52,696 nucleotides of DNA. Source: a virus. Taxonomy: Duplodnaviria; Caudoviricetes. Made by a program: the position numbers and the translations under genes. The stretch is from IMG/VR virus record IMGVR_UViG_3300042934_001015, positions 1 to 52,696 of that record. One strand, given 5' to 3'. Positions 1 through 52,696 of the stretch are shown piece by piece. The notes under the pieces were generated by a model. The model had not been told where the DNA came from. It did not search any database and worked only from the letters and a program-made list of their open reading frames with translations. Positions within the stretch are counted from its first letter, which is position 1. Each line of letters starts with the position of its first letter.

Positions 1-1
1 G

Positions 2-571
2 AGAGTTCTCATACTTATCGCCCTTTCCGCTGGTGCCAGGGAGGGAGAAATAGCTGCTTTGGAATGGAAGCACATAGACTTTGACAAAGGGACTGTTTAC
101 ATAGAACAGTCCTTAACGGAAGTCGTTGGTGAAGGAGTTAAACTGAAATCCACGAAAAACGAGCGTTGTCGCAGTGTTTCGCTCCCCTCTTCTATGCTAT
201 CAATGCTGAAAAAGTTGAAGGTTCAACGCTCACACGAAAAGCTTCTTGCTGGTGACAAAAATGAATGGCAAGAGCACTTCTTCCTTTTTGCAAATGAATT
301 TGGAAAACCCATTCGACCAGACAGCATTAGTCAATGGTGGAGTCGTTTCACAAAAAAATACAAACTTAAACATATCCGTTTTCACGATTTGAGGCACACT
401 TCAGCAACATTACTTATCAATGAAGGGATCCATGCAAAAGTAATTAGTGAGCGTTTAGGGCATGCAGATATCTCTACTACCATGAACATTTATGGCCACG
501 TTCTAGCTGAAGCCGATCAGACAGCAGCCAGTCATTTTGATTCTCTTTTTGAAAAACGGGTAAATAAGTAA
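2..571 (+). CDS. int: Tyrosine integrase, C-terminal catalytic half (5' partial)
   Basis: Frame open from nt 2: RVLILIALSAGAREGEIAALEW (catalytic R), FHDLRH, LGH, NIYGH. Confidence 0.95.
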   Translation, partial: RVLILIALSAGAREGEIAALEWKHIDFDKGTVYIEQSLTEVVGEGVKLKSTKNERCRSVSLPSSMLSMLKKLKVQRSHEKLLAGDKNEWQEHFFLFANEFGKPIRPDSISQWWSRFTKKYKLKHIRFHDLRHTSATLLINEGIHAKVISERLGHADISTTMNIYGHVLAEADQTAASHFDSLFEKRVNK

Positions 572-574
572 TCC

Positions 575-602
575 GCTCCCAAATGGGAGCGAATTGGGAG
601 CG
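575..602. repeat. Integrase arm-type binding repeats, left of att core
   Basis: TGGGAGC inverted at 575-581, direct at 584-590 and 595-601; the same motif recurs at 833 and 844. Confidence 0.8.
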
Positions 603-719
603 AAATTCATCATTTTTGTTCGGAATCATTCTGAAATGAACCGTCTCTATCCTAATTACTGTTGAATCTATAAGGTTTCCCCCTATCCTATCTTGGATAA
701 GCATACTTACCCCATCGGA

Positions 720-761
720 TTCCTAAACTGTAGGTCGGAGGTTCGAATCCTCTCTGGGACA
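720..761 (+). other. attP: attP core = 3' half of tRNA-Arg(CCT)
   Basis: TTCCTAA anticodon loop, ACTGT, T-arm GGAGGTTCGAATCCTCT and acceptor strand CTGGGAC; no matching 5' half upstream; arm repeats on both sides. Confidence 0.85.
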
Positions 762-763
762 TC

Positions 764-798
764 AAAGAAACCTAGTGATATCAAGGGTTTCTTTTTTT
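764..798 (+). terminator. Intrinsic terminator after att core (would terminate the restored tRNA)
   Basis: AAAGAAACC...GGTTTCTTT hairpin followed by T-tract. Confidence 0.65.
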
Positions 799-832
799 AT
801 TTCCTTTTTTCATATCGCCTTTTTACTCTAAT

Positions 833-850
833 TGGGAGCCGGTTGGGAGC
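833..850. repeat. Integrase arm-type binding repeats, right of att core
   Basis: TGGGAGC at 833-839 and 844-850, 11-bp period as in the left pair. Confidence 0.8.
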
Positions 851-869
851 GGATTTATTTTCACCTGAC

Positions 870-1343
870 TTAGACAGCATTTCCTACCTGTTTAAGGACA
901 TCCAAAATTAGAGGAGATACTTGGATTAATACATAACCAAGCCCAGCATTTTGAATCATGGTCCAGGCCCTCTCCGCATTTCCAAACATGAACAAGAAGC
1001 AAGCACCCACAATTACTACACTAGCAATCGGAAATGCTAGTGCTACAAGAATATCAACCACTGGATCTAAAACATGAGCGAGCGTGGATAAAGTTTGTTC
1101 CCCCATCCATTCTTTCGCTGTCACCTCCAATGCAATCGGAGCTGAAACAGGAATAACATTCGTTGCAGCAAAAGCCTTCATTGTGAAACCTAATGTACCT
1201 ATTGCTCCTCCAGTTGCTAATGGTAGAATTGCTGCAACTGCTAATTTCGTCGTTCTTTCAACTCTTTTTCTATTACGCTCCTTATCTTTTATTTTGAATT
1301 CCCCACTCATAAATTCCTTAATCGACATTGTTTTTGTTTTCAT
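870..1343 (-). CDS. Membrane protein, TrbC/VirB2 pilin-like
   Basis: Signal-like segment ending KAFAA, then two hydrophobic helices separated by GNAERAW. Confidence 0.55.
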   Translation of the reverse strand: MKTKTMSIKEFMSGEFKIKDKERNRKRVERTTKLAVAAILPLATGGAIGTLGFTMKAFAATNVIPVSAPIALEVTAKEWMGEQTLSTLAHVLDPVVDILVALAFPIASVVIVGACFLFMFGNAERAWTMIQNAGLGYVLIQVSPLILDVLKQVGNAV

Positions 1344-1355
1344 TGTGATACCTCC

Positions 1356-1943
1356 CTATCTAATTTCATCCCATAAATAAACCTTACATTTTATATCAGA
1401 ACATAACGATTCTAGTTTCTTCTTTCTATAAGGTGTTATAGTCACCCAAACAAGTTTGAAATCAGAATTGAAGGAAGCTAACTGGGTATATTTTTTTATT
1501 TTTGCCACATTTTTATTCATCGACTGCTTATAATCTATTTCGACGAAGTGAGAAATTTTATTGGAAGTAAATACTGCATCTGCTACTATAGAAACCTTAC
1601 TATTGGGCATTGTGATTTTAACTTCATTTTTCCAACTAGACGGGCGCCCACTAATGATAAATAAATCATTTCTTATTAAAAAATGGGTTACCATGGCCGT
1701 TTTTTTACGAACCTTTTCAGCCTGAACTCGTTCCCTGCCAGCAGCATTTAAATAATAAATTTTCATCCGATTATCTGTAAAACACGAGATATATTCAGAC
1801 AGCTCACTTAGTATGCGCTGAGCATTTCTGTCTTTGCCAAGATTTATCATTTTTTGGAATTGTTCTCTTGTTAAATAGTCACATCTCCGTAAAAGTAAAA
1901 GAATTTGATCGATTCGATTCTCCCTCTCGCTGTTCAAATCCAT
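1356..1943 (-). CDS. Replication-relaxation family protein
   Basis: wHTH N-terminus (DYLTREQ), H-x-L motif (THFLIRND), PD-(D/E)xK-like ADAVF...FVEID; start reassigned to ~1943/1937 after AAGGA RBS. Confidence 0.75.
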   Translation of the reverse strand: MDLNSERENRIDQILLLLRRCDYLTREQFQKMINLGKDRNAQRILSELSEYISCFTDNRMKIYYLNAAGRERVQAEKVRKKTAMVTHFLIRNDLFIISGRPSSWKNEVKITMPNSKVSIVADAVFTSNKISHFVEIDYKQSMNKNVAKIKKYTQLASFNSDFKLVWVTITPYRKKKLESLCSDIKCKVYLWDEIR

Positions 1944-3180
1944 CATCCTTTCTAGCTTTGATGACAAGGTGTGGTTTAATAACCCTTTCAATTTCCTCAT
2001 TTTCGATAAATGGAGTCTGGACAATACGAACCCCATCCGGCGTCTTGTAAATAGCACGCCCAGGAAACTGCAAAGACTCTGCACCTGATTCATCCAACAC
2101 GACACGGGAAGCTATTGCATCGCGTAATTTGTAGGTAATTACTGTATCGCAATTTTGTTTGATTTGTTTATTCATGACATCAGCTGTAGGGTACTGGGAA
2201 CAATATATGAGCCTATACCCTAACCCTGCACCTATTCGCGCTATTTCCGAGAGCGCTTCTTCGCATTTTCGGGCTTTTTCCCTTTCTTCTTTGCCGGTGA
2301 GGATTTGCGGAGAGATTTGCGCTGCTTCATCAACAATAATGAAATGTCTAGAATCAATCCCAGCTTCTTTAATGTCCTCGGATCCATTTCTATCAAACCA
2401 TCCTTTCATTTCATCCATTTCTTTTTTGACCTTCGTTAACGAATCTAAGGCGGTATCTAAATCCGTAGCGACCATTTCCACCTGCTTGGCGTTTTTAAAT
2501 CTGGTAAATGCCAATCCGCCTTTTAAATCGATGAGGGTGAGTTTTGTGTTACCTGGATTTTGGTGGATTAGGGATGTGATTAGAAGTTTCAGAAAGACCG
2601 TTTTCCCCTTTCTTGTAGCACCAGCTAGTGTTATATGCCCCCTTTCCGTGTCGTGATTAATGAACCCATATCTCGTTTCCCCCAAGGGAACTTCCCAATC
2701 AATACACTGTCCAAGCATTCTTTCATCAAAAAGGACTTTGGTAGGGATATGACGATCTAATACTTTGATATGAAGCATCCCATCATAACTGATCTCAATA
2801 TCTTTTTCAGATACATACCGATTGCCATAGATTTCTTTTATTTGCTTTACGATATTGCCTTTTAGATTCAATTTAGTAACTGACATTAAACTAAATGGCC
2901 CCCTTTTGTTATTTAAGCCGTCCCTCAAATGGCCCAATTTTTTTTCAAAATCCCCAAAAGATAATCCCAGAGGAATCCGATAAATATACTCCATCCCCCA
3001 TTCATGCTCTTTCTTGCGATAGAGTTGTATGGTTTTTATTTCATGCCCCTCCTTAACATACAATCCGGTATTCATAGAAATCTTTTTAATTTTCTCACCG
3101 TCATCTAGATCTGACCTTTTTAAATAACTGATTCCAACTAATCCAACAGCTGCTGAAGTTGTGATAATTTCAAAGAGCAT
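1879..3180 (-). CDS. FtsK/SpoIIIE family ATPase (coupling-protein-like)
   Basis: N-terminal TM, Walker A GATRKGKT, IDLKGG, Walker B IIVDEAA, SQYP, GRAIY. Confidence 0.9.
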   Translation of the reverse strand: MLFEIITTSAAVGLVGISYLKRSDLDDGEKIKKISMNTGLYVKEGHEIKTIQLYRKKEHEWGMEYIYRIPLGLSFGDFEKKLGHLRDGLNNKRGPFSLMSVTKLNLKGNIVKQIKEIYGNRYVSEKDIEISYDGMLHIKVLDRHIPTKVLFDERMLGQCIDWEVPLGETRYGFINHDTERGHITLAGATRKGKTVFLKLLITSLIHQNPGNTKLTLIDLKGGLAFTRFKNAKQVEMVATDLDTALDSLTKVKKEMDEMKGWFDRNGSEDIKEAGIDSRHFIIVDEAAQISPQILTGKEEREKARKCEEALSEIARIGAGLGYRLIYCSQYPTADVMNKQIKQNCDTVITYKLRDAIASRVVLDESGAESLQFPGRAIYKTPDGVRIVQTPFIENEEIERVIKPHLVIKARKDDGFEQREGESNRSNSFTFTEM

Positions 3181-3456
3181 TTCTTCACCCCTTATTTATT
3201 TAGTAATAAATAGTTGCAAGGAAAACGAATTATAAAAAGTATGCGAAATACCTTACCATGACTGATATAACTAGATGCGTAATTAAAGCCATGTAACGCA
3301 TTTGAGTGTGACTAAGGTAAACGAATAGTTTTGCGAATTTGTAAATGTATATGTAGGGTAAAATTGATATATATCTTGTCCACTTTATATTTTTAAAGTT
3401 TTCTTTATTTTTTTAAAAAAAGGACTTTAAAGAGCTTTCTAGAATTTGTTAAATAG

Positions 3457-3696
3457 GTGATGAAAATGAAATTTGAGTGCCGTTTAAGAGTGATTTTTGC
3501 TGAGGTAAAACAAAAAGACCCTAATTTTACCCAGGGTCAATTCGCTGAAAAGATTGGATTGAGCAAAGCTGCTTTAAGTGCTTTAGTGAATGGAAGATCT
3601 CTTCCTTCTTTTGAGGTAACCTATAAGATTGTAATGGAGTTAAAGAAGCCGATTGAAGAGATTTGGGTATTAATCAAGGAGGATAAAGATTGTTAA
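3457..3696 (+). CDS. XRE-family HTH regulator
   Basis: TQGQFAEKIGLSKAALSALVNG...IEEIW. Confidence 0.85.
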   Translation: MMKMKFECRLRVIFAEVKQKDPNFTQGQFAEKIGLSKAALSALVNGRSLPSFEVTYKIVMELKKPIEEIWVLIKEDKDC

Positions 3697-3697
3697 C

Positions 3698-3713
3698 TTC
3701 CAAGCGCTTGGAA
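3698..3713. promoter_or_regulatory. Perfect 16-bp palindrome TTCCAAGCGCTTGGAA (candidate protein-binding site, copy 1)
   Basis: Intergenic; 12-bp core repeated at 26806 and 37794. Confidence 0.6.
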
Positions 3714-3729
3714 ATATAAAAAAGCTCTG

Positions 3730-3996
3730 TCAGCTGGCAGAGCTCCTTTTCTCTTGAGCAATTACTTGAATGGTACGGGGTGTTTTTTGCTGCCAATCAA
3801 TAAGTCCTTTATCTTGAAGCTTATTTAAATACTTTAGCACTGTACTTGTGGATGTAATAGTCGCCTTTCTGGCAATTTCTCGAACCGTCGGTGAATAGTT
3901 GTATTTTTCCCAATAGGTCTTGATGATTGTAAGAATTTCTTCTTCTCTTTGTTTTGTCCGTTCATCCCTTGATATACCAAGTTCTCCATAATACAT
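3730..3996 (-). CDS. LexA-like DNA-binding-domain-only protein
   Basis: YSPTVREIA...STSTV..YLNKLQDKGLI...PRTI matches the LexA wHTH; no peptidase domain. Confidence 0.85.
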   Translation of the reverse strand: MYYGELGISRDERTKQREEEILTIIKTYWEKYNYSPTVREIARKATITSTSTVLKYLNKLQDKGLIDWQQKTPRTIQVIAQEKRSSAS

Positions 3997-3998
3997 AC

Positions 3999-4220
3999 CT
4001 ATGCACCCCTTCTATATTTTGGTGGGATGGATCCAATCGATAAGACATTACTAATATTAAACGTTCGAACACGATTCCTAGCAAAGCAATAAGCGCGAAA
4101 CGAGTCGCCATTTATGTTATCAACTTTAATCACACGCTGGGTTATCTCACCTTTATTAGACATGTAGATCATTTCTAAATGTCCACCAGACTCCATTGCT
4201 CTCGTTAGCAAACCTCTCAT
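3999..4220 (-). CDS. Stand-alone WYL-like domain protein
   Basis: LEMIY...GEITQRVI...FRAYCFARNRVRTFNISNV; GGAGG RBS before ATG at 4220. Confidence 0.7.
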   Translation of the reverse strand: MRGLLTRAMESGGHLEMIYMSNKGEITQRVIKVDNINGDSFRAYCFARNRVRTFNISNVLSIGSIPPKYRRGA

Positions 4221-4260
4221 CGATAAGTCCCTCCAATTTCCTGTTACTGTAATCATACAG

Positions 4261-4302
4261 GAACATTCGTTCGATTTCAATTCCATTTTAGAACATTTGT
4301 TT
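4261..4302. promoter_or_regulatory. Two LexA (SOS/Cheo) boxes in a divergent promoter region
   Basis: GAACATTCGTTC (4261-4272) and GAACATTTGTTT (4291-4302), the latter followed by GTATAAT. Confidence 0.8.
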
Positions 4303-4346
4303 GTATAATGAAGTATGTAAATAATAGCACTTAGGAGGCAAATGAA

Positions 4347-4583
4347 ATGTCTGTATTAATCGCAATTCTTTACATTTCAAATGATAACGAAGTGCTGAAA
4401 AGGGGAAGTTTCCCGCTTAGAGGTAAAAAGAAGGAAGAAGTTACTTTTATGTGGTGGAGACAGATACGAAGGGAAATGCCCTATTGGCCAGAATTAGTGA
4501 AGGTAGTTTGTGATGGTGAAGATGTAACGGAAAAGGTGAAGGAATTAAATAACATAAATCTGTCACAAGGGATTGAAGAATAA
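4347..4583 (+). CDS. Hypothetical protein, probably SOS-regulated
   Basis: AGGAGG RBS; downstream of SOS box and TATAAT. Confidence 0.7.
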   Translation: MSVLIAILYISNDNEVLKRGSFPLRGKKKEEVTFMWWRQIRREMPYWPELVKVVCDGEDVTEKVKELNNINLSQGIEE

Positions 4584-4629
4584 TTGTCTAATACAACCAT
4601 TATCAAACTTATAAGGTTGTGTTGCAAGG

Positions 4630-4776
4630 ATGTTGTTATTTTTTGAAGGTAGATTAACTAAAATAGATTTTTATGATTATGGTGATACTTACATGGCCTC
4701 GGCAAGTACCAGCGATTGTTCTGTATGGAATTGTTACGGTACTACGAAAAAGGCAGCTAAGGAAATGGCTTTATAA
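4630..4776 (+). CDS. Possible small or degenerate ORF (48 aa)
   Basis: MLLFFEGRLTKIDFYDYGDTYMASASTSDCSVWNCYGTTKKAAKEMAL; frame stays open past the stop to 4860; poor RBS. Confidence 0.3.
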   Translation: MLLFFEGRLTKIDFYDYGDTYMASASTSDCSVWNCYGTTKKAAKEMAL

Positions 4777-4865
4777 AGATTGAGGAGAACACCAAAGGAT
4801 AAAAAGAGGATACGAGGAAAAGTCACGGAAGGCGAAGGATATACGTACTTCAGCGAATAGGAAAT

Positions 4866-4899
4866 AAGCCCCTCTCAATTAAGAGAAGGGGATTTTTTT
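4866..4899 (+). terminator. Intrinsic terminator
   Basis: CCCCTCTC-AATTAA-GAGAAGGGG followed by T-tract. Confidence 0.65.
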
Positions 4900-5220
4900 A
4901 TTTTTCGACAAATTAGTAACATTTTTTACAAAATTGTATATTTTTTATAAATATAATGGTACTATTTTACCATGTAAAAATATGTTAGGAGTGGAATTTT
5001 TTATGTTGAATAACATTTTGTTATTTTGCTCTCAGTACGGTTAGTTTTACCTAAAGTTTTTTTGTCTAGGGCAATTATTGATTTCTCTTTGAATTGATTT
5101 TTTAATTAAGTTTCTACAAGTTTACAGTTTAATAGTTTAATTAGTTCTACAAAATTATTAAAGCTTAGACTCTATACATTTTTTTACTATTACAATAAAG
5201 ATAAGTTAGGGTGACGGGGA

Positions 5221-6426
5221 TTGCTAAAAAAAATACAAATAACAATTTTGGCGGTATTTATATTTACTATTACCTTTCTGAACTTAGGTAGTATAAATGT
5301 TTCAGCGGATGAAATAGATATTTATAACAGTGCAGTAACTAATGGCTATATTGATAGTTCAATATCTTTTGAAAAATGGTCACAAGCATATAATTACCCA
5401 CCTCCTAGTGACGAAGTTCAGGTATCACCCAAGTTTTACTTATTGCAAGCATCACCTACGACAGTTTACATAAAAAAAGGTGATATCCTAATTACAAATC
5501 ATACTTCTTATGAAGGAATTATTGGCCACGCAGCAATTGCAGTATCAGATAATGTAATTTTAGACATACCTAACAAATATAGTACAACCAGAGTAAAATC
5601 TGCAAAAAAATGGTTAGATCAATATACTGCAGAGGGAGACTGGGTTAAGATATATAGACTACCATCTGCATATAGTTATATTGCCAATAGAGCCGCTGAT
5701 TGGGCATATAAAAATTATTACTCTTCAAATGGTGGTACAGAACAGGATATTAAACCCGAATATGACATTACTCCATCCTTATATAGTACAGACCCGACTT
5801 ATTGTTCTAAAATTGTTTGGCAAGCATATTTTTTTGGCACTGATGAATACGTAGTTAGTGGAGCTTTTTCAACCAATATAGTTCCACCATATTCTTTAAT
5901 TTCTTACTTTAACTATCAATATAAACCAACACATTTGTATGAGTTTGTTAGACCAAACGGTTGGTTTGCTTTAAATGATACATGGTATCATTATGGTCTT
6001 AATGGTAGCATAACATCAGGGTGGGCAAATCTAGAGACGGAATGGTACTACTTAAATCCAAATTATCAAGATGCAATGCATGCAGGGTGGCTTTACTACG
6101 GAGGAAAACATTACTTCTTTAATTTAGCTGCTAATGAACAAGGCCCTAAAGGCGCTATGTGGACTGGTTGGCTCCCTTACGGCGGAAAATGGTATTTTTT
6201 AGATTTAAAAAATGGAGATATGAAAACCGGTTGGCTTCAACTTTCTAATCAAAATGGTTCATTCTGGTATTATCTAAATTCACCTAGCGGAGAAATGAAG
6301 ACTGGCTGGCTTCAACTTGGTACAAGTTGGTACTATCTAAATCCGACTGGAGAAATGGTAACTGGACCAAAAACAATTGATGGAAAAGTATATTATTTTG
6401 ATGTCTCTGGTAAGTTAATTAATTAA
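5221..6426 (+). CDS. Secreted permuted papain-like (YiiX/YycO-type NlpC/P60) enzyme with C-terminal cell-wall-binding repeats (moron)
   Basis: Signal peptide ending VSA; KKGDILIT, GHAAI (His), YCSKIVWQAY (Cys); TGW...WYYL repeats; AT-rich and opposite to the phage strand. Confidence 0.85.
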   Translation: MLKKIQITILAVFIFTITFLNLGSINVSADEIDIYNSAVTNGYIDSSISFEKWSQAYNYPPPSDEVQVSPKFYLLQASPTTVYIKKGDILITNHTSYEGIIGHAAIAVSDNVILDIPNKYSTTRVKSAKKWLDQYTAEGDWVKIYRLPSAYSYIANRAADWAYKNYYSSNGGTEQDIKPEYDITPSLYSTDPTYCSKIVWQAYFFGTDEYVVSGAFSTNIVPPYSLISYFNYQYKPTHLYEFVRPNGWFALNDTWYHYGLNGSITSGWANLETEWYYLNPNYQDAMHAGWLYYGGKHYFFNLAANEQGPKGAMWTGWLPYGGKWYFLDLKNGDMKTGWLQLSNQNGSFWYYLNSPSGEMKTGWLQLGTSWYYLNPTGEMVTGPKTIDGKVYYFDVSGKLIN

Positions 6427-6468
6427 TTAATTAATAGTTTTATAACAAAATATAAAAAATAAATATTT

Positions 6469-6502
6469 ATGCCCCCATCTCGTCGAGACAGGGGCATTTT
6501 TT
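6469..6502. terminator. Terminator between convergent moron and endolysin
   Basis: ATGCCCC...GGGGCAT hairpin with T-tract. Confidence 0.7.
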
Positions 6503-7413
6503 TACAGGAAAGCACCGTCTTTATTTGTTACAGCCATTGATCCACTGGATTGTAGATAATACTTTTTACCACCCAGGTTAATCTCGCCGGTGGCCATATC
6601 TCCCTTAGGGTTAAGGTAATACCATTTACCACTGATATATACCCATCCTGTTTGCATGGTACCAGAAGAGTCCAGGTAATACCACTTTCCATTGTCCTTT
6701 ACCCAGCCAGTCTTCATTGCGCCACTTGAATCGAGGTAATAGTATTTACCTTTTACCTGCTGCCAACCGATCAGCATGACTCCATCAGATCCTAGCAGGT
6801 ACCATTTATTATTATCTAGCACCCATCCACTTTGCTTGACGCCATTTTTGTAAAAGTACCACTTGCCATCGACTTTATGCCAGTAGCTATCCACCATTTC
6901 ATTAACGACGTCATCGATAAACTGCGCCCAGGTAATACCGTTTTTAGCAAAGGCATTTTTGTCTGGGTCCGTTTTTCTCTTAGGATCTAATGTGGAATGT
7001 GCCACAATCTTTTTACGTGGGTCCCAACTAAACATACGGCAAAGGTATGCCCAATACCAAATATACCGTTTGTACGCCTCTGCCCATACGATATTACCGC
7101 CCCAGCATAGTTCTACGCCGATGGCGATATCATTAGCGTCATCACCAAACATCACATTGTCAGTAGTAACATTATAAATAACATGCCAGGCTTTTTCATT
7201 GATAGGGATAATCTCTAAGATATATTTATCATCGATAAACGTCTGAGCTGATGCAGATGGCTGCTCACGGTTAAAATAAGTACGATTGTTATAAGCAGTG
7301 GATCCGCCGTTACCGATATCATGGGCCACACCAAACTGAGGTTTACCACCTACAAGTAACTGTCCACTCCTGGCGTTTCCTTTAGCAATGTAATCCCTTG
7401 TAATTTCGTACAT
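6502..7413 (-). CDS. Endolysin, N-acetylmuramoyl-L-alanine amidase (Amidase_2) with cell-wall-binding repeats
   Basis: VAHD, AWH, IGVELC, VAH...KTDP; repeated GW...GKWYYL. Confidence 0.92.
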   Translation of the reverse strand: MYEITRDYIAKGNARSGQLLVGGKPQFGVAHDIGNGGSTAYNNRTYFNREQPSASAQTFIDDKYILEIIPINEKAWHVIYNVTTDNVMFGDDANDIAIGVELCWGGNIVWAEAYKRYIWYWAYLCRMFSWDPRKKIVAHSTLDPKRKTDPDKNAFAKNGITWAQFIDDVVNEMVDSYWHKVDGKWYFYKNGVKQSGWVLDNNKWYLLGSDGVMLIGWQQVKGKYYYLDSSGAMKTGWVKDNGKWYYLDSSGTMQTGWVYISGKWYYLNPKGDMATGEINLGGKKYYLQSSGSMAVTNKDGAFL

Positions 7414-7427
7414 TATTCACCAACTCC

Positions 7428-7670
7428 TCATTTTTTGATTAACCCTTGTGCCTGCAAAGCTTTTTTCTGTAGTTGAGCATTTTTAGATGTGTAAGTGTTT
7501 TTCCAAATTGCATATAGATTTACTACAAGCGCAACCCCTGCCGATATAACCAGGACAAAGGCGTTAATACTTTCGGTAGTAAACCAATCAAACGAAACTC
7601 CAATTGTGCCCAAAAAGAAAAGAAGGGCTGTCAGAAACCCTCCTAGTAAAGTAGCAATATCTTTTTTCAT
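7428..7670 (-). CDS. Holin
   Basis: Two TM helices, YAIWKNTY, basic C-terminus; directly upstream of the lysin. Confidence 0.85.
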   Translation of the reverse strand: MKKDIATLLGGFLTALLFFLGTIGVSFDWFTTESINAFVLVISAGVALVVNLYAIWKNTYTSKNAQLQKKALQAQGLIKK

Positions 7671-7673
7671 AAC

Positions 7674-7958
7674 CTATGCATCTCCTTTTTTATCAATATT
7701 ATCTACCCTTTTGTGGAGAGACTTGTTTGATTCTTCCACCCTGGTAACTCGCTCGCCAAGTTGTTGCATCTGCTTTTCATTAGCTTTAAGATCAATCTTG
7801 ATATCATCCACACCACGACGAATATAACCAAGTTCAGCTTTTAATTCTGCGCTCTCTTGACCATCGGACTTGATAGACTTCGTTTTGTTTAATTGAAAAC
7901 CTTGAAACGCTATGATTAAACCTAGAACTGATATTAAAACCGTTAACTCGATTGTCAT
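7674..7958 (-). CDS. XhlA/BhlA-like lysis accessory membrane protein
   Basis: N-terminal TM plus coiled coil ending RVTRVEES..SLHKRVD. Confidence 0.65.
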   Translation of the reverse strand: MTIELTVLISVLGLIIAFQGFQLNKTKSIKSDGQESAELKAELGYIRRGVDDIKIDLKANEKQMQQLGERVTRVEESNKSLHKRVDNIDKKGDA

Positions 7959-7992
7959 CTGCCCACCAACCTTTTTACAAAATAAAGAGCAC

Positions 7993-8133
7993 CTAAACAG
8001 CTAGGTGCCCCAATCCTTCGTCTTCAAGTATTTGTTTTACCTGTGGCTTTAATAATTCAGGAACATCAGAGTAATTCTTTTGCCCTTTCATAATGTAAGT
8101 TGCAAATAACCTCGCCAATGCTGATATAATCAT
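7993..8133 (-). CDS. Small XkdX/CD1375-like protein (46 aa, not in the ORF track)
   Basis: MIISALARLFATYIMKGQKNYSDVPELLKPQVKQILEDEGLGHLAV; ATGA overlap with the upstream gene. Confidence 0.75.
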   Translation of the reverse strand: MIISALARLFATYIMKGQKNYSDVPELLKPQVKQILEDEGLGHLAV

Positions 8134-8429
8134 TCACCTCCCATAAGCAATTCTGCGAGCTCCATTATTGCCATGGCGTTCATTTTGTTTTCTTCTTGCA
8201 GTTGAGCAATTTCGTCCACTTTTACATACTCGTTCTTTTTATCAAAAGCAAGAATTTCCTTGGTAACTGTTTCAACTGTCACTTCATCTTCGAGCAACAA
8301 AAAAGGAAGATTAATCCCCGACAAGGACCCATCTTCCCAAGTAACGTTATTTCCATTCACAAATGGTTTTTTTATGCCTTCAACTAAATCAATAACTTTA
8401 AAGTTATCATCATATAAAATTAACTTCAT
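8130..8429 (-). CDS. Tail-associated hypothetical protein (XkdW-like position)
   Basis: GGAGG RBS; C-terminal AMAIMELAELL typical of the gene preceding an XkdX-like ORF. Confidence 0.65.
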   Translation of the reverse strand: MKLILYDDNFKVIDLVEGIKKPFVNGNNVTWEDGSLSGINLPFLLLEDEVTVETVTKEILAFDKKNEYVKVDEIAQLQEENKMNAMAIMELAELLMGGE

Positions 8430-8440
8430 CTTGGTACCTC

Positions 8441-16905: not shown

Positions 16906-19896
16906 CTAAAACCGCCCTCCTTTAAATATTTGTGCCTCAGTTACATGAGGTTCGACAATTCGGCCAACCTCACGGTCATCCATGATAATTATTGCGTTCT
17001 GCCCATTCTTAATTTCTTGTTTTATTTCCTCAAGTAATCTATTAATCTCAGAATCACTTGACTTATGATTGTTACTTTGAGGAATTCCTGCGTCAATCAT
17101 CCGCATTAAGTTTGCTTGCTGTGCCTCCGTGAGGACCATTTCATTACGTAGTAATCTAACATCTATTTCGTTGTGAGAAGGATGTTTATCAAACTGTGAA
17201 GCTAACCCTCCCGTGTGTAACATCGGCATTTGTCTACGACCGACAATACCACCCGTATGATAATCTAGGTCAGGCATACGTTTTAAAGACTCCCCAGCTA
17301 CTTGACGGATAATAATGTCCTTATAAACTGATTTGCCTAATGCATCGTTCATCGTACCTGCTGCATTAGTGATTTCCTCGACTCTCGTTCTGGCTGTCTC
17401 TAGTTTGCCGATTTGTTCATTAATCAATCGAACAGATTCTTGGTATTCTGCTTTATTTTTTTGTGCAACAGGTGTTGTTTCTGCGAGTTTCTTTTTCTTT
17501 TCCTCGAGCTTTGCTATTTCTGTATTTATAGTTTCAAGTTCTTTTCCTGCCTCTGATGTAATACCTGCCTGAGCTAAAACTATTTGAGACATTTTGATTC
17601 GAATTTCTTCTAACCCTTTAAGTTTTTCCCGTGTTTTTTCGAGATCTTCCTGTGACTTCAGTATGGATTCAGCTTGCGTCTCTAGATCTTCCTGAGCGGT
17701 TGCTAATTCACCTTTGGAAAGATTCAGGGAGATGTTCTGCTGATTTATATCTTCTTGCGTGTACTTTGATCTATCTGCGTACATTTCATTAAGAAGTTTT
17801 TCTGCATCAATTACCTTCTGCTGCCACTCATCCCTTTTTGCTTTCAGTTCATTTAAATTTTTTTCACCAGTTTGCATTTCATTTATCAAGGCTTTTTCTT
17901 CTTTTAACAAATCCTTATATTGAGTTTCAGTTTTAATTTTTTCTAAGCTTAATTGATCAAATAAACCTTTCAATTGTTCGTTATTATAGTCCTTCAAATA
18001 GTTTGTATTATCAAGAATTGCATTCCCTTGATCTGTAATCTTTTTCGTAGCCTCTGGAACAGTTTCAATTAGATTATTATTCAAACCAACCATTTCCAGT
18101 AGTTCGTCGTTTGAAACCCCAGACTCCTTCGCAAGTTTAGCTTGTTCGTCCTTTAACTTTGCAATAAGGTCTGGATCCGCTGTTTTTGAAAGTTCCGAAT
18201 TGATATCTACAAAACGACCAAATTGTTCGGTCGTTAATTTTGACTTATGTTGTAACTCATCAAACCTTTTAATATTCGCGTCTAAGGATTCCACTTCTTT
18301 AAATTGAGTTTCAATATTTGCAAGCATGGATTCGTTGAGTTCTCGATTGTTAACGACTGCAGCTGCAATTACACCACCTAACAAAGAAATTCCTGTAATT
18401 AACCACCCAGCAGGTCCCATAGTCACCATCAAGGCCTTAGCAGCTATTACCAATCTGCCGACGGTTGATATCACTAAAGCTAGACCAGATGCAGTTCCAG
18501 CGAAAGCAACACCCGTTTTTACAGCGGACACGTCCATCTCGCTTATAGCCCCTACAACTTCGGCCCCTTTTCTGGTGATGTCGGTTAAAAGTGGGAGAAA
18601 TTCATTTCCGACTTTTATCCCAATCGTTTCAAAACCTCCTGTTAATTCATCAACAGCACCTTTTAGATTATCTTTCATAATGACAGCTGCTTCTATCGAG
18701 GCTCCAGTAGAAGTTTCCAATGAAGTTGTAAACTCATTTAACTGATCTACTCCACCCGCCATAACGGCCAACATTCCTGATGATGCCTCCGTACCTACTA
18801 GTTTTGCGACAGTAGCAACTTTCTCTGCCTGCGTCATACCCTTTGTGGCTTCTGTTAAATCACCAAACATTTGAGAAAGACTTTTGGCGTTTCCTGTGCT
18901 ATCCTTCAGGGAAAAACCAAGCTCTTTCATTATTTTTTCTTGTTCTTTAGCTGGGTTATTTAATGCGAGCAAAGCCGCTCGTAACGCGGTACCAGCACTA
19001 GAACCATCTAAGCCACTATTCGTCATAATACCGATAGCAGCTGATACTTCCTCGATACTCAATCCTAATGAGTTTGCTACCGGCCCAACATATTTAAAGG
19101 CATAACCCATGTCATCTACACTTGCAGCTGAAATATTCGCTGTTGTAGCTAAGATATCTGCCACACGAGATGCCTCCGTAGCCTCCAATCCAAATCCATT
19201 AAGAGCAGATGCAACTACTTCAGCAGTTAATGCTAAGTCACTACCAGAAGCTTCAGCTGCAGCAATTACCCCTGGCATTGCTTCAATAATTTGAGTGGCA
19301 TTGAAACCCTTTGCCGCCATATCCTCAAATGCGATTGCAACTTCACTTGCGGATTTGCTTGTAGAAGCTCCTAATTCAAGGGCAGAATCTATTAGGTTTT
19401 GGAATTCTCCATCTGTTGCCCCAGATATTGCTTTAACACGAGTCATCTGAGCTTCAAAATCAGCGGCCGTTTTTACACTAATTCCTACACCTGCAAGAAT
19501 GGCACCTCCAATTGCTAATGAAGCCGTTTGAATGGATTGAAGCATCTCTTCAATACTTGCTGCTGCGTTGCCAGCTCCTGCTTCTGCTGCTGGTCCCAGT
19601 TCCGCAACGGCGCCTCCTAATTCTGCAACAGCCGCAACTGATTCAGCAGAGGTATCTCGTACTCCGCCCATTTGAGACGCTAACTCGCTTGCTAATTCAG
19701 ATGTTGGTATAATCCCTTCTTCAGCTGCTTGTCTCATTCTAGAAGTTGTAGTCTGCAAGCCCTGCATAGCTGTGTTTGTGGCTTTGGTAGATGAGGTGGT
19801 ATTTAACAATTCCGTTCTAGTTCGTTGCATACCCTGACTAAAATTTTGAGCTTCCATCGTTAACCTGGCTTTCAACTCACCAATATCTGTTGTCAT
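16906..19896 (-). CDS. tmp: Tape measure protein (TP901 family)
   Basis: AADFEAQMTRVKAISGA, GSSAGTALR, hydrophobic mid-region, coiled coil. Confidence 0.95.
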   Translation of the reverse strand: MTTDIGELKARLTMEAQNFSQGMQRTRTELLNTTSSTKATNTAMQGLQTTTSRMRQAAEEGIIPTSELASELASQMGGVRDTSAESVAAVAELGGAVAELGPAAEAGAGNAAASIEEMLQSIQTASLAIGGAILAGVGISVKTAADFEAQMTRVKAISGATDGEFQNLIDSALELGASTSKSASEVAIAFEDMAAKGFNATQIIEAMPGVIAAAEASGSDLALTAEVVASALNGFGLEATEASRVADILATTANISAASVDDMGYAFKYVGPVANSLGLSIEEVSAAIGIMTNSGLDGSSAGTALRAALLALNNPAKEQEKIMKELGFSLKDSTGNAKSLSQMFGDLTEATKGMTQAEKVATVAKLVGTEASSGMLAVMAGGVDQLNEFTTSLETSTGASIEAAVIMKDNLKGAVDELTGGFETIGIKVGNEFLPLLTDITRKGAEVVGAISEMDVSAVKTGVAFAGTASGLALVISTVGRLVIAAKALMVTMGPAGWLITGISLLGGVIAAAVVNNRELNESMLANIETQFKEVESLDANIKRFDELQHKSKLTTEQFGRFVDINSELSKTADPDLIAKLKDEQAKLAKESGVSNDELLEMVGLNNNLIETVPEATKKITDQGNAILDNTNYLKDYNNEQLKGLFDQLSLEKIKTETQYKDLLKEEKALINEMQTGEKNLNELKAKRDEWQQKVIDAEKLLNEMYADRSKYTQEDINQQNISLNLSKGELATAQEDLETQAESILKSQEDLEKTREKLKGLEEIRIKMSQIVLAQAGITSEAGKELETINTEIAKLEEKKKKLAETTPVAQKNKAEYQESVRLINEQIGKLETARTRVEEITNAAGTMNDALGKSVYKDIIIRQVAGESLKRMPDLDYHTGGIVGRRQMPMLHTGGLASQFDKHPSHNEIDVRLLRNEMVLTEAQQANLMRMIDAGIPQSNNHKSSDSEINRLLEEIKQEIKNGQNAIIIMDDREVGRIVEPHVTEAQIFKGGRF

Positions 19897-19910
19897 CTTG
19901 TACCTCCTCT

Positions 19911-20276
19911 CTACTTAGCTTTGTTTACTCCCATATTTGTCATAAAGCGCAGCTCTTCCATCTTGTCACGGTTAAATGAAATCCCTGGAGAGCTCTTTAT
20001 GTTTCGTGTTAAATCATTCATAAACTTCTCATGCTCATCTTCCTTAAGCATTCGATAATTTGTAGCAAGGTGAATTAAAATTTGTTCAAGGATTTTTTCA
20101 TTCTTTTCCTTGGCCTTTTGTTCGAGCATTCTAGGCAAATCCTTAAAGTAGTACTTAGTTTCTAAATCTCTAGGTGCAACATTAAGGATTAGGGATGCTT
20201 TATAAATAAACTCTTCAAATGGAATTTTGCCTTCTACTCCTTGATTTTGTTGGGCAGAAGGCTTTTGAGGTTTTTT
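19911..20276 (-). CDS. Tail assembly chaperone, -1 frameshift extension (gpT-like)
   Basis: Slippery A AAA AAC at 20276-20270; the -1 frame is open continuously into the 19911-20138 ORF. Confidence 0.8.
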   Translation of the reverse strand, partial: KKPQKPSAQQNQGVEGKIPFEEFIYKASLILNVAPRDLETKYYFKDLPRMLEQKAKEKNEKILEQILIHLATNYRMLKEDEHEKFMNDLTRNIKSSPGISFNRDKMEELRFMTNMGVNKAK

Positions 20277-20617
20277 CCTATTTCGTCCAACTTGTTTCTT
20301 TTTACGGTACGAGTAATAAATTCAATGATTTCATGTAACGCCACATTTTTTCTGATGTATTCAACATCTATATCACTTAGCAATGAGACCATTTCTGTCA
20401 CTTCATCCAAGGCCAATTGGCAAGCGGACACCACTACCGTATAAAAATCTTCTTTAGGAGCAAGGAGCACTTGCACGATAAGACCTGGAAGCATATCTAC
20501 TTTTTCGAACAATCTCTTCCATCGATCTGGAGTTAATTTTGGTATCTCAACCTTTTTCTCATGCAGAATCATTTGATTTTCATTGGCTAAAAGAGAGTTC
20601 TTTAATTTATTTAACAT
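20234..20617 (-). CDS. Tail assembly chaperone (gpG-like)
   Basis: Between the major tail and TMP genes; GGAGG RBS; ends GKNLKSLL. Confidence 0.8.
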   Translation of the reverse strand: MLNKLKNSLLANENQMILHEKKVEIPKLTPDRWKRLFEKVDMLPGLIVQVLLAPKEDFYTVVVSACQLALDEVTEMVSLLSDIDVEYIRKNVALHEIIEFITRTVKRNKLDEIGKNLKSLLPNKIKE

Positions 20618-20668
20618 GGGAAACCTCCAAATAAATAGAGAGTGCAACAGCACTCTCTTTACGTATTG

Positions 20669-21217
20669 TTATGCAGGTATTACTACCGCTTCATCACCTA
20701 AGAAATACATTAGTCCGTCTTTATCTGGGTATCCTACAAACGTAATATTACAGACTCGCTCATTATCAGCATTGTATGTCCACTGTACTTCTGGCAGAGG
20801 ACTTCCATACGGAATGGTGATATAGTCATTCGCTGTTGTCCCCTCAGATGTTGGTTTAACTACAACTTTTTCTGCATTCTTTAAGAGGTCATACCCTGCT
20901 TTTGCATAAACATTCAGGCGTTTTTTTACGTTATCGGGGTTCGTTGCATCCTCCATGTACGCGCTACCTGGTGTTACAGCATGTAGCTTTTTCAAATCAT
21001 GTAATGCAAACGGCACAACTAACTGGCAAGTTCCACCCTTTAAAATGGATTTAACGGGTGTATCACCGAATTGATCGACTGTGATGTCTTGCTTTGTAAA
21101 GTTGGCAGTGAAGACGATACCGCCCTTGGTAATATCAAAAATTGTCGGGGTTGTGTCACCGAACTCTACTTTTGCGGGACCGATTGGAACATCAATAATT
21201 TGTTTTTCTCCTGCCAT
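20669..21217 (-). CDS. Major tail tube protein
   Basis: IGPAKVEFG...TKGG...VDQFGDTP; position in the tail module. Confidence 0.8.
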   Translation of the reverse strand: MAGEKQIIDVPIGPAKVEFGDTTPTIFDITKGGIVFTANFTKQDITVDQFGDTPVKSILKGGTCQLVVPFALHDLKKLHAVTPGSAYMEDATNPDNVKKRLNVYAKAGYDLLKNAEKVVVKPTSEGTTANDYITIPYGSPLPEVQWTYNADNERVCNITFVGYPDKDGLMYFLGDEAVVIPA

Positions 21218-21235
21218 GAATATCCGACTCCTTTT

Positions 21236-21637
21236 CTAATATGGTTGTAGTTTGAAACGAAAATTTGTTGAAAAGACTGGTCTATCAAATGGATCCAATC
21301 CAATGGGAATGGGGTTGTTTTGCATCGCTTTACTGTGATAGACAAGATTATTGCCAATTTCATAGCGAATCTTCTTATCTATCAATCTAATCAGAGATTT
21401 TGCCAACTGCTCCGATTTATCCATTTGGGTAATATCAGATTTATAGCTTTTCCCTTTGATGACAACCTGGAATGTTGGAAATTCAATCGGAAGATCATCA
21501 TCTGATTCACTCCCCCCTGTACCAAAAACAAAAAGAGCCGGCAACTGCGACTCCTCTAAATCAGGCATAAAATTGGGGTCAGGGAAAACATTAAACCCTT
21601 GTGTAATCAAATAATCAATTAATTCCTTTGCTCGCAT
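21236..21637 (-). CDS. Tail terminator / minor structural protein
   Basis: PTFQVVIKG...IGLD..DRPVFSTNF; position. Confidence 0.7.
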   Translation of the reverse strand: MRAKELIDYLITQGFNVFPDPNFMPDLEESQLPALFVFGTGGSESDDDLPIEFPTFQVVIKGKSYKSDITQMDKSEQLAKSLIRLIDKKIRYEIGNNLVYHSKAMQNNPIPIGLDPFDRPVFSTNFRFKLQPY

Positions 21638-21647
21638 AAATTATCAC

Positions 21648-22097
21648 CTAAAATCGAAGAGCCCCAGTAAGTTCTTGGATAATGAGCCTCTCGTTAATTT
21701 TAATCGCATTTTCCAAGTATTTTTTACCAGGCAGGTATCCTTTATGTGGCGCTTTGCTTGCTGTTTTTTCGCCTGGAGACATGTAAACAACTCTACCCGA
21801 TGATGTTCTTCGAAACCCCTCATGCTGAACTACTGCATAATCATCAACCTCAGGGCTGGTCCCAAAATCGATATATATGCGTTGAAGAGCTTTTTTTACA
21901 TCACCTACCACTAATGCTGCTTCTAAATCGCCAGAGTCTAAACCAGCTAATTTCTTAGCATCTTCAATCACTTTCTCAGCTAACTTGGTAAGCGTATCCT
22001 CTACCTTTTGTAGAGTTTGTTGTTCCATCTTATCTAAAGTTTGGATCATTGCTTCCAAGCCTTCAATATGAAAGCTAGTACCGTTATTACTAGGCAT
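21648..22097 (-). CDS. HK97 gp10-like tail-completion protein
   Basis: IEGLEAM, DSGDL, YAVVQHEG, GKKYLE. Confidence 0.8.
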   Translation of the reverse strand: MPSNNGTSFHIEGLEAMIQTLDKMEQQTLQKVEDTLTKLAEKVIEDAKKLAGLDSGDLEAALVVGDVKKALQRIYIDFGTSPEVDDYAVVQHEGFRRTSSGRVVYMSPGEKTASKAPHKGYLPGKKYLENAIKINERLIIQELTGALRF

Positions 22098-22407
22098 AAA
22101 TAATCACCTTACTCACATTGTCCGTGCCCATTTGTTTTTTTGTTTCAATATGACGGATATCAAATCGCATTTTCACACCGAATCCGTTTATATACTCAAA
22201 ATAATCATGAGGACCTATTCGTTGTGTGCCTTCTATGTGGATTTCGGCAATAGAGTGAATCTCTTCGCCCGTACCATTTTTTATTAGCTTTTGTTCCTCA
22301 ACCACTTTGGCCATTTTTTGCAAAGGAGAATAACCAGTCACACGGTTCCAGGAATCCAACTGAGCCTGATATTGAACGATGGTGGCAGGATACCCGAATA
22401 AACTCAT
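22090..22407 (-). CDS. Head closure protein (putative)
   Basis: Position and size; KLIKNGTGEEIHS. Confidence 0.6.
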   Translation of the reverse strand: MSLFGYPATIVQYQAQLDSWNRVTGYSPLQKMAKVVEEQKLIKNGTGEEIHSIAEIHIEGTQRIGPHDYFEYINGFGVKMRFDIRHIETKKQMGTDNVSKVIIYA

Positions 22408-22778
22408 ATGAGCCTTCCACTCTCTAGAATAACAATTTCATCGTTACTATTATTCTCTTTCTCATATGAAGGGGTGCCCAGTATCTCACGGACTTCGGGG
22501 GCTACCTTATCTCGTGTTACATAATCAATTCGATCTGATCCTTCACTAATAGCCTTGATACCTTGCTTTTGATATTTAAGTACTGGATCTAAACCTTGCA
22601 ATTCCCAAATAACCTGATAAGCGACCATTTCATCTGTGAGAACAGTTTCAGGGTACCATCTAGTTAAATTACGTGACGCTTGGATAACAGCTAAGTCTTG
22701 CTTTTGGGACCTCTCCCATATTTCTGAATCAAGCATATTGTCTAATATCCAGCTATCTACTGTGTCTATGGTAGGCAT
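22404..22778 (-). CDS. Head-tail adaptor (putative)
   Basis: Position; QGIKAISEG...IDY motif. Confidence 0.6.
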   Translation of the reverse strand: MPTIDTVDSWILDNMLDSEIWERSQKQDLAVIQASRNLTRWYPETVLTDEMVAYQVIWELQGLDPVLKYQKQGIKAISEGSDRIDYVTRDKVAPEVREILGTPSYEKENNSNDEIVILESGRLI

Positions 22779-22788
22779 TATTCATCAC

Positions 22789-22938
22789 CTATTCTTCCTT
22801 GTCTTCTTTCTTGTCTTCTTTGACAGCTCCTAGGTCGGCTAGACGTTCAGCATCTTCTTTGTTTATTTTTTTTAAGGTGTCTCCAGGCGAATACCAATGG
22901 CCATTATGTTTAACATTAGTCAAGGCTTTATATGCCAA
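22789..22938 (-). CDS. Small head-associated protein
   Basis: YKALTNVKHNGHWYSPGD...AERLADLGAV, typical of the gene after the capsid; TTG start after AAGGA. Confidence 0.6.
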   Translation of the reverse strand: MAYKALTNVKHNGHWYSPGDTLKKINKEDAERLADLGAVKEDKKEDKEE

Positions 22939-22993
22939 CTTAATCATCCTTTCAAATGGTTTTAGGGCATCAGCAGAAGCTGACACCCCTTAA

Positions 22994-24064
22994 TTAAATG
23001 ACGCTTGCTGAAACTACAGAATCATTTAGACCAAACGCTGGGAACGCTAGGTTTACCCCAATTGTTTCCACCCGGATTGGATGTTCGTTAATTTTACGGA
23101 AAACATAGATTCCATTCGAATCTGTTTTTTCTGCCTGAATATCAGACATCATTTCCTCCGTTGTTTCAGCCCATAGATAATGACCAAGTGGTCCATCTGG
23201 CAGCATAACAAATCGATTTTGTGGAGCCATTCGGACGTTGCTAAATGCTAGCTTCCCATTTGTCAGCGCCTTATTTTCAACTCGTGCCTGAGTATCGTAG
23301 GCAACAATCTTCGGTAGACCTTGTGAGGTAAACAATGCATCTAGTTGAGTTTTGTTTAATTGTGGCGGATTGGCTGCACCAGATGGATCTCCATGGTAGG
23401 CAATCCTTACGTTTTTATTTTGCAATAGATAAGAGATAACCTGGCGAGAAGCTAGAGCCCGACTTAAGTTGATACCTTTATCTCCAAATGTATTTACCCA
23501 TTGCATAATATCATCAAGTGGGTTGGAGTTTGCAGTATCGCTCCATAAATCGGTGCCGCTTAGAGCTGGTTTTTGGTCACTTCCATAACTAAAGTCAACA
23601 TCAAGCTGCACTCCACCTTCTGAGTAAGTAACCTTACCTGTAGTAACGGCTTGCATGGCAATCCATTCTTTACGAGCTTTAATTGCGTCGATAGCATAGT
23701 CTGCATCATTCAACTGGGTACGACGGATTTCAGCATATTCATTATTACGGAGGGAACCTTGAAGCAACAAACGCACTAACTTCTCATCCATTGCACGCCC
23801 ACGTTGGATTTTTGGAATTTCAATTCGTTGACCAGTCATTCCTTCACGGCCACCGTATTCCACTTGAGTTCCAAGTTCCGCAATTTGCGCCATAACCGGT
23901 AAACGAGACCCTTCACGAACAACATCTACAGTTAATTCAGATGTTTCACGAGCAGGAAATAGTAAATCGTGTAAATATGTGTTAGGTGTGGCTAGGTTAC
24001 GTGCATATACTAGAAGTTCATCATTCGAAAGAGCTTGTTCAAGCCCTAATAGTTCTACTGGCAT
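22994..24064 (-). CDS. Major capsid protein (lambda gpE-like family)
   Basis: LLFP, ARKEWIAMQAVTTGK, VDF, LWSD..SNPLDDI. Confidence 0.9.
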   Translation of the reverse strand: MPVELLGLEQALSNDELLVYARNLATPNTYLHDLLFPARETSELTVDVVREGSRLPVMAQIAELGTQVEYGGREGMTGQRIEIPKIQRGRAMDEKLVRLLLQGSLRNNEYAEIRRTQLNDADYAIDAIKARKEWIAMQAVTTGKVTYSEGGVQLDVDFSYGSDQKPALSGTDLWSDTANSNPLDDIMQWVNTFGDKGINLSRALASRQVISYLLQNKNVRIAYHGDPSGAANPPQLNKTQLDALFTSQGLPKIVAYDTQARVENKALTNGKLAFSNVRMAPQNRFVMLPDGPLGHYLWAETTEEMMSDIQAEKTDSNGIYVFRKINEHPIRVETIGVNLAFPAFGLNDSVVSASVI

Positions 24065-24125
24065 TTAGATCATCCTTTCAATTTTGGTTAATATAAAAAA
24101 GCTACATCCTGTAGGACATAGCTTT

Positions 24126-24500
24126 TTAAGCAAAAACAATATTCGGCATTTTACCTTTTAGAGCCGCATCCACTGCTACCGGGATTCGTTCTGTAATGAC
24201 TTTTGCCATTTCATAGCCACCAACAACATGATCGCCGTCTGTTACATCTACAGTGTGCTTAAGGATAACTGTAGGGTTTTGTCGGCCATCAGCAGCACCA
24301 GCTGAATATGGTCCATACTTGCCGTTTGCAAGCTTTCCTAATGGCATTCCTTTTAGTAGAATTTTCTTACCAGCCCCATCGGCTGTGACAGTTGTAGAAT
24401 CGATGGTAACACCGTTAACTACTTCTCGGATTGCCTCATAACTTGCAAGAATTTCACATTCCCCTTGCACTTCAAACTTTTGAGTTGGTTGTAAACGCAT
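24126..24500 (-). CDS. Head decoration protein
   Basis: LLKGMPLGK...YGPY...ADGRQNP..IL; between scaffold and capsid genes. Confidence 0.75.
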   Translation of the reverse strand: MRLQPTQKFEVQGECEILASYEAIREVVNGVTIDSTTVTADGAGKKILLKGMPLGKLANGKYGPYSAGAADGRQNPTVILKHTVDVTDGDHVVGGYEMAKVITERIPVAVDAALKGKMPNIVFA

Positions 24501-24520
24501 GAATCATTCCTCCTTTATAA

Positions 24521-25240
24521 TTAAGCCCACGGATTATACGTGGTAGTGGACTGTTGAGCTCCTCGACTTGCAGCTAGCTTCTTGATATTTTCCAACGTTT
24601 CCTTCTTTTGTTGTTGGTTATTTGAAGGGATTTCCGCTCCAAAACGACCACCTTGCTGTGTCTTTAACAAGTGAGGCTTCTTCTTAGAGAGTGCTTCTAG
24701 AGCCTCTTTGACACCGACAATATTTCCTTTGTCATCCTCTTTAACTTGGGATAGATCGGATAGAGCAAGAGCGTCTTCCCAATCTGCAAAGCCTAACTCA
24801 GCTGCGAGCAGTTTCACTTCTGAATTCACTAAGCGTTTGAACGTCTTATCTCGTTCTTCCTTCAGCTTCGCTTCAACCACAGCATCAACATTAATAGGTT
24901 CAGCTGGTGGTGTTGCAGGCGGTTTGTTTTTGTTAAAATCCTTTGTCATTGCTTCTACAGAATCAAACCCTAGCTGTTTAGCTAGCTCTACTTGCGCTTC
25001 TTTTGTAGCCTTTGCCACACCGTCCTGAATCAATTTATCGACATCACTCTGGCTAAAAATCTTATCTTTAGGCGGTTCAGGTGGCGCTGGTGGAGCGGGA
25101 GGTGCAGGTGGCGGATCTGCAAACAATTGCAGGTCCAATGGTAAAAGTGGTTTAAATGGTTTTGGCTTTACTTCTGCTGGTGCTTCCTTTGCAAAGAGCA
25201 ACCAAATCGATGCAAGGAACGTTCTCAAATATTTCAACAT
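24521..25240 (-). CDS. Capsid scaffolding protein
   Basis: LDLQLFA, Pro-rich linker, FSQSDVD, KKKPHL. Confidence 0.85.
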   Translation of the reverse strand: MLKYLRTFLASIWLLFAKEAPAEVKPKPFKPLLPLDLQLFADPPPAPPAPPAPPEPPKDKIFSQSDVDKLIQDGVAKATKEAQVELAKQLGFDSVEAMTKDFNKNKPPATPPAEPINVDAVVEAKLKEERDKTFKRLVNSEVKLLAAELGFADWEDALALSDLSQVKEDDKGNIVGVKEALEALSKKKPHLLKTQQGGRFGAEIPSNNQQQKKETLENIKKLAASRGAQQSTTTYNPWA

Positions 25241-25328
25241 CTTTTTCCCTCCCATAGTTGATTATGTGCTGTTCTTTAATGCCTGCAGCAAAAAAAGGCA
25301 AAATAAAAAGCACTTAATGAAGTGCTTT

Positions 25329-25814
25329 TTAAGCAATTTCCTCTAAATTCTTTTCCCCATTTAAATACTGAATAAGCTTTACTATCATAAGTGCTTCACC
25401 GCTTTCGATCCCAACATTTTGGATTGCAGTTTCGAGGTCTGGACATTTATTGACCTTAGCTGCCTTTTCTTTTTCGATAGCTTCTACAAGTTGTTTATTG
25501 TTCTTAGCAAGGATGTTTAGCAAATCCTTTTCCTTTAATGCTGGTTCCGCGGTAATCGGTTCAGCCATTCTAAGCTCCTTCGGATTAACAAAATCCACAT
25601 AATACTCCTGGCCAACTTCGAATTGAGCAGCTGCTTTAGAATTTACAATTCCTAATTCAAGTTTGCCAGTTGGTGTATAAGTGAAAAACTTTTTATTTTC
25701 CTCCGAATTACCTGTTACCGGCACAAATGCTAATTTTGAAGTTTTGCCCTCAGCTGAGTAACCTGCTTCACCTTTTTCGATACATAGAAATTTTGCTCTT
25801 ACGCTCATTTTCAA
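25329..25814 (-). CDS. Hypothetical phage protein
   Basis: VRAKF...EENKKFFTYTPTG...FEVGQEYYVDF domain plus helical C-terminus; own terminator. Confidence 0.7.
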   Translation of the reverse strand: MKMSVRAKFLCIEKGEAGYSAEGKTSKLAFVPVTGNSEENKKFFTYTPTGKLELGIVNSKAAAQFEVGQEYYVDFVNPKELRMAEPITAEPALKEKDLLNILAKNNKQLVEAIEKEKAAKVNKCPDLETAIQNVGIESGEALMIVKLIQYLNGEKNLEEIA

Positions 25815-25832
25815 TTCCTCTAATAAAATAAT

Positions 25833-26891
25833 TTATTTTATACTTCTGTTCTTAATCTCTAAACCCATCTTACGGAAGTCTTCCATCCATTCCTGGTACC
25901 TCTTAGTGTTTCGAGCCTTATGGCTAGCAAAGGTCTTTAGATCTGGTAAATCAGGCATTCGTGACTTATAACGGATCCATTGCTTTCTGGTTTCATTTTT
26001 CCGGGATTTTTCCTTCTGGATTTCTTCGTACTTCTTTACATTCGCTTCTGATCGACTATCTATAAAAGGCTTATTTGAATCTATAATTGCCGTTTTAATA
26101 TCCAAGTCATCTTGATATTCCTCCACCCATGCAGAAGCACTATGGACACAATGCCCGTGATAAGGCGGTCGTTTCTCCAATCTAGGAAACCGTTTATCAT
26201 CACCGCTAATACTGTAGACTCGACCCTGATATTTAGCGCATTGGTCACAAGTGATGCCTACCTTGTTGATATAAACCAAGTCGCTCTTATTTTCAATCAG
26301 ACGGTTTACAACACCCTCAACATGCGCTTTGCGTTGATGGTATTGAATCACATTGGCCATATACTTTTCAGCAGGGATTCTTGCTCCATTTTTAGCAACC
26401 ATGCCGGTAATGCCTCTGTCATTAAGCTCCACTATTGCGTCCTTTGTAGCTTGTCTACGTGAAATACCTTCAATTAAAGAACGTCGATTGGCACGAAATA
26501 TAGCCTCTTCAATGCGATCTTTTGCGTCCTCTGTCATATGCTCACTAGCTTCAAGGATACGATAAAAGGTTTCTTCCACCAGCTCTTGCACCGCCCTAAC
26601 ATGAATCACAGTTTTAAGAGTAGGCTCAATAATTTCCTTGGCTACTCCCTGGGCGTTTAGCTGCTGAATAGCTACTTCCGAACCCATTCCATACGATTCC
26701 ACAATAATATCCTTTGAGAGTTGAGCAGAATCATCCGTAAGGTTTGCAATCGCTCCATGAACCTGCCTAAGCAACTGTTCTTTACGTGCTTTTGTTGGAG
26801 AATCTCCAAGCGCTTGGATAAGTCCCATTAAATGATTACTAGCCTCAGAGTATATCTGAATAAGCATTTCTGTTTTATCCATAAAATTCAC
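25833..26891 (-). CDS. Minor capsid / head morphogenesis protein
   Basis: CDQCAKYQGRVYS...PPYHGHCVH motif; follows the portal gene. Confidence 0.85.
   Translation of the reverse strand: MNFMDKTEMLIQIYSEASNHLMGLIQALGDSPTKARKEQLLRQVHGAIANLTDDSAQLSKDIIVESYGMGSEVAIQQLNAQGVAKEIIEPTLKTVIHVRAVQELVEETFYRILEASEHMTEDAKDRIEEAIFRANRRSLIEGISRRQATKDAIVELNDRGITGMVAKNGARIPAEKYMANVIQYHQRKAHVEGVVNRLIENKSDLVYINKVGITCDQCAKYQGRVYSISGDDKRFPRLEKRPPYHGHCVHSASAWVEEYQDDLDIKTAIIDSNKPFIDSRSEANVKKYEEIQKEKSRKNETRKQWIRYKSRMPDLPDLKTFASHKARNTKRYQEWMEDFRKMGLEIKNRSIK
26805..26818. promoter_or_regulatory. Palindrome TCCAAGCGCTTGGA (copy 2)
   Basis: 14-bp perfect palindrome inside the minor capsid gene. Confidence 0.5.
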
Positions 26892-26908
26892 CTAATAAAA
26901 AAGCCACT

Positions 26909-27223
26909 CTAATGAGCGACAATTGAGGATTTTAGAACTGACATTTCGTCTTTAATTATTTTTTCTAGGCTATCAATCTTGGAATGAATTTTAACCTGTT
27001 GTTTTAACGTTTTTGCCACACGTAAATCTCTCCATAACATTTTGATTTCTGCTTGCTTTTTCCTAATGGATTGATTGGTGCAAAATGCAATATACTCTTT
27101 TCCGCAATGCGGACATATAAAGAAGTTCTTTTCAATATAATCCTCTGTAGTTACAGTCTGAGTATCTACCACAAATTCTTGGTAACATTCATCGCAATTA
27201 GCTTTAGGTTTTTGATTCTCCAA
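26909..27223 (-). CDS. Zn-ribbon hypothetical protein
   Basis: CDEC...CPHCG; TTG start after GAGGTG. Confidence 0.7.
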   Translation of the reverse strand: MENQKPKANCDECYQEFVVDTQTVTTEDYIEKNFFICPHCGKEYIAFCTNQSIRKKQAEIKMLWRDLRVAKTLKQQVKIHSKIDSLEKIIKDEMSVLKSSIVAH

Positions 27224-27257
27224 CTTAATCACCTCTTTATACCAGTATAAAACAATA

Positions 27258-28760
27258 TCATTCTTCCGGAATAGTCGTTTTAGGAGGTTGTGCATATAGA
27301 GGAGAAAAACTGTCTATTGCTTGTTCCTCTTGTACCTTTTTCACCTCTACTTGGATGGCTTTTTCAGACCAATCCGGATGGATGTTTCGAATCGTTGTTT
27401 CTAAAGACTGCACACCTTTTTCATATTTTTCTCCTTCTTCTTTATCCCGTTCGCCCTCTGCCTTTGGCACCATATCTCCCCACTCGATTACAGGGTCCAC
27501 AACAGGATAATTTGTGCCGCCAAGAGCATTTTCTAAAAGGATACATTTCCGAATAGCATCTTTGATTCCTGAATCAAATTTATCTTTAATGGATTCCCCT
27601 TTTATGACTGACTGTATCCAAAGATATAAAAGTGCTATTCCGGATTCACCATTTGCCTCTTTTAGACCCACTGCTTGTGGAGAGGTTTTCGAAATGGCCA
27701 TCATGTAATCAATTAACCGCTGAACATGTTTAAATGAGCTTTCCGTTTTTGCATCCCACGTAATATACATAGGTACAGCACCGTTTTGCTCGTTGTAACT
27801 GACAACTTCTAAATCAGCATTGCGGACAAATCTTTCACCATAGTATGTTTGATTCTGCTTTGCTACTGAATCCCACAGAGCCTTTGGGATAGCCAATTTC
27901 GGTTTACCATGCTTTTCAAAAACAATGGAATCACGTGTAATAGTCCAGTTGATTTCCTCTTGGATACTATCAATGTTTCTTAGTCCGGAACGCCCTTTAG
28001 GATGCAGTAGTGTCTCATCGTTGGGGATAAATCCACACATTAACTCATTTAACTTAAGCGTTTGAGCTTCTGGAATCTCTATGCCAAATTGAGTAGCGTA
28101 ATCCTTAATATTTAATTCTTTATCGACCACATCATGCTCGAGCAAAAATACCAATTGATTAATGGCCAACTGACTATTTTCTAACCGTTGTCTTTCAACA
28201 CGAAGAAAAGTTTGTTCCCCTCGTTCCTCTTTCCATGCAAGGTCCGCTCCCAGTCCGTCTTCATGTGGAAAGTATAGGTCAGCTAGTTTCCATTCAAACC
28301 AAGTTCCAGCTTCACCGCGACGAATACGGTAAGCTACCCCACCGTCTACCTGGTGCTGAACAGTTGTGCCCCACATTGTCTCTTTAATCTTTGACCGTTT
28401 TACTATATCCGGAATGATTTCAAGCAATCCCTTATCTGTTTCGGAATCTGCAGAAATATTACCTAGAGACCGGTTAAGCAAATCAGCAGGCAATTCTGCA
28501 ATGACAGGGGCAAAATTAACCACGACATAATGATACTGAGCTAGACCTTTATTCTGGCTAGCATAGCCTTTATAATATCTTCTCCGTGCCCTGCTAATTT
28601 TGGGTTTAGTAATTTGTTGAGTTTGATTAGCCAGTTCCTGCGCACGAGGAAAAATGTTCTCATGGTTCCCATCGTACAAATCACGGTAATATTGCATATA
28701 GTCTACTTCCACATCGAATGGTGGTGGTGGGAATTTTTGTTTAAGATATTGTATCGTCAT
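27258..28760 (-). CDS. Portal protein (SPP1 gp6/A118-like)
   Basis: YRDLYDGNH, VVNFA, PND...GRS, ESGIAL, IEWGD, SLETTI. Confidence 0.9.
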   Translation of the reverse strand: MTIQYLKQKFPPPPFDVEVDYMQYYRDLYDGNHENIFPRAQELANQTQQITKPKISRARRRYYKGYASQNKGLAQYHYVVVNFAPVIAELPADLLNRSLGNISADSETDKGLLEIIPDIVKRSKIKETMWGTTVQHQVDGGVAYRIRRGEAGTWFEWKLADLYFPHEDGLGADLAWKEERGEQTFLRVERQRLENSQLAINQLVFLLEHDVVDKELNIKDYATQFGIEIPEAQTLKLNELMCGFIPNDETLLHPKGRSGLRNIDSIQEEINWTITRDSIVFEKHGKPKLAIPKALWDSVAKQNQTYYGERFVRNADLEVVSYNEQNGAVPMYITWDAKTESSFKHVQRLIDYMMAISKTSPQAVGLKEANGESGIALLYLWIQSVIKGESIKDKFDSGIKDAIRKCILLENALGGTNYPVVDPVIEWGDMVPKAEGERDKEEGEKYEKGVQSLETTIRNIHPDWSEKAIQVEVKKVQEEQAIDSFSPLYAQPPKTTIPEE

Positions 28761-28808
28761 GTCATCACCTGCCTTTCATGGGCAAAATAAAAAACGCCTA
28801 TTAAGCGT

Positions 28809-29216
28809 TTATGTGGTATAAATCTTTGTGCCGTTTGCTATAGTTGCATTTTCCCGATATGCTGCTATTAAGCCTGAAGCAATGCTCTCAATCGCTTGTT
28901 CTTCAAATATTTGATAATTATCATCGTTCCCGTAGTTGCTAATGGGTGCTAAATGAAGATGTAAAAGCTCATGTACCAAACTATTTTCCATGTCCTGCGG
29001 AACCATCGCATCTGGCGGGTAATCCATTGGATCTAAAATACTGATGGAGGCCATTTTCTTGGTAAGTACCCAATTTACACTTGCTTCTACATTTCCAGGT
29101 AAATCCCTATCTCTTTTTATCTTGGCATCAATAATCCAATCCTGTAGCCTTAGTCGTTTTTGCCATTCTTGCAGATTTTGTTCAAGTTCTTCCTGCGTTA
29201 AAATTACCTCTTCCAT
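28809..29216 (-). CDS. HExxH-motif hypothetical protein (zincin-like)
   Basis: WQKRLRLQDW...SLVHELLHLH...EEQAI; own terminator. Confidence 0.7.
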   Translation of the reverse strand: MEEVILTQEELEQNLQEWQKRLRLQDWIIDAKIKRDRDLPGNVEASVNWVLTKKMASISILDPMDYPPDAMVPQDMENSLVHELLHLHLAPISNYGNDDNYQIFEEQAIESIASGLIAAYRENATIANGTKIYTT

Positions 29217-29241
29217 GTTATTCCTCCTTTCATATTTACAG

Positions 29242-30546
29242 TTACCATCCACTCGGTCTTTGGTTCGTCCATTCTAATTGCCTGGATAAACTTGTATGGA
29301 TGGCATATCGCAATCCATCGAGGCAGTGATCGTTTTCTTTGACAGGTTTATCCTCTCCCCGTTGTTGGGCTTTTTCATCCCAAATATAGGAAGATAATTC
29401 CCGCAGAGTTTCTTTACAACTCTCATGAATGTACAATTTATCATTTTCTAGCAAGTTACTTACACTTTGAATCCCATCAAGTACAGCATTGTCAGCATGT
29501 TCTGGGTAAATCCCATCCTCCTGAAGTTGTGCAATTAGAGGAGAAGCTGACGGATCGATATAGATAGTCGCATATGTGATGTCTTTAATAAAATTCTTTA
29601 AATCCTTTGAATATGCACTAACTGTTTTTTGCCTACTCTCTTTTCGCCCGTTGTAGTAATATTCTCGCAACACATAATAAGCATCACCCTTTCGGCCAAT
29701 CAAGAGGAAAACCGTAGGGTTATTGGTTCCAAAGTCCACACCTATAATAAAGTCATCGATTCCAAAAGGCATTTCGGTAATAACATGTTTTTTTTGATTG
29801 AACATATCATAAACAATGCCCTCTGCTAGTACCCAAAGACCTAAGATATACCTCTGATAAAAAATACCTTTAAACATACGTTTATAACCATCTTTAATTT
29901 TTTGGGATAAAGATAGATTATCATCCATAGTAAAATGAATATGTAGAAGGTTCTTCTCTTTCAGTTGGTCTAGAAATTCTAGTTTAAACCAATGGTATGG
30001 GCCAGCGGGATTACAGTTAAACCAAAACTTCCTTCCTTCTACAGAACAACGAGCGATAGCCTGATTTACAAACGATTGCGGCATTAAGGCAGCTTCATCG
30101 AAGAACATCCCCCCTAAGGTAATGCCTTGGATCAAGTCCTGAGAGGATTCATCTTTCCCGCCAAAAATGTAGAAAAAGTTTGTTTTCCCTTTATATGAAA
30201 TCGTTAAAAAATTGTCTGCACGATGATCCTTTACTCTGTAACCTCTTGCTTTCAACATTCGCTTTAAGGGTGTGAGTACATTTCGACGAAAGGAGCCAAT
30301 CGTTTTACCAGCCATACCTAAGTTCACTTCATCAAAGGTATCCATTCCCCACATGACATAGGAAAGAGACATAACGACTGTTTTACCCGCACGGACCGAA
30401 CCATCACATATAATGCCATCTTTGTCTTTAACGGGTGAACCATCACGCCACCACGTTAAAACCTTTTTTTGTTTCTTAGAAAAAGGCTTAAATGCAAATG
30501 GAGCAGGTTTCTTTTTATTTATCTTCTTCGGTATGGTTATCATCAT
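29242..30546 (-). CDS. terL: Terminase large subunit (PBSX family)
   Basis: DGSVRAGKT, FDEAAL, CNP, GVDFG, IDPSA, DHCLDGLRY. Confidence 0.95.
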   Translation of the reverse strand: MMITIPKKINKKKPAPFAFKPFSKKQKKVLTWWRDGSPVKDKDGIICDGSVRAGKTVVMSLSYVMWGMDTFDEVNLGMAGKTIGSFRRNVLTPLKRMLKARGYRVKDHRADNFLTISYKGKTNFFYIFGGKDESSQDLIQGITLGGMFFDEAALMPQSFVNQAIARCSVEGRKFWFNCNPAGPYHWFKLEFLDQLKEKNLLHIHFTMDDNLSLSQKIKDGYKRMFKGIFYQRYILGLWVLAEGIVYDMFNQKKHVITEMPFGIDDFIIGVDFGTNNPTVFLLIGRKGDAYYVLREYYYNGRKESRQKTVSAYSKDLKNFIKDITYATIYIDPSASPLIAQLQEDGIYPEHADNAVLDGIQSVSNLLENDKLYIHESCKETLRELSSYIWDEKAQQRGEDKPVKENDHCLDGLRYAIHTSLSRQLEWTNQRPSGW

Positions 30547-31411
30547 CCCAAACCTCCGAAGTTACATTATTCAGCGCATCCTCAAAACCATCATCCTCAT
30601 ACTCTTCTTCCTCGTCTTTACCATGTACTTTATGGTGCGCAATCTTAAGTTTCTCTTCTTCAATCTGCCGCTTAAACTTATCTGGAAACAAATCAAAGTA
30701 TAAGGAAAGCTTGTCCAATGCCTTCATGCGGTCTTCGAGCTTTATGGAAACTCCGTCTCTCCCTTGTTTCACCTCTGAAATAATGGTCCCGTCAACAAAG
30801 CCTGAGTCTTTAAAGTCAACGTAATTTACCTCTTCCATCACTTGCTTGCCATCTTCATCTAAGACAGGTCCCATCATCCCAATGACCGGCACCCATTTTT
30901 GTCCGAAGGTTAAGAAGTCTGTGATATCCGAGAAAGCGATTTTGATGTATTTATTCAGAACATCCATGGCTTCAATATAGAGCTCGCTTGTCATGGTTTT
31001 CTTCAATCGTTTGATTTCAGCGCGGACTCTAACATTTCCCAACAACCTCGGCCCCTGAACATGAGCGGTCGCTGAAGAGTAACCTGCATTAACAGCTGCC
31101 TGTGTTGCGTTAAAGGATTTAATATAAAATAAACAAAACATCCGTTGCTTCTCTGTTAATTCTGTGTCTTCAAGAAAGTTATCCAAATCCAATTCGACAT
31201 CTGGACTTGTCGCTTTAATTATTGCATCCGACTTATAAGGGGTTGCAACCTTCTTGGTTTTGGTTGCATCCTTTTTAGTTGGATCCCTAGACCACCCTTC
31301 ACGGCTTTTCCGGCTCTTTAAAGTACCCAATTTTAGATTATATTTTTTACCAAGCGTTGCTAATGTATCGGCTGATGTCTCGTATTCATTTCTGATTTTA
31401 TCCCAGTTCAC
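30515..31411 (-). CDS. terS: Terminase small subunit
   Basis: N-terminal HTH (NWDKIRNEY...KSREGW), LTEKQRMFC...NATQAA..AGYS, DRMKALDKL; GTG start at 31411. Confidence 0.92.
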   Translation of the reverse strand: MNWDKIRNEYETSADTLATLGKKYNLKLGTLKSRKSREGWSRDPTKKDATKTKKVATPYKSDAIIKATSPDVELDLDNFLEDTELTEKQRMFCLFYIKSFNATQAAVNAGYSSATAHVQGPRLLGNVRVRAEIKRLKKTMTSELYIEAMDVLNKYIKIAFSDITDFLTFGQKWVPVIGMMGPVLDEDGKQVMEEVNYVDFKDSGFVDGTIISEVKQGRDGVSIKLEDRMKALDKLSLYFDLFPDKFKRQIEEEKLKIAHHKVHGKDEEEEYEDDGFEDALNNVTSEVWDDDNHTEEDK

Positions 31412-31552
31412 TACAACCTCACCGCCTCCGCTATTCAAAATGAAATAATTAGATATCATAGAAAAAACAAAAAAACACTCCCAGGACAGAGTGTTTATAT
31501 TCTGTATAAATTCAAACAACCTCCCTAATACTATCTTCAGGAGGTGATTGAA

Positions 31553-31639
31553 GTGCAAGTAGTAATTAATATTAAGATTGAACCAACACACTTTTACTTA
31601 ATATTATCTTTTGTTTCAGGTTTAGCTTATTATCTGTAA
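31553..31639 (+). CDS. 28-aa hydrophobic peptide, type I toxin-like (not in the ORF track)
   Basis: AGGAGGTG RBS; MQVVINIKIEPTHFYLILSFVSGLAYYL; anti-SD ACCTCC at 31519-31524; downstream 10-bp hairpin. Confidence 0.55.
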   Translation: MQVVINIKIEPTHFYLILSFVSGLAYYL

Positions 31640-31837
31640 TGAGTGGAATGCTCTAGTTTGGGCTAGGGCATTTCTCTAATATACTGTATTAGTAATACAG
31701 CTGTATTATATTTGTATTATGTCACTTTAAGTTGCTTTTAATTATTTTATTTTAACAAATGCTAAAATAAATAGTAACCATCACCTATACATCATTTGTA
31801 CGACAAAAAAGCCCTAAGGGCTTTTTAATATATTTTT

Positions 31838-32410
31838 TTAGTTATTAAATTCACTTATTTCCTCTTTAAATTCTTCTAAAGAAGTATAAAGTTGATCTAA
31901 CTCCTCATTTGATAGTGCGGATTTCATTTTTTTTAGTTCTGTTAAAACATTTCTAAATAATTCTATATATTGGTATGGTTCATCTCTAATTAGAAAGGAA
32001 CTATGGTTATTTAGAATAAATTCCAATTCTAGGAAGTTTCTATTGCCAATTTTAACGGTTTTAGGCTCTAAATTGCTCCATCCTAAAGGATTATTTTCTA
32101 TATCAATTAAATTTTGGAATTTAGCTTTATATTTAGCTACCATGTACTTTAATTTATTTATTATTTCTTCATTCACACCTTGATCTAGTAGCTCGTCAAA
32201 ATCCTCTTGATTATCAAAGTTTCTTAAACTAAAAATTAATAATCTAAAAAATTCTTCGCCACCAAGAATACTAAGACCTTTATAAAATTCATAAGGACTA
32301 AAATTTTCATTTAGAAGATATGGAATAAGATTATCCGCATCTATAAACAATTTATCTAAGTCTTTATTTTTTTTAATCAATGCCAAGCTATCTTTCAGTA
32401 TAGATTGCAT
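31838..32410 (-). CDS. Hypothetical protein, third gene of the HicAB moron
   Basis: GGAGG RBS 17 nt after the hicB stop; very AT-rich; terminator at 31805-31826. Confidence 0.75.
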   Translation of the reverse strand: MQSILKDSLALIKKNKDLDKLFIDADNLIPYLLNENFSPYEFYKGLSILGGEEFFRLLIFSLRNFDNQEDFDELLDQGVNEEIINKLKYMVAKYKAKFQNLIDIENNPLGWSNLEPKTVKIGNRNFLELEFILNNHSSFLIRDEPYQYIELFRNVLTELKKMKSALSNEELDQLYTSLEEFKEEISEFNN

Positions 32411-32427
32411 TAATAAAAACCTCCAAT

Positions 32428-33150
32428 TTACTGAATAAAATCTCTTTTATAATCTAAATAATCTGATTTATGTTTCACTTTATCAATTCTTTCGAATGAT
32501 TCATTAAAAAATTCTTTTGTATTAGTATATTTAATTTTACTTGGTTTTTTTTCACTATTAAGTAGACTAAGTATATTGGTATAAGATTGATCATATTTAT
32601 CCACATTATTATCTTGATCAGTATATTGTAGTTTCTCTAATTTATTAATAATTTGAGTTAAATAATCTTCACTTTTAGAAACACCAAAAGAAGATGATAA
32701 TAAATATAAAATTTCCTGGTTTAAGCTTATTCCGTCAATTTTAGCTTTAGAAACCAAGTCAAAATGTAGTTCTTTAGGAAGTCTTAATAATATTTTCCCT
32801 GAACAGTTTTCAATCTCATTCAGTTGGTTCGGTTTTGGAATTTCTTTACCCAGATCTGCATAAGAATACATCCATGAAATCTTTGCTTCGTCTAAATTTT
32901 TTAATGCCTCTTCCTTTGTATCTCCATGAGTTTTACATCCAGGAAGATCAGGATGCTCTGCAAGCCAGTACGGCCCTTTTTCATCCTGATCTTTAGTTAA
33001 TTTTATCGGGTAGTCTAAATTCAAATAATCTTTAACCTTTTTATACAGTTCACTATTCTCATCTACTTCAATTTCTTCGATTTCTTCATCAGATTCAAAA
33101 AAATCGATATCAATGTTTTTTAAATTGAATTTTTTCTTATTATTTTCCAT
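32428..33150 (-). CDS. hicB: HicB-family antitoxin with N- and C-terminal extensions
   Basis: WLAEHPDLPGCKTHGDTKEEAL, IPKP, SGKILLRLPKELH, GISLNQ. Confidence 0.88.
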   Translation of the reverse strand: MENNKKKFNLKNIDIDFFESDEEIEEIEVDENSELYKKVKDYLNLDYPIKLTKDQDEKGPYWLAEHPDLPGCKTHGDTKEEALKNLDEAKISWMYSYADLGKEIPKPNQLNEIENCSGKILLRLPKELHFDLVSKAKIDGISLNQEILYLLSSSFGVSKSEDYLTQIINKLEKLQYTDQDNNVDKYDQSYTNILSLLNSEKKPSKIKYTNTKEFFNESFERIDKVKHKSDYLDYKRDFIQ

Positions 33151-33421
33151 CTTCATCTTCCTCCTTATAATATCCAAGAAGACTCATTAACTCTTTCATC
33201 TCATCTATTTGATACTTTCTCAGCTCACTCCCTTTTACTAAACCAACAGGTTGTTGTGGAGCGTCTGAATGATGAAAAGTTCGATGACTAGTTCCTTTGT
33301 TTTTTGGAGGCTTACAACCAATACTTATTAAAAATCTTGCTGCTTCATCATATTTTATATCTGTAGGAACAGGTCTTCTATATAGCTTTTCCAGAAATTT
33401 ATCTAATCTACTCAAAAGCAA
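33140..33421 (-). CDS. hicA: HicA-family toxin (mRNA interferase)
   Basis: PTDIKYDE...GTSHRTF (catalytic His)...RKYQI; overlaps hicB. Confidence 0.85.
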   Translation of the reverse strand: MLLSRLDKFLEKLYRRPVPTDIKYDEAARFLISIGCKPPKNKGTSHRTFHHSDAPQQPVGLVKGSELRKYQIDEMKELMSLLGYYKEEDEDGK

Positions 33422-33428
33422 CGCACCT

Positions 33429-33476
33429 CATTTAGCATCATGAATTAATGATATTAAATATGATACTAAATGTCAA
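33429..33476 (-). promoter_or_regulatory. SigA promoter of hicAB with overlapping inverted-repeat operator
   Basis: TTGACA-17 nt-TATCAT; inverted repeat TTTAGCATCAT/ATGATACTAAA; further ATATGATATCATAT palindrome at 33497-33510. Confidence 0.7.
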
Positions 33477-33551
33477 ATCCATCCCTTTTTTGTTTTATAT
33501 GATATCATATGCGATATCATGTGAAAAAGAATAAGAAAAAATGAGCTTTTT

Positions 33552-34046
33552 TCACGAAACTAAAAAAAGGCTCTCTGATTTTCTTTGTTCAATTTTCTTT
33601 TCTGCTCTTTTCAGGTGGGATTGAACAGTGCTCTTTTTTATTCCCAATAGTTCTGCAGTATACTCGAAAGTAATTCCCTCAACCTTTATCATAAAGAAAA
33701 CATCTTGCTCCCTATCCGTTAATGTGCAAAGGGCATCATCAATCAGTTCTTTCTCAAATCTGCTGATTTCGTGCGCAATCGATTTATAAATAGGCTCAAC
33801 GGGTAAAACATCAAGTACCGCTGGATCCGTCAAATAAACACCATTCTTATCGATTCCACGCCTGGCATCTGGATTTCTTCCACTGCTTAACCATTCAAGA
33901 GCAAATTCCAAGTCACTGATCATGCCGGCAATTACTTTTTTATCATTCTCATCCTGCAGAGTCTTTTCTTCTTTTCTATCTAATTCAGCCTTCATTCTTT
34001 TGGCCTCTCTTAGGGATTTGCGATATTCTGCCATTAATATTCTCAC
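33552..34046 (-). CDS. Xpf-like sigma-type late-gene activator
   Basis: MISDLEFALEWLSSGRNP..RRG; region-4 LTDREQ...TAELLGIKKSTVQSHLKRA. Confidence 0.85.
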   Translation of the reverse strand: MRILMAEYRKSLREAKRMKAELDRKEEKTLQDENDKKVIAGMISDLEFALEWLSSGRNPDARRGIDKNGVYLTDPAVLDVLPVEPIYKSIAHEISRFEKELIDDALCTLTDREQDVFFMIKVEGITFEYTAELLGIKKSTVQSHLKRAEKKIEQRKSESLFLVS

Positions 34047-34061
34047 ATGATCAGCTCCTTT

Positions 34062-34274
34062 TTATTTTTGTCTAAGTGCGCCTTTATGGCGGTGATAGGT
34101 CGGCCTGCCTGTTCCCATGAGGTATTTCAAATCACTATCAGAAAGTTTTTCTTTTTTCTTTTCAGGTTGCTGCTGTTTTGTAACCGGCTTTTTCTCGGTG
34201 TCATTGCTTCTTGATAGAGCGGGCATATTATCTTTTTTCCAATGCATTAATTGGTCATTAAAAGATTGATTCAT
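34062..34274 (-). CDS. Hypothetical phage protein
   Basis: GAGGAG RBS; EKLSDSDLKYLMG..RPTY...GALRQ. Confidence 0.65.
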   Translation of the reverse strand: MNQSFNDQLMHWKKDNMPALSRSNDTEKKPVTKQQQPEKKKEKLSDSDLKYLMGTGRPTYHRHKGALRQK

Positions 34275-34301
34275 ACCGTCATCTCCTCGTAATGGGAAAA
34301 T

Positions 34302-34347
34302 AAAAAGAGGACACCAAACAACGCTTAATGCGTCATTCAGTGCCCTC
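34302..34347 (-). terminator. Long 18-bp hairpin with U-tract upstream of the sigma factor operon
   Basis: GAGGGCACTGAATGACGC-ATTAA-GCGTTGTTTGGTGTCCTC-TTTTT; pairing is uninterrupted using 5 G.U pairs. Confidence 0.65.
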
Positions 34348-34532
34348 CAGTTTTTGGTTAGGCTATATTTATTTGTGTATGAAATTTCTACCAGTGATAA
34401 ATAAATCACAGTGTGGTAATATACCTTTATAAGAGTGAGGGGTGCGTCTCCCTTAACAACATAATTGTAGACCAAAAGGTCAATATATTTGAACGCACGG
34501 GGAGCCTATATCATGAGTAGGCTCCTTTTTAA

Positions 34533-34721
34533 TCAATCTTCTGGATAAATAACAACCCCTGTTTTACCTTTTACTTCGAAAAGATATACAGTTTGTTCTC
34601 CTGGTACACCATCGTTTTCGATTCCTGAAATTGCTTCTTCATAATCCTTTAAAGCCTTTTCTTCATCATCGTGAAAAACCATATCTTCTGAAGCCGTGTC
34701 ATACACCATCCATTTTCCCAC
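34533..34721 (-). CDS. Small acidic hypothetical protein
   Basis: AGGAGG RBS, GTG start. Confidence 0.65.
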   Translation of the reverse strand: MGKWMVYDTASEDMVFHDDEEKALKDYEEAISGIENDGVPGEQTVYLFEVKGKTGVVIYPED

Positions 34722-34877
34722 TATATAATCCTCCTAAAATGGATATTCCCATAAACTAAGCTGTCCTTTAGCCGGTATAGGCTTGTCCAGCAACCAATTT
34801 TATTTCCTCCCTTATTGTTATCTGTTTCGAACTTCGAATAAAACACCTTATAAAGGGATTTCCCAATTTTTCCATTT

Positions 34878-34903
34878 TTCGACACGATTCGATATGATAA
34901 AAT
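34878..34903 (+). promoter_or_regulatory. 0A box plus extended -10 promoter upstream of the riboswitch
   Basis: TTCGACA (reverse complement of TGTCGAA) at 34878-34884; TGATAAAAT at 34895-34903. Confidence 0.5.
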
Positions 34904-34904
34904 A

Positions 34905-34990
34905 CCTAAATGGGCAAATTTTACGAAAGTAGAAGACGCAAAGCCTCGGGCCTAAAACATTATTGTCATGGTAGCCGGGTTGCCAGATTA
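34905..34990 (+). ncRNA. Cyclic di-GMP-I (GEMM) riboswitch
   Basis: GGGCAAA-TTTTAC-GAAA-GTAGAA-GACGCAAAGCCTCGGGCCTAA...ATGGTAGCCGGGTTGCC: P2 with GNRA loop, GCAAAG junction, P3 with receptor; G20-equivalent is G. Confidence 0.92.
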
Positions 34991-35054
34991 ATTTCTGAAA
35001 TCAGTTTAACCGCCTTTTTCTATTTGCCTAAATATAGAGAAATGGTACCAGAAT

Positions 35055-35411
35055 ATGAAAAAAATCTTAATTGTTGATGATTCACATTTTATGAGAACTT
35101 GGTTAAAGAAGATTTTAAAAGAGAGAAACAATAGCATTATTTTTTTTGAAGCCGAAAACGGATTAAGTGCTTTCCAAGTGTATAAACAAAATTCACCTGA
35201 TTTGGTATTAATGGATATTACAATGCCTAATCAAAATGGACTTGAAGCACTAAAAGAAATACTTAAATTTGATTCAAGGGCGAATATTGTCATGTGTTCT
35301 TCACTTGGACAGAAATCTTTAATTATTGATTCAATTAAAATTGGGGCTAAAGATTTTGTTGTAAAGCCAAATTTTAATAGTCTAGTATCAACCGTTAATA
35401 AATATTTATAG
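35055..35411 (+). CDS. cheY: Stand-alone CheY-like response regulator
   Basis: ILIVDDSHFMR, AENG, PDLVLMDITMP (phospho-Asp), MCSSLGQ, GAKDFVVKP; closely follows the B. subtilis CheY pattern. Confidence 0.88.
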   Translation: MKKILIVDDSHFMRTWLKKILKERNNSIIFFEAENGLSAFQVYKQNSPDLVLMDITMPNQNGLEALKEILKFDSRANIVMCSSLGQKSLIIDSIKIGAKDFVVKPNFNSLVSTVNKYL

Positions 35412-35439
35412 TGCTAAGTTATGAAGCGCTATATATGCT

Positions 35440-35466
35440 GGCACCTTAATGGGTGTCTTTTTTTTC
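35440..35466 (+). terminator. Terminator after cheY
   Basis: GGCACC-TTAATG-GGTGTC followed by T-tract. Confidence 0.7.
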
Positions 35467-35479
35467 GATAAACAATGAT

Positions 35480-35995
35480 TTAAGCAATATTCATTTCGAT
35501 TAACCTAATCTTTTCAGCAACTAAAGCTATAAATTCTGAATTTGTTGGTTTCTCAACCATCCTTTGCACTAAATCAGGATGCTTTGATTTATACCAGGCA
35601 TTCTCAATGGCATGTCGGATAGCCCTTTCAACTCTACTCGATGTGTCATTATATTTTTGGGCGATTAAAGGGTATACCACTTTGGTTATGCCATCTAGTA
35701 ATCTTTGATCTGTAATTTCCATTTTGATAGCTTCTTTTAAATACCTGAATCCTTTGAGATGAACAGCGAATTGATAACTAATTAGAAAATCAAATATTAA
35801 ATTATCCAACTCATTTGAATTAGACTTGGTAATAGAATTAACTTCATGAACTGATTGTGGTGTTACAATATCAATCGTTCCAGTTTCCTTTTCTTGTTGA
35901 GTATTGAGCATTTTTTTCATATCGTGGATTTCATTTCGAAGTCCCTTAATTTCCTCACACAACATTCCTAGTTCAACATTAAAGTTATTCATCAA
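35480..35995 (-). CDS. Spo0A C-terminal effector domain protein lacking a receiver domain
   Basis: HLKGFRYLKEAI, ITKVVYPLIAQKY, SRVERAIRHAIENAW, KPTNSEFIALVAEKIRL. Confidence 0.92.
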   Translation of the reverse strand: MMNNFNVELGMLCEEIKGLRNEIHDMKKMLNTQQEKETGTIDIVTPQSVHEVNSITKSNSNELDNLIFDFLISYQFAVHLKGFRYLKEAIKMEITDQRLLDGITKVVYPLIAQKYNDTSSRVERAIRHAIENAWYKSKHPDLVQRMVEKPTNSEFIALVAEKIRLIEMNIA

Positions 35996-36190
35996 TTACA
36001 CCTTCCGTTTCACCGTAGTTTCCAATCTATCTACCTTACCTCCAAGGGTAACAATTACCGTTTCTCCATATTCAGGGAGGTCATGCTCGATTAACTGGCC
36101 ATCTTTTATTAAATAAATTTTCTTGTTATTCATTAGATCGACTTCAGCTGTCATTTTTTCTAGGTTTATATTCACCAGGACCACTCCCAT
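35996..36190 (-). CDS. XtrA/YqaO-like small protein
   Basis: IKDGQL..HDLPEYGETVIVTLGGKVDR. Confidence 0.7.
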   Translation of the reverse strand: MGVVLVNINLEKMTAEVDLMNNKKIYLIKDGQLIEHDLPEYGETVIVTLGGKVDRLETTVKRKV

Positions 36191-36240
36191 GTGCTAATAT
36201 TGAATTGGGTGGGTCGGGAGTAATCCTGGCCTTTTTTTAT

Positions 36241-36651
36241 TTAATCGTCTATATCCATATAGCCCGCTTTTACTAATCCAGTTTCAAAGTTGTGTCTAGC
36301 TATTGTTTCAATATGATTCTCTAAATCTTTTATCCGAATACTAGCTTGTTTGAGCTTTTTTTCTAATTTGAGACACCGATCAACATAAATATGTTTCCTT
36401 TCATATTGATAAACAATTTCTTTTTTTAACTTGGCCTTTATTGCCTTATCTTCAGCAATTCCTTCCGCCGTCGGTAAGAAATCCTTATCTGCCTTTTTTA
36501 TATGGTCCACTAAAGCCTCAATCGTTTCTAGGAAACTCAAACTCTTACAATCCACGCCTAGAACTTTATTAACCTTTTCCAGTACACCAGCGTGTTCGAT
36601 TTGCAATTCAATCATCCTTTCGTATTTTTGGTTAGAACTATGAACTAACAT
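36241..36651 (-). CDS. Hypothetical coiled-coil protein
   Basis: ORF in the early operon, overlapping its neighbour. Confidence 0.65.
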   Translation of the reverse strand: MLVHSSNQKYERMIELQIEHAGVLEKVNKVLGVDCKSLSFLETIEALVDHIKKADKDFLPTAEGIAEDKAIKAKLKKEIVYQYERKHIYVDRCLKLEKKLKQASIRIKDLENHIETIARHNFETGLVKAGYMDIDD

Positions 36652-37079
36652 GTTTCCGATGTTACTATAAATGGCTTACCTTCCCAGTAGGTATTAACGA
36701 TTTCCCGTACAGATATCATTTTAGTTTTTTCTTCTCCATCCCAGACTTCCCTCTCAAAAGGTACAACTTCTATTTCGTCATACTCGTATAATTCATCATT
36801 TAAGCCTGTGAGTTCTTTATACCAATCTAGAGCATCATCAAGTGTATATGCAGCTACTGAATCACATTCACAAACTTTGAATACTAGTACATCCTTTAAT
36901 CCTTTTTCCTCTACAATTTCCAAACAATCAACTGAAAATCCCCCAGTCTTACCTTCGAGCAAAATAACCTTCTGTCCCTGCCCCAATTCCCATGGTTCAC
37001 TTCTTGTTACCCAAACTTTGTCAGGGTTTTTCCTCGCTTCATAACAATTAACCATTTTTACTTTTGTTCCTATTTCCAT
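36645..37079 (-). CDS. Hypothetical protein (two small domains)
   Basis: GAGAGG RBS; early operon. Confidence 0.7.
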   Translation of the reverse strand: MEIGTKVKMVNCYEARKNPDKVWVTRSEPWELGQGQKVILLEGKTGGFSVDCLEIVEEKGLKDVLVFKVCECDSVAAYTLDDALDWYKELTGLNDELYEYDEIEVVPFEREVWDGEEKTKMISVREIVNTYWEGKPFIVTSETC

Positions 37080-37138
37080 GTTTTTTCCTCTCCTTTTCTT
37101 CGAATAAGTCTAACTTCCTACCAATTAGACCATTTAGG

Positions 37139-38071
37139 CTAATTAAGCTTTTCCGTCATCTTATTGATTAGTCCCAAAGTAGCTTTTTTGTACTTTTCTC
37201 GGTCTGCAGGATCCTTTATCTCGGGTAAGGTGCCTAATAGATCACTGAATCCCTTAACCAATGATTCAAAGGAGACTGTAAATTTAATGACCGCCTTATC
37301 TGTTTGTTGCCCAACACGCTGGCGAAGATCCACAAGTTCCTGTTCAATGGCTTCAGGTACTTTTTCAATAACTGCAGGTACCTCAATTGGTTTTTCCTTC
37401 AATTGCCGCTCGAGCTCCTTAATCTTTTTCTGAGATTCTGTTAAGCTTTTCTCTTTGTCTTTTATTTCTTTCTGAAGGTTATCAATCTCCTCGTTATTGC
37501 CTGCAGCTACCGCAAATTCTAAATCTGATTTAAGCTTATCCACTATCAGAACATGGTCATTTGCCTGCGTTTCTAACTTTTGGAATTCCTTGGCTAACTT
37601 TTCACGTGCAGCCTTTTCTTTCTTGGCCAATGCTTCCGCTTCTTTTAATTTTTTCTCTGCATCCTGTTTTTCTTTAATTGCCTGCTGCAGTTCTCGAGTA
37701 GACATACTATCAATATCATTTTCTTTTATAAATCCTTCCCGTTCATCTGCAGGTACTCCCAGGAGAGCAACCGCCTGTGTGTATGATAGATTTCCAAGCG
37801 CTTGGGTTTTTGCTTCGCTTCCAAAGAGAGAAAATTGATCCGCACCATATTGGTCAAATATTTTCATAAGGTTGTTGGCGGTGCTCTTCGAATAATCAAC
37901 TGATTCTTCAAGCCATTTTCCCCATTCTCCGTGAGGGACGAGTGTTTTCGCCTCAACTAGCCTACGGCCAATCTCGATACTATTAACTAGAAACATCTTC
38001 TTGGTTTGCTCTTTGATGCTATTTATCTCGGTAGCTATCATTATTGGAGTTCTTACAATTAAATCACTCAT
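37139..38071 (-). CDS. DUF3102 domain protein (HTH + coiled coil)
   Basis: IEIGRRLVEAK..VPHGEWGKWL..SVDYSKSTANNLM, LSYTQAVALL, MSTRELQQAIK. Confidence 0.85.
   Translation of the reverse strand: MSDLIVRTPIMIATEINSIKEQTKKMFLVNSIEIGRRLVEAKTLVPHGEWGKWLEESVDYSKSTANNLMKIFDQYGADQFSLFGSEAKTQALGNLSYTQAVALLGVPADEREGFIKENDIDSMSTRELQQAIKEKQDAEKKLKEAEALAKKEKAAREKLAKEFQKLETQANDHVLIVDKLKSDLEFAVAAGNNEEIDNLQKEIKDKEKSLTESQKKIKELERQLKEKPIEVPAVIEKVPEAIEQELVDLRQRVGQQTDKAVIKFTVSFESLVKGFSDLLGTLPEIKDPADREKYKKATLGLINKMTEKLN
37792..37806. promoter_or_regulatory. Palindrome TTCCAAGCGCTTGGG (copy 3) within the DUF3102 gene
   Basis: 12-bp core identical to copies 1 and 2. Confidence 0.5.
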
Positions 38072-39672
38072 ACCGCTACACCCTGCCTTTCAACAGATTT
38101 AGATTTCCTTGGTTTTGGTTTCTTTGTAAGTTTGTCTAAGGTAAATGCATCGATAAAGGCTTTAACTTCCTTTGATGGAGAACAGTTTTCACGTCCTCTC
38201 GTTTGAACGATAGAATTGTTTTTTATCTCCATGGTATAGAAGGGCTTGTCCGGCTCATCCACTTTGCGTATAACGAACAAGTTTGTTTCACCTTTGGCAT
38301 ACCTGTTTGCATAGGTACCAACACAATGTTGCAACACCTTACCTTCTTCAATCAGTTCCAAAGAGTCAGCAGCCGGCCTAATCATTATTCCCGCGTATTC
38401 AAAACAGAACCTTGTTAAAGATTTAAGACGCCTTTGAATCTTCTTGTTTAACTCAGAGTCCTCTTTGATTTTCACTTGTTTAATAGTGTTTTGGTGGGCA
38501 TTGTGCAAATTGGATGGGAATAAGACATTTTCTTGATTAAGGTCCATACCTATTCGAACACAATCGGCGATATAATCACACCATGTATGAAGCACTTGAT
38601 ATTTTGCCAAATATCTTTTTTCCTTTGCTTCCTTTTCATATTGTTTATTAATGTAAGAATGGACTCTACTCAATTTTGTGTATTTGAGCACTTTCTGTAG
38701 GTCTTCAAAATACGTGCCATACTGTTGCAATATTTCGTATATTTCTTTGAAAGATAGATTGGATTTATCCTTTTTAGAAATCTGGAATAATCTAAGCGCA
38801 AGAGCACCGATGGCAATATTTGCTGATTTTAATTCTTTCAAATCATTATTGGAGAGTCGTAATACCTTTTGAATCGTTTTACCGTTCCAATTTACAGATC
38901 CATAGGTTTTATTCCCATACAGTTTGCCTTCAACTATCAACCCCATCCCCAATTTGGTCAGATATTCAATACATGGGTATTTAGAGTACAAATCAAAGAA
39001 CTGAACCATATCACCTGCAAGATAACTTTCCCAGGTACTATACTGAAATGGTGTGTTTTTTACCGCTTCCTTGATGCTTTCATAAGAACAATAGGAAGGC
39101 TTATTTGCCATTGAGGAATTAGTCTCGGACCTTACATTTTTCTTGCTATTCCATCCGCTCACATACGCCATTCCTTCAGTGTGAGAAAAGTAAACATAAG
39201 GACGGTGAATCATTCGGCTATTATCTTGTTCGAAAACATATAGTGCTTTTGTTTGAAACATTGTATCAACTGACCGAAAATCAAACCTGTAATCCCTTAT
39301 TGCGTATATTCCTCTGGCTGTTATTGCTTCAGGGTTAGATATCGACTTTTCATAATAGACAAAGTAGACCTCATCAACCATGTATTTTCTGCTAATCCCG
39401 CTAGCCTGTACCCTGCAAATCGAATTACATACAGGGCATGTAGATTCGCTTTTATGTTTTAAATCAAATGTTTCATATTCATTTTCGCAATGAGTACAAT
39501 AACCATACTGTTTCTTCCCCTTTTTCCAAGTGAAGATATAGCGACTGAATTTAAAAGGTTCATCAATTGCATAATCAACAATCCCCTGGCTCATTTCATC
39601 TGAGAAGTGTGAGAAGATTTCTTCTAGTTCAGGATTTGCTTTTTTCATATTGGGCACCTCACAAGAAATCAT
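38068..39672 (-). CDS. PcfJ-like protein
   Basis: N-terminal CxxC pairs; YPCIEYL.KLG; WCDY; EGKVLQHCVGTY; PDKPFYTMEI; QTRG..N. Confidence 0.85.
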   Translation of the reverse strand: MISCEVPNMKKANPELEEIFSHFSDEMSQGIVDYAIDEPFKFSRYIFTWKKGKKQYGYCTHCENEYETFDLKHKSESTCPVCNSICRVQASGISRKYMVDEVYFVYYEKSISNPEAITARGIYAIRDYRFDFRSVDTMFQTKALYVFEQDNSRMIHRPYVYFSHTEGMAYVSGWNSKKNVRSETNSSMANKPSYCSYESIKEAVKNTPFQYSTWESYLAGDMVQFFDLYSKYPCIEYLTKLGMGLIVEGKLYGNKTYGSVNWNGKTIQKVLRLSNNDLKELKSANIAIGALALRLFQISKKDKSNLSFKEIYEILQQYGTYFEDLQKVLKYTKLSRVHSYINKQYEKEAKEKRYLAKYQVLHTWCDYIADCVRIGMDLNQENVLFPSNLHNAHQNTIKQVKIKEDSELNKKIQRRLKSLTRFCFEYAGIMIRPAADSLELIEEGKVLQHCVGTYANRYAKGETNLFVIRKVDEPDKPFYTMEIKNNSIVQTRGRENCSPSKEVKAFIDAFTLDKLTKKPKPRKSKSVERQGVAV

Positions 39673-40015
39673 CCAGTTTCACATCAAAGTCTATCGTTGA
39701 AGGACTCGGTACAGCTGTAGGTGTAGCTGGTTGAGCATCAAACGCCAATGGCTCACCCTTAATACCAAAATACTTGAGGACTACACCATACCCCTCAGCC
39801 GGCGTTAAAATGGCCATATTTCCTACTCTCTTTTTTGACGCCACTTTTTTCATTTCATCCAGGCTTTTTATAATCGTTTTGTCAGCAGTAAGGATTTTCA
39901 TAGCATCCTGTGGTTTTTTTTCCAAATGGCTGACAAGGAACTCCCCGACCACTTGCACATATGGATTCTTTTCTTTGTCTATTTCAGCTTTGATTTTTGC
40001 TATGGCCTCTTGCAT
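39659..40015 (-). CDS. PcfK-like protein
   Basis: KTI..SLDEMKKVASKK..GNMAILT..EGY..VLKYF; directly upstream of pcfJ. Confidence 0.55.
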   Translation of the reverse strand: MQEAIAKIKAEIDKEKNPYVQVVGEFLVSHLEKKPQDAMKILTADKTIIKSLDEMKKVASKKRVGNMAILTPAEGYGVVLKYFGIKGEPLAFDAQPATPTAVPSPSTIDFDVKLDDFL

Positions 40016-40281
40016 AACTCATCCTCCTGTATCTTTATAACTTGATCTCGTAACTCATCATTTTCATTTCGGTACCATTTGATTTGTTGGTGTAACTCTT
40101 TAATTTCTTTTTTGAGACTCCTAACTTCTGAGGAGTGTTTTCTTTCGATTTCATATCTTCTTAGACATTCTCCAATATGGACATATCGACCAAATTTCAA
40201 ATATCCTGTGGGGCTACCCTCATCCTCGTAGACGGGGTAATTGCAGATGGGGCAATCACCGATAATGCACCCGCTGGCCAT
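40000..40281 (-). CDS. Zn-finger/coiled-coil hypothetical protein
   Basis: CPIC...HIGEC; GGAGG RBS. Confidence 0.65.
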   Translation of the reverse strand: MASGCIIGDCPICNYPVYEDEGSPTGYLKFGRYVHIGECLRRYEIERKHSSEVRSLKKEIKELHQQIKWYRNENDELRDQVIKIQEDELCKRP

Positions 40282-40291
40282 AAAAAGCCTC

Positions 40292-40807
40292 CTAAAAATC
40301 GAATAATGATAACTGTTCATAATTTGATAGATTGGGGTCACTTTCCACTAGAATTGGTACGGTTTCTTCAAAATCGATATCAAATTCAGGGACTTCTTGA
40401 TCGATAATGTCTAAATCGTATTCCTGAAAGTCTGAGAACCAGTGAAGAGGGAAACAGCCACCACACCTTTTAAGATTGCTGTCGTGATAAAAGTAACCGT
40501 GAGTCATTTTAGGCTGCACATAGTAGGTTTTTAATTCCGTTGACCTATAGCCAGGCTTCCTCCAAATAAGGTTTGCCTTATAAACTTTCTCTGTATCCAA
40601 TGCATGCGCTACTATTTCTGGTTCCTCTGGCCACAATTCCTTATCAATGACCTGAAAGTATTTTGCTTGGAAGCACCCTTTGTGGGCACTAGCATTTGGT
40701 AATTTTGATACATAAAAATGTTTTGATCCATTAGGGAAGAGATAATAACTTGTCCCTTTTTCAAGTACTGCTGATTGACCAGAATCTACACAAACACCTT
40801 GTAGCAT
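40292..40807 (-). CDS. Hypothetical protein with C-terminal QLSLF motif
   Basis: Two GCF repeats; ends YEQLSLFDF. Confidence 0.7.
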   Translation of the reverse strand: MLQGVCVDSGQSAVLEKGTSYYLFPNGSKHFYVSKLPNASAHKGCFQAKYFQVIDKELWPEEPEIVAHALDTEKVYKANLIWRKPGYRSTELKTYYVQPKMTHGYFYHDSNLKRCGGCFPLHWFSDFQEYDLDIIDQEVPEFDIDFEETVPILVESDPNLSNYEQLSLFDF

Positions 40808-40867
40808 TATCCCACCTGCTCCCAGCCATTTTTAAGTCTGCAGGCTATCTCTTTCTTCCGTAGTGGC

Positions 40868-41347
40868 TCATAAACGACTACTAACTTTCCTCGTTCCTTT
40901 CGGGAGAGGATAACCCAGTGTAGCTGCCTTTTTCTTTGCACTTGGCTTCACCTTCTTCTTTGATTTGGCTTTCAACTTTTTGAGCTTATCTAATTCAATC
41001 CAGCCATGTGTTTCATCTAAGGTGACAACCTTCAAGCTATAATCATAACGGGCTTCAAACATCTTTTTCTTAAGTTTAAATACAGGGGTCTCAACACCTT
41101 TCACATCCACGATTTCAATACTGCCATCAAGGTTATGAATCTCGAAATCTGCTACGTACTCAGTTTTTCGTACAGTTTTCCCATTCTTTTTGTAGGACTC
41201 AAGGAGTAAGAAGCGTGGTTGCAACTTAAAATCCTTTATTTGCTTGGCCTGCTTGAGCCATTTGAGTTGTACGAAATACTTACTTTCTGCGATACTGTCA
41301 AATTTATGGCCATCGATAACGACCTTTTTATTGCCGTACTTACTCAT
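40868..41347 (-). CDS. DUF1064 family PD-(D/E)xK nuclease (resolvase-like)
   Basis: SKYGNKK..DGHKFDS..ES, YVADF, VDVKG. Confidence 0.88.
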   Translation of the reverse strand: MSKYGNKKVVIDGHKFDSIAESKYFVQLKWLKQAKQIKDFKLQPRFLLLESYKKNGKTVRKTEYVADFEIHNLDGSIEIVDVKGVETPVFKLKKKMFEARYDYSLKVVTLDETHGWIELDKLKKLKAKSKKKVKPSAKKKAATLGYPLPKGTRKVSSRL

Positions 41348-41637
41348 TAGTAAGCTTTACCACCATGCATGTAAGACCTGCCTTTGTTGTAATCCATTTT
41401 GTCCCTGATTGCTTTTTCAAGGTCAATTCCACGTGATCCGCATAAATCAAAAACGCGAATACACACATCTGCAAGTTCTTCAGCAAAGTTAGCTTCCCAA
41501 CCTTTTCTATCAGCTTCCAAAGCCTCACTTACCTCGCTGTGAATCAGGGCTAATAATGTTCCTGTTTCGCGTTCGTTATCATGCCACCCCTTTGACATAG
41601 CCGTTTCATATGCTTCTTCGCATAAAGTATTTATCAT
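41347..41637 (-). CDS. MazG-like nucleotide pyrophosphohydrolase
   Basis: LIHSEVSEALEA, EELADVCIRVFD, KMDYN..R...HG. Confidence 0.85.
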   Translation of the reverse strand: MINTLCEEAYETAMSKGWHDNERETGTLLALIHSEVSEALEADRKGWEANFAEELADVCIRVFDLCGSRGIDLEKAIRDKMDYNKGRSYMHGGKAY

Positions 41638-41894
41638 TTAAGACTCCCCTTTCAGTCCTGATTTACGAGCTTTAATTTTGTCTTCTCTAGCAAGATGTAT
41701 AAGAGCAATTAACACCTCGTCAGGGTCACGCTCAAAATGTCTAGCGATAATATCAACACTTGTACCCCTGGTCCACATCGTAGTTAATCTCTTAATTCAG
41801 GTGCATCCCAGACAAAATCCATTTCCTCACAAACGATTACTCTGTTCTTCCTGGCTCTCCTTAGGAGTGCCTTCTTCTTAGCTCCTTGTCCCAT
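41638..41894 (-). pseudogene. HTH-like phage gene with a 1-nt deletion frameshift (or sequencing error)
   Basis: MGQGAKKK...DFVWDAPELR then TAA; the adjacent frame continues LTTMWTRGTSVDIIARHFERDPDEVLIAL...GES*; total length 257 nt (3n-1). Confidence 0.7.
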
Positions 41895-41896
41895 TT

Positions 41897-42139
41897 TCAA
41901 TACCACTCATTATTCGGATTTTCGATATCTACCCACAGTATGGAGGCAATAACCCATTCCTCTTTTAATTCCTCGTAATTAAGGTTGTCGATAGGTTGTC
42001 CTGAGCGAGATAGGGTCACATTCATGTTCTTTAATTCATCTAACACTATTTGTCTTTTAACCTCCAAAGGTGCACTGCGCTTGATTTTCTTACGGTGTTT
42101 GACAGCTTCTAGTAAAAGTCCCATGCCATTCACTTCCAT
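41897..42139 (-). CDS. Small hypothetical protein (FbpA-like)
   Basis: KRQIVLDEL...GQPIDNLNYEELK. Confidence 0.6.
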   Translation of the reverse strand: MEVNGMGLLLEAVKHRKKIKRSAPLEVKRQIVLDELKNMNVTLSRSGQPIDNLNYEELKEEWVIASILWVDIENPNNEWY

Positions 42140-42159
42140 TTCCGTTTTTTAGCCAATTG

Positions 42160-43140
42160 CTACGCATTGAACCGCTTTAATTTTTCTTGTATTTGCCTTC
42201 TTTTTGCTTCCAACTCATCCTGGTCTACGTCCTGCGGCGGAACATAGTCTTGGTTCATATAGTCAGGCACAATCTCTTGTCGGATAGGCTTTTTATACGA
42301 TCCCTTTCTTGCAGGCGGATTTTTTTGAAGTTTAAGAGATTCAAGTTTCTGATAATGTTTGTCAAATATGTATCCAGCACAGTATGACAAGCTATTTATC
42401 CGGTCTCTAGGATGCTTGGGCGTGTATGTGTCAAAGCGGTCTTTAAGGTAAACTAGGGCATTCTCCAATGAAATTCCAGCGGATAGGATTTCTTGTGCAG
42501 CCATTTCATCAGCCGGAGAATGCGTAAATCCATAAGCACGTAATTGAATGAAACGATCGATAAGAATTTTTACTGCGTTTTCCGAAGTTTGTGATATTTC
42601 TCCAGACGGCACTGGATCACCACGTAATGGGTCGGTCGTAGGCACCCCGTCACTTTCTTCGTATGCGTGCGTATCAGTAGCAGCAATATTTAAATCATTC
42701 TTAGGACATTCTTTATCATTCTTGTTTATATCCGCGCACTGTTCCCTGTCTGTTACCTTACTGTTACCCTCAACATTCTTTTGTTGATATAAATCCCAAT
42801 TTGACAAGGATATTAGTGTGTACTGTCTGTTACCCTTGCCACGTTCTATCTTGATCATTGACTGTTTCTCAAGCCATTCTAAAATTGTAGATACTGTTTT
42901 TGGGTTTGGTTCTTTGTATTTCACCCCCTCGTACCAACCGACATTCTTGGCAACCTCTCGAACGGAAGTAAGATGCTGGCCCGCCTTAATGGCCAGGAAT
43001 GTTCCATCTCTCATCGGGATTGTATTATCCTGATGGTTCACCGTGTATTTGAGATATTGCCAAATTCTATGGTAGAGGGGGGGCATCATCCATATGGCGC
43101 TTTCCAGCTCTTTTCTAAAGTCTTTGATGTACCCCTGCAA
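42160..43140 (-). CDS. Replication initiator protein
   Basis: MQGYIKDFRK..ESAIW, GQHLTS, YT.ISLSNWDLYQ; DnaD-like C-terminal half; internal iterons. Confidence 0.85.
   Translation of the reverse strand: MQGYIKDFRKELESAIWMMPPLYHRIWQYLKYTVNHQDNTIPMRDGTFLAIKAGQHLTSVREVAKNVGWYEGVKYKEPNPKTVSTILEWLEKQSMIKIERGKGNRQYTLISLSNWDLYQQKNVEGNSKVTDREQCADINKNDKECPKNDLNIAATDTHAYEESDGVPTTDPLRGDPVPSGEISQTSENAVKILIDRFIQLRAYGFTHSPADEMAAQEILSAGISLENALVYLKDRFDTYTPKHPRDRINSLSYCAGYIFDKHYQKLESLKLQKNPPARKGSYKKPIRQEIVPDYMNQDYVPPQDVDQDELEAKRRQIQEKLKRFNA
42739..42834. repeat. Iterons, putative replication origin
   Basis: CTGTT(A/C)CC at 42739, 42750 and 42761 (11-bp period) and at 42827. Confidence 0.65.
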
Positions 43141-43157
43141 ATGCTTTCCCTCCTTAA

Positions 43158-43862
43158 CTAAGGGACAAATACCAGTTTCCCGGTTAATTCCATAATTTCT
43201 CTTTTAAACTGTTCTGCATTGCTATTGCTATCACTCAAATGCAGCAACCATATTTCTTGAACATTCGAAAGATCATTTGCTTTCAAAAACTCCTTAACAT
43301 TTTCGAGGCTAAAGTGGGACTTTTCTAAACGTTGCTTCATGACCCTCGGTACTTTCCCTTTGACAATGTTCTCAATAAGGATTTCTCTTGAGTAATTGCA
43401 TTCAACCATAATATGAGTTAGACCCGGGAAGCGATACTTAATGTAATAAGTATCAGTGGCAAAAAGGACCTTCTCACCCTCTTGATTGGCTAAGAGAAAA
43501 CCAAGAGGCTCGCTGACATCATGTTTCACGTCAAATGGGAGTATCGTCCATGTGCCAAGTGTAAATTGCTCCTTTGATTTGACTGGATGCGCTCTGTGAT
43601 GCCCATCTAGGTTAAGAGCATTCCAAGTTCCATAGCTTGCATAGACGTCGATACCTGCCTTTAATACGTCTTTTAAGCTTTTACTATGGTCACCATGTTC
43701 GTGCGTTACCAGGCAAGCTGCTATCGATGACATTTGAAAATGAAAGCCTCTCTGTATCTCTTTGTAAGGAAGACCACATTCCAAAAGAAGCGGGGTGCTA
43801 CCGTCTGTCACGCGGTAGCAATTCCCTTTTGAACTCGAGCCCAAAGCCTGTATCTCTATCAC
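43158..43862 (-). CDS. MBL-fold metallo-hydrolase (exonuclease partner of RecT)
   Basis: LGSSSKGN, THEHGDH, HD, ATDT, ECNY, LLHLS. Confidence 0.9.
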   Translation of the reverse strand: MIEIQALGSSSKGNCYRVTDGSTPLLLECGLPYKEIQRGFHFQMSSIAACLVTHEHGDHSKSLKDVLKAGIDVYASYGTWNALNLDGHHRAHPVKSKEQFTLGTWTILPFDVKHDVSEPLGFLLANQEGEKVLFATDTYYIKYRFPGLTHIMVECNYSREILIENIVKGKVPRVMKQRLEKSHFSLENVKEFLKANDLSNVQEIWLLHLSDSNSNAEQFKREIMELTGKLVFVP

Positions 43863-44971
43863 CAGGTAGGACCTCCAACAGGTTCTGAATTTTCATTATG
43901 TGAAGATGATTCCGTCTCCTGATTTTGATGTTCTTCCTGTTGATTAATTGGTCCATCATTGTGTGGTGGTTCCGTTGACCCTTCTTGTTTATGAGGTTTG
44001 GGGTCTATATCAATTACTTCTGAATTTGCATTATCGTTTATTTCTTTTCTCACCCGCGCATAAGAATCATCTGTACTTTCTTCGTGGACCATTGCAACAA
44101 ATGCATTTCCGAAATCCTTCGGTATCTTTTTTACAATGTTGTTTCTCATTTTCCGAATGATCATGGATTCCCTACTTTGAGGATCCGACCATGCTGGGCT
44201 TATCCATTTTTGGAATTCAGGTTCATCTAGCGCCTTTAATCCCATCCCTTTTACCCGTTTCATAATGTCATTTTTCTTGGATGCAATCTGTTCTTTCTGT
44301 TGAATCGTTGCTTTAAATCGATTTTCGCAAATTCCGAAAGTTTCATTCATCATGTTGTTGTTGATATGAGCTATGAGATTTTTAATAACGTCATCACGTT
44401 CTGCAATAAAGAATTCGACTGTTTTGTCCGTCTTAATAACCGGATATACCACCCGTACCACGTCACCTTTACCGGTAGGTGACCATTTTGGAGGTTGCAT
44501 CTCCAAGCCGTTATAGGTTGGATATTCAAAGTTGTCATTTTCTCTTACAAGCCAGAATTGTTTGACCGCTTCAACATCTCTACCGAAGCGGGCAAGAATG
44601 GCGTCATTGCCATCCCCTTCTATCCCCATTTCAATTTGCTTTTTCCAAACTGTGATGTCTTTTCCAGTCTCATCTTTAGATTTAACTGATACATTACGGG
44701 TTTGAAAGTACACTTCTCGTGGACTAGCAGCCGCATTCAATTTTAAAGACGCTACTGACATTAATATTTGAGTCAGGTTATTTTTATCCAGTTGTGGGTC
44801 ATTCCAAGTAATGCCTTTTGATTCCAAAGCATTATTTATTGAAGATATGGCATTCATTACACAATTTTTAGAGTAAGTATCCATCGCGATGCCGTTCCCT
44901 GTTAGTTGGCGCTCAATCATAGGGAAAAACGCATCATTTATTTTGGTAAGCCCTGTTGAAAAGCCGCTCAT
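43859..44971 (-). CDS. RecT-like single-strand annealing recombinase
   Basis: LKLNA..REVYF, GIEGDG, VRENDNF, W...SMIIRK; flanked by the ATPase and MBL genes. Confidence 0.7.
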   Translation of the reverse strand: MSGFSTGLTKINDAFFPMIERQLTGNGIAMDTYSKNCVMNAISSINNALESKGITWNDPQLDKNNLTQILMSVASLKLNAAASPREVYFQTRNVSVKSKDETGKDITVWKKQIEMGIEGDGNDAILARFGRDVEAVKQFWLVRENDNFEYPTYNGLEMQPPKWSPTGKGDVVRVVYPVIKTDKTVEFFIAERDDVIKNLIAHINNNMMNETFGICENRFKATIQQKEQIASKKNDIMKRVKGMGLKALDEPEFQKWISPAWSDPQSRESMIIRKMRNNIVKKIPKDFGNAFVAMVHEESTDDSYARVRKEINDNANSEVIDIDPKPHKQEGSTEPPHNDGPINQQEEHQNQETESSSHNENSEPVGGPTW

Positions 44972-46959
44972 TAAATTACCTCCCTATATTCTGGTTGCCC
45001 AACATCCACCCTTAATTGTTTATCCTCTTTTGAAACTACTAGGCTGATGGTTTGGGCATTTGTATCAATTAACTGAGTAACCGCTTCAGCGTTATCTATA
45101 AAAATAGGAGCTACGAAACCATGATGCTCTGAAAGGGTATTAATAATGTCCAAACCAACATTGATACGTGCCGCATTATTTAATCCAGACCCGTACGGGA
45201 CACCATTGAAAGTCGTTTCGCAAACCTCCTCAAGACCACCGTTGATGTTCTGTTTGAACAAATTGAACCGTGCATACTTAAACTTGGAATTGATCTTCTC
45301 TTCGAGTTTCTTTACCTTTGTCCGAATAAATTCCTCCGTAAGATAAAGTTCATGTTCAAGTTTTTCAAATTCAGTTGCTAGTTCACGTTCTTGGCAGGAT
45401 AGTTCTTCAATACGCTTATTGGATTGAGCTACAAGCGAGAACTTTCCAACTTCTACTTGTGTTTGATCACGTTTTTGTTTCGTGTGAATGATTTCAAGTT
45501 GGATATCTTGGATGGATTGCTGAGTCATTTCCTGTAGCTGTTGAATTTCAACATTGATATTTTGCTTTTCTTGTAACTTAGAAACATAAGCCGGATTTTC
45601 AGTAATATCGATGATGCTTCCTTCCAGTTGAACTAGTTCAGTTTGCAGCTTTTTAAGAAGGGCTTGTTTTTCAGCAATTTGGCCGTTTACTTTTTCGTAT
45701 TCCTTTGCCAACTTTTCATTTTCTTGAAGAAGATCGTCCTTTTTCTGTTTCCCCTGTTTCCCTTTGATATCAATGGCTTCGAGTTTTTGAGCCTTCTGAA
45801 GATTAAATAGTGATAATGCTTTTTCTCTGGCTGCTTCTACTTGTGCAGTTGGCAGGCTCTGTCCGCAAGCAGGGCATTCACACTTCTCATTATGGATAAA
45901 TTTTTGTTCATCAATTTCGAACCATTCCGTACGTAATTGCATAAGGTTACTTTCAAGAGTCTTAAGGTTTTCATCATTATGTCGTTTTTGATTTTTTAAG
46001 TTATTTAGTTTTGAATTAAGCAAAGAGATATTGGATTGTTCTTCCTGAATACGAGCTTTTTTCTGATAGAAAAAATCCTTAGAACCCGTATCATGTTCCC
46101 GTTTAATTTCGAGTAACTCCATTTCAATCCGCTGTATGGCCATTTGCTTATCTGAAATAGCTTTTCCGTTACGAATGTTACTGATTTGAGTCATCTTTTC
46201 ATCGATTTCATTATTAAGTGATGCTATCTCCACTTCTAGAGCTTCTTTAATTAATCCATCCAGCTGTGGCAAGCCACGCTGAATTTCATCAATACGGACA
46301 GGGATTTTTTCCAATTCTTTATTGATTTCGGCACGACGGGAAGCGATGATTTTTCTGTGGTTCTCGATCGTTTTGCCTTGTAATATTGTTGGTAGTTCTG
46401 CAAGTGATTTTTCACCAGCAATAACTTCTTCGTCTGAGATATCGCCGCAAATTTCTAACAGAGTTTTCCTCCGATCCTGCCACTTAACTTGTTCATTAAA
46501 AAATGTAGGTGATGTTAGCAGTTTGAAAAGGTCTTCCTGGACTATTGATTTTATTAAATCCTCATACTCTTTCTTTTTCACTGGCACTCCATCAATGTAG
46601 TAAACTGTGCTATGGCCCGTGAATTCCTCTGTTGCAGATCCACGTTTACGTGTCCATTTTTCAGAGTATACTTTCCGGAGAGTCAACTGCTTACCATCAA
46701 GTAAGAATACGCCCTTTACTTCGTGCTCAAGCATATGCTTTTCTTTACCGTGTTCATCCAAAGTTTTTAGTGAAAATTCTTTTTTGTTTTGGCTGTCCTT
46801 GTCAAACAAGAGCCAAATGAAACTGTCAACCAGTGTAGTTTTTCCTGTGGCGTTTTCACCAAATATAGAAGTATTAAGACCATTAAGAGTCATTACGAAG
46901 TATGGTATTCCTTTAAAATTCCTTACTTCCAAACTCTCTAGCGTAAACTGCTTTGACAA
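44971..46959 (-). CDS. SMC/Rad50-like AAA ATPase
   Basis: NFKG, GENATGKT, coiled coil with CPACGQ hook, PIFIDNAE. Confidence 0.9.
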   Translation of the reverse strand: MSKQFTLESLEVRNFKGIPYFVMTLNGLNTSIFGENATGKTTLVDSFIWLLFDKDSQNKKEFSLKTLDEHGKEKHMLEHEVKGVFLLDGKQLTLRKVYSEKWTRKRGSATEEFTGHSTVYYIDGVPVKKKEYEDLIKSIVQEDLFKLLTSPTFFNEQVKWQDRRKTLLEICGDISDEEVIAGEKSLAELPTILQGKTIENHRKIIASRRAEINKELEKIPVRIDEIQRGLPQLDGLIKEALEVEIASLNNEIDEKMTQISNIRNGKAISDKQMAIQRIEMELLEIKREHDTGSKDFFYQKKARIQEEQSNISLLNSKLNNLKNQKRHNDENLKTLESNLMQLRTEWFEIDEQKFIHNEKCECPACGQSLPTAQVEAAREKALSLFNLQKAQKLEAIDIKGKQGKQKKDDLLQENEKLAKEYEKVNGQIAEKQALLKKLQTELVQLEGSIIDITENPAYVSKLQEKQNINVEIQQLQEMTQQSIQDIQLEIIHTKQKRDQTQVEVGKFSLVAQSNKRIEELSCQERELATEFEKLEHELYLTEEFIRTKVKKLEEKINSKFKYARFNLFKQNINGGLEEVCETTFNGVPYGSGLNNAARINVGLDIINTLSEHHGFVAPIFIDNAEAVTQLIDTNAQTISLVVSKEDKQLRVDVGQPEYREVI

Positions 46960-47162
46960 AGTAATTCCTCCTCTTTAATTTTTTCTAGTTCGTTACGAAC
47001 TTCTTCAACTGCTGGGAAGAAGTCCTTGAATAGTAGTCTTTGCCCATTTTGAAATTCAGAACTGTAATGCTCTGGGTGATTACTTATCGCTCTTTGGTGT
47101 AATCGCATTAAAAACTCCATATGGTTTACTGCGATTTCTAATGATTGGAATTTCTCTTGCAT
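46938..47162 (-). CDS. Hypothetical protein
   Basis: AAGGAGAG RBS. Confidence 0.65.
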   Translation of the reverse strand: MQEKFQSLEIAVNHMEFLMRLHQRAISNHPEHYSSEFQNGQRLLFKDFFPAVEEVRNELEKIKEEELLCQSSLR

Positions 47163-47242
47163 AAAGACTCTCCTTTCCGATAAAATAGGAGTAACAATAA
47201 ATTTTTTAAACCACCAGACTCCTGCGCTAACAGGAGTCTATT

Positions 47243-47353
47243 TTAATGAATTGGTAACTTGGTACCGCAAATTTTGCAATAAATAGCGTCAATTACATGC
47301 TTTTCTAGACCACAAACAGAGCATTTAGAGTATTTTATCTGCTTTTCTAGCAT
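47243..47353 (-). CDS. 36-aa Zn-ribbon peptide (not in the ORF track)
   Basis: AAGGAGGG RBS; MLEKQIKYSKCSVCGLEKHVIDAIYCKICGTKLPIH. Confidence 0.65.
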   Translation of the reverse strand: MLEKQIKYSKCSVCGLEKHVIDAIYCKICGTKLPIH

Positions 47354-47389
47354 GATTTCCCTCCTTCCTATGTAAATTTCAATGAACAC

Positions 47390-47530
47390 TAGCTGGCACA
47401 CGCCTAACATCATGTGATATTGCCATATACCAACAGTTGGTGTCTCATTCGCACCGTCATAGCCAGGAATATAGTCAGATTAGGGGTGGAATCCAATCCC
47501 TGACCATGACGACAAGAACAAGCTTGTCGC
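47390..47530 (-). ncRNA. Candidate structured RNA in an early-operon intergenic region
   Basis: Several stems whose G.U pairs form only on the minus strand; apical loop CCACCCCU. Confidence 0.45.
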
Positions 47531-47601
47531 ATCGATTAAACGATGATAAACTATAGATATCGTAGATTGTTAGCAGTGAGCATTGACCGTTGCACCGGTT
47601 A

Positions 47602-47769
47602 TTAGCTTACTGCTTTTTCTTTTTTAGAAAGCTGATTTAATGCTGATCTCAACTGAAGTTCAAAAAGTGTGATTTTCCCTTTGCTTTCGCGAACCAACTG
47701 GCACCAAAGTAGAACTTCCTTTTTTGTCATTACCGGACTTGTAAACAACCGCTTTTGAGACTCTTTCAT
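47602..47769 (-). CDS. Small hypothetical protein
   Basis: ATGA-coupled to the upstream small ORF. Confidence 0.55.
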   Translation of the reverse strand: MKESQKRLFTSPVMTKKEVLLWCQLVRESKGKITLFELQLRSALNQLSKKEKAVS

Positions 47770-47858
47770 TGCATTCGCACCGCCCAATCTATTTTTACTC
47801 CCTGCGCTCTTAACTTTTGGATAAGCTGCTCCAGCCTTTCTCGTTTTGAAATTATCAC
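47766..47858 (-). CDS. 30-aa peptide (not in the ORF track)
   Basis: AAGGAG RBS; MIISKRERLEQLIQKLRAQGVKIDWAVRMQ. Confidence 0.5.
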   Translation of the reverse strand: MIISKRERLEQLIQKLRAQGVKIDWAVRMQ

Positions 47859-47873
47859 TTGCCTATTCTCCTT

Positions 47874-48182
47874 TTAGAAAAACCGTAATGTTATTGCTTC
47901 CATTGCTAACTTTTTGTTGTAATCATCCAAATAATCCATTTCAGTTAAATTGACTTTGTTTTTTTCGTTGTACAAATGTAAGGCTAAATTGAGCATGAAT
48001 TTTTCTGATTGTGACCAAGGCCCTGCTAATTTTTTAAGCGCAGCAATCTTGATTGTCCCGGCTTCCATATCGAAATATTTTGTATTAAAACAGCCTTGTA
48101 GTTTGTAGTGATTTATAAATAGATGAATTAAACCTTTCCAGTACCGATCACTTGCAATATTACTTGGAATTGTAGCACCCAT
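47874..48182 (-). CDS. Hypothetical phage protein
   Basis: PWSQSEKFMLNLALHLYN...YLD; TAATG coupling. Confidence 0.75.
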   Translation of the reverse strand: MGATIPSNIASDRYWKGLIHLFINHYKLQGCFNTKYFDMEAGTIKIAALKKLAGPWSQSEKFMLNLALHLYNEKNKVNLTEMDYLDDYNKKLAMEAITLRFF

Positions 48183-48694
48183 TATTTTTCCATCCTCCTA
48201 GCCTTCAAAGTTAAACGCCATTCAGCGAATAGTTTTTTCATAGAAAACTTATGCTCCCTACAGATCACAGCGACCAGGTTTATCATGCTAGTAGCAGCAT
48301 CTAACGTTTCAAAAATGGCTCTCTTAACATCTTCTCTTTCAAGTTCGCTTACTGTATGTACGGGTTTGGTCCAGCAAACCCTCTGGAGATGTTCCGTTGC
48401 TTCATCTGTTTCTTTTTTTGTTAAGAAAGCCATGCTTGCAGGATGTTGATCAACATATTCACCGTTTAAGTAAGGGATAGATACCTCACCAGCTGCATCT
48501 CCCCATGTTTTGAAATAATATTCTTCATCATCAATTTGCTTGGCGATTGGCCGTCTCATATCCTCGGGCAACCGCCTGGAACCAATTTCATATTTTGCGA
48601 TGCTCTCACGCGATACAGGTAAATCTAATGCTAGTTGGTCTTGGGTGACTCCCTGGCGCTTACGAGCTCGTGCAAGCTCCTCGCCAATTTTCAT
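48182..48694 (-). CDS. XRE-family HTH protein with C-terminal helical domain
   Basis: TQDQLALDLPVSRESIAKYEIG. Confidence 0.85.
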   Translation of the reverse strand: MKIGEELARARKRQGVTQDQLALDLPVSRESIAKYEIGSRRLPEDMRRPIAKQIDDEEYYFKTWGDAAGEVSIPYLNGEYVDQHPASMAFLTKKETDEATEHLQRVCWTKPVHTVSELEREDVKRAIFETLDAATSMINLVAVICREHKFSMKKLFAEWRLTLKARRMEK

Positions 48695-48765
48695 TAATGC
48701 TTCCTCTCCCCTTTTTGTACCTGCTGATTAGTAGAGTTGTTACTAGAACAGGTGGTATTTTTATA

Positions 48766-48951
48766 CTAAGCCGATGTGACAGATGACTCTTGCTGACGAA
48801 TCCATGTGTTAATCGTTTCAAGACTAAAAAGGATACGTCTACGGATTCTAAAATGCGGAATTTGATTCTGCCTTACCATGCTGTAAATTGTGTCCTGGTG
48901 TACACCAAGGTACTCAGCAACCTCTTGAACTGTTAACGTATTTCTTTGCAC
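48766..48951 (-). CDS. xis: Excisionase-like HTH_17 protein
   Basis: LTVQEVAEYLGV...IY.MVR...IPHFRI..RILF...I..WI. Confidence 0.8.
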   Translation of the reverse strand: MQRNTLTVQEVAEYLGVHQDTIYSMVRQNQIPHFRIRRRILFSLETINTWIRQQESSVTSA

Positions 48952-48986
48952 ATGACCACCTCCTTTGGTTCTGTATGGTCCAGAAT

Positions 48987-49109
48987 CTAAACGATCTTTA
49001 ATAAATTTTCAATTACTTCATCATTGTTGTAGCCATCGTTGATCATCATGGCTGATTCTAAAATGAGAAATTTTAATTGAGCCAGTAGGGTTTTTTGTGT
49101 GAGGTTCAT
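48987..49109 (-). CDS. 40-aa peptide (not in the ORF track)
   Basis: AAGGAGG RBS; MNLTQKTLLAQLKFLILESAMMINDGYNNDEVIENLLKIV. Confidence 0.55.
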   Translation of the reverse strand: MNLTQKTLLAQLKFLILESAMMINDGYNNDEVIENLLKIV

Positions 49110-49121
49110 GTTAATTCCTCC

Positions 49122-49343
49122 TTATGCTGTGTTCCGATTCGGAACCCTACCGTTAAAAAAAATTTGATCAACAGTAGTTAATAATGCATCTGCAATTTTT
49201 TTTGCTACTCCCATGGAAGGTTCCTTACGACCAGCTTCTATATTTGTATAATATGCACGGGTAATTCCAGATTTTTCTGCTACTTGCTCCTGAGTAAGGC
49301 TAAGTTGTTTCCTTCTTTCAATTAAATCAGAGCGTTGTTCCAC
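49122..49343 (-). CDS. cro: Cro-like repressor
   Basis: LTQEQVAEKSGITRAYYTNIEAG..EPS; first gene of the lytic early operon. Confidence 0.88.
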   Translation of the reverse strand: MEQRSDLIERRKQLSLTQEQVAEKSGITRAYYTNIEAGRKEPSMGVAKKIADALLTTVDQIFFNGRVPNRNTA

Positions 49344-49358
49344 TTTACCACCCCCATC

Positions 49359-49452
49359 GTTCCGATTGGGAACTATTTATATTTTTATTTTAGTTCCTAA
49401 ACGGAACGATGTCAATAGTTTTGTTCCTTAAATTTACGTTTCTTTAAGGAAC
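49359..49452. promoter_or_regulatory. Lysis-lysogeny switch: GTTCC-N5-GGAAC operators and lytic promoter
   Basis: Operators at 49359-49373, 49393-49407 and 49438-49452 (plus 49131-49145); minus-strand TTGACA-17-TAAAAT encloses the 49393 operator. Confidence 0.85.
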
Positions 49453-49495
49453 AAAAAGGAATAAAATTAAATTATGAAATTCTGGTGGTGATACA

Positions 49496-49879
49496 ATGAC
49501 TATTTTTGCAAAAAGATTCAAAAAACTACGTGATGAGATTGGTTTAACTCAAGATCAAATGGCGGACAAGCTTGGCGTTTCACGACCAACGATAGCTGGG
49601 TATGAATCAGAGGAGAAAAACCGAGTTCCAAGAAAAGAAACTCTAATAAAAATTGCGGATACGTTCGGAGTATCTACTGACTGGCTGCTAGGAAATACAG
49701 ATAACCCTAACATTAACGACTCCGACAAAGGATTCCAGGAATTTCTAAAGGATCCTAATCTTGGTTTTTGGGCAAAAGAGTTCAAAGAATTCCCGGAAGC
49801 GGAAAAAGAACTTCGAAAGATTTGGGAAGTTCTTAAGGAACGAGAAGCTGGACGTAAGCCAGGGGATAAGCAAAAATAA
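49496..49879 (+). CDS. Prophage repressor (ImmR/Xre-like, no autocleavage domain)
   Basis: LTQDQMADKLGVSRPTIAGYE...IADTFGVSTDWLLG; divergent from cro. Confidence 0.9.
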   Translation: MTIFAKRFKKLRDEIGLTQDQMADKLGVSRPTIAGYESEEKNRVPRKETLIKIADTFGVSTDWLLGNTDNPNINDSDKGFQEFLKDPNLGFWAKEFKEFPEAEKELRKIWEVLKEREAGRKPGDKQK

Positions 49880-50001
49880 ACACGCTATAATGCGTGTCTT
49901 TATTTTGGGTAATTCAGAAATATTTTACATAAATGGAACTTCCAACAATAATAAGGTTTTAACACACGTACCTAAATAAAGAGATAAATGGGGGAATCCT
50001 T

Positions 50002-51225
50002 GTGTCGAAAGATGAGAAAAAAATTAAGAAAGTTGTTATTGAAAAATTGCTCGCTCAGCATTTTGTCGGAAAAATATTTAAGAATAATCGGATTTATAAA
50101 GTAAGTGTAAATGAAATCGCTCACTTTATGATAATCACAAATACTGGCTTTGAAATTTATTTTGCTAACAAAAAGGTAATAGGTGATGAAGAGGTTTTGG
50201 ATAAAGTTGAGCTAAAGCTAACCTTTTCATGGAGTGACTTTTCTTCAGTAGAGGTTGACAAATTCGCACTTTCAACGCTGTATATATTTAATACTGGTTT
50301 CACTTTAAGAGTCGATGCTTCTAACGACTTAACTGAAGAACTAAGAAAAAATGGTATAAGTGTTACGATTCTCGAAAGAAAATGGTATAACAAAATTTTA
50401 GGATTTCGTTCTAAGAAAAAATGGAAAATGGCAGTCGCAGTCCTGGGCTATTTATTGATTTTATTCGTGGCTATTGATGTTTTTGTTGAAAGTGATACCG
50501 AAAAGGCTGAACTAGCTGCTGTACAGGTAAAAGAACAGGCTAAACTGGATGCTGAAAAGGAAGCTAAGGCTGAAGTTAAGGAAGCTGAAAAGAAAGCTAA
50601 AGAGGCTGAAAATAAAAAAGCTGAAGAAGCTGCGGCTCAAGTTGCAGAAAAGAAAGAAGCAGATGAGCAAGCTAAAAAGGAAGCAGAAAAAACACCTCAA
50701 CAAAAAATGATAGAAAATATATCGGCTTTATTTGCTTCAAAACAGGCATTTGATGCTGGTTCTTATATCAAAGGCGACATTCCTACTGGAGAATATGCAT
50801 TCATTACTTTTGATGGAAGCGGACAATACTATGTTGAAAAGGATACTGCGGGAAATATTATCGATAATGAAAACTTTGATAGCTTTGGTTATATTTTTGT
50901 GCATGAAGCAGGAAACATACAAACTGATGGGGTTTTAATTAGTACAGCTGCTTTCGAAACATTAGCGGTAAGTGGCGCAAAACAAATTTATGAAACTGTA
51001 AACAATGTTCAAAACTATGTGGATTCTGCTTGGTACAAAGTTGGAGTTGACATACAGCCTGGGCAATACGTTATTGAGAGTTATGGTGAAGGCTATGTTG
51101 CTGTAATGGCAGGACCAGTTGGGAAAAGCGATATAGTAGATAATGAAAATTTTAATGGTCGATATTCCACAACCGTTACGAATGGACAATATTTGCAAAT
51201 ATCCAAAGCTAAAATCGCTCAATAA
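50002..51225 (+). CDS. Lysogeny-region membrane protein with extracellular repeat domains
   Basis: N-terminal domain, GFRSKKKWK + TM, EAK coiled coil, two G.Y..G.DI..G.Y repeats. Confidence 0.75.
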   Translation: MSKDEKKIKKVVIEKLLAQHFVGKIFKNNRIYKVSVNEIAHFMIITNTGFEIYFANKKVIGDEEVLDKVELKLTFSWSDFSSVEVDKFALSTLYIFNTGFTLRVDASNDLTEELRKNGISVTILERKWYNKILGFRSKKKWKMAVAVLGYLLILFVAIDVFVESDTEKAELAAVQVKEQAKLDAEKEAKAEVKEAEKKAKEAENKKAEEAAAQVAEKKEADEQAKKEAEKTPQQKMIENISALFASKQAFDAGSYIKGDIPTGEYAFITFDGSGQYYVEKDTAGNIIDNENFDSFGYIFVHEAGNIQTDGVLISTAAFETLAVSGAKQIYETVNNVQNYVDSAWYKVGVDIQPGQYVIESYGEGYVAVMAGPVGKSDIVDNENFNGRYSTTVTNGQYLQISKAKIAQ

Positions 51226-51322
51226 TGGCCTAAACCCATAGATTGGGACAAGGATAAATATAATTACGAGTAAGGTTTAGAAAATGTCCACCAATTGGGC
51301 ATTTTTTTATTGTTGTAATACA

Positions 51323-51341
51323 GAACACATGTTTGTATAAT
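51323..51341 (+). promoter_or_regulatory. LexA box and -10 element upstream of immA
   Basis: GAACACATGTTT followed by GTATAAT, the same layout as at 4291. Confidence 0.75.
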
Positions 51342-51360
51342 TTAGTAGAGGTGACTGTCA

Positions 51361-52080
51361 ATGAATTACATTTATAATCCACTTGAAGATCAAGTGAAAA
51401 AATTGTACCAACATCTGTCTATCAATGTTCCTGAGCAAATAGACATGATAGATATAGCAGCCAAACTCGACATCTGGCTTCATTTTGAATCTGTGAGTAG
51501 TAAGGCTATCGAACGGAACGGTGTTTACTCCATGTTTATCGATAAGCGTCTATCTACCCAAGAACAATGGCAAGATTTTGGCCATGAACTATGCCATGCC
51601 CTATTGCATTGCGGCAACCAGCTCAATTTGCCTAGAGAGTTTGTCATGTACCAAGAAAGCAAGGCCCGGAATTTCGCTTTACATTTTTGCATACCTACTT
51701 TTATGCTAGAAAAATTGGACTTACCATCCATGGAAAAGGAAGCAATAGAAATGATTTCCAAATCCTTTAATGTGGACCTAAAATTCGCAAAGACACGTTT
51801 ATTGGGATGGGTGCAACAACAGAAGAGTCATCTATTTTATAAAAAAATTTCTGAACCAACCTCTTACTATGAAGTTGAACCAGAATCTAACAAGGTAATC
51901 TATTTAGGAAGCGATGTAACCGACCTACCTGCTCCACCAGAAATGATAGAGGAATTTTTAAAGGAGATAGGAGACAAAGGTTTTTCTTGTAGTGCTCCTC
52001 TCACAATTGGAATTATTCAACATATGAAAAGCATTTTTAAAAGTATGGATACAGAAAAAACGCTTGTAAATAATAAGTAA
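51361..52080 (+). CDS. immA: ImmA/IrrE metallopeptidase (antirepressor)
   Basis: QWQDFGHELCH..LH.GNQ, QESKARNFALHFCIP. Confidence 0.9.
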   Translation: MNYIYNPLEDQVKKLYQHLSINVPEQIDMIDIAAKLDIWLHFESVSSKAIERNGVYSMFIDKRLSTQEQWQDFGHELCHALLHCGNQLNLPREFVMYQESKARNFALHFCIPTFMLEKLDLPSMEKEAIEMISKSFNVDLKFAKTRLLGWVQQQKSHLFYKKISEPTSYYEVEPESNKVIYLGSDVTDLPAPPEMIEEFLKEIGDKGFSCSAPLTIGIIQHMKSIFKSMDTEKTLVNNK

Positions 52081-52107
52081 TTTGTAATAGGAAGGAGGCT
52101 GTTAACA

Positions 52108-52696
52108 ATGGCCTATATCGAAAAGCGTGGAAAAAATAGCTATCGATTATCTGTAGTCATTGGATATAAAGAAGATGGTTCGAAAATTTATCATAAGAAA
52201 ACAGTAAAAGCTAAAAATCCAACGGAGGCAAGGAAATTTCTCACTTTATTCGAGGCAGAAATACTAAATGGCCAATACATTAATGTTGAAGAAAAAATGA
52301 CCTTGCACAAATTTTTTGAAGACTGGAAAGAAAAATACGCAAAGGATACGTTAACACCGGATACTTTTCAAAACTATGTGAATATCTTAAAAAAACGGAT
52401 TTTACCAGTCTATGGACATATGAAGCTAACAGACATCAAAACGATACATATCGTAAATTTCGTAAATGATCTAAAGAAGAATGGTCGAAGACTCGATGGA
52501 AAAGATGGACCCCTTTCTGCCTCAACAATAACCAATTGTTATAGAGCGTTTAACAATGTACTAAATCGAGCAGCTGAGTGGAAATTAATTAAAGAAAATC
52601 CAGCAACACAAGTTCAAACACCAAAAATAAAGAGTAAGAAATCCGATGTTTACTCCAAAGAGGAAATCTCTGAATTAATGGCCCATTTGGAAGAAA
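52108..52696 (+). CDS. int: Tyrosine integrase, N-terminal half (3' partial; not in the ORF track)
   Basis: AAGGAGG RBS; MAYIEKRGKNSYRL arm-binding domain, SAM-like domain, LNRAAEWKLIKENPA; open to the window end. Confidence 0.93.
   Translation, partial: MAYIEKRGKNSYRLSVVIGYKEDGSKIYHKKTVKAKNPTEARKFLTLFEAEILNGQYINVEEKMTLHKFFEDWKEKYAKDTLTPDTFQNYVNILKKRILPVYGHMKLTDIKTIHIVNFVNDLKKNGRRLDGKDGPLSASTITNCYRAFNNVLNRAAEWKLIKENPATQVQTPKIKSKKSDVYSKEEISELMAHLEE

Follow-up and report, generated by a model that had tools for sequence, protein, structure and literature searches.

A c-di-GMP-I riboswitch and an orphan CheY-like gene form a putative mobile cassette in a temperate Bacillaceae phage

Locus and Phage Context

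The window, that is, the whole stretch of 52,696 bases that was analysed, is a complete temperate siphophage record (CheckV completeness 100%) that originates from a soil metagenome. Among sequencing runs, a single one, of soil-metagenome DNA, contains most of the stretch (0.98 of sampled words) and may be where the DNA came from; no RNA run was listed. PHROGs matches in the window include SbcC-like, RecT and DnaD-like proteins, the large terminase, portal, major head, tape measure and tail fibre, and an integrase, an endolysin, a repressor and an ImmA-like metalloprotease. The terminases closest to that of the phage are found in a Cytobacillus genome (81%) and a Jeotgalibacillus genome (75%). 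The phage is a temperate, PBSX-like Bacillaceae siphophage.

Between the replication module and the PBSX-like late sigma gene lies a unit consisting of a riboswitch and a CheY-like gene. It is on the plus strand, and the surrounding phage genes are on the minus strand. The features of the region are the following.

33552..34046, minus strand: Xpf-like late 'positive control sigma-like factor' gene (NF005385, 148.5 bits, cut-off 136; phrog_1190)
34871..35404, plus strand: putative mobile cassette of promoter, riboswitch and ORF, with a counterpart in a Bacillales chromosome (blastn)
34895..34903, plus strand: extended -10 element TGATAAAAT, just upstream of the aptamer
34903..34987, plus strand: c-di-GMP-I (GEMM-I) aptamer (RF01051, 81.3 bits, E 1.6e-14)
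34911..34919, plus strand: 5' switching strand TGGGCAAAT, within the aptamer core and also able to pair with the leader
35012..35046, plus strand: predicted sequestor hairpin (RNAfold MFE; pyrimidine arm 35012-35023, purine tract arm 35034-35046)
35022..35030, plus strand: candidate anti-sequestor strand ATTTGCCTA, complementary to 34911-34919 and overlapping the sequestor hairpin at its top and loop
35036..35045, plus strand: Shine-Dalgarno-like (SD) purine tract AGAGAAATGG, read from the sequence, ending 9 nt ahead of the ATG
35055..35411, plus strand: CheY-like response regulator of the orphan clade, a single domain of 118 aa, KPxF type (Pfam Response_reg, E 5e-26)
35440..35466, plus strand: intrinsic terminator of the cassette (stem 35440-35457 with 7 pairs, 4 of them G-C, then T8)
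35480..35995, minus strand: Spo0A_C gene, convergent neighbour outside the cassette (Pfam Spo0A_C, E 2.1e-28)
35996-36190: XtrA-like gene (DUF3954/XtrA), which together with the Xpf-like gene brackets the insertion zone

The first-pass annotation had described a self-contained unit of promoter, riboswitch, gene and terminator, borne by a phage and set against its operon. This description holds in each of its parts, as seen from the extended -10 element, the RF01051 match, the ORF, the terminator stem with its T8 run, the orientation of the unit, and the PHROGs and CheckV results. Regarding the promoter, a TGnTAnnnT motif ends 7-10 nt ahead of GGCAAA in 13 of the 14 related units, and the transcript would start 1-3 nt ahead of this GGCAAA core. 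A promoter scan also gives TTTCCA-18-TATGAT at 34869-34898.

It is important to point out that the neighbouring Spo0A_C protein consists of the C-terminal DNA-binding domain without a receiver domain (TIGR02875 is covered at positions 113-257 only). We have also considered a 'split Spo0A', made up of the CheY-like protein and the adjacent Spo0A_C protein. However, the two genes lie on opposite strands and converge, the receiver is nearer to CheY, and in the stretches compared no match to the Spo0A_C gene is found beside the cassette in other cassette-bearing phages. This option was rejected.

The Aptamer and Its Ligand

The aptamer lies in the 5' leader, 67 nt from the ATG, and is the sole Rfam match across the 52,696 bases. 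Its score is to be compared with a gathering score of 35 bits for RF01051, and the match spans the full model (positions 1-87 of 87). Model position 11, which in our own mapping is the equivalent of G20, is a G in the window, as it is in 14 of 14 aligned units. As judged from the sequence, this is a real c-di-GMP-I aptamer with a G at the specificity position, and the covariance-model search thus bears out the earlier view of a canonical GEMM-I aptamer with G20.

We have also examined the possibility that the aptamer senses another dinucleotide, for example 3',3'-cGAMP. The GEMM-I clan does include cGAMP sensors and further variants, and a related cheY-like gene (L008/L120) lies behind the c-di-GMP-I-GGC variant RF03167. 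However, the window scores best with RF01051, and its position-20 equivalent is occupied by G rather than A; the A20G substitution makes a GEMM-Ib aptamer select c-di-GMP in place of cGAMP (PMC6456294). We consider a different ligand to be very improbable.

Switching Strands and the Shine-Dalgarno Hairpin

We now turn our attention to the leader between the aptamer and the start codon. The strands TGGGCAAAT and ATTTGCCTA can form nine pairs, one of which is G-U, which agrees with the complementarity noted earlier for 34911-34919 and 35022-35030. A hairpin over the purine-rich region before the start codon had also been proposed, and RNAfold indeed places one at 35012-35046 with AGAGAAATGG in its 3' arm. 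The leader has thus a competing expression platform, in which a conserved strand complementary to the 5' core of the aptamer overlaps the SD hairpin.

Outside the aptamer, TTGCC is the only block that is invariant in the leaders (14 of 14 aligned), and it is located 22-26 nt ahead of the start in 10 of the 12 cheY-linked units, namely those whose best helix falls on TTGCC. The GGCAA/TTGCC helix is 85.1% paired, and its covariation score is reached by 4 of 500 shuffles, counts that are uncorrected for kinship among the units. Of 42 distinct units, 40 retain the pair flanking the helix (GU 23, AU 10, UA 4, GC 2, UG 1), a conservation matched by none of 10,000 shuffles, where kinship is likewise uncorrected. 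In each of the 14 aligned units, the switching strand either overlaps the anti-SD arm or lies immediately next to it, and a CCUUUC-type anti-SD partner analogous to that of the window is present in 12 of the 14.

Since the register of the hairpins differs among the units, they were scored sequence by sequence; RNAalifold on the aligned leaders gives no consensus hairpin or structure. The anti-SD/SD duplex beats shuffles (at most 30 of 500) in 8 of the 14 units, the window not being among them: its duplex is equalled by 117 of 500 shuffles. The sequestor hairpin of the window taken alone is no better than shuffles (z -0.81), and the same applies to its long-range helix (94 of 2000). For the OFF switch considered probable in the first-pass annotation, this means that the GGCAAAT/ATTTGCC pairing is backed by the invariant TTGCC and by the flanking pair, whereas the window by itself does not rise above shuffles.

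With the aptamer closed, the mean unpaired probability of the SD tract in the window is 0.25, and it increases to 0.80 under a constraint that imposes the anti-sequestor helix. This constraint raises the unpaired probability by at least 0.25 in 10 of the 14 units, while little or no gain in exposure is obtained in the other 4 (two-state model). The energy cost of forcing the helix is 0.1-4.4 kcal/mol relative to the unconstrained ensemble. We infer from these leaders that they fit a translational OFF switch.

The opposite direction has also been considered, that is, an ON switch in which c-di-GMP raises the level of the CheY-like protein, e.g. by stabilisation of the mRNA 5' end or through a ligand-free pseudoknot that keeps the ribosome out more effectively than the hairpin. 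Switches of both the ON and the OFF kind are described for c-di-GMP-I (PMC9262584). In the window, the unconstrained MFE structure already consists of the aptamer and the SD hairpin, so that the SD tract is sequestered in the ligand-free MFE, and the four units with hardly changed SD exposure point the same way. Furthermore, the long-range helix and the lower stem of the hairpin could coexist as an H-type pseudoknot, a topology that is sterically conceivable; if so, release of the SD tract would not be guaranteed. H-type pseudoknots lie outside the ViennaRNA model, and the coexistence is a topological argument. What speaks against the ON direction is, first, the position of the switching strand at the anti-SD arm in every aligned unit: the ligand-free pairing would therefore take away part of the sequestor rather than add to it. 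Second, the forced pairing increases SD exposure in the majority of the units, as given above. Third, repression of a chemotaxis-type gene at high c-di-GMP would agree with the way this second messenger usually works. An ON switch is thus unlikely, and the OFF direction is retained below.

A platform based on a transcription terminator was rejected for the window, as no terminator was found in its leader. Separately, terminator-like hairpins with U-runs are carried by the relatives L120 and L082.

The CheY-like Protein

The 118-aa protein has an intact phospho-acceptor pocket, with D8, D9, D54, S82 and K104 as well as the aromatic switch residue F101, and these residues vary little or not at all across 26 relatives. 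The best solved relative is T. maritima CheY, with an E-value of 1.1e-31 and an alignment over residues 2-116, and the top eight PDB sequences are all CheY or CheY fusions (1.1e-31 to 9.2e-26). In the same comparison, Spo0F gives 3.7e-15 and the Spo0A receiver 1.2e-12, and neither identity was adopted for the protein. The alpha4-beta5 stretch (GQ...I..GAKDF.VKP) closely resembles that of Thermotoga CheY. The NCBIfam cut-offs for CheY are missed (CheY_Halo 114.2 against 200, PRK10610 48.8 against 189), these models being built for distant taxa. Another option considered was a c-di-GMP-binding CheY of the Cle type. Cle proteins are defined by a C-terminal Arg-rich extension, and the protein of the window ends with ...VNKYL right after the receiver fold, without such an extension, so this option was rejected.

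In the tree, 22 orphan-clade rows are split from 21 canonical CheY rows with a support of 97/97, and the window protein falls in the orphan clade. The aptamer precedes 14 of the 22 orphan-clade genes and none of the 21 canonical ones. The orphan clade has the signature DDS with KPxF, compared to DDA with KPF in canonical CheY, and the closest relatives of the window protein have a Trp in the FMRxW motif. Compared to the canonical CheY of Firmicutes and Thermotoga (PDB 1TMY, 1U0S, 4IGA), the protein is likewise a single 118-aa receiver with these key residues, but it belongs to a separate clade whose genes are often preceded by the aptamer. The stand-alone cheY of the first-pass annotation is in this sense partly borne out: the receiver has intact DD/D/S/K residues and CheY as its nearest solved relative, but it lies outside the clade of che-operon CheY.

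In the phage, the CheY-like gene is a lone gene between phage modules. The chromosomal relatives adjoin ABC-transporter, YkyB, LexA-glnA and phosphate-transporter genes, and no che operon was seen around them in the neighbourhoods examined. In one of these relatives, an MCP gene is found at a distance of about 2 kb on the opposite strand, and one orphan-clade member without the riboswitch is located 13 nt downstream of a GGDEF-EAL-PilZ gene. A structure prediction of the CheY-like protein together with the first 45 residues of Bacillales FliM gives a score of 0.13 (mark 0.32), a value that weighs neither for nor against an interaction.

These observations bear on the scenario in which the parts are the same, but the orphan receiver serves another phosphorelay or the c-di-GMP network itself instead of motility. 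Its partners might be EAL/PilZ proteins, or it might drain phosphate in the manner of Spo0F and so act on sporulation or biofilm decisions. The distinct clade, the orphan chromosomal copies beside transporter, LexA-glnA and similar genes, and the member that is co-operonic with the GGDEF-EAL-PilZ gene are all in line with this scenario, as are the significant, though weaker, relationship to Spo0F and the receiver-less Spo0A_C gene that adjoins the cassette in the phage. On the other hand, CheY proteins come first among the solved relatives, with a lead of 16 orders of magnitude in E-value, the alpha4-beta5 stretch is close to that of Thermotoga, and the other cassette phages show no match to the Spo0A_C gene in the stretches compared. 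A role outside motility is therefore possible, but we think it is not the probable one, and an effect on chemotaxis signalling will be assumed in the mechanism below.

Mobility and Recurrence of the Cassette

A blastn comparison with a Bacillales chromosomal locus (L124, 9759-10292) gives 81% identity over 535 nt, and the homology runs just from the promoter to the end of the ORF, the flanks being without homology. The dN/dS between the window cassette and this chromosomal copy is 0.21. In the promoter and aptamer, 105 of 120 positions are identical between the two, and the leader is more conserved than the synonymous sites (pS 0.49). The unit has its own promoter, its own terminator and an orientation opposite to its surroundings, and the homology is confined to 34871-35404, as expected for a phage moron.

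The aptamer is found directly upstream of the gene in 7 of 20 Bacillales chromosomal loci. Of 12 other IMG/VR loci, 6 are arranged in this way, and five of these six have sigma-like, XtrA-like or replication genes in common with the window phage. The aptamer subtype with its conserved platform is present in at least nine IMG/VR records, seven times before a CheY-like gene and twice before a small Cys-rich ORF. The latter, a second regulated ORF in other phages, encodes a protein of 61-77 aa (MFYPTV...) that belongs to no known family. By these sequence comparisons, the unit appears to be a mobile cassette common to phages and Bacillales chromosomes and not a one-off. As to how often it is prophage-borne, a question raised in the first-pass annotation, it is found in seven viral records and also in the Bacillales chromosomes.

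In the phage collection, a DNA search with the cassette gave no match, and one with a 25-kb stretch gave just a 75-nt match to Paenibacillus phage Lily. A tblastn search of the same collection with the CheY-like protein returned 104 records, all below 60% identity. The two of these records that were inspected, MT835480 and MT835474, were set aside, as they have a canonical DDA/KPF CheY right behind another ORF and without a leader. Single-protein locus searches of IMG/VR with the CheY-like and the Spo0A_C proteins gave no match. A scan of genome contigs yielded at least 600 matches, mostly canonical CheY, the best identity among the matches listed being 58%; the closer chromosomal relatives came from a separate genome search.

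It could be argued that the cassette is a passenger, acquired by illegitimate recombination, of no benefit to phage or lysogen and maybe silent in the prophage. The phage alleles are not monophyletic, that of the window being closest to a chromosomal one, the cassette is placed differently with respect to the XtrA-like gene in the window phage than in the five related phages, and of 39 metagenome contigs that carry this subtype of aptamer, only one has homologues of the phage's genes. However, seven viral records keep aptamer, platform, ORF and terminator intact at an allele protein identity of only 43-53%, the dN/dS value indicates purifying selection, and the repeated capture into one inter-module zone argues for usefulness there. 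We consider it quite improbable that the cassette is a mere passenger, and a function in the phage or lysogen is assumed in what follows.

Proposed Mechanism and Relation to Known Systems

On balance, the region 34871-35466 is probably a mobile moron cassette, in which a c-di-GMP OFF switch controls a CheY-like protein that likely affects chemotaxis signalling. In the proposed mechanism, transcription from the extended -10 promoter would begin very close to the GGCAAA core of the aptamer. When c-di-GMP is bound, the 5' GGCAAAU would be kept within the aptamer, and the leader hairpin would bury the Shine-Dalgarno tract, such that translation is off. Without the ligand, the 5' GGCAAAU would instead pair with the AUUUGCC of the leader, opening the top of the hairpin and exposing the ribosome site, such that translation is on. 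Because the ribosome site would be left exposed only in the latter state, synthesis of the CheY-like protein would be confined to low c-di-GMP and hence to motile-state cells. The model predicts that loss of TTGCC locks the switch OFF, and that loss of the CCUUUUUC arm locks it ON. The protein would most likely interfere with or supplement the chemotaxis phosphosignalling, either by binding to the switch or by acting as a phosphate sink for CheA.

In this way, the phage could read the sessile-or-motile signal of its host through the riboswitch. The cassette offers a compact, bench-testable system for a prophage tapping a host second messenger, and what would be a clean natural instance of a 5'-terminal anti-sequestor design. 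It also ties an orphan CheY-like clade to c-di-GMP, through the aptamer in 14 of the 22 members and the EAL-PilZ operon in one more. One can speculate further, and quite tentatively, that the PBSX-like Bacillaceae phage lineage repeatedly captures c-di-GMP riboswitch cassettes of one subtype, with either a CheY-like or a Cys-rich gene, and deploys a chemotaxis modulator only in motile cells. If this were true, sensing by riboswitch would be commonplace and not exceptional among phages, and c-di-GMP signalling would have a new output branch in the KPxF CheY-like clade. The modulator might then bias flagellar rotation, leading to dispersal of the lysogen or to its shielding from flagella-dependent phages.

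A known c-di-GMP-I riboswitch at a flagellar gene is the OFF switch Cd1 at flgB of C. difficile. GEMM-I switches at chemotaxis and flagellar genes share the aptamer class and the motility-gene theme with the present case. The differences are that here translational control by a 5'-terminal GGCAAAU/AUUUGCC helix is predicted, in a leader without a terminator, that one orphan CheY-like gene is preceded instead of an operon, and that the unit appears as a mobile cassette of ca 0.6 kb in phages and at scattered chromosomal sites. The gene family cheY is among those listed as apparently GEMM-regulated (Weinberg et al. 2007, PMC1950547).

Riboswitches are rare in phages according to a 2017 survey (McCown et al., PMC5473149), which names only two c-di-GMP-I riboswitches, in C. 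difficile prophages, citing Sudarsan et al. 2008, and two cyanophage glutamine aptamers. As far as the survey describes them, the C. difficile cases are likewise class I c-di-GMP riboswitches in temperate phages of Firmicutes, while the present unit has a Bacillaceae host, occurs in at least seven IMG/VR records and precedes a CheY-type signalling gene. In the literature searched, no paper was found on a phage-borne c-di-GMP riboswitch before a CheY-type gene; such a case may be tabulated in subscription journals or supplementary files, which lay outside the search.

Finally, the Cle-type CheY-like proteins of Caulobacter bind c-di-GMP (PMC6200980) and tie this messenger to the flagellar motor. 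A CheY-like protein is involved in both systems, but the window's connection to c-di-GMP runs through RNA, and its protein ends right after helix 5.

The cassette and its phage

The window carries a phage-borne c-di-GMP riboswitch together with a CheY-like gene. All sequence elements listed in the first-pass annotation could be located, and the search with the Rfam c-di-GMP-I model that it proposed gives 81.3 bits against a gathering score of 35, the sole Rfam family match across the window.

Features of the cassette and its neighbours (window coordinates)
33552-34046, minus strand: Xpf-like 'positive control sigma-like factor' gene, on one side of the cassette (NF005385, 148.5 bits versus a cut-off of 136)
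34895-34903, plus strand: extended -10 element, TGATAAAAT
34903-34987, plus strand: c-di-GMP-I aptamer (RF01051, E 1.6e-14, whole model matched)
34911-34919, plus strand: aptamer 5' switching strand, TGGGCAAAT
35012-35046, plus strand: leader hairpin (RNAfold); the purine tract AGAGAAATGG forms its 3' arm, with the last base 9 nt upstream of the ATG at 35055
35022-35030, plus strand: leader strand, ATTTGCCTA
35055-35411, plus strand: receiver domain ORF, 118 aa (Pfam Response_reg, E 5e-26)
35440-35466, plus strand: terminator, a 7-pair stem followed by T8
35480-35995, minus strand: Spo0A_C gene without receiver, on the other side of the cassette and convergent (Pfam E 2.1e-28; TIGR02875 positions 113-257)
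35996-36190: XtrA/DUF3954-like gene, next after the Spo0A_C gene

The window spans a whole IMG/VR virus record, rated 100% complete by CheckV. PHROGs identifies large terminase, portal, major head, tape-measure and tail-fibre genes at 13-31 kb, SbcC-like, RecT-like and DnaD-like replication/recombination genes at 42-47 kb, and also an integrase homologue, two endolysins, a CI-like repressor and an ImmA-like metalloprotease; the phage is a temperate siphophage. The closest large terminases are of the PBSX family, from Cytobacillus (81%), Jeotgalibacillus (75%) and other Bacillaceae genomes, which makes a soil Bacillaceae the most likely host. The sole sequencing run holding most of the window is a soil metagenome.

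The cassette occupies the plus strand, and nearly all phage genes the minus strand. This opposite orientation, together with its own promoter and terminator, would suit a moron that is expressed in the prophage state. In the lytic phase, transcripts of the minus strand would pass antisense through the cassette, and inspection of the sequence by eye revealed no minus-strand T-run past the Spo0A_C gene. The latter encodes a 171-aa protein with no family match over its N-terminal ca 70 residues. Since a Spo0A C-domain on its own is constitutively active, the phage may interfere with sporulation control.

The tyrosine-integrase homologue (11138-12172, minus strand; phrog_1, E 1.2e-57) lies within the tail-gene block and not at a genome end, flanked by a tail-fibre-like gene and the gene of an 885-aa virion protein. 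A HicB-like (E 6e-10) and weak HicA-like (E 2e-3, below the cut-off) ORF pair is found at 32428-33421 (minus strand), between the packaging genes and the late sigma-like gene. Near one record end (1879-3180, minus strand, and 5221-7413) lie the gene of an FtsK/SpoIIIE-like protein (phrog_1358, E 1.5e-98) and a pair of endolysin-like genes, the two endolysin-like genes being on opposite strands.

The CheY-like protein

The first-pass annotation described the product as a stand-alone CheY. The receiver fold and residues D8/D9, D54, S82 and K104 are present, and among solved structures CheY proteins match best (T. maritima CheY, 1.1e-31 over residues 2-116; the values for Spo0F and the Spo0A receiver are 3.7e-15 and 1.2e-12); descent from CheY is well supported. 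The protein falls outside the canonical CheY clade. A maximum-likelihood tree of 43 rows, all scanned with Rfam and with the duplicate locus L009 dropped beforehand, splits with 97/97 support into canonical CheY (21 rows, DDA...KPF), with an aptamer upstream in 0/21, and an orphan clade (22 rows, DDS...KPxF), with an aptamer upstream in 14/22. The NCBIfam CheY equivalog cut-offs, whose models are haloarchaeal and enterobacterial CheY, are missed. Because of its solved relatives, its clade and these missed cut-offs, we label the protein 'CheY-like, orphan clade', with a putative CheY function.

At one locus, L122 (7-1851, plus strand), an orphan KPxF CheY-like gene without riboswitch starts 13 nt past a gene whose product has PilZ, EAL (E 3e-74) and GGDEF (C-terminal part) domains. 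The two genes look like an operon that connects the orphan clade with c-di-GMP turnover independently of any riboswitch; this is a second, independent tie of the clade to c-di-GMP, though a single case. It is possible, though less likely, that the CheY-like protein acts outside motility, in another phosphorelay or in the c-di-GMP network itself. In the alignment, the window protein has an intact phospho-acceptor pocket and a CheY-like alpha4-beta5 face. At low c-di-GMP, the motility-associated state, the cassette would yield an extra CheY-like receiver, and this receiver, if it does act in motility, could bind the flagellar switch or drain CheA phosphate. The motility effect appears less certain than the first-pass annotation had it.

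Recurrence and mobility

The finding is at the same time broader than first proposed, since the cassette is a recurrent mobile unit with a conserved platform and its own protein clade, and not a one-off of the window phage. Searching 401 Bacillales genomes with the CheY-like protein returned 30 loci, of which 20 were scanned with Rfam; the aptamer is immediately upstream of the gene in 6/20 (RF01051) and 1/20 (variant RF03167), at a spacing of 63-105 nt. In IMG/VR, RF01051 is immediately upstream in 6/12 loci encoding a relative (spacing 35-122 nt, start codons refined). Five of these six (L082, L083, L084, L087 and L091) have homologues of the window phage's sigma-like factor, XtrA-like or replication proteins on the strand opposite the cassette, and such homologues flank the cassette on both sides in L083, L084 and L091. 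In all five the cassette lies across the XtrA-like gene relative to its window position; the insertion zone is common to the window phage and these related phages, and the exact site is different.

In L084 and L087 the CheY-like frame seemingly opens at an ATT (position 6001 in each; IKSVLLVDDS...), ca 10 nt past GAAGG, and the first ATG is 12 codons into the conserved domain. Either the start is non-canonical or the gene is decaying.

A 31-nt pattern for the aptamer subtype matched 6 IMG/VR and 39 metagenome contigs. Downstream of the aptamer, 15 of the 39 have a KPxF CheY-like ORF, 16 a 61-77-aa Cys-rich ORF, and 8 the contig end or no recognisable gene; homologues of window phage genes occur in 1/39 (L145). 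As to how often the unit is phage-borne, a point raised in the first-pass annotation, the Bacillales, IMG/VR and metagenome counts together indicate that most copies appear to be chromosomal or of unassigned context, with a phage-borne minority. Five Bacillales genomes (G001-G005) have 3-9 c-di-GMP-I aptamers each above the Rfam cut-off, and hosts such as these use this riboswitch class heavily.

A blastn comparison of window 34400-36000 with a 20-kb Bacillales chromosome stretch, L124, yields one match only (window 34871-35404 to L124 9759-10292, 81% identity, 535 nt), which starts at the promoter and stops at the ORF end, with flanks that lack homology. The two ORFs have a dN/dS of 0.21 (pS 0.49), and promoter plus aptamer are identical at 105/120 positions, indicating that both protein and leader are constrained. 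The L124 copy is next to ABC-transporter, YkyB and sugar-nucleotide genes, other chromosomal copies to LexA-glnA or to aldehyde-dehydrogenase and phosphate-transporter genes, and homologues of the window phage's structural or replication genes were found in 0/10 chromosomal stretches examined. Inside the orphan clade of the tree, phage and chromosomal alleles are intermixed: the window allele pairs with chromosomal L094 (support 96/89), and the remaining phage alleles are in two other groups. The interleaving points to several phage-chromosome exchanges, and the cassette is, judging from sequence, a mobile, horizontally shared unit.

Leader platform and direction of the switch

It is important to point out that the window leader structures, judged singly, are not distinguishable from chance. 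The folding z-score is -0.81, the 9-bp long-range helix is equalled by 94/2000 shuffles, and the duplex sequestering the Shine-Dalgarno-like (SD) tract by 117/500. The case for these structures depends on the comparison with relatives.

In 14 aligned leaders (the window, 6 chromosomal, 5 viral, and 2 viral with another ORF), TTGCC is the sole invariant block outside the aptamer, and its complement is the invariant GGCAA of the aptamer. In 10/12 cheY-linked units it is at this block that the aptamer 5' segment forms its best helix with the leader, ending 22-26 nt upstream of the start codon. The 11-pair helix is 85.1% paired over the 14 units, compared to 40-63% with the partner shifted by one column, and its covariation score is reached by 4/500 shuffles. 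Of the 53 units in a wider set, TTGCC is found in 45, 42 of them distinct; next to the invariant core, the flanking pair is a standard one in 40/42 (GU 23, AU 10, UA 4, GC 2, UG 1), a retention reached by 0/10,000 shuffles, statistics that ignore relatedness among the units.

In 12/14 units the SD window pairs best with a pyrimidine tract (CCUUUC type) that sits directly 5' to TTGCC or overlaps with it, and the duplex is better than shuffles (<=30 of 500) in 8/14. In a two-state model, closing the aptamer gives the SD a mean unpaired probability of 0.12-0.39 in 12/14 units, and forcing the GGCAAAU/AUUUGCC helix gives one of 0.36-0.83; the forced state lies 0.1-4.4 kcal/mol above the unconstrained ensemble. 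The exposure gain is at least 0.25 in 10/14 units (0.25 to 0.80 in the window), while 4/14 differ little between the states. RNAalifold gave no consensus hairpin on the aligned leaders. The extended -10 ends 7-10 nt upstream of GGCAAA in 13/14 units, so that the transcript probably starts 1-3 nt upstream of the switching strand, which would be a free 5' end.

Taken together, TTGCC conservation, covariation, the anti-SD tract, the two-state model and the -10 spacing support a translational OFF switch. With c-di-GMP bound, the aptamer would retain GGCAAAU, the anti-SD would pair with the SD, and translation would be off; without it, the 5' end would pair with AUUUGCC, the hairpin would open, and translation would be on. 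Alternatively, an H-type pseudoknot could keep both helices. As for the ligand of the proposed OFF switch, all 14 units have G at the position-20 equivalent, which under the A20G rule (accessible text of PMC6456294) argues for c-di-GMP rather than cGAMP.

Precedents and related units

GEMM upstream of cheY was tabulated in 2007 (accessible text of PMC1950547); the window unit differs in being phage-borne. In its accessible text, PMC5473149 describes phage riboswitches as rare and reports phage-borne c-di-GMP-I riboswitches only from C. difficile prophages, from which the window differs in its CheY-type gene. Full-text literature searches, with supplements and most subscription journals outside their reach, turned up no account of such a gene under the control of a phage-borne c-di-GMP riboswitch.

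The aptamer subtype, with extended -10 and TTGCC platform, also precedes the 61-77-aa Cys-rich ORF (MFYPTV..RHVVKD..C.CG...) in two IMG/VR contigs, L135 (4284-4653, minus strand) and L139 (4172-4550, plus strand), and in 16/39 metagenome loci (L146, L147, L148, L151, L154-L156, L159, L160, L163, L164, L166, L168, L169, L172 and L181). The one member searched had no Pfam or PHROG match; the ORF is a second gene family under this subtype. The c-di-GMP-I-GGC variant (RF03167) precedes a KPxF CheY-like gene in L008 of Filobacillus milosensis (5813-5895, plus strand; 69.6 bits) and likewise in L120 (1313-1395). Their platform looks like a terminator plus antiterminator, not an SD hairpin, and the L120 and L082 leaders have terminator-like hairpins with U-runs instead.
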